DNA from: Styela clava
Lineage: Eukaryota
Assembly (NCBI RefSeq): GCF_964204865.1
Contig: NC_135250.1
Location: 14,322,001 to 14,386,000, forward strand
DNA: 64,000 nt
Direction: 5' to 3'
Positions 1 through 64,000 of this stretch are shown here, piece after piece. The number at the start of each line of letters is the position of its first letter. The first letter of the stretch is position 1. The notes beneath the pieces are model-generated. The model made no database searches and had not been told where the DNA came from. It saw only the letters and a program-made list of their open reading frames with translations. Both the position numbers and the translations under genes were made by a program.

Positions 1-3000
1 ATTGAATAATCCAGAGCATTTGATTGCAATGTTTTTGACTCTAAAACAGTAATCAAATCTTTCAAAGCGGCGAATGCTATTCAAAGTATTTGTGGTTACA
101 TCCAAATTTTGCCAAAGTGCCGTACATTTACTTTTCTTTAAGGCACTCATGTTATTATAATTTTTCAAAGACTGTCCCTGTTTTATAGTCCATTTTTTGT
201 TACTAAATAGACTATTTTCAACATAATGTTCTAAAAGAACAATTGGGTCGGTATTTGCCTTAGGCTATATATACAGCCATACTCAGATATATATTCACAA
301 CCAGCTTGAGAAATCGCCGTCTAGCGAAAAATACAATCTTAAACCACTGAAAATTTTAGAGCAATTGGGTCAGTAATTAAGAAAAGCAATTTTTTTCATA
401 ACGGCAGGAAGAATAAAAAAATAAAGAACAAGAACAACACGATAACAAAAAGACTCGTAGGTCACTCCGTGTCTAATAAAGCGTTCCTATGATTTAGTTC
501 ACTTTTGCTGCCTTCTCGCGGTAATGAAACTGATCTCCCGTTTTTTTTATTTGAGTGATCTATGTTGAACACACGCGAATCGGAACTAAGAGGATTTGAA
601 AAAAATTGTCTTCCGTAAATTGACTTTTCAATAAGGGAATAAACAATATTCAAAGCAATTGACTATTCAGCAATTTGGAACATTGGATTTCCTAGTCATT
701 GGACAAGAAGTGGACATATGTATCATTCTGAATTGCTGTTGTTTCTGAGTTAAAAATGCTTTTTTTTTTCAAAAAGAACATCAGTTGCTTTAAAATTTAC
801 AGCAGATAAATGGAGACGAGTTTTCGAGAACGCCATTGATTTAATTTGTTGTTAATTATTCGTTGTCGCTTCTACTCCCTCTTTAAATTTTGCGGAGTAT
901 AAAAATTGATCCAGCTTGTGGTATTTTGACCATCGTGTTCATATATTTTTCGCCTTGTTCTCTCTTTTAATACATTTCAAAATAAAATAACATCATTTCA
1001 ATACTAAAGATGTGCTAATCCGAAACGGTGAGGGAATGAGGTTGAAATTTCAATGATGATCAAGATGATGGTTTTGACGATTTTCAGTAAATGGATATGA
1101 AAAAAAAAATAATCCTATATTTAACATTTGATGTCATGTCAACATTTTGAGCAAAGTTATACTATAAGGTGAAATGATATTGTTGGATCATAGCACAAAT
1201 TTGTTGACGTCATTAAACGAAAAGTTGTTATACTTTGAACAGCTATGTTTTACAGACTAATGTTTGCTCATGTATTAGCCAGCCCAGTAAACGCCCATTT
1301 TATTCTATGAATATTTTTTTCCTGCTCCGTCGGCGACAGCTGAATATATATGTTTCAACAAATCCGCTTGAAGCGGTCTTATAGCCATATACTTGAACAT
1401 CAAGAATACTTTGCATGAACATAAAATTTAGTACATCGTTGATTAAACCTAACATCTTCACATTCCTGATAACTTGATATTCATTTACTTAGAATATAAA
1501 TTTGATATATCCAACCGAACATGATTTGCTTCATCAATCTTGAGCACCAACAGATACCAAGGATCCTATATTTGCATGAAGAAGATATGGGATGAGGCAT
1601 CAAATATAGAATGTGAATGCCAATAGGAAAATGCATGACCATCTTTACTGCTGAAATATTTGAAATAATAAATATATATATAATTTTAAATTCAATATAT
1701 TCAGGTGTTTTGGTTATGTACATCTGGTATAAAAACTTATCGAGCCGTTGAGACGACGCCACCAGCACTTGATGTAACTAACAGTTTCAGGAATGAGAGA
1801 TCGCCATCTTCTCTTCAAAGCACACGTCGTATTTTGTATTGTTTACTTATATATATGCAATCTAGTGAACAGAATTCATTTAAGTTGGAATTGCAAGTCA
1901 TATGCAAAATTCATGGTTTTGTATGGTGTTCATCATTAGTTATACACTGATTCTTAACACGCAGTGTTGTATCAACTTTGTTTCCACTATATCGTCCTCA
2001 AACTTGCGCATAAATCTCCAATTTTGTCGTTCTCGGTTATGCAAATGACATTCAATTGCGGAGAAGCGCCTATTGTTCGACGCTCAGTTGGTTGTTATTA
2101 CCCTGAAGTATACCACTTTCGGATACAGCTGAACAAATATTTTGAATTTATGCAAATTTTCCAAAATTGCGTTGACGTAATTTTGGACATGAGTGGTAAG
2201 TTTATAGAAATATATAAAAATTGATCATTGTTCAACACCTTAGTTATAAGAATGTTTGTCATCTTACGAAAGTAAAGGCGTGTTTTGAGCAATAATCTTT
2301 TTTTAAGCGCTTTGTATAACTTACGATTGGTCAAACCATTAGAACGCGACACAACTGACATATTGATATTTTAAATATTGCCAGGAAATAAACATTTTCA
2401 TACGCGTCACTTCATTAAATCTATTATTTATAAGGCTATTTCAGAATTGAACTTGGCAAACTGAAAATCATGTCGGGTTATTCAAGCAATCAGACATTTA
2501 AAAAAATATTTTGCGAAAACGTTTTCATTGTTTTATTTTTAGTCTTGATATTTCAATGCTAAAATGATTTATAATTAAATTTTGATTACATCTCATTCCA
2601 AAGCGTTATATTTTGGAATAAGCGATCACGATCAATAAATACACTCTGGAGTTATTCGGTGCTTCCCCTGAAGCGAGGATCCAGTAACGAGAATTTTCAT
2701 ACATGCATAAAACCGCGAAGTTTATACAAATGTTTTCATTTAAAAAGTTTTGTGTTCATTCTATTCAACTCTTAAATCAGTGAGAAAAATACAATGAGAA
2801 AACAAACCTTTTGCAACCTTTCAATGTGGAAACAAAGTGATTTGACGTACGACGAATGTCATAAGATATTGAGCCGATTGGGAATACCTTTGAACAGGTA
2901 TGTTGTACTGTTAATATTTTATTTTCATAGTCTATCTTAAAACATAGATGAACAATGCCGGTAAGACATTTCAGGCAAAAGTTACCTGAAACACCTCATT

Positions 3001-6000
3001 TGTAAAAAGTTTGCATATGTATATATATATATTTTCAAAGACCAATGGAAATTCTTTCTAAACCAGGTAGGTTCTAAAGACCAACAAGAAAGAGTGTTGT
3101 GCCTTGATTTGTAATGTGTCAAATCCACTCTTCGATAAAAATATATTTGTCAAACTCAAATTACTGTAGCCAATGGGGTTAATTGATTGCCAATGGAAGC
3201 ACGGTGGACCTACTCGATAAAGTGTACCTTATTCTCTTTTATTTCACTCATACTTATATATGTGTTGCAAATTCAGTTATGAAAACGATAAAGAAGAATT
3301 TACATTGTTAACTAGTATCAAATATACTGAAGGTTTTTAATTTTAAATTATGAAATATTTAAAGACATTATTAAAATAGATTTAATTTGGAATTATCTTA
3401 TGTGCATTTTTATTATAAATTTATGCGATGCGTGAAATTGAAGCAAATATCTAATGTTTTTTTTTTTTTTGAGGGGAAACTTCATCAAATACAGTTTTGG
3501 TATTCATTGCTAAAGAAGATCTGTTAGTTAATTCATACACAACAGGCATTTATAGAATATTTATATCAAAACTAGAACCATTTTGAATGCGATTTTCATA
3601 TTTAAACCTTCAATAAAGTCAATGAAAATTTATCGATATTTTTTGTAAAACTGGAATCATTTTTTGTGTTTATTGTCATTTTAAATCTTTGTCGTAAACA
3701 CAGCAGTCCAACATTTCATTTCAATGGGACAGGCTGTTAGTCGGTATAGAGAAATAAATATATGGTGCACATCTGCATCATTACGATTTTATTGTGCGTC
3801 AATATTTTTTATTTTGTTTTTGTTGAGAATGGTTCTGTTTTCGAAAGATCTCTTTGTGACCCTGTGTTTGCGATTACAATAAACAGCGGAACTACCGACA
3901 CCAAGGAATTTGTAGCGTACACCCCCGAAACTTTACATACGATAACAATAAATTCGAGTAACGCCTATTTAACGCCCACTGCTATGGTGTAAAAGTATAG
4001 AAAAAGAAATAGAAAAATATGAAATGCAATAAATGAATTAGCACTGATTCATTGGCGCTTTTCATTGAACCTTCCTATCGTTTATATTTTAACTACTGTA
4101 TTTTACAACGTATCACTTTTCATGAGTGCGAGGTATCCATTATTTAATGTAAAATTAGAATATCAAATCTGGAAAGACAATGCGTGAAATGCTGTTGTAG
4201 TTTGAATACCGAATTATTACTGTAGGGCATGGAAACATTTCTCTCATGAAATTCGGTAAAAGTGAGTTTTTTTTTCAATATTGCACCAATAGTTGACTTG
4301 TTGTTGCAATACTTGATGGTGCCTGAATTCCTTACGACGACCTATCGTCGAAAGGTTCCGTATTTCGCGATTGTTTTAATTTTGACAGGGAATGTTATTT
4401 ATCAAGATTTGTAAGGACTGAACAAGGGATTATCCCAAATTTTTCCTATTGTGATAAAAACAAAGCCATAACAATAGCTGTAAAGTAGGGATCACGCGCG
4501 CTTCTGTTTCTTACGACATTCGAAAGTTTAATGCTGAATATATCTGGCATCGCAAGCTTTTTCTTCTTACCTTTTATCTGCACAAATGGTATTATTTCTA
4601 GCAATTCTACACGGAAATTACAAGAAAAAACTTATTCCCATTATCCAATGTTTGATAGATAAAAAGCAGCTTGACTCCTGTTTATTGCTAAATATTTTGC
4701 CCCGTGCTGGCTTCGGAATTAATAATTTAGTATAGCAATCGAAATTTAAAATTGGTGAAACAAATATAAATGAGTAAAGCGTAACATTGTTCCATTTCGC
4801 TTGCTGTTTCACTGATGAAGGTATTAATAAAGTTCGCGATCGCGCACGTTCTTTTCCTGGAATTAGAAAATCTTGGAAAATATATTTTCTTTCACGTCAA
4901 AAATACGAGATCAGGTCTGCGAGCATTTTTTGAGCGGCAAAACCAGGGAGTGCACCAAGTCAAAATTGAGGTACAGCGTATCGTGCAGAATAATTGTAAT
5001 CAAATCAGTCTTTTGTCAATAATTCCATTTTTAGACGAGACATTTCTCCTATAATCTTTTATTCGACGCGATTAAATGCCAGCCAAACAAAAACTTTTTC
5101 TTATTTAAGCAGAGTTATGCATGATTTCTATGGTATTACGCCAGATACAGATTACATTCTCGTGTAATGATATCACCGACATGAATTGGACTACTGCTCA
5201 TGTTTGGACTATTGAAACTGCCATTTGCCTTGCCTATTAGTGCGCTACTGAGAGCCTCCGAAAATGACAATATTGGGTTTTTATGGTGTACGTAATATTC
5301 AAATGGCAATTGTAGGGAGGGATTGAAGTAAATGACATGAGAATATTTTTTCACAAAGACTTTTATTTGAAAAGAGGCAATATTGGTATTGTAGAGAGGT
5401 AAATTCATGATAACGGAAATTTGTTGGAAAGTTTATCATTTAAACAATGCGAAACGCTCATCACTTTATTGGACAAATCCCCTTGTTTGTCCCAAAATTC
5501 TAATCTGCCTCAAAGTTGAACGTGTTTCATAGAGTTAGGCACTGACAATCTCGAAATTATTTTAGTTCGATTCCATAAAGAAAGTTGCTTATAATAGTTT
5601 TTTTTACAAGCGCAAATCACTTAAAGCACGATTTTTTGTTCTGGCCCTTGTCTACTCGTAAATAGGGATGGTGAAATCGACTACGTCATTTGAATGAAGA
5701 CAATTTTTTTGAAAAAGCAGTTGGTTTGCAATCCAAGATTATCAAACCCGGTAAATTCCCTCAAACTTCGATGGGTAGATTGAAATAAGTTTTAATCTTT
5801 CTTAAAATCTACCACGCGATATAAAGAACATGTTTTGCCAAACTTGAACCAGAATTCATATTCATATCAGGCTCGAATTATATTGCCCTAGGCTTCATTC
5901 ATCCCAGAAGGGATCGATATATTTATTAATAAAGACAAATGAGCATGGGTTTGTTTATATATGGTTTCAGCTAAGTTGCAGAACCCCATTACACAACGTC

Positions 6001-7640
6001 TGGAGAGCATTTAAAATTTAAATACCTGATTTAAATCATATTCTACGGTTTACTGGTCACGGCCCATAATTGTCAGGTTGACGTCATATTGAAAAATTAA
6101 AGTGTTAAATCAACAAAGAAAAATTCAACTCTCTGAAATCTCTTCCACGGGATTTCAGATTATAAAATTTGGATTTTACAGAAGCGTTACTTTTTAATTT
6201 AGAACTGAAGACAAATATTGCTCATTGACTATTTACACATTAAAGCTTTCGCACCTTCCGCATTCTTGACTTCGTCTCAAGCATTAATGTGTCAAGATTT
6301 ATTCAGTCCTTCATTAATTATATTCGTGTTTGTAATCTTTTTTCACGATTGATTTAAATAAAAAGAGAAATGAAAAATTGAGCTGGAAGTATATTAAATT
6401 AAAGAAATGTATCATTGGTCGATCAATACGTGTGTTTACAGCATAAGCACTATCGCACGAACTTTTAGGGTTATCCCCATCTTTTTTTGAAACATAGAAC
6501 AGAATGGTATAGTATGTTTGAGAACACTTCATAGTTGGTGTGTCTGGCGAAAACATTAGTCAAATTCACGGCCGCTCACGTTCTCGTCGTATGAGCCTCA
6601 AAATTCTTCATGTTAATACATAAAGCAAAATCCTTCATTGTATTTATAACATTAGTACAAGCAGAGACTACGCGATATTTAATGTTATAAATAAAACGGT
6701 TCCTCATGAAACATAGCATTATGTTTAAGTCTAGCAGAGATTACTTTGAGATGTAGACCACTTACTACTATAGTTGTGATGAATCAATCAACATAAACAA
6801 GTGCAGTGTTCATGCTTAGACCTCAGGCTGTTTCAATTCGCAGAAAATAACTACGGTCACGTTCATGGTTTACATAATATTTACCCAGAAATGTCAAGAA
6901 TTGTGGCTTATGGCTAGAGGCATATTTTCAAAAATAAGAGCTTTAAAAAATAATAACATGCGAAATGGTGAAATTTACAAAAATGCCAATGTGTTTAGGT
7001 TAGGTATTTTGACTGCGTAACCCCTAAACACTCAGTTGAACAATTCTGTTCTCCACTTCTGGTTCACAAATTTATTGGGAGTCTTACTCACTCAATTTGA
7101 GGTCGTTGTGGACTCATTAATAACATTCTTTGCTTGGCTGACGCACAACCACCCCTGTATGCGGTTGAAACTTCAGAGCTGATACGACCGAAACTAAATT
7201 TGTTTGCTAAACCAATAAATGTTTCATTATTCTCTAATGCTTTTGTGCTTTAATTTTTCCAACAACTGAATATTCGATGTGAACCTTCACAGCAACCATT
7301 TTATCTAATACAGCAATCTATGGGGCAAAAAACGTCTCGGTGTAGACTTATATACCTACTTCTTTTCAGTACGTAGAGAATATTTTTAAAATAGAAAAAA
7401 ATTTCAATAATTTATTACAATTTTAGTCTACTCCAAAACACACTTTCAGTTTCACTTTTGAGTATTTTTCAAACTCATTAAATTTGGTATTTGGAGATTG
7501 GAGTGAGTTATTGTGCCTTTGACCTATAAAAGGGCAGCTGGACATTTTCACTGTTTTTTCGCGAACAAGGACAGGTGCGCGCGTCAATATTGTATGTTGA
7601 TTTTCTGCCAACCAAGCTAAACCGAATGGCTGTTGTTATG

Positions 7641-7843
7641 GGTTCCATTACATTTGAACCCACGTACATTTGAACCCATGGCAATTGCACCTGTATGCTA
7701 TTGCACCTATGAAATTTTTTTTGTTTTTCGGATAGTTGAACCCACACTAACCCTAACCCATGGGTTTTATCACCCGCATATAGATTGAACCCGTGGATAT
7801 ACACATGGGTTCAAATGTACGTGGGTTCAAATGTACGGTCACC
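7641..7843. mobile_element. 203-bp MITE (GG...CC ends, internal inverted TACATTTGAACCCA repeats), 9-bp TSD
   Basis: Flanked by GTTGTTATG at 7632-7640 and 7844-7852. TACATTTGAACCCA occurs twice at the left end and inverted (TGGGTTCAAATGTA) twice at the right end. A near-identical copy lies at 15663-15865. Confidence 0.85.
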
Positions 7844-10800
7844 GTTGTTATGTGTTCTGGTTTAAGTTAACAACATTAGCAAAAGCCGCAAATAAAATCC
7901 CCAACCACTCGCTTATCGATATGAAACCACTTATAACTTAACTATCTATGATAATTGATATTAAACTTGGATTTCCGTACCTAAAATAATTCTAGCATGT
8001 ATTTTACTACTTTTCACGCATTTGCAGTAATATCTGTCACTGACGTAAATTCACTCACCCGCTAGGGAATTGATCGCATATATGATTTTTTTAAGTGGAT
8101 ATGACTTTCCACTGACACACGCATATTTGAAGTTTTCGGAACACTTCGGAACTTCGGAACACTTTTTAAATCCTTATTACCAAAATTTCTTTTCATTAAT
8201 CGAATTAATATCATTTCAGGTCACAATATATGGGTTAGTATGCAGTCTATAGTCAAAATGTCGTCACGTACTTGACTGTCTATAGTGAATATAATGATAT
8301 ATTAATGCAATGTTTTAGACTGTTGTGCTATTAATACGCAAGAACACATCCATATAACATATTTTTACATTGCAGTATTGCAGAGATGCAATGTGCAAAA
8401 AATTCTAAAAATATCTATACCAAATATGGCTATAAAGAAATGTGCACTTTTGTAAAGTCAATTGAATTTTTTGAAACTATAATTTTACTTCTTGGCAAAA
8501 TGTCGTTCGTGACTCACGATCACGCTCAAGCTATTTTAGTCTCTTCATATAACCTAATTTAACAGAAAAATTTACGATTCTCCACCACAAAAATAATGAT
8601 TATCAAACCAGGTGAATTCCCTAAAATTTTTAGAGGTTCAGTTGAATTCAGCCAATGAACCGATTTTTTATAAACAAACCTTAATCTATACAATACTCCT
8701 TTTGTTATATTTCGCCAAACTTGGACTAAACGAGATGTCATTTTTACGACGCGTGATCGCTTGACTTATTTTGCCGTAGGCTTCATTTGTCCAAGAAATG
8801 TTTGGTATTTAGTAAAAGAGACATATGGACATGGAAGCTTTTTATGTGTGGCATTATCTAACTTGCTGATCACATTGCGCAATGTCTGGAAAGAAATTTA
8901 AATACCTGGGCATTAGACACACTAGGTTGGCGTCGTTGCGAAAATCATGACGTCAACAAATTTCAAGTCAATGGAGACATCGAAATTGTAAAAAATAAGT
9001 ATTACATAAACCTTGCTTTTGGCAAATATTTATAAGTTGAAACAGTTTTCCGTTCTGTCTGTACCTTCATTACAGTTACATTACTGACCATACAGTCCAT
9101 TCTAAAATGAGCATATATATATATATTGCAAAGCCATAAAAGTTTTTTGCAGATCTTGAGAAGATTATTGATTTGAAACATGTCCGTATCGTTGAGGGCG
9201 TTATTTCTCACTTGACCACGATCATGAAAACAGTGAAACGAAAATGTTTAGAAGATAAGCTTTGAATTTCAACATTTGTTCAGTTTGTCTCCGTCATCGA
9301 CAATGAAAATAAAATATTTGCATTTGTCGTCGCGTTTCGATGACACATTTTCGGTTGCGCATATTTACACAAAAACCCATTGACCAAAAGTATGGTAAAC
9401 ATTTGCTTCTCTCGTGAAATAACTAAAATTTGGATCTCTAATTATGGTTGAATATTTGGACGAGTAACTTTTGCATAAGTATAATTTATACCTTCTTTAA
9501 GAACGAAAATAATCTACCCTAAAATAAAGCTCAGGATTATTCCATAATTTACTTTCATAAAATTACTTTCATTCCAAGCTTCAAGTTTAGTAAGAAATTA
9601 TATTTTCAAAATATAGATGTGTGAAATTGAGTCCTGTTTCGCAAAACGGCGAAGGCACGCAAATGTATTTTGTCCGCACAATCGAAACTCCGCACTCAAA
9701 ATTATCCATTACTTTATTTGAATACACTTTCGCTATAATTTATCTGACAAATATCAATGTGCACGTACACAAAACAATAAAAAAGAATGAAAATATTTAC
9801 TTATAAAACAGGATATTCTCAATTCTTTAAGTGTTTCTGCGATGGAACGAGTTTCTATATTTGTAGAAATTCAAAATAATCGCAGATTTGATTGAAATTT
9901 TGAGGTCATTCCTTATTCGTAAATTTGTAATTCGGGAACTTTAAAATGTACGATAATTTTATTGCACCACAGAATCTAACGATAAGTCTAGAACTATTTA
10001 ATATTTCGTGGCTGCAAAGTCAAGATGTGCATTAATAATACCGATGAAGTTATTTCACATTTTGCATATGCAAAACTAAAAATGAAAACAAACAAAAAAA
10101 CTTTGTTTTGCGAAGTCAAATATAATTTGTTGCTCAGTTATGTTTAGAAGTTAGGGTGAAAAATTCTCCGCTCTTGTACAAACAAAGCTCTCATTCAACA
10201 TACACACATCTGCCACACCCCCAGCACCCCCCTCTCATCTAATGCGAGTAAACTACTTTTATCTGAATATGACGTAACGGAAATGTTGAACATCGCTGAG
10301 ATCACGAGATACGAATCTGTTGCCAGGTTTTAGCTTTGACCGCGTTATTTCTGGGAAGTAATGATATTGTCAATTCTAGAGACTGGTCAACTAACCGAGC
10401 AATTCTAATCATGCGTGTGCGGCACGTGGCAAATACTGACGAATGGCGCCTCGATATGGACTAGGCTATGGAGCCGTGAATGGACAGCCTTCTGAACGGT
10501 CAAATTTATTTTATGAAATATAGATTCATTTAAATTGTTGTGAATTATATTTGAACCCCAAACAAGTTTTTTTTTAAATAGCAGTTGACTGGCATGAACA
10601 GAAACATTGAAAAAGCAGCAAATAATATTTGGAAATTAGTCACCACAGAAAACTTTTAGGGGGATACAAAACATTTTGTCCGTTTGAATTACCATAATTT
10701 AATCATTAAAGTGAAATTTTAGAAATTGCGGTTTAGGTTTATCAAACGGCGTTAATGCGCCAACAAGAAAAAAACGTGTGGCCCACGGAGAACTGCCTTT

Positions 10801-10899
10801 TGACCGAAGTGTGCCCGCGAAACGAGTTATTAGTTTGGTTTAATCTGATACGTGCAAGTAATTCCAATACATATGCGATTCATAGCTTATAACTGAGTT

Positions 10900-11096
10900 C
10901 AAATATTATATGTATGTCTACACCGTTACAATGCCCTTACAACTAGCTTGTGCGAAACGAACAACGCATGTCATAAGATCAATAACCAAATTCTTGTGCT
11001 CAACTACTATAAAGCCCATGTTAAATAAATGTGCGGCCCGCGGTTTCACCCAGTTATTTGTATCTGGCTCTCCTGTATTAAAGGTTGCACACCAAC
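10900..11096 (-). mobile_element. Degraded end of a hAT-like MITE related to the 34567-35419 element
   Basis: 10996-11094 aligns by eye to the reverse complement of 34567-34670 (TGCGGCCCGCG...ACCCAGTTATT...AAAGGTTGCACACC). The left boundary is uncertain. Confidence 0.6.
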
Positions 11097-14000
11097 CCAT
11101 GTGTCGTATAGGATAATCGCATTATGAGCGTTTTTTAGTGAATCGAAAAATGCGTTTGATATTCAATAGTATTTTAACATTTTCAATATATGAAAACATT
11201 TTAGGAAACATAATTTTGGTGGCTGATGACATTATCGCAAATTGTCGCTGCTATTTTTAATTTGTCAACAATACGCATTTTATCACACTTTGTCGAGAAT
11301 TAATTCTCATGTTTCGATTTTTTTTCTGCTAATGGATTATCAAACCAGGTTAATTCCCGAGGTAATAAAACATAATTAAGATAACAATCTGCAACGTAGT
11401 TGTATAATACAAAATCTTATGATCGCCAATCACAAGACTCAATGCACTGCGTGGCGGTGGAAGGGACTTACTCTGCCTCAGGTGTCTTTTTATCCGAGTA
11501 GAGACTGGTTTATCAAATCTACAAATTCGACTAATAACCGTTTCATGTAATTCAGTATTATCTGATGTATTAATCTTTTTTCATTTTAATATAAATACCT
11601 AAATAATCCGGAACGTTATTGCACAATATTTAAAGGGCATTTATATCTCAAATTCCGACGCAAAGAAGGTACGTTTACATTATTTTGTTTGCATATTTGT
11701 AATGCTACACTTATTGATTTTAATCCAAATCTAGCTTCCCTATTGTTCTGGCTCTCTCCCAATCTTAGTTATTTTTCTCTATCGGAAACAGACCAAACAT
11801 TTGATACCATTATGCAAAGGCATAGGGCAAGGAAGGTAGCTAGTTTCACGTAACCCTGACTGTTAAAAAAGAGAATGAAGTGCATATTTCACCATAGTTT
11901 TCGTAGTGTTTAAACCTTTAAGTTTGAACACTTATACAATCATTGAAGAACTTTAAAATTGTGTCAACTCTATTTATTCAGCCCACATATTTTACCCCCA
12001 AAAAAACAATATTCCGTGACAAATTCACCCATATATCATATGTTCAATTTATGTTTTGTTTAAATTTTGAGTTTGGTTTTTAACATCTTATACCGAAATT
12101 ACCTAAACCGAGAGAATAATCCTAAATCAAGTCATTATAAAGTCGTCACATGAATAATTATGCTGTTTAGAAAAAAAAAAAAACTTTTACTTTAACCTAC
12201 TTGCGATTTTTTTTGTCAACTTATCATTTGATATTTTCGTAGTGTTCGCTGCACTCGACGATTCCTATATTTCATGAATGGGTATTTCCCACGGGATTCT
12301 CTCGTTTTACAACTTTGGAAATGATTTACAAATGAAGTTCCAAGTTAATATTTCTCTCGTTTACAACGGCAAAGTAAAGCATCGGGAATGGAATAATACT
12401 GGTAAACGTTCACGTTTAACACAATAAATGGGCCGAATCCTCGGTTAAAGTTTTCAATAAAAATACATTTATATTATTAAAAGATGATTTCGGAAATCGG
12501 GGGAAGTATTTTTAACTTGTTTAAAAACGATAAATACATTAAACACATATTGGGTGCTAAAACTTGGACAGTTATTTGGAGTAGTGTAAACATGTATCAA
12601 TAAAATCAGCATATTGTTCAAATAAATTTGAGCTACTTTTCTATTTAATTATGAAAAGAGGGCATAGGAGTTACGGAGTTGCGCCAAAATCACTGCCTCA
12701 CGCAAATAAATTTGATTCGAGTTTTACACTTGTAAAAACACAAAGCCTAACGGATTTCCGCATCATCCATATTTCGTTAAACATTTTATGACGCAAGTAT
12801 CACCCTCCCGTTAGCATTTCATGTAATTTTGTTGAATTTTAGTGAAACCATTTCCTACGAAGGTAAGGAATGGGGGGGGGGGGGGGGATTTGGGCACAGT
12901 AAAAAGCTGAGCAGAACGAAATATGGTCTATGTTAGTAAAATACACTTACAATGGATTATTGCATTGTTCCATAAATTTTATAATATAATTATTATGAAT
13001 AAAGTACACGTTAATTCAATCTATTCTGGTCTATATTGTTTTAAAATGTTTACAAACTTATTTTCCAACCAGGGAAAAGCGTCATCTGTTATTATCTGAA
13101 ACTATTTCTGAATAGCATCAGACACTGCATAAGATTGAGTCTCAAGTTCGACCTTTCAACTCATATTAAAGTGTTCATTCAATAGGGGTGCGCGTCGATC
13201 GCTTTCGCACAAGTCAATTTGTACGATTCGTTCATTTTTTTTGTCGTGTCGCACTAAATTTGCTACATTTATCACGATTTTATTCAGACCCCCACATTTG
13301 TGCGGATTGCAATATGTTCCACAACGTATGAAAATTTTGTTGAACGGCAGAGCAAAATCATCCATCGCTAATTTCACTGCCAATTTTCTTTAATCTAAGT
13401 GTTTTTATTTTTGACAAACTTTAATTTATTTCTATAAACGTTATTAACCAAATAAGATTGATAAAATTTATTTAAAAATGTTCAAAATGAAGGATTATCA
13501 AGCGATTTGTGAGAAATAGAATTTTCTGATGAAATATTTACCAAGTATTAATGGGAAGAAACTCAAATTACGAGGCCTATCGTGGGATAAAAACGCCTTT
13601 CGCTCGGATTAACGCCCTGTGCAAGCGTGTTACCCAACCCTGTTATAGATAGACGACAATATGCTGCGTTAAAACCGTTCTAAACGAAAGATAATTTAAA
13701 TTAAAAAAAAAGTATCTTAAATAAAATATTGAGATGTGCTTCAAGGCAATGTCAGAAACAAAATTTTCGCAAATTTATTGCGTCATCTAGCTAGCACATG
13801 CCCAACAATTTTTTACCTTTTATTCCTGTTCCACCGACTCGTTTCGTTTTTGGTGTCGGGGTAAATATTCAATAAAATTCTTTGTATTTTCGCAAATTTG
13901 TCCAAGATTGCAACACTAAATGTGAAATACAGTTTCCGGCTGATAGCTAGAAAGTAACGTAATGTGTGCATTTCGATAAATCATTGTTTACCCTAAAATT

Positions 14001-15662
14001 TTTATATTATTTTTTTTATATTTGTCAGTGATAGTGATACGGCGCCGTGTTAGATGCGAGTTTTACCATTTGCTGAATGTACCATCGTCCGGGGATGGCC
14101 GTTGAACGATTTAATACAGCATTCTCTCTTATACATACATAGTAGATGCGCAAATATTATATAATATACTTTATGTTAGTGAGGTATATATACTGACTTG
14201 TATGTATGTAGTTTGCAAAATCATATCAGTTGTTTTCGTCGCTATGACGTATTACACAGAGTACACAAACATACAATAGTAGTCATACATAAAACAGTTG
14301 TAAATGTCTGCCAAAGATATGATGTTAGTTCACGCTGCGAGATTAAAATTAAAAAACTGATAAAGTATCATTTTGTTCACCGACATATATATATTCAATG
14401 ACACCATTATATCAAGCAATTTCAACATATGTTTCTGTTGAGAGACCTTGTTTTCTACCAGTTCCTGTTTAGAGAAATTGGAGACATCTCTAGTGTACTT
14501 TTCCATGCATTCTATTTCACAAAATGTGGTGCAAAATTACTATTGAACTCCTTTGCGAGTTATTAGAATTAGGACTGTCATTTTTTCATGTCGAGGTTGT
14601 TTGAACTCGACCAAAAAAGCTCGGAGTTACTATACGAGGTAGCAAAGACATCCAAACAAACTTCGTTACACAAATTTCATGGAAAATAAATTATATCAAA
14701 TGCCAAATAAAATTACAGTGAGCGTTACTTTCAACTATATACAAACTCATTTGTCCACCAAAGACGTACATATATTGGTGGTAGTGTGGTAATTTACATT
14801 TTAAACCACATTACGTATATGTGAGTTGACGAACAATATGACGAACACACTTTAAGACAAGCTCATTTTTTGTTTGATTTCTCTTTATTATAATACAGCA
14901 TACCCATCGATGACGTCATATGTTAATATGATTGTCCGTATATCGTTAAATTATATCAGTCCGTCCCATATTGTTCAAACCAATGATGTAAATTATCGTT
15001 TTAAAGTGCGCACATAGACAGATATCTCAACGTTTCCAATGGCTTCCCCTGGTACACCATAGACGCGTGTCAGATATCAGAAAACAATAGATTTACGATT
15101 ACACCTATGCTATATATACAAGACACATCAGCGCAGCTTTATGATTCCGAATTCACTGGAATCGAACAGATTTCCGCTTCGCAACATAAATATGGTATTG
15201 TACCACTTAGATGTCATGCTAATTCGTTTTATGGGGCGAGTGTATAGCAGAAGTTCGAGCTGCCGACTTGTCAAATAATAAAATGGATTAAGGTGGATTT
15301 GCCGAGTAGACATTTGTTTAATATTTTATACAATTAGGACAACGTATGGGATTTATAAATAGAATTGTTTTAGAAAATTCAATATGGATTGGTATAATAA
15401 AAAAATGAATAAATTGGAAATAAAGGTACGCTTAAAAAATGAAAAAAATCTATTATATGATGACAACATTTTGACTTAGATATCGTCATTTGATGTACCG
15501 CTGGGTGATTACTCATTATCAAATACACTAGTACAGTATTTTGTGACTATTGTATGCACGGAACTGTACGCAGCTGTACTTTGAATCTGGACATTATTGA
15601 CAAAGAGTTAACTCGATAATCAAAACTTAATCGGAATCCCCAAAGATAGCATTTGTTTTGAC

Positions 15663-15865
15663 GGTTCCATTACATTTGAACCCACGTACATTTGAACCCA
15701 CGACAATCGCACCTGCATGCCATTGCACCTATGGAATATTTTTTGGTTTTACGGATATTTGTACCCATACTAACCTAACCCATGGGTTTTAGCACCCGCA
15801 AATTGATTGGACCCGCGGATATACACATGGGTTCAAATGTACATGGGTTCAAATGTACGGTCACC
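15663..15865. mobile_element. Second copy of the 203-bp MITE, 8-bp TSD
   Basis: Flanked by GTTTTGAC at 15655-15662 and 15866-15873; same termini GGTTCCATTAC...GTACGGTCACC as 7641-7843. Confidence 0.85.
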
Positions 15866-18800
15866 GTTTTGACGAGTATTAGCATGTCTTATCAAACACG
15901 TTGAAGTAAAATTGTAGCAGTTTATTAGCATTGGAGATACCTCGCGCAATAAAAAAAACATAGAGCACTTGAAAGACGTGCAATGTATGACGAAAATCCA
16001 ACTAAAATCTGGTTTATTGTCTTAAACAACATTTTCTCACCTATTTTATACGTCTATTAATTGTAAATTGCGTTATGATGACAGTTTCGGCCAGTGGTGC
16101 AACCGTAGTTAAGGTTTATTCGCAATAGCTTCATTGCCTTTTTCAATGATGCCAAATAGAGCCTGACGTCGCTTCGATAATTAAAATCTCGAAACCTTTT
16201 AACGTATCTTGTCCACTCGGGTTGACGGTTGTTTAGCTTTAATTTTTTTCGTTGAAATATCCACGGGATGGCTCCAAAATTTATAGTCAAAAATTTCGAT
16301 TCGATTACATTCCATGTCAACACAATATTAGAGACCACCCATCCCATGGTCACTACAAACCACGGCGCATTGAGCAACAAGAATATGTGTGTCAATTTAT
16401 TGGTCATCGACCGCCACTGAGAGAAGCATATCGCTGGTCATACTGGCTGCAAAACGAGATCGAAATCGAGAGATACAAAAATATAAATTCTCTAATTATT
16501 GCTGTCGAGAGATCTTCCAAAAAGAGAGTTAATGTTCTCTCACACTGAGAGAAATAGTGAAGTAGCATAGGAGAGCGTTAAAATAGGAGAGAGAGAAACT
16601 GTCTCAAATAGTTCAGTTATCGGTCTCTCCCTTGACAACGGCAGATATTACGTCACCCAACGTTAAAAACTCGATTCCGTGACCTGCTTCGATAACTCCA
16701 AGAGTCGATGCGAATAATACCAAGCCATTTATGTATATACCTTATGGAAGATTTGATTGATATATTATTTGAGATTACAAAACAAATCTGCCTATGCCCC
16801 AAAATATGATGAATTGGGTAATCCATCGACAATAAACTCCGGAAAGAACGCTTCACTCGGAAATGCAAAACGCTTGCCTAAAAAATCGCACAACGCCACA
16901 TGCAAGACTGCTTATTTGCGTGATGGTAAGGGAAATGTGAAACCAGACATGAGTTCTACATTTCCGTGTTTTTAGAAACCGCATCTCTACGTCAAAAAGA
17001 CAAATTTTATTTAGCATTCATTGCTAAATTGAGACTAGGAAGGATTTAGATATTACTTCGCCTGCTATCCTTTTCATTAACATATATAGTTTTAAACTGC
17101 CCGCATATTCATTGAATTAATAAATCAAACTCTGCTCTAATGGCCATTGATTGACCATACGGCGCTGATGGACATACCAATAACAGATGTGTTAATTACT
17201 CGAAAGGATTTTCAACACCTTATCCAGGATTGTTGTTGCATGATTTCTAGTGTGGTTCTGTATACGGATCGATAACGTGAATCGATTAGCATGAGGTTCG
17301 GTCGCACTTGCGATAGCATGCCTTGCCGAAGAGGCAGTAATTGCAAACCCAGTTGCTTCTATATGTTGAGTAATGCGAAGCACTGTTAATAAATGAAAGG
17401 GAAAGCACAGTGAGTCGAGTTTCTAGACAATTTCATTGATTCTCAGCTTAAATATTCTTTGTATACTTGTTACAGCTGTTTATGCATATTTACAAAATCC
17501 CGTTTCCAACGCGTTATTCGGGAATTAAACTTTTGTGGAAAGAAATTTGACGCGTCGTAATTATATTAATTTCCAATTGTTCAATAAACAATTAGCGTTT
17601 CCATCGTAGCCTCATGATTAATGCATGAATCGTACGGTGTACATCAGCGAGCAAGTGCCTATTTTAGGATCAATGCCAAATTAGCATGTGCATATTTGAG
17701 CAGCACCTTAGCCTAAGTCTGTTAACTGTAGCCTGAATTTTAAACAGCGAGAATGAGTAAGGATTTGCGATGTTAGAGGTCTAGGGGCGAAATAAGCTTT
17801 CATTGGATTACAAATATTACGTACCGGTACTTACCAATAGCGTTTATATTGTGGCCATTGTCATTATTCGATGAGATAAATGGCTTATAGCAACAACGTC
17901 TTCTCTCAACCGTGGCCTCGTTGAGGCGAACTCGATATATTTAGAGCTTTGTTTTGTTGCATTCCAACCACATGGTTTGGGACTTAAAAGCAAGTATAGA
18001 ACAGGTGATTTGTCTTAACTTTCGTTGAAATTGGAAATAAACAGATTCAGGTCAGGTTTTGGCTTTTTGTATTCAAAACTTACCAAAATGTATTCATTTT
18101 GTCAAGAGTTTTGACTTCATTTATTAGATAGATGCCAAAAAAATTAGTAAATAAGAAATTAAAAGTTAGAGTTTAAAATGCGCAATAACAGACCAGGTAT
18201 ATCAAACCTTAAAAATCGGGTACACACTAACAGATATATACATCTGCGTATGTATATGAACCCTTCGTGAACCAATAGTATTAAAAAAAACTTGCTAATT
18301 CTGGTAACGCAATGAGTAATATGCAATTGGAAGTTGTTTGCGTAGAATATGTCATAAATTTTCTATCAGACCTAGAAGTGTTGATTATCATTTGCTCCGA
18401 TCGATCCTAGCTTGCTGATGCACCCTAGAACACCAGTAAATTTACAACATTTTTACGTAATTTGTTTAACCACTCGACATTTTTGCGCATCTTGTTTAAC
18501 CACTAACGTCCATCACTGGCGACATTTTAAATTTGTTTGACGAAACAGTTTGTGATTTTCCGACACGTCCTCCGTTGATAAGCGCTTTTTCAACAACAAG
18601 CTCATAATATTGAGTCTTCTTCAACTATAAAACTCTTATTCCACATGTGTGTCATCTACTAATAAGGCTAAACCACAAGCTACCTCAAAAAATTTTATCG
18701 CAAGCGATAGTATTTGAGTGTTCCCATGTCATTCCGTCTTAACTAGCTTGTTTCACATTATTCCAAAATTTTTCCTTCAAAGGGAATTATATTTACTTGT

Positions 18801-21800
18801 AATATATGTTTTTATAAATGTTTGAGAGAAGCATATATATCAAAGTTTTCAATAGATTCGGGAACACACCACTCGCTAAACGTTCGTGTTTAGAATCAAT
18901 CTCGTTTTATTGTCCATCGTGATCTACGTTAATATAATATGTTTGCATTAAATAAAATAACGTGCGTCCTCTTGTCATGTATTTGAAAAATCGAAATTAT
19001 CATTCAACAGTAAATGTGAGTATTTTTATGTAACTCTACGAGTCTCGTTTTTGTAAAATTATACCAGGTTGAATTCAAGAAAACTATGAATACCTCTGAT
19101 AGAAATATATAAACAGTATAAGTATCCCAAACTAAGGGTCATCTACGTTCCAAAATGGACAAAACGCCGTAGAATAGTTATACGATACATTACTTACCAT
19201 AGCAGTGCTTTTATTTTGTTACGTCAATGTTACCTATTGCTTTTTTAATCAATATGCTCTAGCGCACAGAGCATAAATGCACAAAAACGCCATTTCCTAT
19301 CGTGTCGTTTTCACATCCGCATATGACATCTCGTTACACGTTTACTGCAATACCATGCATAAAAATGTATGTAGAAACAAACACGGGGCAATTATTTTGT
19401 GATATTATTTTCTTCAGTCGAACATTCTAAACCAGCTAATGGTTACGGTTGTAGTGGATCGAGAAAAAAATGTTGTTTTTCTATATAAAATAACAAATAT
19501 AGATTGATGAGCTATGTGATGATATCGGCATTGGACCAATATTAATGTATGTGTAGTATAACTGTAGAGTGATAGAATATGATATCACCTTAATGCGTTA
19601 ATCTTAGGACGGAAGACAGATGGAATGCCATAGTCGCCATAATTCTACCGTTGCAGATACGCAGCCGTGTATCACGGACATACATTTTCTTGCTGGACTG
19701 GTAAATGTCATACAAATCGAGTGGCCACATTCTATTACATTTGAAGATATTTTTTATCGTTCATGCAATTGAATCCGTCAAAAACGATCATTTACGAAGT
19801 GGGATTGTATTACTCACGATTTAAATAGTCTGGTTTTAGTCAGTGTCAATTTCAAAGACGATTAATTTCATTATTGACGCGAACAGACGTGGGAAAATTG
19901 CTTCTCGTTCTAAACAACGGCGCCGCTACGCGTAATATTCACGAATTCTTCATCTAATTCAAGGAGAAAACAATTCGGTTCAATCTATTCGCTTTCAGTC
20001 AACTAATAAAGACTACGCATTACTCAGGCTGAACTTATGAATAATATACGTTAAAACCGGTTTAGGTTAAATGATTAGAAGAAATGGCTTGGCAATTTTA
20101 CTGAAAGATTTTCAACAGACATTTTCAGATAAATATGTGGGTATATCACAAAAATAAATTGAAACTTTTAATTCACAACGAACGAGTAACAGGCTCGAAT
20201 ATAGATTATGCCAGCCAGGTAGTTAAAAAGCGTTTACCTAATAACGTAATGTTTCATAATTTTGAAGTGAATTCTCCCGCTTTCAACCATGTTTAAACCC
20301 TGTTTGCCTAAATTAAACCCATTACTTGCCATACGTTCCCATAGGTCCTTAGAGCCAATGAAACCCGTGAACTATTTATAATGGAGATATTGAATGATAG
20401 CTTTTGAATTCATTCAATCACCTTTTCTTGATATATATAATTATACTATTCCATCAAGCGGTAATATTACATAGAACATCCACTATTATATTTCCGCAAG
20501 TCTGTGGAAAATCACTAATATTATACTTCGTGATAGCAACATTAAGAAGGATAACTATTCGTTGTTATTTTTAGTCGTGAAATTTGGCTGAAGGTGGTTA
20601 TTTCAGTCAAGTTATATGTAATAATTTCAAATGTCAAATCCTATGGAAATTGAGTTTTGAGGTTTATTAGGTGATCCATAATGTATAGATTTGGAAAGAA
20701 ACCTCTCATTTTTTTGACCCATATTTATATTTTCTATTGAACTTCGCCTCGCATTTTGCATTTGTTATATTTTAACCGAGGCGTCTGGGGAATACTGAAA
20801 AAACTGAATCTACATGTACCGTAAGCATCAATTTAAATACCACCTGTCGTGCATAGTCAATGAGCAATGGTATTATTGACAAAAAACGCCAAGGTGGTCT
20901 TACATATAATTGAAAAGCTTTTCATTTTGCGTAGAATCTGTACAGAATACAATAATAGTTTACTCGCTCGCTCTATATCGTTTTAATATGAGGAACTTTA
21001 TGTTGTAAAAATCTGTTAATGGAAAGCATTATTTAAATAAATGTAGTACAGATATCCGTGGGTCGCTCCCTTCAACATTTTTAACTGGGAATTAGATGAA
21101 TTTTTTAGGTCGAAAAATCCTGGAATTAAAATTCATACTACGTGTTTACCAATGCTGCCTTGATTGAATAATTTGCGTAAAAAAGTGATCAATCAACTAT
21201 TTTGGGTTTCTGCTGAAGAATAATTGGATTTTAAACAGAATCAGCTAGATGTAAACAATTAAAAAGGTATTTCCATCTTTGTGGTATTCTGAGATATTGT
21301 CAGTAAAATCTACCCATGTTTTTACCCAAGTTTTCCAGTTTGACGGAACTATGTAGATGATTCATTTGGCCAAATCTATTAATTATAGTGGTTGATAAAA
21401 ATATTTTCGAGATATTGTTTGCATAGTAAGTCTGAGATTTAGTAGTTGCGTTATTTTTTTTATTTCGACATATTAAACTTTATGAAGTAAAACCACGTAT
21501 TAAGCAAACGTGACTTTAGCTAACAAAATGCTTTCTATCTATAATCAGGACTTTATGTTTAAACTAAATTAATTACACATTATAAGTATCTGAAGCGATG
21601 GAAGTTGTATTATTGGTTGTGAATTACGCGGTTGTCCTGTTTTTGAATTTGCAAGATAAAACCGCGTTGTTATTTTGGATAAAAGATAAAGGAGATGTTA
21701 TGCTATCGCTCAATTTCTCAAATAATACTCGAGTAGTGGGAATGGGGTGTTAACGCTTACGGGTAATTCATTGTCAACTCAATTTCAATCTAAAAATGTT

Positions 21801-22578
21801 ACGTTTTAAACCGTTCTTGGGGTTTTGTTCGCTCGCCTCATTCTATAATCAGTTTTAAATAGTACGATATCTTGGTGTAGGCAGTAACATATTCGCGGTA
21901 CGTTAACACAAAATTTTCCACCGAGACTAAGGCACTCGGTCGACAACTAAAGCGAGAGAGAGAATAATGTAAACAGATCAGTGATCGTAGACACTTCGCC
22001 AGTTTTTTTTTTATCGCGCATTCACTTACAATCAAAATCCCCTCACGGGAAAATCGCCGGGTTACGCTTGATCTGCGCTCAGACATTAGGCTATTCGTTT
22101 TATATTAATTAAAGTAAAAATTGAAGCGTTGGTCCTTCCATAAAAAGAGACAGCAGTTGGGAATTAGCACATAGAGCTAGCTGTCGACTCTAGTGGTCTG
22201 ATATAGGTCTTCCTCTGACCGAGGTGTAAATACCAGTCGACATGAAAAGGATATCGACTTTAGTATATCAACTACACATTAGATTTGATCTCCATTGCAT
22301 ATTGGATTTTCTCTTTGCTTGTTTAAAAAAGCTGCCACAATGGTAATTTTAATCGACCAAAACATTATCTTTATTTTAACGTTTCAAATGCGCTTCGCTA
22401 TATGCAATGAATACCGTAAAATCGATACGTAATTGTCAAGTCCAAGTCAGATAGTTTTAAATATCTTTATATAGTGTAAGACAGGTGGTATTTAAAGTGA
22501 ACTTGGCCTTAAGCATTGTGCATTGATATATTTTATACAGATTTATTCTCTCAAATATATATATTACTGATCTTTGCA

Positions 22579-25500
22579 ATGCAATCACAACGTACGCGTA
22601 GTAGAAGTGACTACGACATTGTCGCTATATCTAGCAAGAAAAACAAAATTCGACAGCGGCATTACTCAGATCATGAGAGTAGAAGGTCAAGATTGCCGAG
22701 TTACGAGACAACTTCTGGTTACGAGACTATGACTACCGAAAATGGGTCTTCAACCCGTTCTTCAAAGTTGAAAATTGCCAAAGAGCTAGAATACCAACAA
22801 TCACAACATAAATCGCCACCCCCAAAGTATGAAGAGATATATCCGACTTTTGTGAACTTGAATATCAGTGATGACGGCAATTTGAACTCTTCCGGCTCTT
22901 ACGATACCTCTGATATTACCCGCCGTTCTGACACATCCCGGCAGCGGTCTCGTGGCCATTCTCGCCGAAGGACTCCATATGTTTCATCAGAGATAGGAAG
23001 CGATTTTACTTTAACATATTCTGGACGAGGTGGAGGCATAAACGCACCTGAAATTGAGTACATAAGTAGTTGCAGAGTGAATGACAGTAATTCCGCAATG
23101 AGGTTAAACGTCGAAGGCCACGATGTTGATTACCAGACGTAAGTTTGTTTGAAAATTTAATAAACGTAAGGTGTGGCAGAGTAGTACTACAGTTGTAGAA
23201 AAACAATTGTGGAATATTTTGAGAATATTCATATAATTTAGGATATTAGAATTAAGATATAAAAGAACACGGTCAATCAGAAAATCTATGCGGAAATAAC
23301 GACGAACATCGTGATGCGTTCATTTAAATCTGAGATATAATTTAAAAGCCCACGGGTAAAGATAGTTTCGACGCGCTTTAGACGTTGCTGTGTTGTTTAA
23401 AACATGATTACCAGAGCACGTGGTTTCCTAATCTCATTTGAACAGTTTTTTCAAAATCAATTAATTTTTTTATTTCATCAGTTTCCAGTATTTTGTTTTT
23501 GTTTTATGGCATCATGATAGTAATAAGATAATAGTCCAATCAATAAGCCGGTATCAAGAGTATAAGAGAATCGATTCAACAATTCGTTTGGATTCTGTAC
23601 AATCGATTTCAGTGAACGTTCAGTCATTATGAAAAAACATCACCCTAAAATGTGCTACACACCACTCTTCATAAAAATCATTTTAATAATGCTCAACGCG
23701 GCCGAATTTAGCTTGCATACTATTAGTATCACACGGACGAGCTATTGTCTTTATTTGGCCATACTATTAAGTATCGTGTATTGGCAATAATAAGAATTCA
23801 TTTTAGACTTATCAAATGGCATGTGATATTTGGCACTTTTGAATTGACAAAAAGACGTACTTTTAAAATCGCACGCTATTGAAACTCTAGCTTTTAAATC
23901 TCGTTATGCCCAGGTTTTGTCTGTATGAGTAATAGGCGATATTGAATATCAAAAGACCGCTAACTCAATTGTTAACTAGTTTACTATTCTATTAAGGCTT
24001 TTGTTCGTTTTGTTTTACTTAATGTTTCGAGGTAACAAGGTGCCGCTCCGGTAACCAAGGAAATCTTTCAAATAACTTTCTTACATCCCTTTAAATGCGA
24101 TTGCCGGCCAACGAGGCTGGCTATTTCTGTCATCGAAAGACCGACCTCAAATGCTTTTCGTCCCTGCTTTGTAATTTGCGTATCAACTTTTTTTAGTTGA
24201 TAACAATGAATAACGCCAGCACAGCCACGGCACTTCAAGTTCAATGAGAATCAGATAGATTTTTGAATCCAATTTTAAACATTATTTTGGGTGGAAATAA
24301 CTATTTATCATATTTTCGTAAGCTATTGCTTTCCGGATATAATAATTTTGTTAAAATAGCGTTCAAGGGTCGTTTGTTTTTGAAAAGTTCGTTTCCATGA
24401 AACTATATTCAGTTATTTTCAAAACTTTGTCCGGCAATGTTACAAACAGCGAATAGTGACACAGATATTGAATTTTATAACATCCATCAAATTCCGCTAA
24501 CTCGGGCAAAAATAAAACTCGCACCGTGACTATAACAATAATAGTAGTATAAAAGGTAAACTGGTCAAGATATGTTATGAGTACACTTTAGATTTCACCC
24601 AGATATTTTTAGATTCTCCCTTGTCGCGGTACGTGCTACCAAGTATGATTCATGCGTAAAACAGACTACTATTACAGGCTTTATCGAATATTCATAGTTG
24701 ATTAGATTTGTGATTGTTGGATCTTGACCCTAAGTATTTCAAGAGTCCATATATCTTTATTGAAATCTGCACGGAGGAGTCGCGTAATCTTTCCACGATT
24801 CTATCAGTAAGTTCCAAATCCATTCCCTCATTCAACTTCCTGCTATGTAAATAACAATCTTTTCATACATGACTGAGCTTGAATAAGGCGAATATTTCCG
24901 CCCCATATTGTATTTCAAAAATGCAATTTAATTTAGTGCTCGTTTTTACCAGTCTACTATGGAAAACTACAAATATTCATGCGATCGTAATATCTTGTGA
25001 TGTCACTTTCAAATATATTCTTTGGCGTGTGAAAGTGGTTTGTTGTTGTGGTGTAACCATAGATAATAACTAATGTACATTACTAAATCCAATGTTTATT
25101 GCATGTGAATTCCCACAATATCAAAACAACTCGTGGGATTTTAAACTCGATCTATTGGACAGTGCATACATGTTATTAAAGTTTTCAAAGATCATAACAT
25201 TACCAGTAAATTATTATCTTAAATTATGACAATTCAACTTGTCTGCTTCTGTAATTGTGACAAGTTGTCTCTGATAGTAAACTGTGTGGGGAATGACCCA
25301 ATGATGCGTTTTTCATTATGACATTACAATTTGCTCAAAAATATCATGTTCAAAATTTTTTATAATAAAATATTTTGCAATATTATTGTCCCTTTACTTA
25401 CCGCGCGTTTAACTATCGTTTGCGTTGACTATCGGCAGACCTGGTCTTACACTATTTTGTCGAATATATATTTCACCCACTGATGTTCAATTTAATTATT

Positions 25501-28500
25501 ATTTTCGGTGGTCAAGTTCAAGATGAAACCAAAAGATATGCCTTAGCTGATGGTTTTATTGAAGTATGTGGTAGAGAGCTGGCGCCACACAGACGTTCTG
25601 TTGTTATTTCAGGCAGCGGTTTTCATCTGTTTTCTACTCCTATTGTGAATGCCAGCTAGCAATATGTTTTCATCAAATATTGAGCGTGGCAATATGCCAG
25701 TCTGTTTCTAATGTAAACGTGATGTACCGTTGCTATTGTACGAATCGATTTTCGATACAAACAGGTTCATAGAGGAAATGGAAAAATACCAGTGTTATAA
25801 AATGAAATTCTATTTTACGAAATAGAAAGAGATTTATTTATATTCATATATTAGAACAATAAATTGCGATTGGGACAACACTTGAGCGTGAAACATATCG
25901 TGAATACGTTTTTAAGTCTCTGACGGGCTTGTCCAAGCTTTAAAGTAAAAAGACGGGTGGAGTTTATTGCTGTCATTTCACGGCCCAGTTTAAAAAAATT
26001 GAAACCGTACCTTTTAATTTCATCGAAGCATCAATTCTAAAGACATATACACTTTTCACAGTTGGTCAAACATGTATAAAACAACTTGAAATATAACCCG
26101 TATCAATATAAATATCAGTATAAAAATCTTATATGTTATCCTTTTAAGATGTGACTGAACTAATGGCTACATAGCTAATTTTTTTGATTTTTCAGTGTCC
26201 AGCCTCCAACATCGGATGAAGCTCAATATGCACTTCGTCAATGGGCCAAGAAAAAGACGTTGTGCAGTCACAAACAAGCGAGCAGATGCAAAATTGTAGG
26301 AACTCACACTTGGTGTGCTTTCCGGGTAAGAACCGATTATTCCACTTTTAAATACTGTTGAGAACAAGATGAGTGTTGGGTGATCTAATGTTATTACAAT
26401 GTTGAAACATGTCATGTTTGGAATGGAGAGAAGACTGATCATTTTCAATGCTAAATTCTTCACGGTTTACGCACTTGACTAACCCCGCCGATACGAATTT
26501 GATGGTCTATCGTACTTAATCGAAATTGATAGCTTTTTATTCGACATTCTCGTCCTACTCAAACGATGTTAGTTTATCATTCGCATTTTCAAAGTGATAT
26601 TCCATCTATATAAAGAATTATCTGAGCATAAAAATGATCAATGTTCAACGTTTTGCGCTCGGTTGCTGTCCGCCTCTTGAGCTAACAAATTATCACAATC
26701 AAATAATTTCGAAAAACATCACGAGAATTGCGGGAGGGCGATATTTTCAGAATCGCGCGGTTAGTCTTGTTAGTGAAGACGCTAACAAAAGTATTCGCAC
26801 GCCAATATGTCGGGTTTGGCGAGTGAAGATGCCATATATAAACATTTCAATTGTTTTGGGAGTGTGGGAATCAAAGGGAACTACCACGAAAAGAATGACG
26901 GTCTAGGCTGTGTGTTCGGTAGTAAGCATGGGTTATATATATTTGACTCCCACATCCCGAACTGCAAGAGCCCACACAGCGGTTTTTCTGTACTCCATTA
27001 GAATTACAAAATAAAATATAGGTTGGTTTACAATATGATTAATTATTTTGTTACAGTATACTTTGTGGACTCACATGGAAGAAAGAAGGTGTTTTAAAAA
27101 AACGAAGCCTTACAAAAAAGGTAATTCGCAATGAATATAACGTTATTGAGCCAAGATTTATTCATTTATCTATATGAACAATTTTGCTCTTTGCTATTTC
27201 TTTTTCTAAATGCAATGAATATTGGTGGTTGTTCGTCAACGAACTGTATTTGGCATCATTTACCTGTATCGAATACAGATTCATAACAAAGCCTGAGTAT
27301 TTAAACGTTATTCAAGCATGCTGTTTGGATAAACCTGATTAGCAACTCTTACTCAATAATCGTTCGCACAAGCGTCGAAATACATCGATATCAATATGTT
27401 TTCTTTCAGGCGTTCACAAATAAAGGCAATATTTACCAATTTCTGTTCATATTTCGTCTTTTGCCCTTCAAACTGAAGACTATTTCCATCATTTATAGAT
27501 TATGCTCTGAAAAATATTTCTCACTATGAAATTTAATCTCATATCGGTATTTTTCTCATCATTATTAATCAGGTCAAAAGATTGATAAAAGAAACGGGCA
27601 CGAAGTGGATATATATGACATTGAAGTCTCTCCACCATCGGATTTCACTGAGACAATTCGAAATATAAAAATTCCTCATTCTGAACAATTGCGTAAATGT
27701 GAAAAGTAAGCTTTATCATTTTAAAAACTACAAAATAAATGCTGAATTAATATTTCAAAATTTTTATAATCGATTAACTGATTAATAAAATGTTGCGTAC
27801 AAATATCATCATTAGCTGCGTTATACACATATATGAACACTTTAAGAAAATATATCTAAGAACTCTCCGCCTCTGACACGTATATGTATGTATATATATA
27901 CGTGTATACACATACACATACATGCTTTCTTGTAATAGGTGCTCGGGAAACGGAACAGTGTCATGTTCTGAATGTGGAGGTTGTGGTACTGTGCCTTGCA
28001 TGAGGTGTCACGGATCACCTGGAGGAGTAAGTCATTTGATTTTATGTCCACGATTTTTATTTTTTTAATATACTCAATGAATTATACTTAATTAATGAGC
28101 AAAAAAGAACGATGTCGATGAGACATACTATACAGTATTGTGACGATAAACCTGGCGGAGTGAGAGCTTTACATATGTCTGGTCAGTAGTTAATGCAAGT
28201 GTACTCATTTTTATTTACATCGAGTTTTTTTATCATTTTTTTAGCGCAATTACGGATGTCATTGTCACGGAGAAGGAGTAAGGTAAGAAGAACATTTGAA
28301 AAATTTATATTTGATAAGATCAAGACTTGCAATATGTTTACGTTCAAATTTTTATACTCAAGAATAAAAAGAACTATTTGCAGAATTACCAGCATTATCG
28401 AAATATTGTTTTTAGTGTATCTAACACTATAACTTTCATTGTGTGTGTTACAAATTTATCTGTCGAGCTTTAAATCATCGGAAACATGAAAATACCCAAC

Positions 28501-29522
28501 TCCTGTTCCGACCTATCTTCACTTATATACCATTTTTTGATTCTTTGTTCCTGTTTGTTTGAATATATTTGCATATTTTGTATTAAAGTAATCATTTCTT
28601 TAAGATGTGGGAGTTGTGGTGGGCATAGAAGCGAACTTTGTAAATTCTGCCAAGGAAGTGGTCAAGTTATTAGCTACAAAGAGCTTGAAGTCAGATGGTG
28701 AGTATTAATTAGTAAAATGTCCATATGTTTCATACAATTCATCTTATACCATATGAGTTATACAACAGACCAATATATAGATAATTGTTAGACGAAATAT
28801 GCAGGTTTAGCGTTAAACCACTCATTTCGAGTTTGCGATATATGAAAGATTCTCGTGTCAGACGCAAACGATGTTTGATTAATTAATTTGATTGAAGGGG
28901 GAGGTATGAGCAGTTTTGTCATATGTGATTGCTATTTCTTCATATCAGCTTACAATATTTGGTTCACAGGACAAATGCCATAAGTGATTATATCGACGAA
29001 CATCCAGAAGTTCCAAGTAGACATCTGCTAAATGAAAAGGGAATACGCGTTCACCGAAGAAAAGCAAGAGAACTCAAACCACTCCAAGAGACAGATATTT
29101 TGCACAAAAAGATACGTCATGTTTCAAAAACAGAACTTGCCAAACACAACTTGTCTGATAGCGTGAACTTGGAGCAAGTAAGTGGTGTCTTATACAAACA
29201 TAAAATTGTGGTGGAATCCGGCATATTTTGTTATCGCTATTGCTATGGTTTAGCCATAGACATCTTGACGAATTGATACTATTTCTATTATAGTATGCGT
29301 AATTAATTTAAACATTAAATCACTGTCCAGAACTTTGTTCAAACTTTTTTCAATAAACAATTTCGTTTACAGAGAGATGTCGTTGAACTGGTTCCGGTGC
29401 ATAGGATGGACTGTGTCTACAAACAAAAGCAATTTTGGTTTTACATGATCGGAGAAAATAACAAAATCTATGCACCTGGATACCCAGGAAACATCATTGG
29501 TGGACTAAATTGTTTTCGCTGA
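22579..29522 (+). CDS. SSUH2: SSUH2 homolog (DnaJ-type CxxCxGxG zinc-finger repeats), 10 exons, ~507 aa, long Ser/Arg-rich N-terminus
   Basis: Manual splice model with GT-AG introns and consistent phases: 22579-23138, 26196-26325, 27057-27120, 27573-27705, 27939-28026, 28100-28159 (least certain), 28245-28282, 28605-28697, 28970-29177, 29373-29522 (1524 nt). Motifs follow the SSUH2 order: TSDEAQYALRQW, YTLWTHMEER, YDIEVSPPSDF..KIPHSEQLRKCEKCSGNG, CSECGGCG, CKFCQGSG, LEVRW, QRDVVELVPV, YMIGENNKIYAPGYP. The start codon is assumed. Confidence 0.85.
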
Positions 29523-32500
29523 TTCTGCATTCGTTTGTGCTTATTAAGTATAGTACTTGTTTTTTTAAGAAAAAATAAAAATACAAACATTTATGTATGA
29601 TATTAGTTATTAACAGTTTTGTGATTTCAGTCCGATACAAAGTTGACTCGATTGTGTTTGTACAATTGTTTAGTACAAATTGGTTCATCTTTATTGAATA
29701 TTGTAACACTTAATTTTTATATGAGTTATCAAAATACTATTTTGCTACATTTCAACTAAAGTACAAAGGAATTTTTTCAGTAATTTTGTTTAATATATCA
29801 ACAAGTACTATCTTTCAGAACTTTCCATTCTTAAATTATTTGTTATGACACTACAAATAAATATTAAACAAATATATAAGAAGCGGAGTTTTGAATAAAG
29901 TAATTTCAAATGTCACAACGTGTCGCATTATTTAACGTGTTTTTAAAACAAAACAATTAGATAGATGTGAGAATATCCTTTACTTTTGCATATATATATA
30001 TATACATATTGCACTTAATTTTGAGTACTTTCTGCCGCGCTTGCAATCAACATTTTTTATTTGCCACACAATTCATGTTTTCGGTGTTTTTTTTTTGTAT
30101 CTTGCATTGTTGAATGTAAATTGTACGAGATTATATAATTAACTTTTTGTGTCTAATATGCTTTTTCATAAATATAAATAACAAAATGTTTTGACTGAAT
30201 TTGCATGAAACTGATGATAATATCAAGAGAAAGAGACACGGGTCATGCTAGCAAATGGGACAGATGTCTTACAGATGTTCTTTCCAAACAAAAAACACTA
30301 ATCAACGCATTGGCTCTGGAACTATCTTAATTTGATAAACAGTATCCTGTTGGTCTATGTTAGGCGCATAGGGGGTTCAGAGAGAGAATACTTTCTCCGT
30401 GATTTGTGTTTACTTGCTCTCATGCGGTTCAAAGTTACAAACGACAAGTTTTGATAGAATTTAAATCAAACTAATATGTATTAGTCAAGCAATGACTAGA
30501 TTTCATTACGACAACCCTAATACAGAAGGGCCTAAATACTGAAATTCAGGAAAGGGTCCATAAATGGAAAACAACTGGGAGTCACGAGGGAGGATAAAAA
30601 GATGAGACTTCGTGAGAAGTTTATGATGCCGAACCTTCGCGATGCCATTCACCTGGTAACACAAAAAAGGACAAAGAAATATTTGTATAACCACGCATAA
30701 ATATTATCATCGCAAAACCGACCAGTTGTACACTCACCTAGAAGACTTGGTAAGGTTGGGATTCAGGGAATGACTGAGTTTAAAATTTTGGGCTTGGGAT
30801 TCTTCAGAATTTCAACACAACAATAGTTTTAATAGTAAACACATTTAGATCCATAGACATTGTGTAAAACATGGGCGCACAAGAACTGATATCATTAAGG
30901 AGGCTATAGATTTCATTCGTCAATATAGCCAAGAGCTAAAAAGAACGTCAGGTTTGAGTGTTTCATGCACCTTTTTTAGGTCTGGTTATGTCTGTTCTTT
31001 TCTATACCAAAAGCTAAGTAGGGCTGGCGGAAGAGTTGCTGACACGAAATATTCGAAGTCAACTTTGAACAGCCTGGGTTTTAATGAACGTAGTAGGATC
31101 CCTGTCCTTGCTTTTCCTCACTCAGAGCTTTAAAATTTGGCTTGTAATTTGTGACTTTTAGTGGAACACATGCTTCGAAATAAATATCCGTGGGGCGATT
31201 GCGACGATGGCTCAAGACAAACTTCATGTGCAAAAACAATTGTTTGCCCGAGTACGTTGTGATCCGAATACAGAAAACAAGGCTTTTGCTACGTCTTCAA
31301 GATCACCAAAAGTGTCCGGCAATGATGACCAAAACTGCAATATCAAAGTTGAACGATTGGACTTGCTCGTTCACAATACCGCAGATCTCAAATCAATCAG
31401 CTACATACAAAACATTCATCCAATTAAATATAGACAAATGTAAATCGCCATAGCTAACTGGTTTGATTAGGAACAAAAAAAAAATTAACCAAAACGCCGG
31501 AAGTCTCGAAATCTATTGCAAAATTGCGTCTACAGTTTACTCATATAGCCGCCCTGTGATCACACGGAAATTAGAAAAAAGGAAAGTGGAACTTTGAACA
31601 CCTTAGATAGAAATCAAGTTTGGCTGCAAAATATTTCCACGTCTCAGAAAGATCCAACACTGTTTACCCAGCACCTTGCAAACGAACGGTACAAGTATGT
31701 AGTAATATCTGCAAGAAACAACAAATCCACATGCCATTTTTCGTCTTTTAATTCAGGGTAGTTTTTCTTTGGTTCGACAGCAAAATATTTATGTCATCCG
31801 GACATTGAACAAACGAGATGCAGTCATCTCATCAAGAACGAAATTGCAGGTGAGTAATTGAAGTACGGGTAACAATGAAGTAAACAATTTAAGTTGTGAT
31901 CGCTATCACACTAGCAAGATTCAAATTGGGAATCTTAGCGCAAAGGCTTTCCTGATGAATTTTGCAGTCAAACTTCATGACCGGATGGCCAATTGTCTGA
32001 TCCACAAGCGCAACAAAGCCACGATCTCGTCCACTTGTCTTACAGCTAATATTTTATCAATATCAAATTTTCCTTTTTTAAAGTGATAAATTTTCCAAGT
32101 ATGTCTGATTCTTTTATAGACAACACATAGACAGCACAAATGTTCCTGCCTATAGCTCTCTCCGTATTGGTCGACGATATGAACCCGTAGCAACGATTTC
32201 GCGCTTATCTGGAAACTGCACTCGCTGAGGTTTTTGGTTAATCTTTGAGTATTTGGTATTTCTATTTTGCCACAGTTTCTGCGATGCAGCTTGCAATAAT
32301 GTCAAATTTACCGAATTAGTTTATTCAAACCGTATAAATATGAAAAAGTCAGCCCTTCCACGTCACTTCAAGTTCAATAAAAGTCAGATGAATTTCTGAA
32401 TTCAATTTTGAATATTATTTTGGGTGGAAATAACCCTTCATCATTTTTAGCTTAATCAGATTTTTAACGTAATATAGATGCGGCGTATGTATCCAAAACG

Positions 32501-34536
32501 CTTCAGAAGATGTTAAGATCACTCTTCGACACTTGCTAATATGTTCAACAATTTCGTGAGTGCATCTGTAACAAAACGACCTTTCAAAAAATTTGAATAA
32601 AACATTAACAATGGGCCGTAAGAATAAAAAATGAAAACAAAATTGAGACTAGTAAGACATTTTTGTAATTTATTGCTTTCTGAATATAAAAATTCTGTTA
32701 ATATTGTTCAAGGGTCGTTTGTTTTTTAAAAGTTCGTTTCCATGAAAGCATATTCAGCTATTTTTAAAACTTTGTCCAGCAATGTTACAAACAACTTTGT
32801 CTAGAGATGATACAAACAGCGAATGGCGACACAGATATTGAATTTTATTACACCCATCAAAATCAGCTAACTTGGGCAGAAATAAAACGCGCATCGTGAC
32901 TATGACAACAACACTGTAAACTGCTCAAGATATGTTATAAGTACACTTTAGATTCCACCCAGATATTTTTAGATTTTCCCTTGTCGCGGTATGATTCATG
33001 CGTAAAACAGACTACTATTACAGGCTTTATCGATTATTCATAGTTGATTAGATTTGTGATGGTTGGATCTTGACCCTAAGTATTTCAAGAGTCCATATCT
33101 CTTTATTGGAATCTACACGGAGGAGTCGCGTAATCTTTCCCACGATTCTATCGGTAACTTCCAAATCCATTCCCTCATTCAACTTCCTGCTATGTAAATC
33201 TTTTCATACATGACTGAGCTTGAATAAGGCGAATATTTCTGCCCCATATTGTATTTCAAAAATGCAATTTAATTTAGATCTCGTTTTCACCAGTCTAGTA
33301 TGGAAAACTACAGATATTCATGCGATGGTCTTGTGATGTCACTTTCAATTATATTCTTTGGCGTGTGAAAGTGGTTTGTTGTTGTGGTGTAACCATAGAT
33401 AATAACTAATGTACATTACTAAGTCCAATGTTTATTGCATGTGAATTCCCACAATATCAAAACAACTCGTGGGATTTCAAACTCGACCTATTGACAGTGC
33501 ATACATGTTATTAAAGTTTTCGAAGATCATAACATTACCAGTAAATTATTATCTTAAATTATGGCAATTCAACTTGTTCGCTTCTGTTATTGTGACAAGT
33601 TGTCTCTGATAGTAAACTGTGTGGAAAATGGCCCAATGATGCGTTTTTCATTATGATATTACAATTTGCCCAAAAATATCATGTTCAAAAATTTTTATAA
33701 TAAAATATTTTGCAATATTATCGTCATTTTACTGACCGCGCGTTTGACTATCGTTTGCGTTGACTATCGGCAGTCCTGGTCGTACATTTTTTTTGTCGAA
33801 TATATATTTCATCTACCGATGTTTAATTTAATTAATATTTTCGGTGGTCAAGTTCAAGATGAAACCGAAAGATATGCCTCAGCTGATGATATTATTGAAA
33901 TATGTGGTAGAGAGCTGGCGCCACACAGACGTTCTGTTGTTATTCCAGGCAGCGTTTTCATCTGTTTTCTACTCCTATTGTGAATGCCAGCTAGCAATAT
34001 ATTCTCATCAAATATTGAGCGTGGCAATATGCCAGTCTGTTTCCAATGTAAACGTGATGTACCGTTGCTATTGTCCAAATCGATTTTCGATACAAACAGG
34101 TTCATAAAGAAAATGGAAAAATACCAGTGTTAGGAAATGAAATTCTATTTTACGAAATAGAAAGAGATATATTTATATTAATATTAGAACAATAAATTGC
34201 GATTGGGGCAACACTTAGACGTGAAACATATCGTGAATACGTTTATAAGTCCCTGACGGGCACTTGCCCAGGCTTGAAAGTAAAAAGACGGCTGGAGTTT
34301 ATTGCTGTCATTTTACGCCCCAGTTTAAAAAAAAATTCAAAATTAAATTCCACAGACATATATACTTGTCACAGTTGTATATTACAACTTGCAATATAAC
34401 AACCCGTATTGACATAAAAAATATCAGGAATATAATTTTATATTTTGGTATTTCAATATGTGACTGAGCATATGACTACATAGATAATTTCAGGATTTTT
34501 CAGTGACCAGCGTCCACCATTGGATGAATCTCAATA

Positions 34537-36219
34537 TCGTCAGGCTAATAACCGAATTGCGTAAGTCAGGGGTGTGCAACCTTTTTCGCAAGCGGGCCAA
34601 ATATCAATAACTGGGTAAAATCGCGGGCCGCACCTTCATTTAACATAGGCTTTCTATTAGTTGCAGGCACATAATAGTTTCTTTTTGTTATTGATCATCA
34701 TGGGGGTTCCTTGCATAAAACGCATGAATATCTTGAAACTGTAATCCAAATATATATATTGTCACACCCAATTTAAACGAATTCGGTGAGAAATTTGCTG
34801 CTGGATTCTTTTCCCGACTACTTTTATCCAAATTTGCCTAAATGCAGTGCTAGCAATTTGATATGACGCTCATTTTAGAAAAAATTATGTAACCGAAAAG
34901 TGCCGTATTTGAAGCCATGACTTTTTTCAAATTAAAAAAGTTATCTTAGTTGAGATGTTTTTGGTATAATACGCCAAGATTCATTTCCAAATACTTTGCT
35001 GTCAAATATTATTCTAGATTAGATTTCAACAAAATCAACTGATAGGCTGAAACCAAAACTCATTTAGCTTTTGTATCTCTTAATATTACATTTTTTCAAA
35101 CTGCTTTCCAGTTGCCTAATCTTCAATTGTCCGTTCTTACAAATTCATTAGCGTCTGCTCCGCATTTTTCTTTCAATTGTCTGCTGCTCGGCAAGTGACA
35201 CAGCTTCCTTATGAATCGCGTTGTTCGCTTCGCTGTGAGGACTTTGTAACGTCATAGGCATAGATAATAAATTTGACTCGAATATAAGCTTTGCAACGCA
35301 AAGAGAACCAGATCAAACCCAATTAAAAACTAATTCAGCTTGCCGCACACCATTCAAAATTGACACTCCTCCGCGGGCCGTACAATTTGTCCTCGCGGGC
35401 CGCACCTTGCACACCGCTGGCGTAAGTCATTTTTGGCGGTTTTGAGTTTTTTTATAAAATAGTTATTTATGTAATGCTGCGCACCAGTCTGTTAACTCAG
35501 ATTTTATCCCAAGAATTTCGAAACCCATGAAAATCGAGATTATGTGTGGCATGCGTATTCTTGCAATTGTTTCGTCATAATTAATTGTCATCGATTAGCG
35601 TAGGACTATTGTGACGTCACAAAGGCAAAATAAGATCTGGCGAAGTATTTTCGAGTTTTGGCATCTTATATTCTAGCTTAGCGCTTATAAATTTGAATTT
35701 ACTCTCCAGCGCAGAAAAGTGTGTATCTGTGATATTCACTATCTTAGTCCAATTCACATTGATTGGCTCTTTTTCAAGGGTGCATTGCAATTTGATCTTA
35801 ATATTTCATATATATGAAAAACCTTGTTTTCGGTAGTGCAGAGCGCGTTATATTAATAACATGATTGTTTTAAACATAAAAATAATGTTATTGAAATAGA
35901 TACGCTTTTGTGGGCATTAGACATCGTAGATACTGGGAATTATATACGTTTTTCGAATGTTTAGTTCTCAGGACTGGTGTATATAGCAAAGTTGCGTATG
36001 TCCCCAAGTCATAGGCACATTTCAGCGTAAGTCACAGTGTGCCATTATGACGTCACATACCTGCATCATACATATTAACTTAAATCCGGCTACGACTAAA
36101 AAAATGAACCATAGGAAATTATTGACTCTCAATGGCATAACAATATCATTAGGGAGTTTTTTACGTTCTTCTCAAAACTGCTAAAAATGACTTACGCAAT
36201 TCGGTTATTAGCGTGACGA
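34537..36219. mobile_element. TA-TSD (Tc1/mariner-like) non-autonomous element with ~50-bp TIRs, inserted in duplicated exon 2
   Basis: TIR TCGTCA(G/C)GCTAATAACCGAATTGCGTAAGTCATTTTT at both ends. The empty site CAA-TA-TGC at 26224-26231 in the parent gene shows a TA duplication. Confidence 0.9.
34567..35419. mobile_element. hAT-type MITE nested in the left TIR of the TA element
   Basis: Termini CAGGGGTGTGCAA...TTGCACACCGCTG; perfect 8-bp TSD GCGTAAGT (34559-34566, 35420-35427); subterminal GCGGGCC motifs. Confidence 0.9.
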
Positions 36220-39028
36220 TATGCTCTTTGTCACTGGGCCAAGAAAAAGCCGCTTTGCAGTCACAAACAACCCAGCAAATCCAAAATTGTAGGATCTCAC
36301 ACCTGGTGTGCTTTTCGGGTAAGAACCTCGATTATTCCACTTTCAAGTATAGTTCCAGGTTCAAGTATAGTTTTCAAGTTCAAGAAGACTGACCATTTCC
36401 AATGATAAATGCTTTACGCACTTAACCAAACCCCGCCGATACGATTTTGGTGGTCTATCGTACTTAATCGAAATTGAAAGCTTTTTATTCCACATTTTTG
36501 TCCTACCCAAGACGATGTTAGTTTTCATTCAAATTTTCAATACTTTCAAAGTGATATTTCATCTATATGAAAAATTATCTGAGCATAAAAGGTAGCATTG
36601 ATTAACGTTTTGCGCTCGGTCGCTGTCCGTCTCTATTGAACCCGCAAATTATCACAAGTACATAATTTCGAAAAACATCACGAGAATTGCGGGAGGGCGA
36701 TATTTTCAGAATCGCGCGGTTAGTCTTGTTAGTGAAGACGCAAACCAAAGTATTCTCACGCCAATATATCGGGGTGTCTTCCCGTGTTTGGCGAGTGAAG
36801 ATGCCATATAAGAACATTTCAGTTGTTTTGGGGAGTGTGGGAATCAAAGGGAACTAATATGAAGAGAATGGCGGTCTAGGCTGTGTGTTCGGTAGTAAGC
36901 ATGGATCATATATATTTGACTCCCACATCCCGAACTGCAAGCGCCCATACAGCGTTTTTTTTGTACTCCATTAGAATTACAAAATAAAATATAGGTCGGT
37001 TTACAATACGATTAATTATTTTGTTACAGTATACTTTGCAGACTCACAAGGAAGAAAGACTATGCTTTGAAAAAACGAAGCCTTACAAAAAAGGTAATTA
37101 GCAATGAATATAACGTTAATAAGCCAAGATATATTCATTTATCTATTTGCAAAATTTTACTCTTTACCAATTTTTCTAAATGTAAGGAATATTGGTGTCT
37201 GTTCGTTACCCAACTGTATTTGGCATCATTGAACTGTATCGAATACAAATTTGTAACACAGCCTGAGTTTTTGAACGTTATTCAAGCATGTTCTTTAGAT
37301 AAACCTGAATAGCAACTCTTACTCAACAATCGTTCGTACAGGCGTCGGAATACATCGATATAGATATGTACATTAATTCTTTGAGACGTTCACAAATAAA
37401 GGCAATATTTACCAATTTCTAGTCCTATTTTGCCTTTTCTACTACAAATTAAAGACTATTCCTACCATTTATAGATTATGCTCTGACAAATATTTGTCAC
37501 TATGAATAGTGATTTCATATCATTATTTTTCTCATCATTTTCAATCAGGTCAAAAGATTGATAAAGGAAATGGTCACAAAATGAATATGTTTGACATTGA
37601 AGTCACTCCACCATCGGATTTCCATGAGACAAGTCGAATTATAAAGATTACTCATTCTGAACAATTGCGTGAATGTATAACCGAAGCTTCACATATGCTG
37701 AATTAATATCTCAATATTTTTATTATCGATTACCGAATGAATGATCGAATGAAAGGTTGAGTACCAATCATCATTTTCTGCGTTATATTATACATATAAG
37801 AACACTTCAATTAAGAAAATATATCTAAGAACTCTCCGCTTCTGACACGTATATGTATGTATATATTATACGTGTATACACATACATGTAATGGGTTTCT
37901 TGTAATAGGTGCTCGGTAAACGGAACAGTGTCATGTTCTTAATGTGGAGGTTGTGGTACTCTGCCTTGCATCAAGTGTCACGGATCTCCTGGAGGAGTAA
38001 GTCATTTGATTTTATGTTTACGATTTTATATTTTTAATATACTCAATGAATTATACTTGATGAGCAAAAAAGAACGATGTCGATGAGACATATTATACAG
38101 TATTGTGACGATGAATCTGGCGGGGTGAGAGCTTTACATATGTCTGGTCAGAATTCAGATAGTTAATGCAAGTGTGTTCATTTTTATTTACATCAAGTTT
38201 TTTTTTATTATCATTTTTCAGCCCGATTACGGCTGTCATTGTCACGGAAGAGGAGAAAGGTGGGAATAACATTTGAAAAATGTATATTTGATAAGATCAA
38301 GACTTATGTGTAATAGGTTTACTTGCAAGTTTTTATACTCAAGAATAAACAGAACTATTTGCATAATTACCAGCATTATCGAAATATTGTTTTTGGTGTA
38401 TTTAACCCTATAACGTTCATTGTGTGTGTTACCAATTTACCTGTTGATCTTTCAATCTTCTGAAACATGAAAATAACTATCGACTTTTGTTCTAACCTAT
38501 CTTCCCTTATATACCATTTTTTGAAACTTTATTCCTGTTTAATTGCATATTTTGTACTAAAGTAATCATTTTTTTAACTGCAGGAGTTGTGGTCGGCAGA
38601 GAAGAACACCTTGCAAATTATGCCTAGGAAGTGGTCAAGTTATTAGCTACAAAGAGCTCTTGAAGTCAGATGGTGAGTATTAATTAGTATAATGTCCATT
38701 AGTTTTATACAACCCATTTAATATATTATATGCGTTATATAACAGACCAATTAATAGATAATTGTTAGACGTAATATGCATGTTTAGCGTTAAACCACTC
38801 ATTTTCGAGTTTACGACATATGAAAGATTCTCGTGTCAGGCGCAAACGATCTTTTTAAGTAATAAGATTAAAAGAGAATAGTCGAGCAGTTTTGTTTTAT
38901 GTGACTGATATTTCTCCATATCAGCTTCCAATATTTGGTTCACAGGACTAATGCCATACGTGGAAGAACATGCAGAAGTTCCAACGAAACATCTGCTAAA
39001 GAAAAGGGCCTTATTCAAGTAATATCCG

Positions 39029-41788
39029 TATTCGCCTTATTCAAGCTCAGCCACGTATTAACAGATTGCTATTTACATAGCAGGAAGTTGAAAAGGGGAA
39101 TGAATTTGGAACTAATCGGTCCCATAGAATCGTGGGAAAGATTACGCGACCCCTCCGTATAGATTTCAATAAAGAGATATATATAAACTCTTGAAATACT
39201 TGGGGTCAAGATCCAGCAATCACAAATGTAATCAAATATGAATAATAGATAAAGCATGTAATATTAGTCTGTTTTACGCATGACTCATACCGCGAGAAAG
39301 GAGAATCTAAAAATATCTGGAGAAATCTAAAGTGTACTTATAACATATCTTGACCATTTTACCTTTTATGCCACTATTATTGTTATAGTCAAGGTGCGAG
39401 ATTTGTTTCTGCCCAAGTTAGCGAATTTTGCTGGGTGTAATAAAATTTAATATCTGCGTTCGTTGTTACCTATCGATCTTAAGATTGGTAAGTATGTTGA
39501 TAGGTATTTGTCTGTATGTCTGTTTGTATGTCTGTTAGATGAACGCGATATCTCAAGAAGGCGAGGTTGAATCTGCTCCAAATTTTGCATGTGCATTCAT
39601 CATATCTCGGACCAGAAGCCTATTGATTTTGGATGAATTATAAGCGAGTTATCAATTAATTAGTGATGGGACACGCGGTGTCACTATATAGTCATGAATC
39701 GAAACCGCAGTTTCGATCGATAAGTCATCGGTGTCCGACCGATATTCTCGTTTGTAACATTGCTAGACAAAATTTTGATACCTGGATGTGCTTTCATGGA
39801 AAGAACAAACGACCCTTGAATAATATCCAAAAAAATTACTATTTTCAGAAAGCAACAGCTAACTAAACTATTTTACTAGTCTCAATTTTGTTTACATTCC
39901 CTTTTCATACGGCTCATTGCTAATGTTTCATTTGAATTTTCCAAAACAAATGCATTTACGGAATTGTTGAACACTTCAGCAAGTGTCGAAGAGTGATCCC
40001 AACATTTTTTGAAGCGTTTTGGATACATACGCCGCATCTAGATTATGTTAAAAATCTTATTAGGCCAAGATTATTTCCACCTAAAATAATGTTAAAAATT
40101 GGATTCAGAAATTCATCAAACTTTTAATAAACATGAAGTGTCCTGGATGTGCTGACGCTTTTGATATTTATTCCGTTAGAATGAGGTAAACTACCAAGCA
40201 GAGACGGAGAGCATTTGAGCTCGATCTTTCGATCGACTGTAATAGTCAGCCTCGTTGCCCGGCAATTGCATTTAGGGGGATTTAATAACGTAATTTGAAC
40301 GATTTTCTTGGTTACCAGATCGGCACCTTGTTACCTCGAAACATTAAGTAAAACAAAGCGAACAAAAGCCTCAATGGAATGGTAAACTAATTAACAATTG
40401 AGTTAGCGGTGTTTCGATATTCAATATATATCGCCTATTACTCATACAGACAAAATCTGGGCATAACGAGATTTAAAAGCTAGAGTTTTCAATAGCGTGC
40501 GATTTTGAAAGTACTTCATTTTGTAAGTTTAAAAGCGGTAATATCGTATGACATTTGATGAGTCTGAAGAGAATTCTTATTAGCAAAATCAAAAAAATCG
40601 CTCGTGAATGTGATCTTTAGCCATGGGCCTATTTTTAACTCAGATTTTTTATGAATGCATCACGATGTGCGTCGTTTTTTTTTTTTTCACAAAACATTTT
40701 CTGATTGACCGTAGTCTTTTATATTCAGTATTATTTATTATTCTCTAAAAGTTCCACAATTGTTTTTCTGCTACTTCTTACATTTATAAAATTTTCAAAC
40801 AAACTTACATCTCGTAATCAACATCGACGGTCATCGACGTTTAACCTCATTGCCGAATTCAAGTCGTTCACTCTACAACTACATATGTAATCAATTCCAG
40901 GTGCGTTTATGTCTCCACCTTGTCCAGAGTATGTTAAAGTAAAATCGATTTCCAACTCTGATGAAATATAATTGGTCCTTCTGCGAGAATGGCCACGAGA
41001 CCACTGCCGGGATGTGTCAGAAAGGCGGGTAATATCGAAATTATCGTAAGACCCGGACGAGTTCAAATGCGGTCACCACTGATATTTAAGTTCACAAAAG
41101 TCGGATATATCTCTTCATATTTTGGCGGTGGCGATCTATGTTGTGATTGTTGGTATTCTCGCTCTTTGGCATTTTTTAATTTTGAAGAACGGGTGGAAAA
41201 CCCATTTTCGGTAGTCCAGTCTCGTAACCAGAGTTTGTCTCGTAACCCGGCAATCCTGACCTTCTACTTTCAGGAGCTGAGTAACTCCTCCGTCGCATTT
41301 TGTTTTTCGTGCTAGATATAGCGACAACGTCGTAGTCACTTCTACTACACGTATTGTGATCAAAGATCAGTAATAAATTTGTATAAAATGTATTAATGCA
41401 CAATGATTAAGGTTAAGTTCACTTTAAATACCACCTGTCTGACACTTACACTTCGATATCTCGCTTCAGTTGTCGACCGATCGTCTCAGTCGGTGGAAAA
41501 TTCCGTGTAGCGTACCGTGAATATAATACTAAATACACCAACACTGTTTTAGGTCGCGATTTTATCTTGCAAATTCACAAACATAACAAACTCGTGATTT
41601 ACAACAAACAATACAACTTACATTGCTTCAGATCCCTATAAAGTGTAACTGCTTGTATCAATTACCTTAGTTCGAACTTAAAGTCATGGTTATAGGTAGA
41701 CAGCATTTTGTCAGTTAAAGTCACGTTTGCATAGTACGTAATTTACTTTATATGGTTTAATCTGTCCAAATAAAAAAATAACGCAACT
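39029..41788 (-). pseudogene. Inverted duplicate of the SSUH2-like upstream region, exon 1 and start of intron 1
   Basis: Reverse complement of ~21444-24893 with internal deletions. Minus-strand ORF fragments 41176-41403 and 40818-41066 are frameshifted homologs of exon 1 (RSDYDVVAISS, RQWSRGHSRRRT, AMRLNV). Confidence 0.9.
39467..39751 (+). mobile_element. Helentron/DINE-1-like non-autonomous insertion
   Basis: Absent from the paralogous site (~24440). Inserted in a T-rich target with no obvious TSD; contains a (TGTC/TGTA)n microsatellite and a short 3' inverted motif ending ATTCTCGTT. The family assignment is inferred from architecture. Confidence 0.6.
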
Positions 41789-41929
41789 TGTAATAGACTT
41801 TGGATCGAAGAAGCGCGATATCCTTATCTAATGCAATGGCCACAACTAGTTCGCCATACCATAGTATGAGTATACTGTTGGCGGCTTACGGCCAGGCCGA
41901 GTACGCTTGGAACGTTTTTGGCGTGTGGG

Positions 41930-43854
41930 CAGCGTCGGATTAACCATCAAACAATAAAAGCACGTGCTTAGGGCACCAAGCAATGAGGGGCATCACATAA
42001 ATTTTAGAGCAGAATTTTATATAGTTTATCGATGTTTATTAAAATATTACGAGTTTACCAGACGACTCAAACTTCAAAATGTTCGCTTATTTTTCGTCTT
42101 CAAGTATATATCATATTAATCTTCTTCATGGACCTTTCCCCGAGCTTCGACTTCCTTGTGTACATCGTGGCATACATTGGCCAATCAGCAAGAGGCAAAA
42201 AATGACATAACAAAGTACCCCTTTCGCATCCGCTCAGACACTTTTCTCACTCAGACAGATTTTCAGGCGTGGCCGTAAACATTATCTCGTTTTTGCGTCC
42301 TCTATTCGTTAGTTTTCAGTTGTGTTTCGGAAATTAAAAAAATATAAATCAGATAATTCAATGGTCACTGTGTCTTCCTAGGAGTTTTTTAATTGCAGTA
42401 ATAAAAAATTAGTGTAGAAATAGCTGTGATAGACTAGGCTAAAATTCTTTACCGGTACTTTTAAAAAACAGATTGTTGTATGCGATGAATCATAATGATG
42501 GTTTGAAACACATACCTCATTTTACAGGCGCTAACTCGCGAAACCACTCTTAAAATAAGGCCCGAAAATTTTGCAATGGTGAAGTATAGGAAGAATTTTT
42601 CGGGGGTCAAAGGTCGGGGAAAAGTCCATCAAAAATAAACATTGAAACTTATTCATTGGACACGAAATGGGCCTATGAGTCGTTTTCTCAAATTGTTGTT
42701 GTTTTTTTCTTCCTAGTATTATCCTTGTTGCTGCATTTTTGTTTTAATAAACTTTCTTTTTTCTCCAACAATTGGATCAATAAACTATCTGCACTATGTG
42801 TCGGTTCCCCGATCGCATTTCAACGATCTAGTGGTCAGCGAAGTCGGGAGTTTTTTATAAGATAGACCAGGGTGGTCCAAACCCTGTCATGCTGATACAT
42901 TCCGTGCGGCTCACAGAACAATTTTTAGTGTATATTTGTATCTAATAGAAGAACGTTTTTGAGTTTTTTTTAAGCTATTCCAACTGGGGTTGGGATCCCG
43001 AGATTCAAAACCTTTTTTTAACGCTTTGTGACTTTATTTTAGTAAAAACACTTCTCTGTTTTCAAGCGTCGGCCATGTGATAGTAGTGACGAAACGCACA
43101 GACGACTTAACGCCGCCCAATCCATTTTTTTTTAGCTGGGTCCCGAAATATCAACTTAGACGGACTTGGTTGGTATTTGACGATGGCACTAAGCTTGCTC
43201 ACGCTGCAAGTTTTTAAATTACTCAAATATAACAATTCGTAATAAAATGTGTCACAAGGAAGATGACATAAGGAAAATTAACTTTAAAATAACTGAAGGC
43301 TTTATATATCTTCTTTAAAAGAACGCCACCCATGCAACATAATAATAGTCTGAATAGAACGGTAAACTCTCGTTGTTTATTAAATTTAAAGTAAATAAAC
43401 TCGCGATGTTTCGATCACTTTTGGGTTTTCTCCGACTTGCGGCCCGCGAGACCTTCTTAAATGTTTTTACGGTCCTTCAACCTAAAAACCTTGAACCACT
43501 CTTTGAGGTAGACTACTAGGAACCAGTAAAATTTCAAACTACAGTTGTGACTTTGGTATTTTGATTCACGTTGCGATTGGAGGCATGAATCTTTATTGTC
43601 ACACTCTCTCAAGATTAGAGCTCAACGGATATATCGGCCCGATATTGCGTGTTTGCCGATATATGCCGATATGTTTTTCGATATATATATCGGCCATATA
43701 TACCAGTTAAAAAATCTAAAAATGTTCCTAAAAGTTGTTTTATTTACTGTTGGTTGTGATTTTTTTCAATAGATAATACACTTATTAAATTACACATAAG
43801 GGGGCACCAAAGTTTTCAGTGTTTAGGGCACCAAAGGGGCTTAATCCGCCCCTG
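41930..43854. mobile_element. hAT-type non-autonomous element interrupting the Gypsy protease
   Basis: Imperfect TIR CAGCGTCGGATTAA / TTAATCCGCCCCTG; subterminal TAGGGCACCAA repeats; degenerate 8-bp TSD CGTGTGGG / TATGTGGG. The protease sequence resumes on both sides. Confidence 0.75.
42868..43504. mobile_element. hAT(Charlie)-like MITE nested in the 41930-43854 element
   Basis: CAGGGTGGTCCAA...TTGAACCACTCTTTG termini; TSD AGATAGAC / AGGTAGAC (7/8); GCGGCCCGCGA subterminal motif. Confidence 0.65.
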
Positions 43855-45280
43855 TATGTGGGGATTAAGGAAACTGTTGCTCCGGTATCCACCAGAAATT
43901 TTCGACCGCTTCATTAAATATGTAGAGGAGATTTGTGATTGAAAAATTGGAATTGGATCTATGAAATGAATTTATATGGCGCTGTGAATATCTTTTACAG
44001 CGCCCTACGCGAAAAAAGGACCCCGATTGGAAAAGGTACAGGGCTGGACGCAGTGCTACGTTTCCAAAACGTTGATGATACCAGCAAGCCGTTGGAGCAT
44101 TGGGTCGGTGATTCCTGTAATTGACGATGTAACCTCCAATACTATACTATATGGTGATTGGTGATTTTGCATATGGGCTGTCATGGATTCATAAAAATTG
44201 TGCGCTCTCTGTTTTTGGCAGGCACAGGATGTTTAGTTCACGCATTAGAGCGACTAGGAGTAGGGGGTGCAGCTCCCGAAGACCAATGTATAGGGTTATG
44301 CTTTATATCGTCAATTTCCTTTCGAAGATTATCAAGTTCGTTATAGCTAACTTCGACATCATTGAGATAACTTCGACAATGAAAGAGTTTCTACTGTTGT
44401 CAACACCATAGCCAGGGTTTGATGCATGATTTTTATAAGCAATGTGTTTAGCAGATTGTAAAAATCGTTTGGCAAATATACTATCAGCTCGATAAGCTAA
44501 TTTACCGATAGTATCATCCGGGCAGCAAGAGTTGAAACAATATCAGGTGGTAATCGCTGGAAGAATATCTCTTTCAATAATTTCTGGTTGGTGTTTGGGG
44601 CGTCATTTAGGCACAAACGGAACTGTGCAGTTTCCTTAAAAGTTCGGACAGTTTGTGATTAGAGCATCCGCCATTGTAGATATCTCGTATGCGATCTCTA
44701 AGCGGGACGGAGTAAGCCTTCATCAGAAGTTCCCGCAAAAGTCGATAACATCTAGGATGGTGCTCGTCTGGTAGGCGGGAGCGTACAGTCTCTAATTAGC
44801 GGTTGTTCGGGCACCTGACCACATAACAATATTTATCAACATCATCGTTGATCCCTCCCATGCGGAATCCTGACATTCGGTAGGTGTGAACCACGAGTCA
44901 GGGGAATTGGACCAGAACTCATTAATTTAGTGAGTGATGGACGCGGTCGATAAACAAACTGTGATTGTGGACGGACCAGGCCAACTTAAAAGAGCCGGCA
45001 ATTGGTGTGCTATTTAGGTCTATTTGTGGCTCAGGCGGATTCATTGTACGTGTTAAGTCTGGTGATTCGTCGCTATTATTATTAATTAAAACCAAGTCAG
45101 TCTCCGTGCTTTCAAAGGAAAATTACGAGGGACATTACGTTGCATCTAATAATAAACAACGTAAATAAAAACAATGGGCTAAAATGCACGCGATAAACTG
45201 GCCTTCAAAAATCTAATATGAATAAGTCTCGCTCTTGCGTTGAGTTGGGTAGCCTTTCCATCGTCTCTTTTTAGTTATTA

Positions 45281-45393
45281 TTGGACACGAAGTGGACATA
45301 ACGATCGTTTCAATATTATGTTGTTCTTGTTGTTGGACACGAAGTGGACATAACGATCGTTTCAATATTATGTTGTTCTTGTTGTTTGACACG
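45281..45393. repeat. 52-bp tandem repeat (2 perfect copies plus a partial)
   Basis: TTGGACACGAAGTGGACATAACGATCGTTTCAATATTATGTTGTTCTTGTTG at 45281 and 45333. Confidence 0.9.
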
Positions 45394-45676
45394 TTTTGAG
45401 AAAATCGCTTTTCTCTTCGAATACTGGACAAATTGCTTTGAAATTTTCAGTGGTTGAAGATAAAATTTTTCTTCAGAAGGCTATTACTTTTATTTATTTT
45501 AAACTCTTCTGTGGACTTCAAGAGATTCGTTTTTTGTGTTCGAAGAAGTGATCGGAATAAAAATTAGCGACACTTTGTGGCGATTGCGGCGAATCAGCTG
45601 AGAAGCGAACGTAAATCTTGCTCCGCTACAGCGCTAAGAGTTGTTTATGGGGAATGGAGATGTTTTGGGTTTCCAG

Positions 45677-46550
45677 CAGGGTTGCCATATTGGCTTTTTA
45701 ACGCCAAATTTGCCATTTTTGGCTTTTTCCAAACGCGTTTGGCGTCAGAATTTCCATTTGGCTTTTTGGCGTTTTTTTGGCTTTTTTCAAGTCTATTCTA
45801 GTGTCTATTATTAAAATCATATGAAATACAATATTTAGTGTGTAACAACGTACTTAGCTACTTAACATTAGGATTTCCTGGAGCATCGATTTCCTTGTTT
45901 GTTACATTAACTCTTAACCATACCCAATAAGAAATAATTGCAGTTTCTGCAGCTGCTCAGACAGATGTTTAAGCAGGGTTGCAAACATTGCCTCGTTTTT
46001 ATAGTTTTGCCTATTTGTCAGTTTTACATTCTGTTTCCAAAAAATAGTTGTATAACTTAATTTCATTATGCCTGATATGGTTTATGTGGGCTTCAGTTTA
46101 ATTCTGCAATTGCAGTAACGATGTGATTAACTACGCTAAAATTACTGAATTAAATATCAGTGGTCCACCTGTGAGCGGCAGGGGGTTAGATAATTTTTTT
46201 TTTAAATTGATGGTTTATAAATTTGAAAAGTGAAAAAATTTTCAATAGTAAAGCACGATGTACTGATATAGGGAGAATTTTTTAAGGTATATCACAAGTT
46301 TAAGTAGAAGCATGTAGGTATATTACATACTGACATTGAAGGTAAAATGATGATGTCCGCTTGATATTTATTTTACTTTCTACAGTTCTATAGGAACTTT
46401 ACATTCTATTTGTGTGCCTCACTGAATAAACTGATGGCTCTACATCATCAGTACGTTGCTAAGCGCTTAAAATCTGACAAATCATGAGGCTTTTGTACTT
46501 AGTAAAATTGTTGGCTTTTTCTGGCTTTTTTATGTCTTGATTCGGTTTCC
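45677..46550. mobile_element. Truncated MITE with CAGGGTTGCCA terminus and TTTGGC(T/G)TTTT subrepeats
   Basis: CAGGGTTGCCATATTGGC start followed by multiple TTGGCTTTTT units, which recur at ~46511-46530. No right TIR was found. Confidence 0.45.
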
Positions 46551-46602
46551 AGCTTATTGAAAAATGGTGTTACCGTAGGCTGTTACCCGGTACCGGTAAG
46601 TG

Positions 46603-47003
46603 CCGAACACTGGAATATATCAAATGTCAGAATGCCTGGTACCGGTAGTGAAATGAATTTCCTTTACCAGGTTTGGCTACTTCGCACAAAAACCAAAATT
46701 TGTACCGGTATCCGAACACTGGAATATACGAAATGTCGGAATGCCTGGTAGCGGTAGTGTAATTAATTTCATTCACCACATTTGCCTACCTCGGACAAAA
46801 ACTAAAATTGGCATACCGGTATCCTTGCCTGACAAAATTTTGAACTGGATAAATATTTAAATCATACAGTTATAACTTTGCAAATGCTGATACTGTGTTA
46901 TGTCAGTATGTGCAAATCAATCAAATGTCAGAATGCCTGGTACCGGTAGTCTGGTAATGAAATGAATTTCATTTACGAGATTTGCCTACTTCTGACAAAA
47001 ACT
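46603..47003. repeat. ~109-bp imperfect tandem repeat (2 copies plus a displaced partial)
   Basis: CCGAACACTGGAATAT..AAATGTC.GAATGCCTGGTA.CGGTAGT at 46603 and 46712, partial at ~46921. Confidence 0.8.
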
Positions 47004-48379
47004 AGGGTGGTGTAGCCAGTCTGCGGACAATTTCATTCAAACCTCTATAAAACAAAAACCAATATTTTTTCTAACCCGTTAATTTTTTCACCGTAGGTGC
47101 ATTGGCATTTATTCTACACGCTAAACCTCGAATTACCTTTCTACGGCCAGGGGTTAAAGCTATACAAACCACCAAAGTACGACACGCAGAAGACGTATTT
47201 GCGACCACGGATTTCAAGCCTTGAACATCGTTTCTGCTGCGTCGAGAATTGCATTTTTGACCGTCATACATTTTAAGAACACGGTTATTTCTGTATTTTG
47301 TCGCAAATTGGTCGACAAAGATAATATCGACGTATTGAAAATGCGCACCCCCCTATTCCCCCTCCTAACTAATTGCTTTGAAATTTTCAGTGGTTAAAGA
47401 TGGATTTTTCGTGTCCATATATTTGAACATAGCTCTCTTGTTTGTTAAATTATGCTAAGACGGTGTTAAAAAGTATAAGTAAGTTATTAAACACATGTAG
47501 ATCCTTACTATGAATAGCAATTTTAGTTGAGCACTAGCTCGTGCCTATTTAAAACATCAGCAGGGTTCTTGAATTGCATAGTTCTTATGCTGTGTTGTTG
47601 TAAACCTATATTTGCATCTGGATTTTAACCGATTTACTTGTGTTTTTTGTGCTCACGGTGTTAATTTGTGTCTTCATTGCATAAAATTGATGCTTTTAAT
47701 TACTTCTATAAAATGAAAGCCACCTGAAGTGTCGTTGTAAACCTATGATTATTGATTTTCGGGGAATCCCCTAATATTCAAGTTTTGCACCAGGATTTTT
47801 GAAGCATGTTTTACAGAAATGTACAGTTTTCGTTAGTGGGAACAAGCTGTAATGCGTTCAGTATATGTATATTTTTATACAAAACTAAAGAATTTATATA
47901 GTCCCCAGATGTACGCTACGAAACTCACGTTCTAGGTGTTTTTCAGGGTTTCGTCTCACGGCCTAATGACGGGGTATTTTAGGAAGGAAATTACAAAATA
48001 CAAATTAATCTAAATCGGTTTACGTTGGCATATTTATCTGTATCAAACTTTCCGCTCCCGGGCCATGTTAGGAATTGTACCGAGGGCAATTTGGCCAATG
48101 CAATTTTCGATCAATCGGAAATTTTTGCAAAATCTGTCGTGTTTCCGAAAGTTATAGATGAATCAATAACTCGGTGGTAATTTTGTTTTTCTAATATTTA
48201 TATTATGGTTGCATCAATTGATTATTAAATAAATAAATAATACCTCTTTGGGTATCACACCTAGTACAAGAGGTACAGATGTGGAGAGGTTATAAACAAT
48301 GCCGGTGATTCCACAAAAGACTGGGTAACCAAGAATGTTTCCCCCCATCCCCCAATACTGACACTGTCTTCAACCATAG

Positions 48380-48692
48380 ATTTTACATAACCTCGGCTGT
48401 ATTATTCTAAATCGTCCTGTTGCTTTTCATACGTTTCCAGCCTGCTAATAATCTCCTGGATCTTGGAGGAGATTTGAGCCACGTCATTCTGGAACTTGAT
48501 GATGTCCTGGGACTGGTTGTCACGGTCTTTAGAGGCAGACAGTTGAGTTGCATGTGACATTAGCTCTTCTTGCTTGGCCTGGAGAGATGAGATAGCTGCC
48601 AGAATCTGGGTTTGGACTTCTTTGTTCAGTAAAGTTAGGTAAATTGATTGCAGGGTGTATGCAGGTACGGTAGTATATCCAGCAAGATCCAC
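48380..48692 (-). mobile_element. Non-LTR retrotransposon ORF1 fragment (coiled coil)
   Basis: Heptad-rich ORF ending ...RLETYEKQQDDLE*YSR. This matches the (D/E)LEQYSR(R) motif that follows the coiled coil in LINE ORF1 proteins, here with a premature stop in place of Q. Confidence 0.6.
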
Positions 48693-48913
48693 TTCAAAAG
48701 TGTAACGTAGTTACACAATTATGCGTACAATAATAGTATACAGTAGTGGTACAGAAGGTAGAAGGCTATCGTACTTTCGGTCTAACCAAAGATTACAATA
48801 ACATCTGCAAACTTAAATAGCGCATTCCAAAGATTTCGGTGGGGTGACATAATATTGTTTCTAACGGTTTTAATCAAATGTGGAGGATCATTTATGAAAT
48901 AGATGTACCTTAA

Positions 48914-50110
48914 CTCTTTGAACTCTGACGGCTCTGAGCGAAGTTACTCGCTCACCCTGACGGTTCGCGGCGCGTATTGGTAGAACAATAAAATAAGTCT
49001 AAATACTGGCTATTTGGCACGTTTATAACTTTTCACCAATTATAGGTAGCACGTTGTGTGACATTTCAATCGAACGGAAATTTTATCGTGCATTCAGAAT
49101 GTATTTTCCATTTCGAAATACATTTTGTCAATATTAATAAAATTGACCCTAATCTAACAGTGATTTTTCTGCATGTACGTGAGTTTTGGCTTGAAATTTT
49201 GTTATTTTGGTACAAAATATACTGCCAATACTTGATGTTCATAAAGAGTTTTTTATAAGCTTTTTGTTGATATTCGAATTACTATTGTGGCTGCCATATA
49301 ACCAATCTTATATTCCAATATTTAATTGTGTATTATTGTGTCGGGTGAACAACTTCGATAAGCGGCCATGACGCACTGATTACGCAGCTACGCAAAAGCC
49401 GATCACGTGATTAACGCCATGAAGATATTGATAAGTACGTTCGAAACGTATTGCGTGGCAAAATGCGCAAGATAATTTCACGACGACGTTCTCAGCGGGA
49501 CATCGGTCGCCGAGTTTCGATATGATATTAACCCTGTATGGATTGAAGTACCCACGTCGAGTAATGCGTGCAGTAATAGCGAAGTGAAGTTGTGTAGTAT
49601 GTGAAGTTGTGTATGTATGTATGTATGTACAATATCTGAGAGAACTAATAATGCAGAAAGAGCAACTCTTATTCCAACAAGATCATATGCGTCGCCAGAA
49701 TTAGATACCCCACCGCAAAACGCCAGTTCTAATAATAGATGCGTCGTATGCAGCAAAATTTACATTATTGCCAAAAAAACAATCCAGCTGCTAAAGACAA
49801 AGCGTTGCTGAAACGATGCGAGGCAGTATATAAGTGCAAATACTGTAAAGAGTACCTATGCATAGGTAACGAAACCAACAACCATTGGTATAACTGGCAC
49901 AACAAAGTGCAATATTGCATTTAGAATGTGTCTTTTATCTGCATAATATTTTCATGTTCTTCATTGTTCCGGGCAAAACAAAGTGCAATATTCAATTTAA
50001 AAATTTTAGCAGGCAGTCTTTTATGTACATACATTTTTCATGGTCTTTATTGTTCAGTTATTTGCTAATAAAATCACAATCTTGTTCATACTGCGTATAC
50101 GTAACCACAA
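48914..50110 (+). mobile_element. Internally deleted piggyBac-like remnant
   Basis: TTAA at 48910-48913 followed by a CTCTTTG terminus. Frameshifted C-terminal cysteine-rich domain RCVVC...YKCKYCKEYLCIG...WYNWH at ~49738-49915. No right TIR found. Confidence 0.65.
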
Positions 50111-50149
50111 CTTAATATATATATATAGGAATAAATTAACGTAAGTAGC

Positions 50150-52851
50150 GATATCGTATTGACCCAAAAACTAACTGCTACAATTGCAAAGAGTTACTTA
50201 TTCAAATTGCAGGGATTTTTCATTCTGTATTTCGGTATGTCGTCCTCAGCTTGGCATAAATTCATAAAACATTTTTTTGTTGGCCGGAAGACCGTCCCCT
50301 GTAAACCAAAAATCATTAAACAAAAATGTAACTTCACCATTCGATTCGTAATGCTTAGCACTAAAGTCGACATGCAACCATGTACCTATACCCATGGCTT
50401 TCGTTGACTTACCTACAACTCCAATTATTGTAATACCGGTTATTATTTGTAACTGCTGAAGAACTTTTAACAGGAGTACAAACAATCCATCTGAATTAAT
50501 TCCAATAGTTGGGTAATATGCGATTAGCATTAGACGGTCTAATAAATTGTTGGTCAAACCTATTGGAAAAAATCACTAATGTATTGTTATGAGCCTGAAC
50601 CAAGATTTATACGCTGATACCTCTGAGATAGAATGCTAGTACTTGACTTGCAACCGCGTTAGTATCTGAAACTGAGCTTGTTAGTTTTTCGTCACCGTAA
50701 TCCACAAATCTCCACTGTGCTTTCTGTATACATTTTTTTCTGAAAACCGATAGTTACGTTAAAATTGTTATTGACGATGGTCATTTTATAAACGAAATAC
50801 CCTTGATCATCATCTTATCAATTATTATCAGCGTCACTCACTATTCGCAAGGTGCTGTTATAACAATTTGTCGAATCTCTTTCATAATATTCGCGGTAAT
50901 TCCAACAGTAGGTTGGAAGGCATTTCTTTTCTTCAAAATTGTTTGCTTGGAAGGTAATACAAGGACTTTCTAAGATCTCAAACATTCATAAGCCGTGGGA
51001 CTCTTATTAAAACGTTTAAGGCAATACCTTGGAATGAAAAGTTATAAAATTATATGTCTCTGACACCCGGTACCGCAATAAAAAGACAGCGATATAAGTA
51101 ACATATGTTCATTTACCTCAATACAGACGGTGGATATCTTCTGCAACAATCGGAAACATTTTTTAGCCTTTTTTTTGCGCTTTCCACCATTCGCTAAGGA
51201 AAACATCATTCTTGTGGGAAACCATAATTCCTTCTATAATTTCGAGCGTTTTATCATCCACAAAAATTGATTCTCCATATTTACTTTCCAATTTCTGATG
51301 GCTATTTAATGGAATCTACTCTCTATTCTATGGTAATAATTAGATTAGACACTCGTTCGAGTTTTAAAATATTTCAAACCTAAACTTACATATTATCTTT
51401 TTGAATTATAGTTGCCACAAGACGTTCCTTCGCACAAAGCCTAAGATTTTTCAATCCGTCTTGGGCCGGATTTTTCATTACTTTTGCACGCTCTGCTGAT
51501 CTACTTTCGTTATAATTTTTATCATGTGACTTTGATATGCACGAAGTACAAGACGCACCTTCATGCTGTACGGCAACTTGACAGCTTTTGCTGAGATACC
51601 TGAATAAATCGATTTAAGTGCTGAACATGGAAGAATAAAATTAGTACTATCAGTACAGTACTAATAAAGATAACCAACTATATTTTGTTGAGGTATCGCT
51701 AAAGACTCACCTCGTGTGTGGGATGGATTTGTTTTAAATACATTGTGCACGGAATCCAATTGCATGGCTTATATACGTTTTCATATCCATTGCACAAATG
51801 AAGTTCAGATAAAATTTTTAGGCACTCGTCAATGGGCATAGTTTTTATACATATATTCTCCAATAACAGATTTTTCGGGACTTGAATGCCGTGTAAATAT
51901 AAAGATATGGTAAGATCTTCAACAACTTCTAGAATTGTGTCTGTTGTGTAATCCGAATTCTTCGGATAGACGGAGTTTGGGCAAATTAGAAAATTCTGCG
52001 GGTCTCCTAACTAAATTTCTTCTTGCCATTGGTTTTTGATACGAAAATTTTTTCTCGGGTAACTTCAGATTTGGAAGTGATCCAGGAAAAAGCCACGACT
52101 TTATTGACGCTACAAAAAACAAAACTTTATTAAATAACAAATATATAATGTATTTAACTAATATATATATATAGAGTGGCGTCAATTCGTGGTTACTGTT
52201 ATACCTAGGGAAGAAAACAATACAATAATTTGTACAAAATGAAACAAACGCAAGTATTTACATCTATGAATTTCTTTTGTATGAAAATGGTCTTCACAAA
52301 TAAATACATTACCATGATGGAGGCGTTTGCCAAAATTTAGGTTAGATGGATCGCGATATTTTATTAAAATGGATATCATGTCTTTACGCCAGTTTGCTGT
52401 GTCAACACCTGCGGTTATTTAATAAAAAAAACTTGAAAAATCTGAATTTTATAGCCCATATTTACATAACTTCACAATTGTTTAACTATACACAGAAACA
52501 GCAACAATACCCTTATCACAAAGACAACACAAAACATCAACATACTGACACGATACAGAGAAACGTATTCCATTTTGACAAATTGGGATCCATACATCGG
52601 CAGCAACTCCTGTGAACAACAGAAAACAAAAGCCAATTTCACAGATTTGCCCAGTTTTAAAATTTGTACCAACAATTTTTTTGGTAAAATATGCGGATTT
52701 TTTAAGACAATAAAGAGAATGATCCTAATAAGATGTTATGGACATAATACTAATATTATAACAGTATAAATTTACTTAACTGATTCGACTGCACATGAGA
52801 CAGACACACGTAGACACACAAACAACATTTATAATTTCACACAAGAGGCAT
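50150..52851 (-). pseudogene. Decayed intron-containing P-superfamily (THAP9-like) transposase
   Basis: Minus-strand segments in the expected order: THAP (NWRKDMI...FICEDHF, PGSLPNLKLP), SKSC...CTSC, WWKAQKK..RRYPPSVLR, KSPTAYECLRS*KVLVLPS (HTH), IDKMMIK (decayed DEM), IAYYP...GVV/GDGLPANKKMF. Several stops and frameshifts; 3' truncated. Confidence 0.8.
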
Positions 52852-53311
52852 AGGCTATACGGTTTCTTGAACTGAAAAAAAAAAAAAAAATTCAAAAAAT
52901 AGTCATGCAGACTCCGGGTATCACGTTGAATTATTACCTTTTTCTGATTTTAGCTGTACCTGAAAATTTTCACAATTTAAAAACAGTCATACTTTCACCT
53001 AATGCCATACCATTCGCGTAAAAGATCAAGAATGGTATTATAAGTTTATTCCATTCATAGTCTACCTAACTTACACAACATATATCAGTACATACTTTAT
53101 CAAAAATCTTTGAATCAAAATACTGAAATAAAATGAGGAAAAACGCATATGATTAAGTCACCAAGAGTCAAAACTTGATAGACAAAAAAAATGTAGACAA
53201 TAACAACCAACTGATTGAGTTTTTTAGGCGAGGCTAACTTGCCCAGTTCCTATAAAACGGCACCGTACCTCTTACAGTTTTTCTTGACGGTATTTTGAAT
53301 AAATGCTTCCT

Positions 53312-53653
53312 GGCGCGGCGGTGTGGCTCAACGGGCTAAGCGATAGGAATACGCTCGCCACCGCACCTCTAATTACTCTGCGTGGGTTCGCAGGTTCGAA
53401 TCCCATGCAGGGATGGTTATGTGCGAGAGGATTGCTGGACTCCTCGCCGTCGTTGGGTGGTTCACGTAACCGCTGGTCGGTTACGGCTTCCTCCACCACC
53501 AAGTCCATGCTTCCCAAAACAAACAATATAACTAATCTCATACCCGACTTGGAATGGTAACCGGACGAGAGGCCGTGGTTCGCCATATGGATAAGCCGTC
53601 TTATCGGCTTTCCTCTTCCCCGGGATAAATATGTAAATCCTATCATATCCTAT
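53312..53653 (+). mobile_element. tRNA-derived SINE
   Basis: A box TGGCTCAACGG (53324-53334), B box GGTTCGAATCC (53393-53403), GC-rich body, tail of ATCCT-like repeats. Confidence 0.8.
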
Positions 53654-54268
53654 TTGTTGAGCGTCCGTAACATCCGGGGATACAGCAGTACTTTCCTCCA
53701 ACACTCCCTGCTCACTTGTATTCCATAATTAAAGATAAAACGTCCAAGTTAATACCCTGCACCTAACTGAAAACACCAGTCTACTAGCATTACTCTGGCA
53801 CTACTCCAACTGCTAATCCCCTAGTGTTGGGTGCGATGGCATTGTCAAGTGCGTCCCGAACGCTTAGCTGCCCAGCGCCATTAGCTTTTCTATTGCAAAA
53901 TATACCAAGTGCAGTTTCAAGTATTTTATGGCGTCTGAAGCTGCCGCAAAACCATGGTGGAATTCCTAAATCGTGGCCGCTATTGCCAAACCCATGGCGA
54001 CTGACTTTTTAGCTGACACAAACCAATGGTGAAATTGAAAACTAAAGGCGAATGAAATTTTTCTGCCGTTACCACGGCATGCCGGCTGTAATGGCAGGGC
54101 TGTCCCTGATAGTAAAATCTGGTACATGACTTCGTGAATATACCGGTAATAGCGCCATGACGCATGACCACGGCAAAGGCTGCCAAACTGGTTTATTCCT
54201 TATCAAACCAACGACTAATCTACTAAGCAAACTATAGAGAATTATAACCCTCTGTTGACCCTCTATAA

Positions 54269-54561
54269 CAGGGGTGGGCAACATACGGCTCGCGGGCCGT
54301 ACCCGGGCAAGATTTGGACCGACCCGCTGACTGTACAGTATTACACATTTAGTACATTATGAAAATTCATTATGGGTTTTTTGGTCTCTATTTTTTGTAA
54401 AGTTTAAACTTTACTTTAAACGCGATTTATATTTTTCCTTCTTGCATTAGCGAATAAATATGTGATTAAGATATTCAATACTATTCATGTAATAATCCGG
54501 CCCACCGAGGACTTCATTTTCCCACATCTGGCCCGCCGACTAGAGAAGTTGCCCACCCCTG
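54269..54561. mobile_element. 293-bp hAT MITE
   Basis: Perfect TIR CAGGGGTGGGCAAC / GTTGCCCACCCCTG; perfect 8-bp TSD CTCTATAA (54261-54268, 54562-54569). Confidence 0.95.
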
Positions 54562-55745
54562 CTCTATAATCAAACTATGCACCAAGAAAAATTTGATTAA
54601 ACACAAAAATTAATGGCATATTACCTTACATGGGTACTGTATAGATAGGACCAATGACATTTAATGTCATTGATAGGACGTTCTCGGCTCAATGTCACCA
54701 ATGGACGCTTGCGTACTGCAGTTGATTTTTGCTGGAGCGGTTTTCAAAAATTCTACTGCGTAAAACTAGCCTTAGTTAGCTTTATGTAAAGAGTAAGCGT
54801 CAAATATCCTGAAAATATATTCAGAATCATATTCGTAATAAACTAAAATCTGGTAAATGACTTTGTGAATATACGATAATAGCGCCATGACCACAGCAAG
54901 AGCTGGCATTGGTTCGTTCAGAGCCATTATATCTAATGGCTCTGATTATATAATGGCTCTTGTTCGTTCGTGACGGGAGCTGCCATGAAGTGGTAAGAAC
55001 CGCGCCTCAAATATACCGTACCGGTATGATGTTTGAGTGTTTTGCAAGTTGGCAGTTGCAAACTGGTTTATTCCTTATCAAACCAACGACTAATCTAATT
55101 ATCAAACTATGGCCGACCGTGATCAAACTACGCAACAAGAAATTATAATTAAACAAAAAAATTAGTGGCATATTACTATAGAGGGTCAACATAGAGATAC
55201 CACCTCTGTGTGACGTCATAGTTCCGCATGAGTAAAGAGGTATGACCTTCTCAGCGCTTAACTTTGCCGCCAAATATTTTGACCGAAGGTTTTTTGTTGC
55301 CCCAAGCTGCGGGCATTTTTAAGTTATTTTGTAACGCTTCGTATATATATATATATATGAGTAGATTAGCTATAAAAATCACGCTAGCTTTCGTTTCGAT
55401 ATTTATGTCACAGACTGTGAACTTGACCTAATACGGTACGATAACCTGGCACCGGTACGGTAACTGCTGAACTGACAGCAGTAGCAATAATATTATTCAG
55501 ATATTGCTATTTCATTTTCGGTAATTTTGCTTTCAGGCCCGTACCACAGTATTGTAGACAACTTAGCTCTAATCTATCTACCGGTACATATAGTTCTAAT
55601 CGTAGGTGCCGTACTTGCACAGGAATCCTTTATTTCAACTTATGTGAAGAGGGAACACAGTTTGGAGAAGCAAACCAAGTATTTGTGGTATCGATACGTG
55701 AGTATTGTTATATATATATATTAAGTGATTTAAATATTTTTTACT

Positions 55746-58700
55746 ATGCCAGCTGGAACGCATTGTGCAGTGCCGGGATGCAGCTACTCCTATGTCAAGT
55801 CTAGGAAAGCAGGACAGTCTGTAAAAACACTATTTTCTGTTCTTCGGCCCGATCTGGCAAAGACTCCTCAGGAAAGGAAACACCGGGAGGGGTTGTCCAA
55901 TTTTTTATTGGCGATGAGAGACAGTAGCAGAGGAGATAACATCAAGGCTATGCTGCACAAAGAAACGTAATGTACTTATCTAGGCATATTAAACATATAA
56001 ACAAATTTATACAGCCTATAATAGTATAATTGAGTAATTGCGTTCAAAAATTCTGCTGTGTGGATTATCAGAAACCCGGAATATTTGTTAATTTTTCTTA
56101 TCGTATATTTATCGTTATAATTTGCTAAGCCTACCAAGCCATCTAATTTGTTTTGCATTTAATTCAAATTTTGCACAAAATGACCATAGCTAGCTTTTGA
56201 CATCTTCATATTGTTATACCAATATACTTTACCTTTTTATATTTAGGGCCTCAATATGTGAAGACCATTTCCTGGGAACCGATATACTTCGGCATGGGAA
56301 AAAAAGCTCTTTAAGACTCGGAGCAGTTCCATGCAGAAAAATTCCCAGGAGTTCAGCTGTGTACCAGGAAAAAACAAGACCTCTCCCAGCTGTGCGTGAA
56401 CCACTGCCGGAAAAAATTCGATATCGATCTACTAGGAGTTTGGTCAGTGCCACTTCATACTTGTCGCAATCTATGAAAGGTATGCATCTGTAGAATTTTT
56501 TTTTGCTTGTTTAGCAAATTTTGATTGAACTTTTTATACAGATAAGTGGGCTTTGTATGAGCACCGAGGAAAATTTATTGCAGAGATGAGAAAGGATGAT
56601 TACTGCGTGCCTAGTATAAGGTAGTTGTTTTTAAACAGAAGTTATCAATTATAGTTTGGTTTTCAACTTGCAGAGAATAGGATAACATTTTAGTTTTCAA
56701 TTATTTTGTTGCTGTGTCATTTGAGTAGTAATTGAGTTTGACAGCATGAATTGTAAGTTCAGCAGTTTTTCATTGTAGCGCAAGTTTGTCGTTAGGGAAT
56801 ATTTTTAGATGGCAGAATATTAAAACTCATACTAGGAGGCTACAGGATTGTACAGAGTAAATAGCTAAGATAAATTGCAAATACCAAATCACAAATATAC
56901 CCATGAGCCATATGACATACCAAATTTTATCTAACAACTTATCAATCTAAAACAAACTGAAATAATTTTACACAATGATGAAAAAAGAGTTGAGTATGGA
57001 GAAGATGGTGCAATGCAAAGTGCTCATTTTTCTGGCTGGAAAGTCGAGATTGCAAAGCTAGGAGTTGACAGATGTGATACTCTGAATTCTGTTTTAGGTA
57101 TACATTTTCTTTTGACAAGTTCACCTTTGTTTTATTCTGTAACTCAAATTTGTGTTATCCATTTAAGACCAATTAGGCAAATTGGAGTTGTGTTGCGGTA
57201 TTGATCGGCGGGATGGCAGTACATTGGTTCACCCAGTTTTGTCGTGGGGAGGTGACAAGATTAATATCAAAAATATATATCGGTCAACATCATGTAGCAC
57301 AATTGGTATGTTAGTAAAAAATCGCTGTTCGACTGTCTCGAGAGCATATATATGATTGCAGGATATTTTTAGTGGATGTGTCAATTGGATGCCCAATGTG
57401 CAGCAGCTGCATGTCAGAACAGTTCAAAAATGACGAGGAAGAACACCATCCAAGCCAGGTCATGTTGCAAGTTGATGATACTGTGCATGATATGATCAAG
57501 GTCATGTTTACTTTTTGTTTTATTTCACGATCAAATAATTTTTAATGTACTAGACTCAAGAGATTAATTGTATGACTGACTTGTGAATATTTTCACAGGC
57601 CACTTTCGCTTCTGAAAGTTCCATCTTGAATACTTGGCAGCAAATGTTTTTTGGTCAGCAGCTTGCCAACTCCAATGCTCACCCCTCTTCACGTCGGTAC
57701 CATCCAGATGTGATTCGTTGGGCTATGGAACTCTATTGCAGATCGCCTTCTGCCTATGATCATCTGCGAACAAGTCAGGTGCTGACTCTGCCTTCCCCAA
57801 GCACTTTGAATCGCTACAGGTAAATGTAATGCTTCTGACAATTGTTGGGGTGTACTATGGTGAATTTAAATTAACTTTGATAACCATTTGGCCATGTTGT
57901 TTTCTTTCAGTCTATTCAAAAAAAATATTTTGTCTATTATCTGTCTACTTATTATATCATACATTGGTCAGTGACTCGCGATTGCTGATTTATTTTTTAT
58001 TTTTGCAGAAATGTCATTCCACCACAATCTGGGATTAACAAACTGGCATTGAAAGAAATGGAGAGAGTCATCAAAGACAAGGGTTCATTGATTGGATTTG
58101 TTGCTCTCGATGAGATGAAGGGTAAGCTCACTTTAATTTTTATTTACAATCTTACATCATTGTCATATATATGAATCTCTGATACAGTTAGAGAAAATCT
58201 GGTCTGTCGTAACGGCAAATTGATTGGTTTCGTGGACAAAGAAATGGCAAGGAATGGCAATAATGACCAGCTTGCTTCACACATTTTAGGTAAGTTGTTA
58301 CTGGGGTTTTACTACGGTAGACTTTTTATGTAACGCAGTATTAATGTTCTACATGTTTCTTCAGTATTCTACGTTAGAACCGTGAAGCGAGATCTGTCGA
58401 TTCCTTTGGCGTGGTATGCAACCCGTAACTCCCCAGCCTCCAAGCTTTGTCGGGTGTTTTGGGAACTTTTAATTGAATGTGAGAGCCGAAGCGTAAAGAT
58501 CCTTGCTGTAATCGCAGATGGTCACAGTACCAACCGTCGCTTTTTCCAACTTTTAAGTGGCAACTTGGAATTGCCTTGTGATGGTGTATTGTTTGCTCCT
58601 AATATATGCGACTCTGACAGGAACATATACCTATGTTCTGATCCATCACATTTGATCAAGGTAATAAAAGAAATGGGCAAATGGCATTGTATAATGTTTA

Positions 58701-59995
58701 CCATGATGCGTTAATTTTCAACAGTCTTTTTTTCATTTGTTCAGACTGTTCGAAACTCGTTATATGCATCAAAAGTTGGTGGGAAGAAGCATATGCGCCG
58801 AGGTGGCCAGGACATTGTGTGGAGGCATATTAAAGATCTTTATATGCAGGAATCTGTTCAGGTCCTTGGCCGTACCAGACTGAGTCCATCACATGTAGAG
58901 TTAACACCATATAGTAAGGTAAGCTAATAGTCTAATTGTGTTGGTTTGGCCGCACGACACGCTGATGAAATCCCTGAAATGGACTTATTTCAACTAAAAT
59001 TTTTGATTCGCTGCCAATGCCCTTGACTGTGGTAACAGGATTTTCAATAACTAATTTTTTTTAATACAGAGTGATTTGGGAAAATCTTTTTTATTTTCAG
59101 ATGAAAGTCAATCTTGCAACTGATGTGCTGAGCTGGAACGTCGGCCAATGTTTAAAAACAATGAATGGGACGAATGGAACTGCCAAATTTGTTTTGATGT
59201 TTGCAAAGTAAGTCGGTCATTTTTTAAAAGAAAAAAAATTCCCTATTTTTGTGTCAGTTATGCATGTATCGTCCATTCAGATGGTATGAAATTGTCAACT
59301 GTTCCTGTAATTGCCCCATACGATGCGTCGACGATGATAGACTGTCTTGGTTGAAGAATGGCTTCATAGGTTCACTGTTGGAGTGGGAAGTGAGTTGTAT
59401 TTTTTGTATGGTTTTATTCAATATGATCACAATCTCTAAAAAGATCTACAACCATAGCATTTGAAGATTATATTATATTACTATGCCATAACATTGGAAA
59501 TAAGAGATGTCATTTTGGGGTTGGCTATTGTTATTTTCATGCATTATTTATTCTTGAAAACAATTATAGAATGAGCATGGTGGAGATGAAAAGAGTTTTC
59601 TGGCTCGCCCAACCTTAGAGGGACTGAAATTCACCACACACAATTTCATAGAGATGTGCAAATACCTTCTGGCAAATGGTTTGGAATATGTGTCTTTGCA
59701 CTGCTTTAATCAGGATGTTTTGGAAGCTTTCTTCGGAAATTTGGTGAGATTTTTTGGGGGGGCTGAACTGTATGGGTATCTATCTAGCCATGTATATATC
59801 TAATCCGCAGCATCACATTCATAGAGACAACTTGGATCTAGATCAAGCAATCCAGACATATCTCAAGTATCCTATGGAATAACCCAAATTTCGCAAAGAA
59901 AGATCATCAAGAAGGTCAAAGGTGGTAATACAACCTATGGGAAAGCGAATGCCTGGACAGACATATGTGAACATCCATTGCCATCAAAAAAATGA
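55746..59995 (+). CDS. P-element/THAP9-family transposase, 15 exons, ~791 aa, no stops or frameshifts in the model
   Basis: Exons: 55746-55966, 56247-56479, 56542-56620, 56988-57097 (weak acceptor), 57168-57305, 57373-57500, 57599-57819, 58009-58121, 58188-58289, 58365-58660, 58745-58918, 59101-59207, 59281-59389, 59570-59743, 59825-59995 (2376 nt). THAP C2CH (CAVPGC...CEDHF..GAVP), HTH (RYHPDVIRW..SPSAYDHLR..LPSPSTL), catalytic ALDEMK, IADG and NQDVLEAFFGNLRQ, D(2)H motif DPSHLIKTVRN, and the insertion-domain motif KMKVNLA. Confidence 0.92.
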
Positions 59996-60662
59996 ACATT
60001 AGCATAATTTCGGCTGCAATCATGACTTACGATATTTAGAACTTGCAGATTATGCTTTTTCTCTTATAATATCGTGGATTGTTGCCGTAAAATCAATATT
60101 GGTCTTTTGTTCGAAACATTTGACCATACACACAAGGCTTTGGAGTCGGAAGTCCAACATTTTTTTATATCGTAGCTGTGCGCAAAATTTGGTTGAATTA
60201 ATCAGAGTCAAATTTTTATCGTAATATTCCATTCAAATTTATCTAAAAAACTAAGCATTGAATTGACTAGAGTATTTTCAATAGATAATTAAATTCAGTA
60301 AGACTCAATAAAGTTTTTGTAAAAGTTTGGTTTGTTGTAGCCTGTTTCGAACTCTTCGTCAAATTTGAATTATGGTCTAAATTAACTGGACTTCACAGCC
60401 TGCTCGGAAACTTATTAGTGCTGTTTTATAAATAGCATGGCAATCAAATAACAAGTTTGGATGGCAGAAGATTAAAGTGGATGATGCAGTTTATTGCCTG
60501 GTGTATTTGAGACTTTGTGTATTTTAGTCGAATCAAATTTAATTGGGTGCTTTTTGTTTGGTACATAAGAGAAACACTGAGATAACCCGGCCCACACAAT
60601 AATTAAACAATAGACTCAATCAAGTACCTCAAGCTTTTTATTTTAGCAGTTACTAAAAAAAA

Positions 60663-61589
60663 TTAATTGAAAATATGACTGTTGCTGATTCTTGCCAAAT
60701 CTGGTCTAGTACCTCTAGAACAGACACCAGACCCCGGGGCCCTCTTTTTGAATAATTTGTAAAACAACTTTCTTGCATATGCATGTGAAAGCACTCTTAT
60801 AAATAAACTCGTTACATATCTTGCTATCTTGACACTTTCTTTTTGTCCATTGCAATAGGGTAGCATGTCATTGACATTGGTATCAAAGTTTTGAGACTCT
60901 TCTAACTTATTTTCAATTCCTGCAAAGTCTATAAGATGTGGCTGTTTAGCACATTCCTGCGCTACTTTTTGGTAAGCCTCTTCTAATAGTAACAAGTATG
61001 CTTGAGTTGGATACTTTAGCTTTCCCTCCGGGAACTGCAGTAATGGGATTGTTGAATGGGAGGGCCTTTTTGCACAGAGGGAGTCCAGGGCTTTTGCTGA
61101 TTCTGCAAATTTAATATACCCCTTTTTCAGGGTATATCCTGCAATGTACTCAATTATGCCTTTTTCATAACTGTCGACCTGTTCGCAAAATAAATTCTTC
61201 GGGGTGGCAAATGTTACATTGTCATCCAGTGGCTTGAGAATGTAGTTGGTTATTTCCAACATGGCTTTCGCTGTAAAAATTTTTTCCGTATGCCCAGCGA
61301 ACATCTTTGGCGAGAGGTGTGAGCATTGAGAGAATTTTAGCATGACTTGGTCAGCTCCTTTCTCTCTGGCAAAGACTTGCATGAGGGCTTTTATAATATT
61401 CAAGCCTTCAAATGTTAGCTCTAAGTCGGATCTTACGTTATTGACCAATTTTATAACTTGATCATCGGAAACTTCCGGAGTTCTTCTATTTTTTACTTGT
61501 GTTGATGCTTTCGAATGAGGAAATTCTTCGATTTTATCGAAATCCTCAAAAAGGAACTCAACAATTCCATGTATCTCGTTAGTAGCCAT
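60663..61589 (-). CDS. Intronless 308-aa accessory ORF inside the P element; C-terminal half resembles the P/THAP9 transposase C-terminal domain
   Basis: Longest ORF in the window, ATG to stop, lying within the TIRs. Contains EKGIIEYIAGYTLKK...GKLKYPT..YLLLLEEAY...YVTSLFIRVLSHAYARK. Confidence 0.85.
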   Translation of the reverse strand: MATNEIHGIVEFLFEDFDKIEEFPHSKASTQVKNRRTPEVSDDQVIKLVNNVRSDLELTFEGLNIIKALMQVFAREKGADQVMLKFSQCSHLSPKMFAGHTEKIFTAKAMLEITNYILKPLDDNVTFATPKNLFCEQVDSYEKGIIEYIAGYTLKKGYIKFAESAKALDSLCAKRPSHSTIPLLQFPEGKLKYPTQAYLLLLEEAYQKVAQECAKQPHLIDFAGIENKLEESQNFDTNVNDMLPYCNGQKESVKIARYVTSLFIRVLSHAYARKLFYKLFKKRAPGSGVCSRGTRPDLARISNSHIFN

Positions 61590-63286
61590 TACAGATGAAT
61601 AACAGTAAGTAAGATAACTTATAAGTTACTGAGTAATAAACTAGAGCTAGGCTGGGTATGTGAAAAATAATTAATTACAGAGATTGTGCAAATTGACAAT
61701 CTAAACGTGGTAATGCTTTTGACTTTTAATTAATCAACACTCCTTTTTTTTCTCACTAATTAGGCTATGTGGCTGATTTCAGACAGATAACGGTTTCAGC
61801 ATCGATTTAGTATGAGAATAAATGGTAAGATAGCAGTCCAATAAAAATAGAGTAAAATACAGTGGTTTTCAATCACAGAGGCCAATACAATATTGATAGT
61901 ATACAGTAAAGAAACATATTTATTAATTCTGAAAGCAAACTACCGAATCATGACCCTGAACTGATGGATTGGCTGGATACAAACCCGCGACATCTTGACA
62001 CCAAACGGCCAACGCTGAAATAGATCGCGCTGAGGAAAACATCGCATTTCCTACTTCCGTACCTCTTTACTCATGTGGAACGACCTTTGAACCCGCGAGT
62101 GAATTCTCTATTATCATTCTCTGTGATATTACATTACCTTACATGGGTATAGGACGTTCTCCGTTCAACGTCACCAAAGGACGCTTCCGTCGGGAACAAA
62201 TTGCCTTACCGGTACTGCAGTTGATTTTTGCTGGAGCGGTTTTCAAAAATTCTTATGCGGAAAACTAGCCTCAGTTAGCTTTATGTAAAGAGCAAGCGTT
62301 CAAATAAATTCTGAAAATATATATAGAATCATATTTACCATAGAATCATATTCGTGAAAAAAAATATCAGTGATAATCCACAAAAGATATGAATAGGCGG
62401 TACCGGTACCGTATCACCAATGAACATGAAGAGAAATTTAAAATGAGAGCGAGATCTGAATGCTTTGATACCGTAACAGTGTACTTACGTCTGTACGTAG
62501 TTTAGTGTAGTCTACTTGTTGTGTAAGTCTGAAAATTTTCAAATTTTTTGTGTTAGTACTGTGCTGGTAAATTGAATTGTTTTGCCTACCGGTACCCATA
62601 CTGCCATATGATGATTTGTAGTGAGAATATTTCGATGATATGATGCTGGTATTTCTCACTGTAATGTGGTACTAGTAGTAGTTTTGAACATGTATAACTG
62701 CCCAGTGTTGGACCTAGCGCCACTTCTTCTCAAATATGGTATGTTTTGATACCTGGATACCTGTACAGTAAACTTATACAGTATTTCTACTGTCATTTGC
62801 TATTGTCATTTTTTTATGTAACTATTGTACATTCGTGATTTCAATAATAACTTGAAAATTTGATAATCCTAACCAACTGGATAATATGTAGCCTATTCAA
62901 ATGAATTGGATACTACTGACTGACTGATGCAAAATCCATGGAACATACAGATACGGTATATGATAATGATGCTAATTATATTAGGTGGTCACAATTAATG
63001 TAATTGGATGAATATTGTTTCTTTGTTTCAACACATAATGAAAAAGGGAATTTAAGAGTAAGCTGTCACTGTCTGAGGAAAGGGATGTGTTTTGAAATAG
63101 TTGAGTGTGCAAACATCACTTCTCATATGTTTTCTCGAGTTGAATTGTACCAAATAGGAATAGAACTAGAATTTATATTAGATCATCAATTCATATTGTT
63201 ATTTGACCAAATAATCTATTAATTCAGATCTTATTAATCATTGTTATATTTGCTACTGTGTCTGTAAAATCTCCTACAGTCCTAGG

Positions 63287-63922
63287 ATGAATGTTGATCA
63301 TGAGGTGCAACTTCTTGTGGAAGAAATGAATCGACTGGGCAAACAAAGTGAGAATGTCAAGTTTTCGTATATTGGTTATTGAATATTTTGCCAGAGCAAC
63401 CAGCAAGCTATTGAAGTTTAAAAAATTGTCTTTCCAAATTATGTGTCGCTGCTATGATTGTGAATTATCCATGTATCTGTTTCGATCATTTAGATCAGTT
63501 CGTTCACAAATTTTGCTCTCATTATTATTCGACAGTGACCATTCATGTGACGAGAATTCTCATTCATATTTATTAAGATGGTCATACAGATACCAGTAAT
63601 AAATACTGCCATTTATAAATTGAGACTTGCAATTTTCTAAACAGAAAAATACATGTCATTGTGAAGGAAAGCCAAATTATGCAAACATGCATCAAAAATA
63701 TCCTGAAAATAACTTTGTGTTCCTTTTGCAGATGCAGATGGAAAAATATCAGTTACCTTTGGAACCCTGTTTGCAGATGACCGATGTGCAAATATATTTG
63801 AAGCATTAGTTGGAACATTAAGGGCAGCAAAAAAAAAGAAAATTGTTGATTACCAGGGTGAACTTCTTCTTCAAGGAGTTCATGACAATGTTCCCATTAC
63901 TTTATTAAAGGAACAATTATGA
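63287..63922 (+). CDS. ABRACL: Costars family protein ABRACL, 83 aa, 2 coding exons
   Basis: Exons 63287-63347 and 63732-63922 give MNVDHEVQLLVEEMNRLGKQNADGKISVTFGTLFADDRCANIFEALVGTLRAAKKKKIVDYQGELLLQGVHDNVPITLLKEQL, collinear with vertebrate ABRACL. A splice acceptor at 63278-63279 implies an upstream non-coding exon. Confidence 0.96.
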
Positions 63923-64000
63923 AATCAGATTCTAAATAAATTGTAACCCGGTATTCTGCAAAGTCATATGCCTTAAATATTTTTAACATGATATCAAACT

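What the first reader, a model, noticed from the sequence alone, without database searches (positions are those of the whole stretch)
54226..55176. Insertion hotspot: repeated 7-bp duplications with AT-NNN-AC consensus within ~1 kb
Seen: duplicated targets ATCAAAC (54226/54569; also 55101/55122 around a different 14-bp insert TATGGCCGACCGTG), ATAGGAC (54645/54673), ATATTAC (55170/62126), and GTTCGTT(C) (54912/54962, around a palindromic CAGAGCCATTA...TAATGGCTCT insert). The same ATCAAAC site carries different inserts in the two paralogous copies. Known: P elements favour promoters, and Galileo-type P elements make 7-bp TSDs with a GTANTAC consensus. Inference: this promoter-like segment has been hit and repaired repeatedly, so its sequence is partly built from transposon scars.
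Basis: partly seen in the sequence, partly recalled or inferred. Interest (0 to 1): 0.7.

Follow-up and report, generated by a model that had tools for sequence, protein, structure and literature searches.

The report
P-transposon scar hotspot upstream of Costars
About 1 kb of DNA upstream of a small expressed gene holds one whole P-type jumping gene plus three short inserts built from the tips of three P families, likely scars left when earlier copies cut themselves out; this is known fruit-fly P behaviour recorded in another animal, by elements whose enzyme is predicted to be split over two genes.

Summary
The hotspot is real; two details need correcting. 54226 reads AGCAAAC, not ATCAAAC. 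The genome-wide target consensus is RT-NNN-AY (40 of 89 sites), not AT-NNN-AC (19) or Galileo's GTANTAC (0). In 950 bp lie: a 6,949-bp P element (7-bp duplication); three inserts made of the ends of P families A, B and C; one unassigned 14-bp insert; and a nested MITE with an 8-bp duplication. The same insert types occur genome-wide (19, 136, 45 sites; controls 1, 2, 0). Retained ends pile up at 15-16 nt and exceed 17 in 6 of 146 ends, matching Drosophila P excision junctions (17-nt overhang). Four such events within 1 kb is far beyond uniform chance (about 7e-6). The sites lie 0.7-1.7 kb upstream of RNA coverage of a Costars gene, but the start site is unmapped and promoter preference was not tested genome-wide. 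All three families carry the transposase C-terminal domain as a separate facing gene. I did not find that in print, but this scan has noted split P elements and P scars before, in other genomes.

The parts
54113..54833 (+). Copy 1 of a local tandem duplication (the target segment)
   Evidence: Self-BLAST pairs 54113-54161/54844-54891, 54184-54235/55059-55110, 54569-54624/55122-55176, 54673-54833/62149-62335; 90.7% identity
54226..54232 (+). Left 7-bp duplication of footprint 1 (AGCAAAC; one mismatch to ATCAAAC)
54233..54267 (-). Footprint 1, family A, 35 bp: 15 nt identical to the left end of the neighbouring element, 15 nt matching its right end at 12 of 15, and a 5-nt filler that repeats adjacent sequence
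   Evidence: 19 such sites genome-wide, control 1
54269..54561 (.). MITE with perfect 14-bp inverted ends and an 8-bp duplication (54261-54268/54562-54569), inserted into footprint 1; hAT label recalled from these features, not tested
   Evidence: high depth
54569..54575 (+). Right 7-bp duplication of footprint 1 (ATCAAAC)
54645..54679 (.). Footprint 2, family B: 21-bp insert 54652-54672 (10 + 13 nt of the B end, overlapping by 2) between two ATAGGAC; the site is empty in copy 2 (62149)
   Evidence: 136 sites genome-wide, control 2
54838..55008 (.). Part of an unclassified high-copy dispersed repeat; its other copies have a single, empty GTTCGTT site
   Evidence: 557 candidates, 40 scored; alignment of 11 copies; loose ends at 54838 and 55008
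54912..54968 (.). Footprint 3, family C: 43-bp insert 54919-54961 (14 nt of one end, 15 of 16 of the other, with a repeated internal piece) between two GTTCGTT
   Evidence: 45 sites genome-wide, control 0
55101..55128 (.). 14-bp insert 55108-55121 between two ATCAAAC; family not identified
   Evidence: of 50 pattern hits (control 15) 35 were examined and only this one has a 7-bp duplication
55177..62125 (+). Whole family-A P element, 6,949 bp, between ATATTAC 55170-55176 and 62126-62132; the site is empty in copy 1 (54618)
   Evidence: Pfam PF12017 and PF21787
55746..59998 (+). Transposase core gene, 15 exons, 791 aa, ending shortly after the RNase H-like domain
   Evidence: 14 GT..AG joints in run X5; open translation
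60663..61589 (-). Intronless 308-aa ORF facing the core gene; matches the C-terminal domain of Drosophila P transposase
   Evidence: profile hit to 6p5a_B, E 6e-4; VIA-align Z 10.0, rmsd 2.7, 114 of 118 residues
62133..62335 (+). Rest of copy 2 of the duplication (first part 54844-55176), starting with an extra 5-bp repeat of the target
63287..63922 (+). Costars (ABRACL-like) gene, two coding exons, 83 aa; RNA coverage rises from about 62830
   Evidence: PF14705 E 4e-25

Best explanation
This segment was hit at least four separate times by three families of P-type DNA transposon, and three short inserts are made of those families' end sequences between 7-bp duplications, likely the repair scars of excision. 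Shown: the whole element, the 7-bp RT-NNN-AY duplications, the match of inserts 1-3 to the ends of families A, B and C, empty sites in the duplicated copy or in other repeat copies, and the excess over chance. Inferred: the transposase cuts each end with a stagger of about 16-17 nt, leaving single-stranded element tips on the chromosome; end joining then fuses the tips, using microhomology or short templated fill, and fixes duplication + tip + filler + tip + duplication. Inferred: the segment is hit often because it is open, gene-upstream chromatin, helped by re-use of earlier target sites. A MITE later landed in scar 1. Predicted: the enzyme is assembled from a core protein and a separately encoded C-terminal domain.
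For: Family searches: 19, 136, 45 sites against controls 1, 2, 0. Exact 7-bp duplication in 12 of 19, 29 of 41 and 30 of 44 examined; exact 8-bp in 0, 2, 1. Whole parents: A, 11 of 13 paired copies with 7 bp; B, 22-nt inverted repeats, 923 ends, derived from an element with a P transposase, E 3e-53 to the A core (L365); C, 23-nt inverted repeats, 7-bp duplication, degenerate P core E 6e-4 (L371). Retained length exceeds 17 nt in 1 of 28 (A), 5 of 66 (B), 0 of 52 (C) ends although B and C repeats are 22-23 nt; perfect 17+1+17 forms occur in B and C. Drosophila excision junctions have the same layout (PMC2895639 passages). Uniform expectation of such a cluster about 7e-6. Target-like 7-mers are not denser in the segment (3.2% against 3.9%), so sequence alone does not explain it. 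Drosophila P insertions cluster in promoters and re-use sites (PMC1592238, PMC7776569 passages).
Against: The start site of the Costars gene is not mapped; the sites are 0.7-1.7 kb upstream of the 5'-most listed RNA contig (62836) and 1.2-2.1 kb from the ATG. CpG content around footprints differs only marginally from background (1.06 against 1.02, p 0.018; 1.04 against 1.00, p 0.086). 84 of 89 footprints have no second P end within 1.4 kb, so hotspots are the minority. The 14-bp insert has no family. The commonest retained length is 15-16, not 17; the C peak at 16 follows from a palindromic microhomology, and six ends reach 18-20. One side of footprint 1 differs from the present A end at 3 of 15 bases. 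If only 5% of the genome is open to insertion the expected number of such clusters is 0.055, so the locus need not be special beyond being open.
Confidence: 0.82

Rival explanations
1. The scars are excision footprints, but they cluster because P elements re-insert near or into earlier P DNA (local hopping, re-use of the duplicated target) or because the region is purged poorly, not because it is a promoter.
For: Back-to-back B elements sharing one 7-bp target (C2:1064987/1064995, C2:1659490/1659498; L365); two B footprints and a B element within 600 bp (L180); B ends in 2 of 30 flanks of A elements; a B end 109 bp from a C end; a degenerate P-like gene 1.8 kb to the left; half depth over 62176-63000 in the source sample, so the other haplotype differs here.
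Against: Three families with different ends are involved, and the targets here are unique or non-P repeat DNA. A motif of the form TACCGGTA is enriched near footprints even after masking repeats (10 against 1.1 expected) and lies in this segment and upstream of the Costars gene, which points to a shared host feature; that the motif marks promoters is untested.
Confidence: 0.3
2. The inserts are not excision scars but extreme internal deletions or tiny mobile units formed by recombination between the inverted repeats.
For: Both would also sit between 7-bp duplications; some forms are stereotyped (24-bp form of C, 16 of 28); six ends keep 18-20 nt.
Against: Deletion between repeats should often keep the full 22-23 nt and subterminal DNA; 140 of 146 ends stop at 17 or less. 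Insert lengths are heterogeneous (16-47 bp) with templated fillers, as in published excision junctions.
Confidence: 0.07
3. The short repeats are chance or slippage products in AT-rich, duplicated DNA.
For: Plain 7-bp repeats are not denser here than in the rest of the window. The 14-bp insert can be read as a local 11-bp duplication with a 10-bp filler, and may be of this kind.
Against: Three inserts match ends of whole elements found elsewhere, with 200 family sites against 3 control hits.
Confidence: 0.02

Closest known systems
Drosophila melanogaster P element, its excision junctions and promoter hotspots (PMC7776569 passages and sections 8-9; PMC2895639 passages; PMC1592238 passages)
   Same: HTH and RNase H-like domains; junctions of duplication + element tip + templated filler + tip + duplication; retained tips up to about 17 nt; repeated insertion at the same site upstream of a gene.
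   Different: 7-bp rather than 8-bp duplication; family A ends match at only 5 of the first 8 bases (31-bp perfect repeats in P); 15-exon core; C-terminal domain in a separate facing gene; several families leave scars at one locus.
Galileo (P superfamily; PMC4168063 and PMC2775673 passages)
   Same: 7-bp duplication with a palindromic core, T at position 2 and A at position 6.
   Different: Galileo has inverted repeats of hundreds of bases and consensus GTANTAC; here repeats are at most 23 nt and 0 of 89 sites match. Galileo hotspots are secondary pile-ups at inversion breakpoints, of whole or partial elements rather than excision scars.
Zebrafish Pdre / THAP9 (PMC10983969 passages and section 6)
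   Same: Non-insect P elements with short inverted repeats and many deleted copies.
   Different: 8-bp duplication, single transposase gene; the section read reports deletions at excision sites and no overhang length.
Earlier notes of this scan (unchecked AI notes): two-gene P elements (e1-6728889, e1-7804738, e1-7786438) and vertebrate P scars (e1-10274936, e1-10275378)
   Same: Same split layout; same reading of short palindromes between duplications as P scars near promoters.
   Different: Those scars are described with 8-bp duplications and an 18-20-nt cut; here 7 bp and 16-17 nt, and the scars are tied to parents of the split type.

Membership tests
P superfamily (element 55177-62125) | P-type HTH and RNase H-like domains | tested here: met
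   PF12017 29 bits (cut-off 23) and PF21787 30.2 bits (cut-off 24.6) on single exons
P superfamily (element 55177-62125) | N-terminal THAP (C2CH) domain | tested here: inconclusive
   Cysteine and histidine pattern seen by eye in the spliced translation (motif recalled); Pfam gave no hit on exon 1 alone
P superfamily (element 55177-62125) | GTP-binding insertion domain | tested here: inconclusive
   PF21788 14.1 bits, below cut-off 24.8, on one exon
P superfamily (element 55177-62125) | 7- or 8-bp target duplication | tested here: met
   Exact 7 bp in 11 of 13 copies with both ends found (15 pairs given)
P superfamily (element 55177-62125) | 17-nt staggered cut | tested here: inconclusive
   Indirect only: retained ends peak at 15-16, 140 of 146 at most 17; 16 and 17 cannot be told apart for A
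P superfamily (element 55177-62125) | GTP requirement and catalytic activity | not testable with these tools
   Needs biochemistry
Canonical Drosophila P / THAP9 type | One transposase chain that includes the C-terminal domain | tested here: not met
   Core stops at 791 aa; the domain is in the facing ORF
Canonical Drosophila P / THAP9 type | 8-bp duplication and perfect terminal repeats of 13-31 bp | tested here: not met
   7 bp; A ends match 5 of 8. B and C do have 22- and 23-nt repeats
Galileo | 7-bp duplication | tested here: met
Galileo | GTANTAC target consensus | tested here: not met
   0 of 89 sites
Galileo | Long, internally repetitive inverted repeats | tested here: not met
   No long inverted arms at the ends of A; B 22 nt, C 23 nt
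P excision footprint | Insert made of the two termini of a P family, between two copies of the target | tested here: met
   Met for inserts 1-3; not shown for the 14-bp insert
P excision footprint | Empty and filled alleles of the same site in a population | tested here: inconclusive
   Empty paralogous sites exist for inserts 2, 3 and the whole element; reads of other samples showed no joint across them, at low or repeat-confounded depth
Promoter insertion hotspot (Hsp type) | Insertions within the proximal promoter of a mapped start site | tested here: inconclusive
   Only assembled RNA contigs were available; they cannot show a start
hAT MITE (54269-54561) | Short inverted ends and 8-bp duplication | tested here: met
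   14 of 14 and exact 8 bp
hAT MITE (54269-54561) | Link to a hAT transposase | not tested
   Label recalled from the end features

The most novel reading that the evidence does not exclude
Two-gene P transposons, whose DNA-contacting C-terminal domain is made as a separate protein, still carry out the full fly-type reaction (17-nt staggered cut, palindromic target, gene-upstream targeting) with a 7-bp duplication. Their excision scars are a genome-wide, natural readout of the cut position for each family and a continuing source of new sequence in host promoters, and the scars in turn become landing sites for a second transposon class.
Probability: 0.45. Interest if true: 0.65.

Novelty: new variant of a known kind. 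Interest (0 to 1): 0.45.

Why it matters
The hotspot and its scars follow rules known from Drosophila, so the phenomenon is not new. What this locus adds is a link between scars and parents: three families with a split transposase can be tied to hundreds of natural excision junctions, which gives an indirect measure of the cut geometry (16-17 nt) outside flies and makes the role of the C-terminal domain testable, since it can be supplied or withheld as a separate gene. It also offers a compact case for asking whether such scars change the output of a host gene.

Tried and rejected
Family for the 14-bp insert: pattern search gave 50 hits against 15 controls, mostly tandem repeats; 35 examined, no other 7-bp duplication; a candidate end near two P genes had the same flank in both copies and looked like intron sequence. 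Rejected as a defined family. One ancestral insertion giving both inserts at ATCAAAC: disfavoured, the two inserts end differently, but not excluded. Haplotype comparison: two read layings listed no joint across the element or the scars; the first was swamped by a SINE; no conclusion. No listed run was on record as RNA; X5 is taken as RNA because of its 14 splice joints. De novo scan for second footprints in the first 137 loci found no strong case outside the window. CpG as a promoter proxy was nearly uninformative (Ciona lacks CpG islands, PMC4691747 passages). Six long B copies held LINE or hAT insertions, no P transposase; the parent was found later. C ends sought with a first pattern were all footprints; whole elements came from a second pattern. 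ORF2: no Pfam family, no hit in the word-indexed search at near or longer lengths, atlas best score 0.79, Foldseek nothing at E 1e-3, with 6p5a_B at rank 28. No complex prediction was run: halves of a split gene tend to pass by likeness to the solved structure. Two papers were not held (PMC316450, PMC4399808). No supplements were read.

Full report
Setting. The window is G000:C1:14322001-14386000 of a 377-Mb eukaryotic genome. Earlier notes of this scan call the organism a sea squirt; I did not test that.

Observation. The duplicated 7-mers are at the stated places, except that 54226 reads AGCAAAC. The segment is a local tandem duplication, copy 1 at 54113-54833 and copy 2 at 54844-55176 plus 62133-62335, 90.7% identical over the aligned core. 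Plain 7-bp direct repeats are no denser than elsewhere in the window. Repeats that flank an insert with inverted ends are: 4 hits at 3 sites against 0.011 in 3,000 shuffles, with criteria set after the fact.

The large insert. 55177-62125 is a P-superfamily element. Exons hit PF12017 and PF21787 above cut-off and PF21788 below it. Searches with its two ends gave 21 and 23 matches. Of 15 pairs examined, both ends were found in 13; 11, the window's included, have an exact 7-bp duplication, and the other two have a different element abutting the left end. Fourteen splice joints in run X5 give a 15-exon, 791-aa open core. The RNA contig at the left end carries a foreign flank, so expression of this particular copy is not shown.

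The short inserts. Insert 1, once a nested 293-bp MITE and its 8-bp duplication are set aside, is 35 bp: 15 nt of the left end of family A, 15 nt matching its right end at 12 positions, and a short filler. Insert 2 is 10 + 13 nt of the end of family B, and insert 3 is 14 and 15-of-16 nt of the end of family C with a repeated inner piece. Patterns built from these ends find 19, 136 and 45 sites, with 1, 2 and 0 control hits. I examined 19 of 19, 41 of 136 (9 of the 50 listed were left out: 7 copies in one repeat and 2 seen separately in L180) and 44 of 45. Exact 7-bp duplications flank 12, 29 and 30 of them, exact 8-bp ones 0, 2 and 1. Whole parents exist. B has 22-nt repeats and 923 ends and is a deletion derivative of an element with a P transposase (L365). 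C has 23-nt repeats, a 7-bp duplication and a degenerate P core (L371). Empty sites are seen in the duplicated copy for insert 2 and for the whole element, and in 11 other copies of the host repeat for insert 3. The 14-bp insert has no family: of 50 hits (15 controls), 35 were examined and only this one has a duplication.

Target motif. Over 89 independent footprints, 40 fit RT-NNN-AY (background 2.5%), 59 have T2 and A6, 19 fit AT-NNN-AC and none GTANTAC. The window's targets score at the 92nd to 99.5th percentile of window 7-mers, but good targets are not denser in the segment (3.2% against 3.9%).

Mechanism. In Drosophila, P transposase leaves 17-nt single-stranded tips on the donor site, and end joining gives duplication + tip + templated filler + tip + duplication (PMC2895639 passages; PMC7776569 passages and section 8). 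Here, in sets found with only 8-9 fixed bases per side, retained tips peak at 15-16 nt and pass 17 in 1 of 28, 5 of 66 and 0 of 52 ends. Perfect 17+1+17 forms occur in B and C, and in the C cases the 18th base is not the one in whole elements. A further set selected for 17 retained bases is biased and is not counted. I infer a stagger of 16-17 nt; this is indirect, and six ends at 18-20 need fill-in synthesis or microhomology to explain.

Hotspot. With about 720 events of the three families counted so far, a cluster of four within 1 kb is expected about 7e-6 times under uniform insertion and 0.055 times if 5% of the genome is open (rough Poisson). Around 89 footprints, 5 further P ends lay in 240 kb, against 2 weak hits in 400 kb of evenly spaced background; 84 of 89 are solitary. 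Other clusters exist: L180, back-to-back B pairs on one target, B ends beside A and C ends.

Promoter. A Costars gene lies at 63287-63922, with RNA depth rising from 5 to 118 near 62830. Without the element, the hit sites are 0.7-1.7 kb upstream of that point. A degenerate P-like gene points the other way from about 52420. CpG content near footprints is only marginally above background. A TACCGGTA-type motif is enriched near footprints after masking repeats and occurs in this segment; its meaning is unknown, and one literature search did not explain it. The promoter step is therefore an inference from position and from Drosophila (PMC1592238 passages). Haplotype comparison was inconclusive.

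Split transposase. The facing ORF 60663-61589 has 28 relatives at E up to 0.001, of 106-331 aa. A profile of 18 of these sequences, the query included, hits the C-terminal domain chain of Drosophila P transposase (E 6e-4), and the predicted model (pLDDT 77) matches it with Z 10.0, rmsd 2.7, 114 of 118 residues, the only match at Z 8 or more among 48,161 chains. The tool warns that such Z values can be reached by helical proteins, and Foldseek found nothing significant. Core and domain lie on opposite strands, facing each other, in nine loci (window, L170, L172, L176, L178, L364, L365, L369, L371). In L174 the two pieces are on the same strand, in L168 no core was found, and L361 has a fused 834-aa form. 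I had reached this reading before looking at earlier notes; the scan has it from other genomes. Paper searches did not return it; searches did not return natural P footprints or an overhang length outside Drosophila. The library lacks Repbase and most subscription journals, and no supplements were read.

Comparison and verdict. The locus works like a Drosophila P hotspot and its inserts like P excision junctions. The elements belong to the P superfamily but are neither canonical P (7-bp duplication, split enzyme) nor Galileo (short repeats, other consensus; PMC4168063 and PMC2775673 passages). The finding is real and largely explained by known biology, with a variant element architecture. Confidence 0.82, interest 0.45.

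Noticed in passing
window 55746-59998 (+) and 60663-61589 (-); L170, L172, L176, L178, L364, L365, L369, L371: Two-gene P elements: the C-terminal domain is a separate facing gene in several diverged families; a fused form (L361) lives in the same genome. The six split families whose ends were found all have 7-bp duplications, while L370 has an 8-bp one; whether the split tracks duplication length is untested.
   Followed up: yes
window 54269-54561; L095, L097, L106; also L005, L009, L013: MITEs with hAT-like ends repeatedly sit at the left end of family A elements and footprints (4 of 19 footprints): the A end plus a flanking C forms an 8-bp site these MITEs appear to favour.
   Followed up: partly
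L180:4703-5282; L317:4688-4696; L365:8117-8125: A second hotspot (two B footprints and a B element on a re-used target) and back-to-back B elements sharing one 7-bp target.
   Followed up: partly
window 48850-52420 (-): Degenerate THAP/P-like transposase gene pointing away from the hotspot (tblastn E 3e-7), at single-copy depth with low RNA coverage; no Pfam support on its pieces; ends not found.
   Followed up: partly
window 54142, 55020, 55451, 55580, 62208, 62402, 62588 and flanks of footprints: A TACCGGTA / ACCGGTAC motif is enriched near footprints after repeat masking (10 against 1.1; 9 against 0.1) and lies upstream of both the transposase and the Costars gene; possible promoter element.
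   Followed up: partly
window 62133-62137, about 54636-54644 and about 62188-62210: Further small indels between the two duplicated copies (5, 9 and 23 bp), two next to hit sites; possibly older repair scars.
   Followed up: no
window 62176-63000: Depth in the source sample is about half that at 52000-52800, so the second haplotype differs strongly or is rearranged upstream of the Costars gene.
   Followed up: no
window 59824-60939: An RNA contig of the transposase runs into the 3' part of the facing ORF, so the two transcripts may overlap; contigs are unstranded.
   Followed up: no
window 53311-53644 and 53940-54183: A very high-copy SINE-like repeat and the left part of the unclassified dispersed repeat flank the hotspot.
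   Followed up: no
window 21490-41744: Multi-kilobase direct and inverted duplications at 80-95% identity.
   Followed up: no
G000:C19:5354524-6726894: Fifteen family-C ends in 1.4 Mb, eight spaced about 95 kb apart on one strand, suggesting a large segmental array.
   Followed up: no

What the first reader, a model, noticed from the sequence alone, without database searches (positions are those of the whole stretch)
54233..54267. 35-bp scar made of both ends of the neighbouring P family: a candidate excision footprint
Seen: in TATAGAGAATTATAA-CCCTC-TGTTGACCCTCTATA, the right 15 nt are the exact reverse complement of the element's left end (TATAGAGGGTCAACA), and the left 15 nt match the other end (CACAGAGAATGATAA) at 12/15. 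After removing the hAT MITE, it is flanked by a degenerate 7-bp duplication AGCAAAC/ATCAAAC. Known: P transposase makes 17-nt staggered cuts, so donor-site repair typically leaves ~15-17 bp of each TIR. Inference: a related element inserted here in the opposite orientation and excised, suggesting this family uses the same staggered chemistry and that the asymmetric ends are a family trait, not decay.
Basis: partly seen in the sequence, partly recalled or inferred. Interest (0 to 1): 0.75.

Follow-up and report, generated by a model that had tools for sequence, protein, structure and literature searches.

The report
Excision footprint of a P-type transposon
The 35-base stretch is the scar left when a P-type jumping gene cut itself out, one of at least 18 such scars in this genome, and together they show that this distant family cuts its ends with the same long stagger as the fruit-fly P element.

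Summary
The 35-mer (54233-54267) occurs once in the 377-Mb assembly, so it is not a mobile mini-MITE. A search for left end, 0-30 nt, right end found 18 places against 0 for the reversed control. They carry 13 different junctions, 21-47 bp long. None has a 31-60 nt gap. Of the 17 other places, 13 have a perfect 7-bp target duplication and 2 have one mismatch. Retained ends run from 10 to 16 nt and never clearly more. Junctions show 1-3 nt microhomology or inserts copied from the left end, including the CCCTC of this scar. The parent family has 14 left and 16 right ends, conserved and unlike each other. It makes 7-bp duplications (R-T-n-n-n-A-Y) and matches P-transposase domain models in order. 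One caveat: the flanking heptamer pair also stands in the local paralogue around an unrelated 14-mer, so the duplication is weak evidence at this site. A hAT-like MITE later inserted into the scar's xTATAGAG, as at 4 other ends. This is a new member of a known kind. Other notes of this scan propose footprints elsewhere, none for this family.

The parts
54226..54232 (-). Heptamer AGCAAAC, the target-duplication copy on the right-end side. In element orientation it reads GTTTGCT, 1 mismatch to its partner.
   Evidence: position 6 (A in 24 of 25 family duplications) is the mismatched one
54233..54247 (-). 15 nt derived from the element's right end, with 3 substitutions (TTATAATTCTCTATA against TTATCATTCTCTGTG in element orientation)
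54248..54252 (-). 5-nt filler CCCTC. It reads GAGGG in element orientation, identical to positions 5-9 of the left end, and is read as a templated insert.
   Evidence: sequence; the same motif stands at the junctions of L070 and L066
54253..54267 (-). 15 nt of the element's left end, an exact match
54269..54561 (.). 293-bp hAT-like MITE with an 8-bp duplication CTCTATAA (54261-54268 and 54562-54569). It inserted into the scar's last 7 nt plus 1 nt of the P-type duplication.
54569..54575 (-). Heptamer ATCAAAC, the second target-duplication copy. In element orientation it reads GTTTGAT, which fits the family's target pattern.
55177..62125 (+). 6949-bp member of the parent P-type family, 910 bp from the scar and in the opposite orientation. 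Its 7-bp duplication ATATTAC stands at 55170-55176 and 62126-62132.
55101..55128 (.). Paralogous site in copy B: ATCAAAC-TATGGCCGACCGTG-ATCAAAC. It has the same heptamer pair around an unrelated and unexplained 14-mer.
54645..54679 (.). A second, unrelated footprint-like insert in copy A: the 21-bp palindrome CAATGACATTTAATGTCATTG between two ATAGGAC heptamers. Copy B has a single ATAGGAC here.

Best explanation
A member of the neighbouring P-superfamily transposon family once sat at this spot, in the orientation opposite to the present neighbour, and then excised.

Inferred mechanism. The transposase cut one strand at each element tip and the other strand about 16-17 nt inside. Each flank therefore kept a long 3' single-stranded tail made of element-end sequence. 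The cell joined the two tails by microhomology-mediated, synthesis-dependent end joining. Fifteen nt of each tail survived, and 5 nt (GAGGG in element orientation) were copied from positions 5-9 of the left tail before the final join.

Later events. The scar picked up three substitutions in its right-end half and one in a flanking heptamer. A hAT-like MITE then inserted into its terminal xTATAGAG.

Shown: the structure, its uniqueness, the genome-wide set of sister footprints with 7-bp duplications, and the cap on retained length. Inferred: the cleavage chemistry, the repair pathway and the order of events.
For: - The 35-mer is unique in G000 within 3 mismatches.
- Left end, 0-30 nt, right end gives 18 places against 0 for the reversed control.
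- Of the 17 other places, 12 have a perfect 7-bp duplication as they stand, and 1 more does after removal of a MITE. Two have one mismatch.
- Retained lengths, left end: 16 nt at 6 places, 15 at 1, 14 at 2, 13 at 1, 12 at 2, 10 at 6. Right end: 16 at 1, 15 at 9, 13 at 3, 12 at 3, 11 at 2.
- Nothing was found with a 31-60 nt gap.
- The relaxed search (7 nt per end, GTNNNAN flanks) gave 8 places. All were already known and none retained fewer than 10 nt.
- Junctions overlap by 1-3 nt (T, A, AT, TCA) or carry fillers. Three fillers copy the left end: L066, L070 and the window.
- Parent family: 12 of 13 end pairs have a perfect 7-bp duplication. T stands at position 2 in 25 of 25 and A at position 6 in 24 of 25. 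The scar's GTTTGAT fits.
- P-transposase domain models match exon-sized ORFs in canonical order.
- Decayed versions of the commonest junction exist: 9 further places with 2-3 mismatches, control 0. Substitutions in an old scar are therefore expected.
- Passages I read state a 17-nt staggered cleavage for the Drosophila P element (PMC7776569, PMC10983969). PMC2895639 lists experimental junctions that keep up to 17 nt per end, with microhomology or templated inserts.
Against: - The flanking heptamer pair also stands in paralogue B around an unrelated, unique 14-mer. At this site the 'duplication' may be partly pre-existing, and a 21-bp difference between A and B is then left unexplained.
- All three substitutions fall in one half. 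Two of them turn CACAGAG into TATAGAG, which is symmetric with the other end. No extant right end has this form.
- L070 can be read as keeping 20 nt of the left end, which would exceed a 17-nt tail. The alternative reading, 16 nt plus a templated AGAGGG, is an interpretation.
- L067 has no duplication after MITE removal, and L069 could not be resolved.
- Reads laid on another copy showed no fresh footprint.
- The cleavage positions are inferred from scars, not measured.
- Counts from the genome search are lower bounds.
Confidence: 0.9

Rival explanations
1. The scar is an extreme internal-deletion derivative. After excision the gap was refilled from a sister or homologous copy, synthesis aborted almost at once on both sides, and the nascent ends were joined. 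On this view the 15+15 nt come from repair synthesis and not from transposase-made tails.
For: PMC2895639 (passages) describes incomplete repair synthesis followed by end joining as common after P excision in wild-type flies. Internally deleted copies of this family exist: 1074, 4678 and 5541 bp between paired ends.
Against: Aborted synthesis should give a spread of retained lengths. Instead retention stops at 16 nt. No structure has a 31-60 nt gap, and the next shortest derivative found is 1074 bp.
Confidence: 0.06
2. The 35-mer is a real footprint, but the flanking heptamers are not the duplication made by that insertion. They are an older internal repeat of the host sequence, since ATCAAAC occurs three times within 52 bp in copy B. 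The element sat at one of them, and 21 bp (one heptamer plus the 14-mer) were lost separately in copy A.
For: Copy B has ATCAAAC at 55077, 55101 and 55122. The 14-mer between the last two is unique in the genome, and its 1-mismatch matches (17) are at control level (12). Copies A and B differ by several other insertions and deletions.
Against: It needs an extra deletion that ends exactly at a heptamer boundary. The host segment has only these two copies in the genome, so the ancestral state cannot be polarised.
Confidence: 0.3
3. The scar is the donor site of the neighbouring 6949-bp copy, which hopped 910 bp away and flipped orientation.
For: A review passage says P elements transpose preferentially to nearby sites (PMC7776569). 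Footprints and copies cluster: 10 pairs lie within 1 Mb against 3.2 expected, P = 0.003 in 5000 simulations.
Against: The neighbour is young: 99.4-99.7% identical to five other copies over 1500 nt at each end, with canonical ends. The scar carries 3 changes in 30 nt and 1 in 7, and has since received a MITE.
Confidence: 0.05
4. The 35-mer is a mobile mini-MITE, or a chance similarity.
For: One junction (a 24-mer) recurs at 4 places exactly and at 1 with one change. Another (a 21-mer) recurs at 2 places.
Against: The 35-mer itself is unique. There are 13 junction types at 18 places. The recurring ones join at microhomologies (T, TCA) and have different flanks. The reversed-pattern controls gave 0.
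Confidence: 0.01

Closest known systems
Excision footprints of the Drosophila melanogaster P element (17-nt 3' tails, end joining)
   Same: The target duplication is kept on both sides. Up to about 16-17 nt of each element end is retained in inverted arrangement. Junctions show short microhomology or inserts templated from the adjacent tail. Passages read: PMC7776569 and PMC2895639.
   Different: - The duplication here is 7 bp, not 8.
- The ends are imperfect repeats (18 of 28 positions alike, read), not perfect 31-bp repeats.
- The maximum retained is 16, not 17.
- These scars are natural and fixed in an assembly, not recovered from an assay.
- Single exons gave no direct sequence match to any solved structure at E up to 1, so the family is distant from the fly P transposase.
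Galileo and 1360, the 7-bp-duplication branch of the P superfamily in Drosophila
   Same: A 7-bp target duplication with a near-palindromic GT...AC consensus. Galileo is given as GTANTAC or GTATTAC (PMC4168063, passages). Here G stands at position 1 in 16 of 25, T at position 2 in 25 of 25, A at position 6 in 24 of 25 and C at position 7 in 12 of 25.
   Different: Galileo has very long Foldback-like inverted repeats, while this family has short imperfect ones. Relatedness of the transposases was not tested here. The word 'footprint' does not occur in PMC4168063, and I did not search further for Galileo footprints.
Zebrafish Pdre2 / THAP9
   Same: A P-superfamily element outside insects, with short inverted repeats and internally deleted copies (PMC10983969, passages).
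   Different: Pdre2 has 13-bp perfect repeats and 8-bp duplications. The passages returned for my search terms give no cleavage stagger or repair junctions for it. I did not read the whole text.

Membership tests
P-type excision footprint | Both element ends present, tip outwards, in one short stretch | tested here: met
   Left end 15 of 15, right end 12 of 15, correct strands, 5 nt between them
P-type excision footprint | Flanked by the family's target duplication | tested here: inconclusive
   The flanks agree at 6 of 7 after MITE removal and fit the target pattern. The same heptamer pair stands in paralogue B without the scar.
P-type excision footprint | Retained length per end does not exceed the stagger (17 nt or less) | tested here: met
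   15 + 15 here. Across 18 places the maximum is 16, with one ambiguous case, L070.
P-type excision footprint | Junction made anew at each event: variable, with microhomology or a templated filler | tested here: met
   13 junction types at 18 places. The filler GAGGG equals left-end positions 5-9.
P-type excision footprint | An occupied allele or orthologue at the same site, or excision observed directly | not testable with these tools
   No relative genome is offered for G000 (text). Reads laid on another copy showed only an empty form and no new scar.
P superfamily transposon (the parent element) | THAP DNA-binding domain at the N-terminus | tested here: inconclusive
   Only the C-terminal half of the model matched one exon-sized ORF: E 0.06, 14.6 bits against a cut-off of 23.9.
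P superfamily transposon (the parent element) | P-transposase HTH, RNase H-like core and GTP-binding insertion domain | tested here: met
   PF12017: 28.7 bits, above the cut-off of 23. PF21787: 24.3 bits against 24.6. PF21788: E 0.0058. PF21789: E 0.073. All lie in canonical order on the + strand. Only the first passes its curated cut-off.
P superfamily transposon (the parent element) | Target duplication of 7-8 bp | tested here: met
   12 of 13 end pairs have a perfect 7-bp duplication
Mobile mini-MITE | Many near-identical copies with a fixed junction at unrelated sites | tested here: not met
   1 place in 377 Mb within 3 mismatches
hAT-like MITE (the 293-bp insert) | 8-bp target duplication and short inverted termini starting CAG | tested here: met
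   CTCTATAA on both sides and 14-nt perfect termini. That these features mark hAT is recalled. No link to a hAT transposase was tested.

The most novel reading that the evidence does not exclude
Natural scars alone reveal where a distant P-superfamily transposase cuts the second strand: about 16-17 nt inside each end. This family makes 7-bp duplications at GT...AC-type targets, like Galileo and 1360. The unusually long stagger would then be an old, shared trait of the whole superfamily and not a peculiarity of the fly P element. In addition, the retained xTATAGAG tip acts as a homing site for several hAT-like MITE families (5 of 32 left-end sites), so one transposon's scar seeds another's insertion.
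Probability: 0.55. Interest if true: 0.6.

Novelty: new member of a known kind. Interest (0 to 1): 0.5.

Why it matters
The 17-nt stagger is described as a distinguishing feature of the P element transposase (PMC7776569, passage). The passages I read give no such measurement for zebrafish Pdre2 or Galileo.

Here a census of fixed scars in one genome gives the same answer for a family that:
- has no direct sequence match to any solved structure,
- has unlike ends,
- makes 7-bp duplications.

The census provides a ready set of at least 18 natural repair junctions for study of end joining in this animal. It shows that the family has excised repeatedly. It also offers a simple way to read cleavage geometry of other cut-and-paste families from assemblies alone.

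Tried and rejected
**Paralogues to polarise the site.** The host segment around the scar has only the two local copies. Only the first 165 bp of copy B belong to a dispersed repeat, so this failed.

**Copy B's 14-mer as a recurrent footprint of a third family.** It is unique, and its 1-mismatch matches (17) are at control level (12). Rejected; it stays unexplained.

**A global alignment of copies A and B.** It was too broken by insertions and deletions to give a meaningful identity figure (one search printed 74%). The ungapped blocks give 88-94%.

**A direct match of two exon-sized ORFs to solved structures.** None at E up to 1.

**Pfam on the 308-aa minus-strand ORF.** No family.

**Fresh excision in reads.** None was seen. 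The one relevant joint (193 to 5742 of L090) skips the element plus one duplication copy, which is an empty form and not a scar. The flank there has about ten times the depth of the element, so the joined form may come from paralogues of the flank.

**A paper search for the term CANRG.** No paper held it. My recollection of a P-superfamily terminal motif is therefore not used.

**Not done.** Supplementary files were not opened; the additional files of PMC4168063 may hold Galileo flank data that bear on the comparison.

Full report
**What is in the sequence**

The window reads TATAGAGAATTATAA CCCTC TGTTGACCCTCTATA at 54233-54267.

The right 15 nt are the exact reverse complement of TATAGAGGGTCAACA. 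With up to 2 mismatches that 15-mer occurs only twice in the window: here, and at 55177-55191. Shuffles gave a mean of 0.10.

The left 15 nt match CACAGAGAATGATAA (minus strand of 62111-62125) at 12 of 15. By itself that is at chance level for a 64-kb window: 4 matches against 3.01 expected. The position, 5 nt from the exact half and on the correct strand, is what carries weight.

The two 15-mers are the ends of a 6949-bp element at 55177-62125. Its flanks repeat ATATTAC.

Directly after the 35-mer sits a 293-bp MITE (54269-54561). It has perfect 14-nt inverted termini and a perfect 8-bp duplication CTCTATAA. Without it the 35-mer lies between AGCAAAC and ATCAAAC.

**The parent family**

The assembly (G000, 377 Mb) holds 14 left ends within 3 mismatches of the 28-nt left terminus, and 16 right ends within 3 mismatches of the 30-nt right terminus. 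Nine of each are exact.

Every left end keeps the left sequence and every right end keeps the right sequence. The two ends agree at only 18 of 28 positions (read). The asymmetry is therefore a family trait and not decay of one copy.

Of 13 end pairs, 11 have a perfect 7-bp duplication as they stand. One more (L012/L030) does once a MITE that abuts the left end is removed. One short 1074-bp derivative has none.

Over 25 perfect duplications, counting full copies and footprints together:
- position 2 is T in 25,
- position 6 is A in 24,
- position 1 is G in 16 and A in 7.

Exon-sized ORFs on the + strand match, in canonical order:

| Pfam model | Result |
|---|---|
| THAP (C-terminal half) | E 0.06 |
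| P-transposase HTH, PF12017 | E 1.7e-6, above its cut-off |
| RNase H N-terminal domain, PF21787 | E 4.2e-5, 24.3 bits against a cut-off of 24.6 |
| GTP-binding insertion domain, PF21788 | E 0.0058 |
| RNase H C-terminal domain, PF21789 | E 0.073 |

I searched exon by exon and did not join exons. Two exons gave no direct match to any solved structure, so the family is a distant member.

One cohort of copies is 99.4-99.7% identical over 1500 nt at each end. Others are 82-95% identical. The family has therefore been active for a long time and until recently.

**The decisive test**

The 35-mer itself has one place in the genome within 3 mismatches. It is not a mobile mini-element.

The pattern left end (10 nt), 0-30 nt, right end (10 nt, with R at the two positions that differ in the window) has 18 places. 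The same pattern read backwards has 0. The stretches are 21-47 bp long and show 13 different junctions.

The 17 places other than the window divide as follows:
- 12 are flanked by a perfect 7-bp duplication.
- 2 have a duplication with one mismatch (L070, L072).
- 3 have the end of a MITE abutting TATAGAG, as in the window. After MITE removal one of these (L077) has a perfect duplication and one (L067) has none. For the third (L069) the other MITE end lies outside the locus.

Retained lengths:

| Retained nt | 16 | 15 | 14 | 13 | 12 | 11 | 10 |
|---|---|---|---|---|---|---|---|
| Left end (places) | 6 | 1 | 2 | 1 | 2 | 0 | 6 |
| Right end (places) | 1 | 9 | 0 | 3 | 3 | 2 | 0 |

A gap of 31-60 nt gives no place at all.

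A relaxed pattern that needs only 7 nt of each end, with GTNNNAN flanks, gives 8 places. All were already known and none retains fewer than 10 nt.

The next shortest relative found is the 1074-bp derivative. Retention is thus bounded at 16 nt, with an empty interval above it. That is what tails of fixed length predict, and what random internal deletion does not.

**The junctions**

Eleven of the 18 join with 0-3 nt of overlap. The overlaps are a single T (the 24-mer: 4 places exactly and 1 with one change), A, AT at two places, and TCA (the 21-mer, at two places). The recurring junctions have unrelated flanks. They are therefore repeated outcomes of the same microhomology, not copies of one insert.

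Seven have fillers of 1-16 nt:
- L066 carries a 13-nt copy of left-end positions 3-15.
- L070 carries AGAGGG.
- The window carries GAGGG, which equals left-end positions 5-9.

The window's scar is thus L15 + GAGGG + R15, almost the same product as L070 (L16 + AGAGGG + R15).

This is the picture given for the fly P element. Passages I read describe a 17-nt staggered cleavage (PMC7776569, PMC10983969). PMC2895639 describes junctions after P{wa} excision that keep the 8-bp duplication and up to 17 nt per end, with microhomologies or templated inserts attributed to polymerase theta.

That the same pathway acts here is inference.

**What does not fit neatly**

First, the scar lies in copy A (about 54113-54843) of a local duplication. 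Copy B (54844-55176 plus 62133 onward) hosts the full element.
- The blocks shared by A and B are 88-94% identical.
- The segment around the scar has no other copy in the genome.
- At the scar's place copy B reads ATCAAAC TATGGCCGACCGTG ATCAAAC (55101-55128), and a third ATCAAAC stands 24 nt upstream.
- The 14-mer is unique, and its near matches are at control level.

So the heptamer pair may predate the A/B split, or may be an older internal repeat. In either case A and B differ by a further 21 bp that I cannot explain. The duplication is therefore weak evidence at this one site. The case rests on the two ends, the filler, the target pattern and the census.

Second, the three substitutions all lie in the right-end half. 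Two of them make it TATAGAG, symmetric with the left end, and no extant right end has this form. Decay is plausible:
- Nine further places match the common 24-mer junction with 2-3 mismatches, control 0. Their flanks were not examined.
- The scar's 4 changes in 37 nt are of the order of the A/B divergence.

A lost variant is not excluded.

Third, L070 can also be read as keeping 20 nt of the left end.

**Reads**

I therefore laid four coded runs on a 5541-bp copy elsewhere (L090).
- One joint skips the element plus one duplication copy (from 193 to 5742, with 7 letters fitting either side). It appears in one contig each of X2 and X3 and in 2 reads of X8.
- That is an empty form. The flank has about ten times the depth of the element, so it may come from paralogues of the flank.
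- No new scar was seen.
- Contigs of X1, labelled as another organism, carry internal parts of the family with 14 of 17 laid pieces at 99% identity or more.

**Context**

Footprints and copies cluster. Ten pairs lie within 1 Mb against 3.2 expected (P = 0.003), and the scar lies 910 bp from a full copy.

The neighbour is young and the scar looks old, so a direct donor-and-product relation is unlikely. A regional preference or repeated local hops fit better.

The 7-bp duplication and the GT...AC target resemble Galileo (GTANTAC; PMC4168063, passages) more than the 8-bp duplication of the P element.

**Verdict**

The scar is an excision footprint of a P-superfamily family, one of at least 18. 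The set shows a stagger of about 16-17 nt. This is a new member of a known kind, with modest wider interest for the evolution of P-type cleavage geometry.

Noticed in passing
window 54261-54569; L067, L069, L077 (footprints); L012 (full copy): hAT-like MITEs with different termini (CAGGGGTGGGCAAC, CAGTGGTTCTTAAA, CAGGGGGCTCAAAC, CAGGGGTCGGCAAC and others) sit exactly in the 8-mer xTATAGAG at the P-type left end. This holds at 4 of 18 footprints and 1 of 14 full left ends. None sits at a right end. The scar tip looks like a preferred hAT target.
   Followed up: partly
window 54645-54679; L079-L089: A 21-bp palindrome, CAATGACATT-T/A-AATGTCATTG, lies between 7-bp direct repeats, and paralogue B has a single ATAGGAC at that place. 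The genome has 6 exact places and about 17 places within 2 mismatches. Of 11 other loci read, 8 have a perfect 7-bp duplication, and 4 of those lie in one repeat family. It is probably the footprint of a second family that makes 7-bp duplications. Its parent element was not sought.
   Followed up: partly
window 55077-55128: ATCAAAC occurs three times within 52 bp in copy B. Between the last two lies a G+C-rich 14-mer (TATGGCCGACCGTG) that is unique in the genome and unexplained.
   Followed up: partly
window 62126-62137: After the duplication ATATTAC on the right of the full element, copy B has an extra ATTAC that copy A lacks (ATATTAC-ATTAC-CTTACATGG against CATATTAC-CTTACATGG).
   Followed up: no
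window 54844-55008: The first 165 bp of copy B belong to a dispersed repeat with at least 70 matches in the genome. In copy B it is interrupted by a 42-bp insert (54920-54961), and it is partly deleted in copy A.
   Followed up: no
window 60663-61589 (minus strand): A 308-aa open frame runs convergent to the transposase exons inside the element. It matched no Pfam family at E up to 5.
   Followed up: partly
window 53300-53500: A tRNA-like stretch (GGCGCGGCGGTGTGGCTCAACGG...GGTTCGAATCCC) lies upstream of the duplicated unit and may be a SINE head. I did not examine it.
   Followed up: no
G000 C4:4.07-6.69 Mb and C1:14.38-15.22 Mb: Four footprints lie within 2.6 Mb on C4. Three footprints plus one full copy lie within 0.85 Mb on C1, and two of those footprints are 39 kb apart.
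   Followed up: partly

What the first reader, a model, noticed from the sequence alone, without database searches (positions are those of the whole stretch)
55177..62125. Two-gene P element: transposase core and its YIAGY C-terminal domain appear split into separate convergent genes
Seen: the spliced transposase is intact but ends ~60 aa after the catalytic E (QDVLEAFFG...GGNT...HPLPSKK*), and a separate intact 308-aa ORF faces it on the opposite strand inside the same TIRs. Known: Drosophila P transposase and THAP9 continue past the GN motif into a helical C-terminal domain with a Y(I/V)AG(Y/F)...L..P(S/T) signature. Seen: that signature (EYIAGYTLKK...GKLKYPT...LFIRVLSHAYARK) is absent from the transposase and present in ORF2, behind a ~140-aa N-terminal region I cannot assign. 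Inference: this is a bipartite P-superfamily system in which ORF2 supplies the domain in trans as a required cofactor or regulator. I cannot tell whether repeat databases already list such elements.
Basis: partly seen in the sequence, partly recalled or inferred. Interest (0 to 1): 0.92.

Follow-up and report, generated by a model that had tools for sequence, protein, structure and literature searches.

The report
Two-gene P transposon, C-terminal domain split off
This young jumping gene of the P-element kind makes its transposase in two pieces from two facing genes, the second carrying the DNA-contacting end domain that all known P transposases have fused on, which gives a natural test of what that domain does.

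Summary
Window 55177-62125 is a complete 6,949-bp P-superfamily transposon with a 7-bp target duplication. There are four full-length copies at 99-100% identity in this 377-Mb genome.

Gene 1 (+ strand, about 13 exons, stop at 59993-59995) has THAP, HTH, RNase H and GTP-binding-insertion parts. It ends about 20 residues after the KGGN motif, inside what is the linker of canonical P transposases.

Gene 2 (60663-61589, - strand, intronless, 308 aa) has no Pfam hit of its own. Three results tie its residues 136-282 to the P transposase C-terminal domain (CTD):
- Its family profile hits the Drosophila CTD (PDB 6p5a_B, E 5e-4).
- Three of ten relatives tested singly pass Pfam's cut-off for PF12596.
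- Its AlphaFold model matches 6p5a_B as the best of 48,161 chains (Z 9.7, 2.6 Å, 114 of 118 residues).

At least three further diverged lineages in the genome keep the same truncated transposase tail. All face a convergent ORF2. An intronless canonical P family in the same genome has the CTD fused.

That ORF2 acts in trans as a transposase subunit is inferred, not shown. RNA data and cross-species context could not be obtained. I found no published two-gene P element. I rate it a new variant of a known kind.

The parts
55170..55176 (.). left copy of the 7-bp target-site duplication ATATTAC
   Evidence: a single ATATTAC stands in the unfilled paralogous site 54595-54631
55177..55242 (+). 5' end: imperfect terminal repeat (TATAGAGGG...) plus the 22-nt subterminal inverted repeat at 55221-55242
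   Evidence: (I3, 95% complementary)
55746..59995 (+). Transposase gene, about 13 exons, roughly 710 aa, lacking the C-terminal domain. Provisional exons: 55746-55966, 56247-56479, 56542-56613, 57168-57313, 57599-57819, 58009-58121, 58188-58289, 58365-58660, 58745-58918, 59101-59207, 59281-59389, 59570-59743, 59825-59995.
   Evidence: open blocks; Pfam per exon; conservation in lineages B and C; in-frame GT-AG junctions. The exons were never joined for any search or fold.
57599..57819 (+). exon coding the P-type HTH DNA-binding domain
   Evidence: PF12017, 29 bits, cut-off 23
58365..58660 (+). exon coding the second half of RNase H N with the ADGHSTN motif (second catalytic D)
   Evidence: PF21787, 30.2 bits, cut-off 24.6
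59570..59743 (+). exon ending in QDVLEAFFGNL (catalytic E)
   Evidence: (aligns to NQDIVEHFFGSM of 6p5a_A)
59825..59995 (+). last exon: RQLGSRSSNPD...KGGNTT...PLPSKK and the stop; the conserved short basic tail
   Evidence: 62-66% identical, with the stop within a few codons of the same place, in lineages B, C and the C6 copy; 34% identical in lineage D
59996..60662 (.). 667-bp spacer between the two convergent stop codons, with AATAAA-type signals on both strands
   Evidence: the spacer is 647 bp in lineage D
60663..61589 (-). ORF2, intronless, 308 aa
60735..61184 (-). ORF2 residues 136-285: homologue of the P transposase C-terminal domain (YIAGY helix, G-L-x-YP, long basic last helix)
61230..61472 (-). 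ORF2 residues 40-120: family-specific four-helix N-terminal domain, pLDDT about 90, unassigned
62060..62125 (-). 3' end: 22-nt subterminal repeat at 62060-62081 and imperfect terminal repeat ending ...CTCTGTG
62126..62132 (.). right copy of the target-site duplication ATATTAC

Best explanation
This is a recently active P-superfamily DNA transposon whose transposase is coded in two pieces.

Shown: gene 1 makes a THAP-HTH-RNase H/GTP-binding core that stops within the linker region of canonical P transposases. Gene 2, on the opposite strand and facing gene 1, makes a 308-aa protein. Its C-terminal half is a homologue of the P transposase C-terminal domain (CTD). Its N-terminal half is a helical domain special to this family. 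The arrangement is kept in several diverged lineages of this genome.

Inferred: the two proteins assemble on the element's ends. The ORF2 CTD takes the place seen in the Drosophila strand-transfer complex, between the RNase H domain of one subunit and the GTP-binding domain of the other, touching transposon and target DNA. The N-terminal domain replaces the lost covalent linker as a tether or dimeriser. Transposition would then need both gene products.
For: Homology of ORF2 to the CTD:
- The profile of 23 family members hits 6p5a_B (Drosophila P transposase residues 617 onward) at E 5e-4, across EYIAGY...GxLxxPS.
- 15 of 23 members touch PF12596 at E up to 10 (best 1e-5). Of ten members scanned singly, three pass its cut-off and four more score E 6.5e-4 to 1.7e-3.
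- The AlphaFold model (pLDDT 80.6) matches 6p5a_B at Z 9.7, rmsd 2.6 Å, 114 of 118 residues. That is rank 1 of 48,161 chains and the only Z of 8 or more; the next is 7.2.
- The same profile aligns to residues 640-716 of a canonical 813-aa P-like transposase of this genome, where Pfam places THAP9_C.

The split:
- The transposase stop follows ...PLPSKK, and the tail is conserved in lineages B, C, the C6 copy and D.
- No + strand match to the ORF2 profile lies within the element.
- Convergent pairs are seen at C4:13.24M, C5:4.11M and C18:4.78M, and partial ones at C18:12.63M and C19:15.77M.
- ORF2 is about 26% identical between lineages A and B. Their transposase exons are 37-66% identical, and there is almost no DNA similarity outside coding blocks.

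Activity: four full-length copies at 99-100% and at least four identical ORF2 copies; a target duplication and an unfilled paralogous site.

Plausibility of action in trans: in the solved complex the CTD is joined by a flexible, disordered linker, sits against another subunit and contacts DNA (review PMC7776569). It is deposited as a separate chain.
Against:
- No binding evidence: the complex prediction of ORF2 with the last transposase exon gave no verdict.
- The window's own ORF2 has no Pfam hit. Sequence similarity to the CTD is confined to about 55 residues. Z 9.7 for an all-helical domain would be only moderate on its own.
- dN/dS among family-A ORF2 copies is 0.32-0.57 with only one nominal p = 0.02, and 0.74 (not significant) in family B.
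- The genomic context of the 29 database relatives could not be read, so pairing is shown in one genome only.
- Two splice junctions of the transposase model are weak.
Confidence: 0.62

Rival explanations
1. ORF2 is a regulator rather than a subunit. As a free CTD-like protein it would damp or time transposition, for example by competing for DNA or for the docking site, or through antisense or double-stranded RNA from convergent transcription. The truncated transposase would be catalytically sufficient on its own.
For: P elements are known to make truncated protein repressors (66-kDa protein; PMC7776569). The two genes converge with only 667 bp between their stops and have poly(A)-type signals on both strands. 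Deletion derivatives that keep ORF2 but lack the transposase are common.
Against: The known repressors keep the THAP DNA-binding end, not the CTD. In the solved complex the CTD makes many contacts with transposon and target DNA, so a core without it would be expected to need a substitute. The truncation and ORF2 are kept together in several diverged lineages.
Confidence: 0.2
2. The element is not autonomous. Its truncated transposase is defective, and copies are moved by the canonical P-like transposase of the same genome, which has a fused CTD. ORF2 would be a leftover.
For: Intact intronless 813-834-aa canonical P-like genes exist at five or more loci.
Against: The canonical protein shows little or no significant similarity to the lineage-A exons; the one short match is 18 residues (E 0.002) at the catalytic motif. 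A shared end-recognition is therefore unlikely. The short tail with its stop is conserved at 62-66% identity across lineages that share almost no DNA similarity, which argues for selection on this form. ORF2 is an intact, conserved family.
Confidence: 0.08
3. ORF2 is a passenger or host-derived gene with no role in transposition, and its likeness to the CTD is convergent helical packing.
For: The window's ORF2 has no Pfam hit. The N-terminal half is unassigned. Helical domains often give middling Z scores (note).
Against: Sequence profile and structure each point, separately, to the same PDB chain. Several relatives pass Pfam's own cut-off. The position and orientation inside the element are kept across lineages. 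All 29 relatives are about 100-330 aa and none is a larger host protein.
Confidence: 0.05

Closest known systems
Drosophila P element and its 87-kDa transposase (PDB 6P5A/6PE2)
   Same: THAP, HTH, RNase H split by a GTP-binding-type insertion, and the catalytic motifs. There are short terminal plus subterminal inverted repeats, introns in the transposase gene, and a CTD with a YIAGY helix and a basic last helix.
   Different: In P the CTD is residues 566-751 of the same polypeptide. Here it is the C-terminal half of a separate, oppositely oriented, intronless gene with an extra N-terminal domain. The target duplication is 7 bp instead of 8, and the terminal repeats are much less perfect.
THAP9 and canonical P-like elements, including the intronless 813-834-aa family in this same genome (L026, L028)
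   Same: The same domain order up to RNase H C. The fused C-terminal domain (PF22824) carries the same KYIAGF...GGLTVPS signature that aligns to ORF2.
   Different: They are a single gene with the CTD fused after a linker of about 55 residues. The split lineage stops inside that linker.
PIF/Harbinger and ISL2EU two-gene DNA transposons
   Same: These are cut-and-paste elements that carry a second gene besides the DDE transposase. In Harbinger the second protein is needed for transposition (established knowledge, not tested here).
   Different: Their second proteins (Myb/SANT-like; an exonuclease) are not pieces of the transposase. Here the second gene codes a domain that the rest of the superfamily has inside the transposase.
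Galileo and 1360/Hoppel (P superfamily)
   Same: A 7-bp target duplication. Lineage B of the split group has terminal repeats of about 715 bp, Galileo-like.
   Different: As far as I know and could find, they are described with a single transposase gene.
66-kDa and KP truncated P proteins
   Same: They are transposase forms without the C-terminal part.
   Different: They also lack part of the catalytic domain and act as repressors. Here the whole catalytic core is kept and only the CTD is moved to another gene.

Membership tests
P superfamily of DNA transposons | N-terminal THAP zinc finger (C2CH) | tested here: inconclusive
   CxxC lies in exon 1 (MPAGTHCAVPGC) and C...H with AVP in exon 2. 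Pfam THAP matches only exon 2, at E 0.062, because an intron splits the domain.
P superfamily of DNA transposons | P-type HTH domain (PF12017) | tested here: met
   29 bits against a cut-off of 23 on exon 57587-57820
P superfamily of DNA transposons | RNase H fold with D, D, E, interrupted by the GTP-binding insertion domain | tested here: met
   PF21787 scores 30.2 bits (cut-off 24.6). The GBD matches are weak per exon (E 0.006-0.06). The motifs LDEMK, ADGHSTN and QDVLEAFFG are present. In lineage D, where one exon holds the core, all three Pfam models pass their cut-offs.
P superfamily of DNA transposons | 7-8-bp target-site duplication and terminal inverted repeats | tested here: met
   7-bp ATATTAC; imperfect terminal repeats plus a 22-nt subterminal repeat
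P superfamily of DNA transposons | C-terminal domain as part of the transposase polypeptide | tested here: not met
   The stop at 59993-59995 comes about 20 residues after KGGN. There is no + strand CTD in the element. This is the point of difference, not a reason to exclude the element from the superfamily.
P transposase C-terminal domain (Pfam PF12596 / PF22824; 6p5a chain B) | sequence match to the family model | tested here: inconclusive
   The window's ORF2 has no hit. Relatives P0005, P0006 and P0012 score 26.5, 24.8 and 23.3 bits against a cut-off of 22.6, and four more reach E 6.5e-4 to 1.7e-3. The family profile against 6p5a_B gives E 5e-4.
P transposase C-terminal domain (Pfam PF12596 / PF22824; 6p5a chain B) | all-helical fold of the CTD | tested here: met
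   Z 9.7, rmsd 2.6 Å, 114 of 118 residues, model residues 136-282. It is rank 1 of 48,161 chains and the next Z is 7.2.
P transposase C-terminal domain (Pfam PF12596 / PF22824; 6p5a chain B) | contacts with transposon and target DNA inside the transpososome | not testable with these tools
   This needs a complex structure or biochemistry. The one complex prediction gave no verdict.
Two-component DNA transposons (second protein required) | second gene product needed for transposition | not testable with these tools
   needs an excision/integration assay with and without ORF2

The most novel reading that the evidence does not exclude
A whole lineage of animal P elements works with a naturally split transposase. 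The DNA-contacting C-terminal domain is an obligate, separately expressed subunit, held on by a new N-terminal docking domain. Transposition would then be gated by two promoters and by subunit stoichiometry, and deletion derivatives that keep only ORF2 would act as helpers or sinks.
Probability: 0.5. Interest if true: 0.75.

Novelty: new variant of a known kind. Interest (0 to 1): 0.66.

Why it matters
- The role of the P/THAP9 C-terminal domain is poorly understood. One paper calls the human THAP9 C-terminal region uncharacterised (PMC10824691).
- A natural system in which that domain is a separate protein allows clean add-back experiments, such as core alone, core plus ORF2, ORF2 without its N-domain, and a re-fused protein. 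A fused transposase does not allow these.
- It adds P to the short list of eukaryotic cut-and-paste superfamilies with a second element-coded protein. It would be an unusual case in which the second gene is a detached piece of the transposase itself.
- A two-part transposase could also be a useful design for controllable gene transfer.

Tried and rejected
- Pfam on ORF2 itself: no family, even at E 10.
- ESM Atlas on the whole protein and on residues 30-130: nothing usable.
- Word-indexed homologue search, single sequence and profile: none, or only one known member.
- Foldseek against the PDB: no hit at E 0.001 or better. 6p5a_B came only at rank 46, though with the highest probability in the list. 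The match became clear only with VIA-align.
- Complex prediction of ORF2 with the 56-aa last transposase exon: no verdict, so it is evidence neither way.
- The listing of cluster members gave no names or accessions.
- A Pfam PF12596 six-frame search of the genome found nothing, not even the canonical fused copies. That blank means nothing.
- dN/dS within families has little power.
- The spliced transposase was never joined. All searches were exon by exon by reference, so no fold or complex of the full transposase was attempted.
- Rejected: the idea that the in-frame stops at 58172, 58331 and 58712 mark a pseudogene. They lie inside short GT-AG introns with good consensus.
- Rejected: the idea that the N-terminal half of ORF2 matches another part of the P transposase. 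No such match appeared.
Full report
**What is at the coordinates.** The window is AT-rich (about 35% G+C) eukaryotic DNA from a 377-Mb assembly. The stretch 55177-62125 behaves as one mobile unit.
- A DNA search of the genome finds four copies covering all 6,949 bp at 99-100% identity, plus some fifteen deleted, interrupted or older copies.
- In nine other copies the similarity stops exactly after ...ATTCTCTGTG (window 62125), and the flanks then all differ.
- In the window ATATTAC stands on both sides (55170-55176 and 62126-62132).
- A paralogous copy of the surrounding host repeat at 54595-54631 shows the site without the element and with one ATATTAC.
- The ends are imperfect inverted repeats (TATAGAG... 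and CACAGAG...). A 22-nt inverted repeat, 95% complementary, lies 44 bp inside each end (I3).

**Gene 1, the transposase.**
- Open blocks on the + strand, searched one by one by reference, match Pfam's P-transposase models:
  - THAP, weak because an intron splits it.
  - Tnp_P_element HTH, 29 bits against a cut-off of 23.
  - RNase H N, 30.2 bits against 24.6.
  - The GTP-binding insertion domain, E 0.006-0.06 on two exons.
  - RNase H C, weak.
- The catalytic motifs LDEMK, ADGHSTN and QDVLEAFFG are present.
- The blocks are also the only parts conserved (37-66% amino-acid identity) in two diverged relatives in the same genome, which share almost no DNA similarity with this element.
- Every pair of neighbouring blocks can be joined in frame by a GT-AG intron. 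Most junctions have good consensus; two (56614/57167 and 57314/57598) have weak donors.
- This gives a provisional 13-exon gene of about 710 codons.
The model has no RNA support.

**Where gene 1 ends.**
- The last exon reads RQLGSRSSNPD...KGGNTT...EHPLPSKK, then a stop at 59993-59995.
- That is 62 residues after the catalytic E and about 20 after the KGGN motif.
- In the Drosophila protein the matching motif (NQDIVEHFFGSMRSRG) lies at 527-541 of the 569-residue chain A of 6P5A.
- In a canonical 813-aa P-like protein of this same genome, the matching stretch (NNNPTVQQF...KGTGGN) is followed by about 55 more residues. Then comes KYIAGFVAKRL, the start of the C-terminal domain.
- The split lineage therefore stops inside the linker.

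**Gene 2, ORF2.**
- A 308-codon open frame runs on the - strand from 61589 to 60663. It has no intron, and purines at -3 and +4 of the ATG.
- At least four copies are identical, and others are 90-96% identical.
- It has no Pfam hit.
- A full HMMER search of 1.84 billion representative proteins finds 29 relatives, 24-53% identical. All are between 106 and 331 aa and none is transposase-sized.
- Their alignment (A1) shows two conserved regions. One is an N-terminal region. The other is a C-terminal region with E-Y-(I/L)-(A/G)-G-(Y/F)-x-L-K-K, G-x-L-x-Y-P-S and L-F-I-R-V-L-S-x-x-F-A-K-K-L-F...G-L-R-x-x-L-K.
- The relatives are at most 39-54% identical to any paralogue I hold from this genome. They are at most 52% identical to one another, apart from three same-cluster pairs at 91-99.7%. 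So this is an old, thinly spread family.

**Is ORF2 the missing domain?** Three separate lines of evidence agree.
- *Pfam:* 15 of 23 family members touch PF12596 (Tnp_P_element_C) at E up to 10 (best 1e-5). Of ten members scanned singly, three pass its curated cut-off (26.5, 24.8 and 23.3 bits against 22.6). Four more score E 6.5e-4 to 1.7e-3.
- *Solved structures by sequence:* the family profile searched against all PDB sequences finds the Drosophila P transposase C-terminal chain 6p5a_B at E 5e-4. The alignment runs across ...EYIAGYVIKK...GGLIKPSEKF....
- *Fold:* an AlphaFold2 model built on A1 (mean pLDDT 80.6; residues 40-120 and 136-285 mostly above 90) was aligned to 48,161 representative PDB chains.
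  - The best match, and the only one with Z of 8 or more, is 6p5a_B residues 617-734. It has Z 9.7, rmsd 2.6 Å, 114 of 118 residues aligned, model residues 136-282.
  - The next Z is 7.2 (the same top hit).
  - Plain Foldseek ranked this chain only 46th. On its own, Z 9.7 for a helical domain would be moderate. It counts because it covers the whole target domain, stands apart from the rest, and names the chain that the sequence profile had already found.
- The same profile also aligns to residues 640-716 of the canonical P-like protein of this genome (hhalign E 2.4e-4), where Pfam places THAP9_C.
- The N-terminal domain of ORF2 (about residues 40-120, four helices) has no convincing relative: Z of 6 or less, and Atlas blank.

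**Is the split a conserved design or an accident of one family?** Other lineages in the genome show the same plan.
- *Lineage B* (C4:13.24M, full length about 7 kb, terminal repeats of about 715 bp that are 96% alike) and *lineage C* (C5:4.11M) each have the transposase exons on one strand. An ORF2 relative converges on it from the other strand.
- A further copy at C6:21.19M keeps the same short transposase tail and an ORF2-like piece, but there both lie on the same strand.
- *Lineage D* (C18:4.78M, L041) has the catalytic core in one 387-codon exon that passes all three Pfam cut-offs.
  - It ends ...NPDIQLYGQFHQIISAKKGLKAIKGSN... and stops about 50 residues after FFGHVR.
  - It faces an ORF2-like frame of 290 codons, 647 bp away.
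- In B, C, the C6 copy and D the transposase stops within a few codons of the same place.
- The last exon is 62-66% identical between A and B, C or the C6 copy, among the best-kept exons of the gene.
- Lineage-A exons are 34-44% identical to lineage D, but barely alignable to the canonical family. D is 26% identical to the canonical family. The split lineages therefore group together, which fits a single old origin.
- ORF2 evolves faster than the transposase: about 26% identity between A and B, against 37-66% for the transposase exons.

**Selection.** Within families the signal is weak. dN/dS of ORF2 between family-A copies is 0.32-0.57, with one comparison at p = 0.02. It is 0.74 (not significant) in family B. 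This is expected if most differences arose after insertion. The case for constraint rests on intact frames and conserved motifs across lineages and database relatives.

**How it most likely works.**
- In the Drosophila strand-transfer complex the C-terminal domain is joined to RNase H by a flexible, disordered linker.
- It makes many contacts with transposon and target DNA, with a basic end pointing at the target (PMC7776569). It is even deposited as its own chain.
- A domain that already works across subunits on a floppy tether is one that can be detached. The ORF2 model ends in a long helix and a basic tail, as the Drosophila domain does.
- I therefore propose that the core and ORF2 assemble on the ends, and that ORF2 supplies the DNA-contacting domain. 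Its N-terminal domain would give the attachment that the covalent linker once gave.
- This is inference. The one complex prediction allowed (ORF2 with the last exon) gave no verdict.
- The origin could be an inversion of the last exon, or a nested reversed P fragment. I cannot tell which.

**Rivals.**
- ORF2 could be a regulator rather than a subunit (0.2).
- The element could be defective and moved by the canonical family (0.08).
- ORF2 could be an unrelated passenger (0.05).
- The reasons against each are in the Rival explanations section.

**Comparison with what is known.**
- The element belongs to the P superfamily by its HTH, RNase H/GBD core, catalytic motifs and 7-bp duplication. It fails one usual feature, the fused C-terminal domain.
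- In seven full-text searches I found no description of a P-type element with a second gene or a detached C-terminal domain.
- Repbase and the 2009 paper on Ciona P elements (recalled from memory) are outside the library. Prior description in a repeat database cannot be excluded.
- The nearest working analogy is the two-gene Harbinger or ISL2EU plan. There, however, the second protein is not a piece of the transposase.

**Earlier notes of this scan.**
- A first-stage note (s1-810839) reports the same idea on another piece of this genome, so the scan has met this design before on other DNA.
- Another agent's note (s1-822915) calls the genome the sea squirt Styela clava. I did not check that.

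**Limits.** Pairing is shown in one genome only. There is no RNA evidence, no binding evidence and no assay.

**Verdict.** The function in trans is plausible but untested (about 0.6). It is a new variant of a known kind. Interest 0.66.

Noticed in passing
window 54233-54267: A 35-bp piece made of a 3'-type end (TATAGAGAATTATAA) and an inverted 5'-type end (...CCCTCTGTTGACCCTCTATA) of the same P family, 909 bp upstream of the full element. It may be an excision footprint or a minimal remnant. I saw no clear target duplication around it.
   Followed up: partly
G000:C4:13243569-13250564 (L015/L019), C9:8.24M (L013/L017), C18:12.63M (L014/L018): Lineage B of the split P group has terminal inverted repeats of about 715 bp, 96% alike, Galileo-like. 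Two deletion derivatives keep an intact ORF2 (311 and 295 aa). The only full-length copy seen has a stop in ORF2.
   Followed up: partly
3' flanks of ten family-A copies (window 62126 onward; L002-L009, L012): The first seven flanking bases fit RTNNNAC in six of ten copies (ATATTAC, GTTTCAC, ATATCAC, GTTTGAC, GTACAAC, GTGAAAC). This suggests a target-site preference.
   Followed up: no
L026, L028, L029 (G000:C9:2.46M, C6:11.27M, C13:4.85M): An intronless canonical P-like family with open frames of 813-834 aa and a fused THAP9_C domain lives in the same genome as the intron-rich split lineage.
   Followed up: partly
window 54595-54631 against 55148-55176 plus 62126-62150: The element sits inside another repeat, and a second copy of that repeat nearby gives the unfilled site. 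The filled site has five extra bases (ATTAC) after the right duplication.
   Followed up: no
G000:C2:474113-474469, C1:15898831-15899139, C17:14.25M and 14.30M: Further open ORF2-like frames (221-284 codons) with no P-type RNase H match listed nearby. They could be solo copies, derivatives or domesticated genes. The DNA could not be fetched.
   Followed up: no
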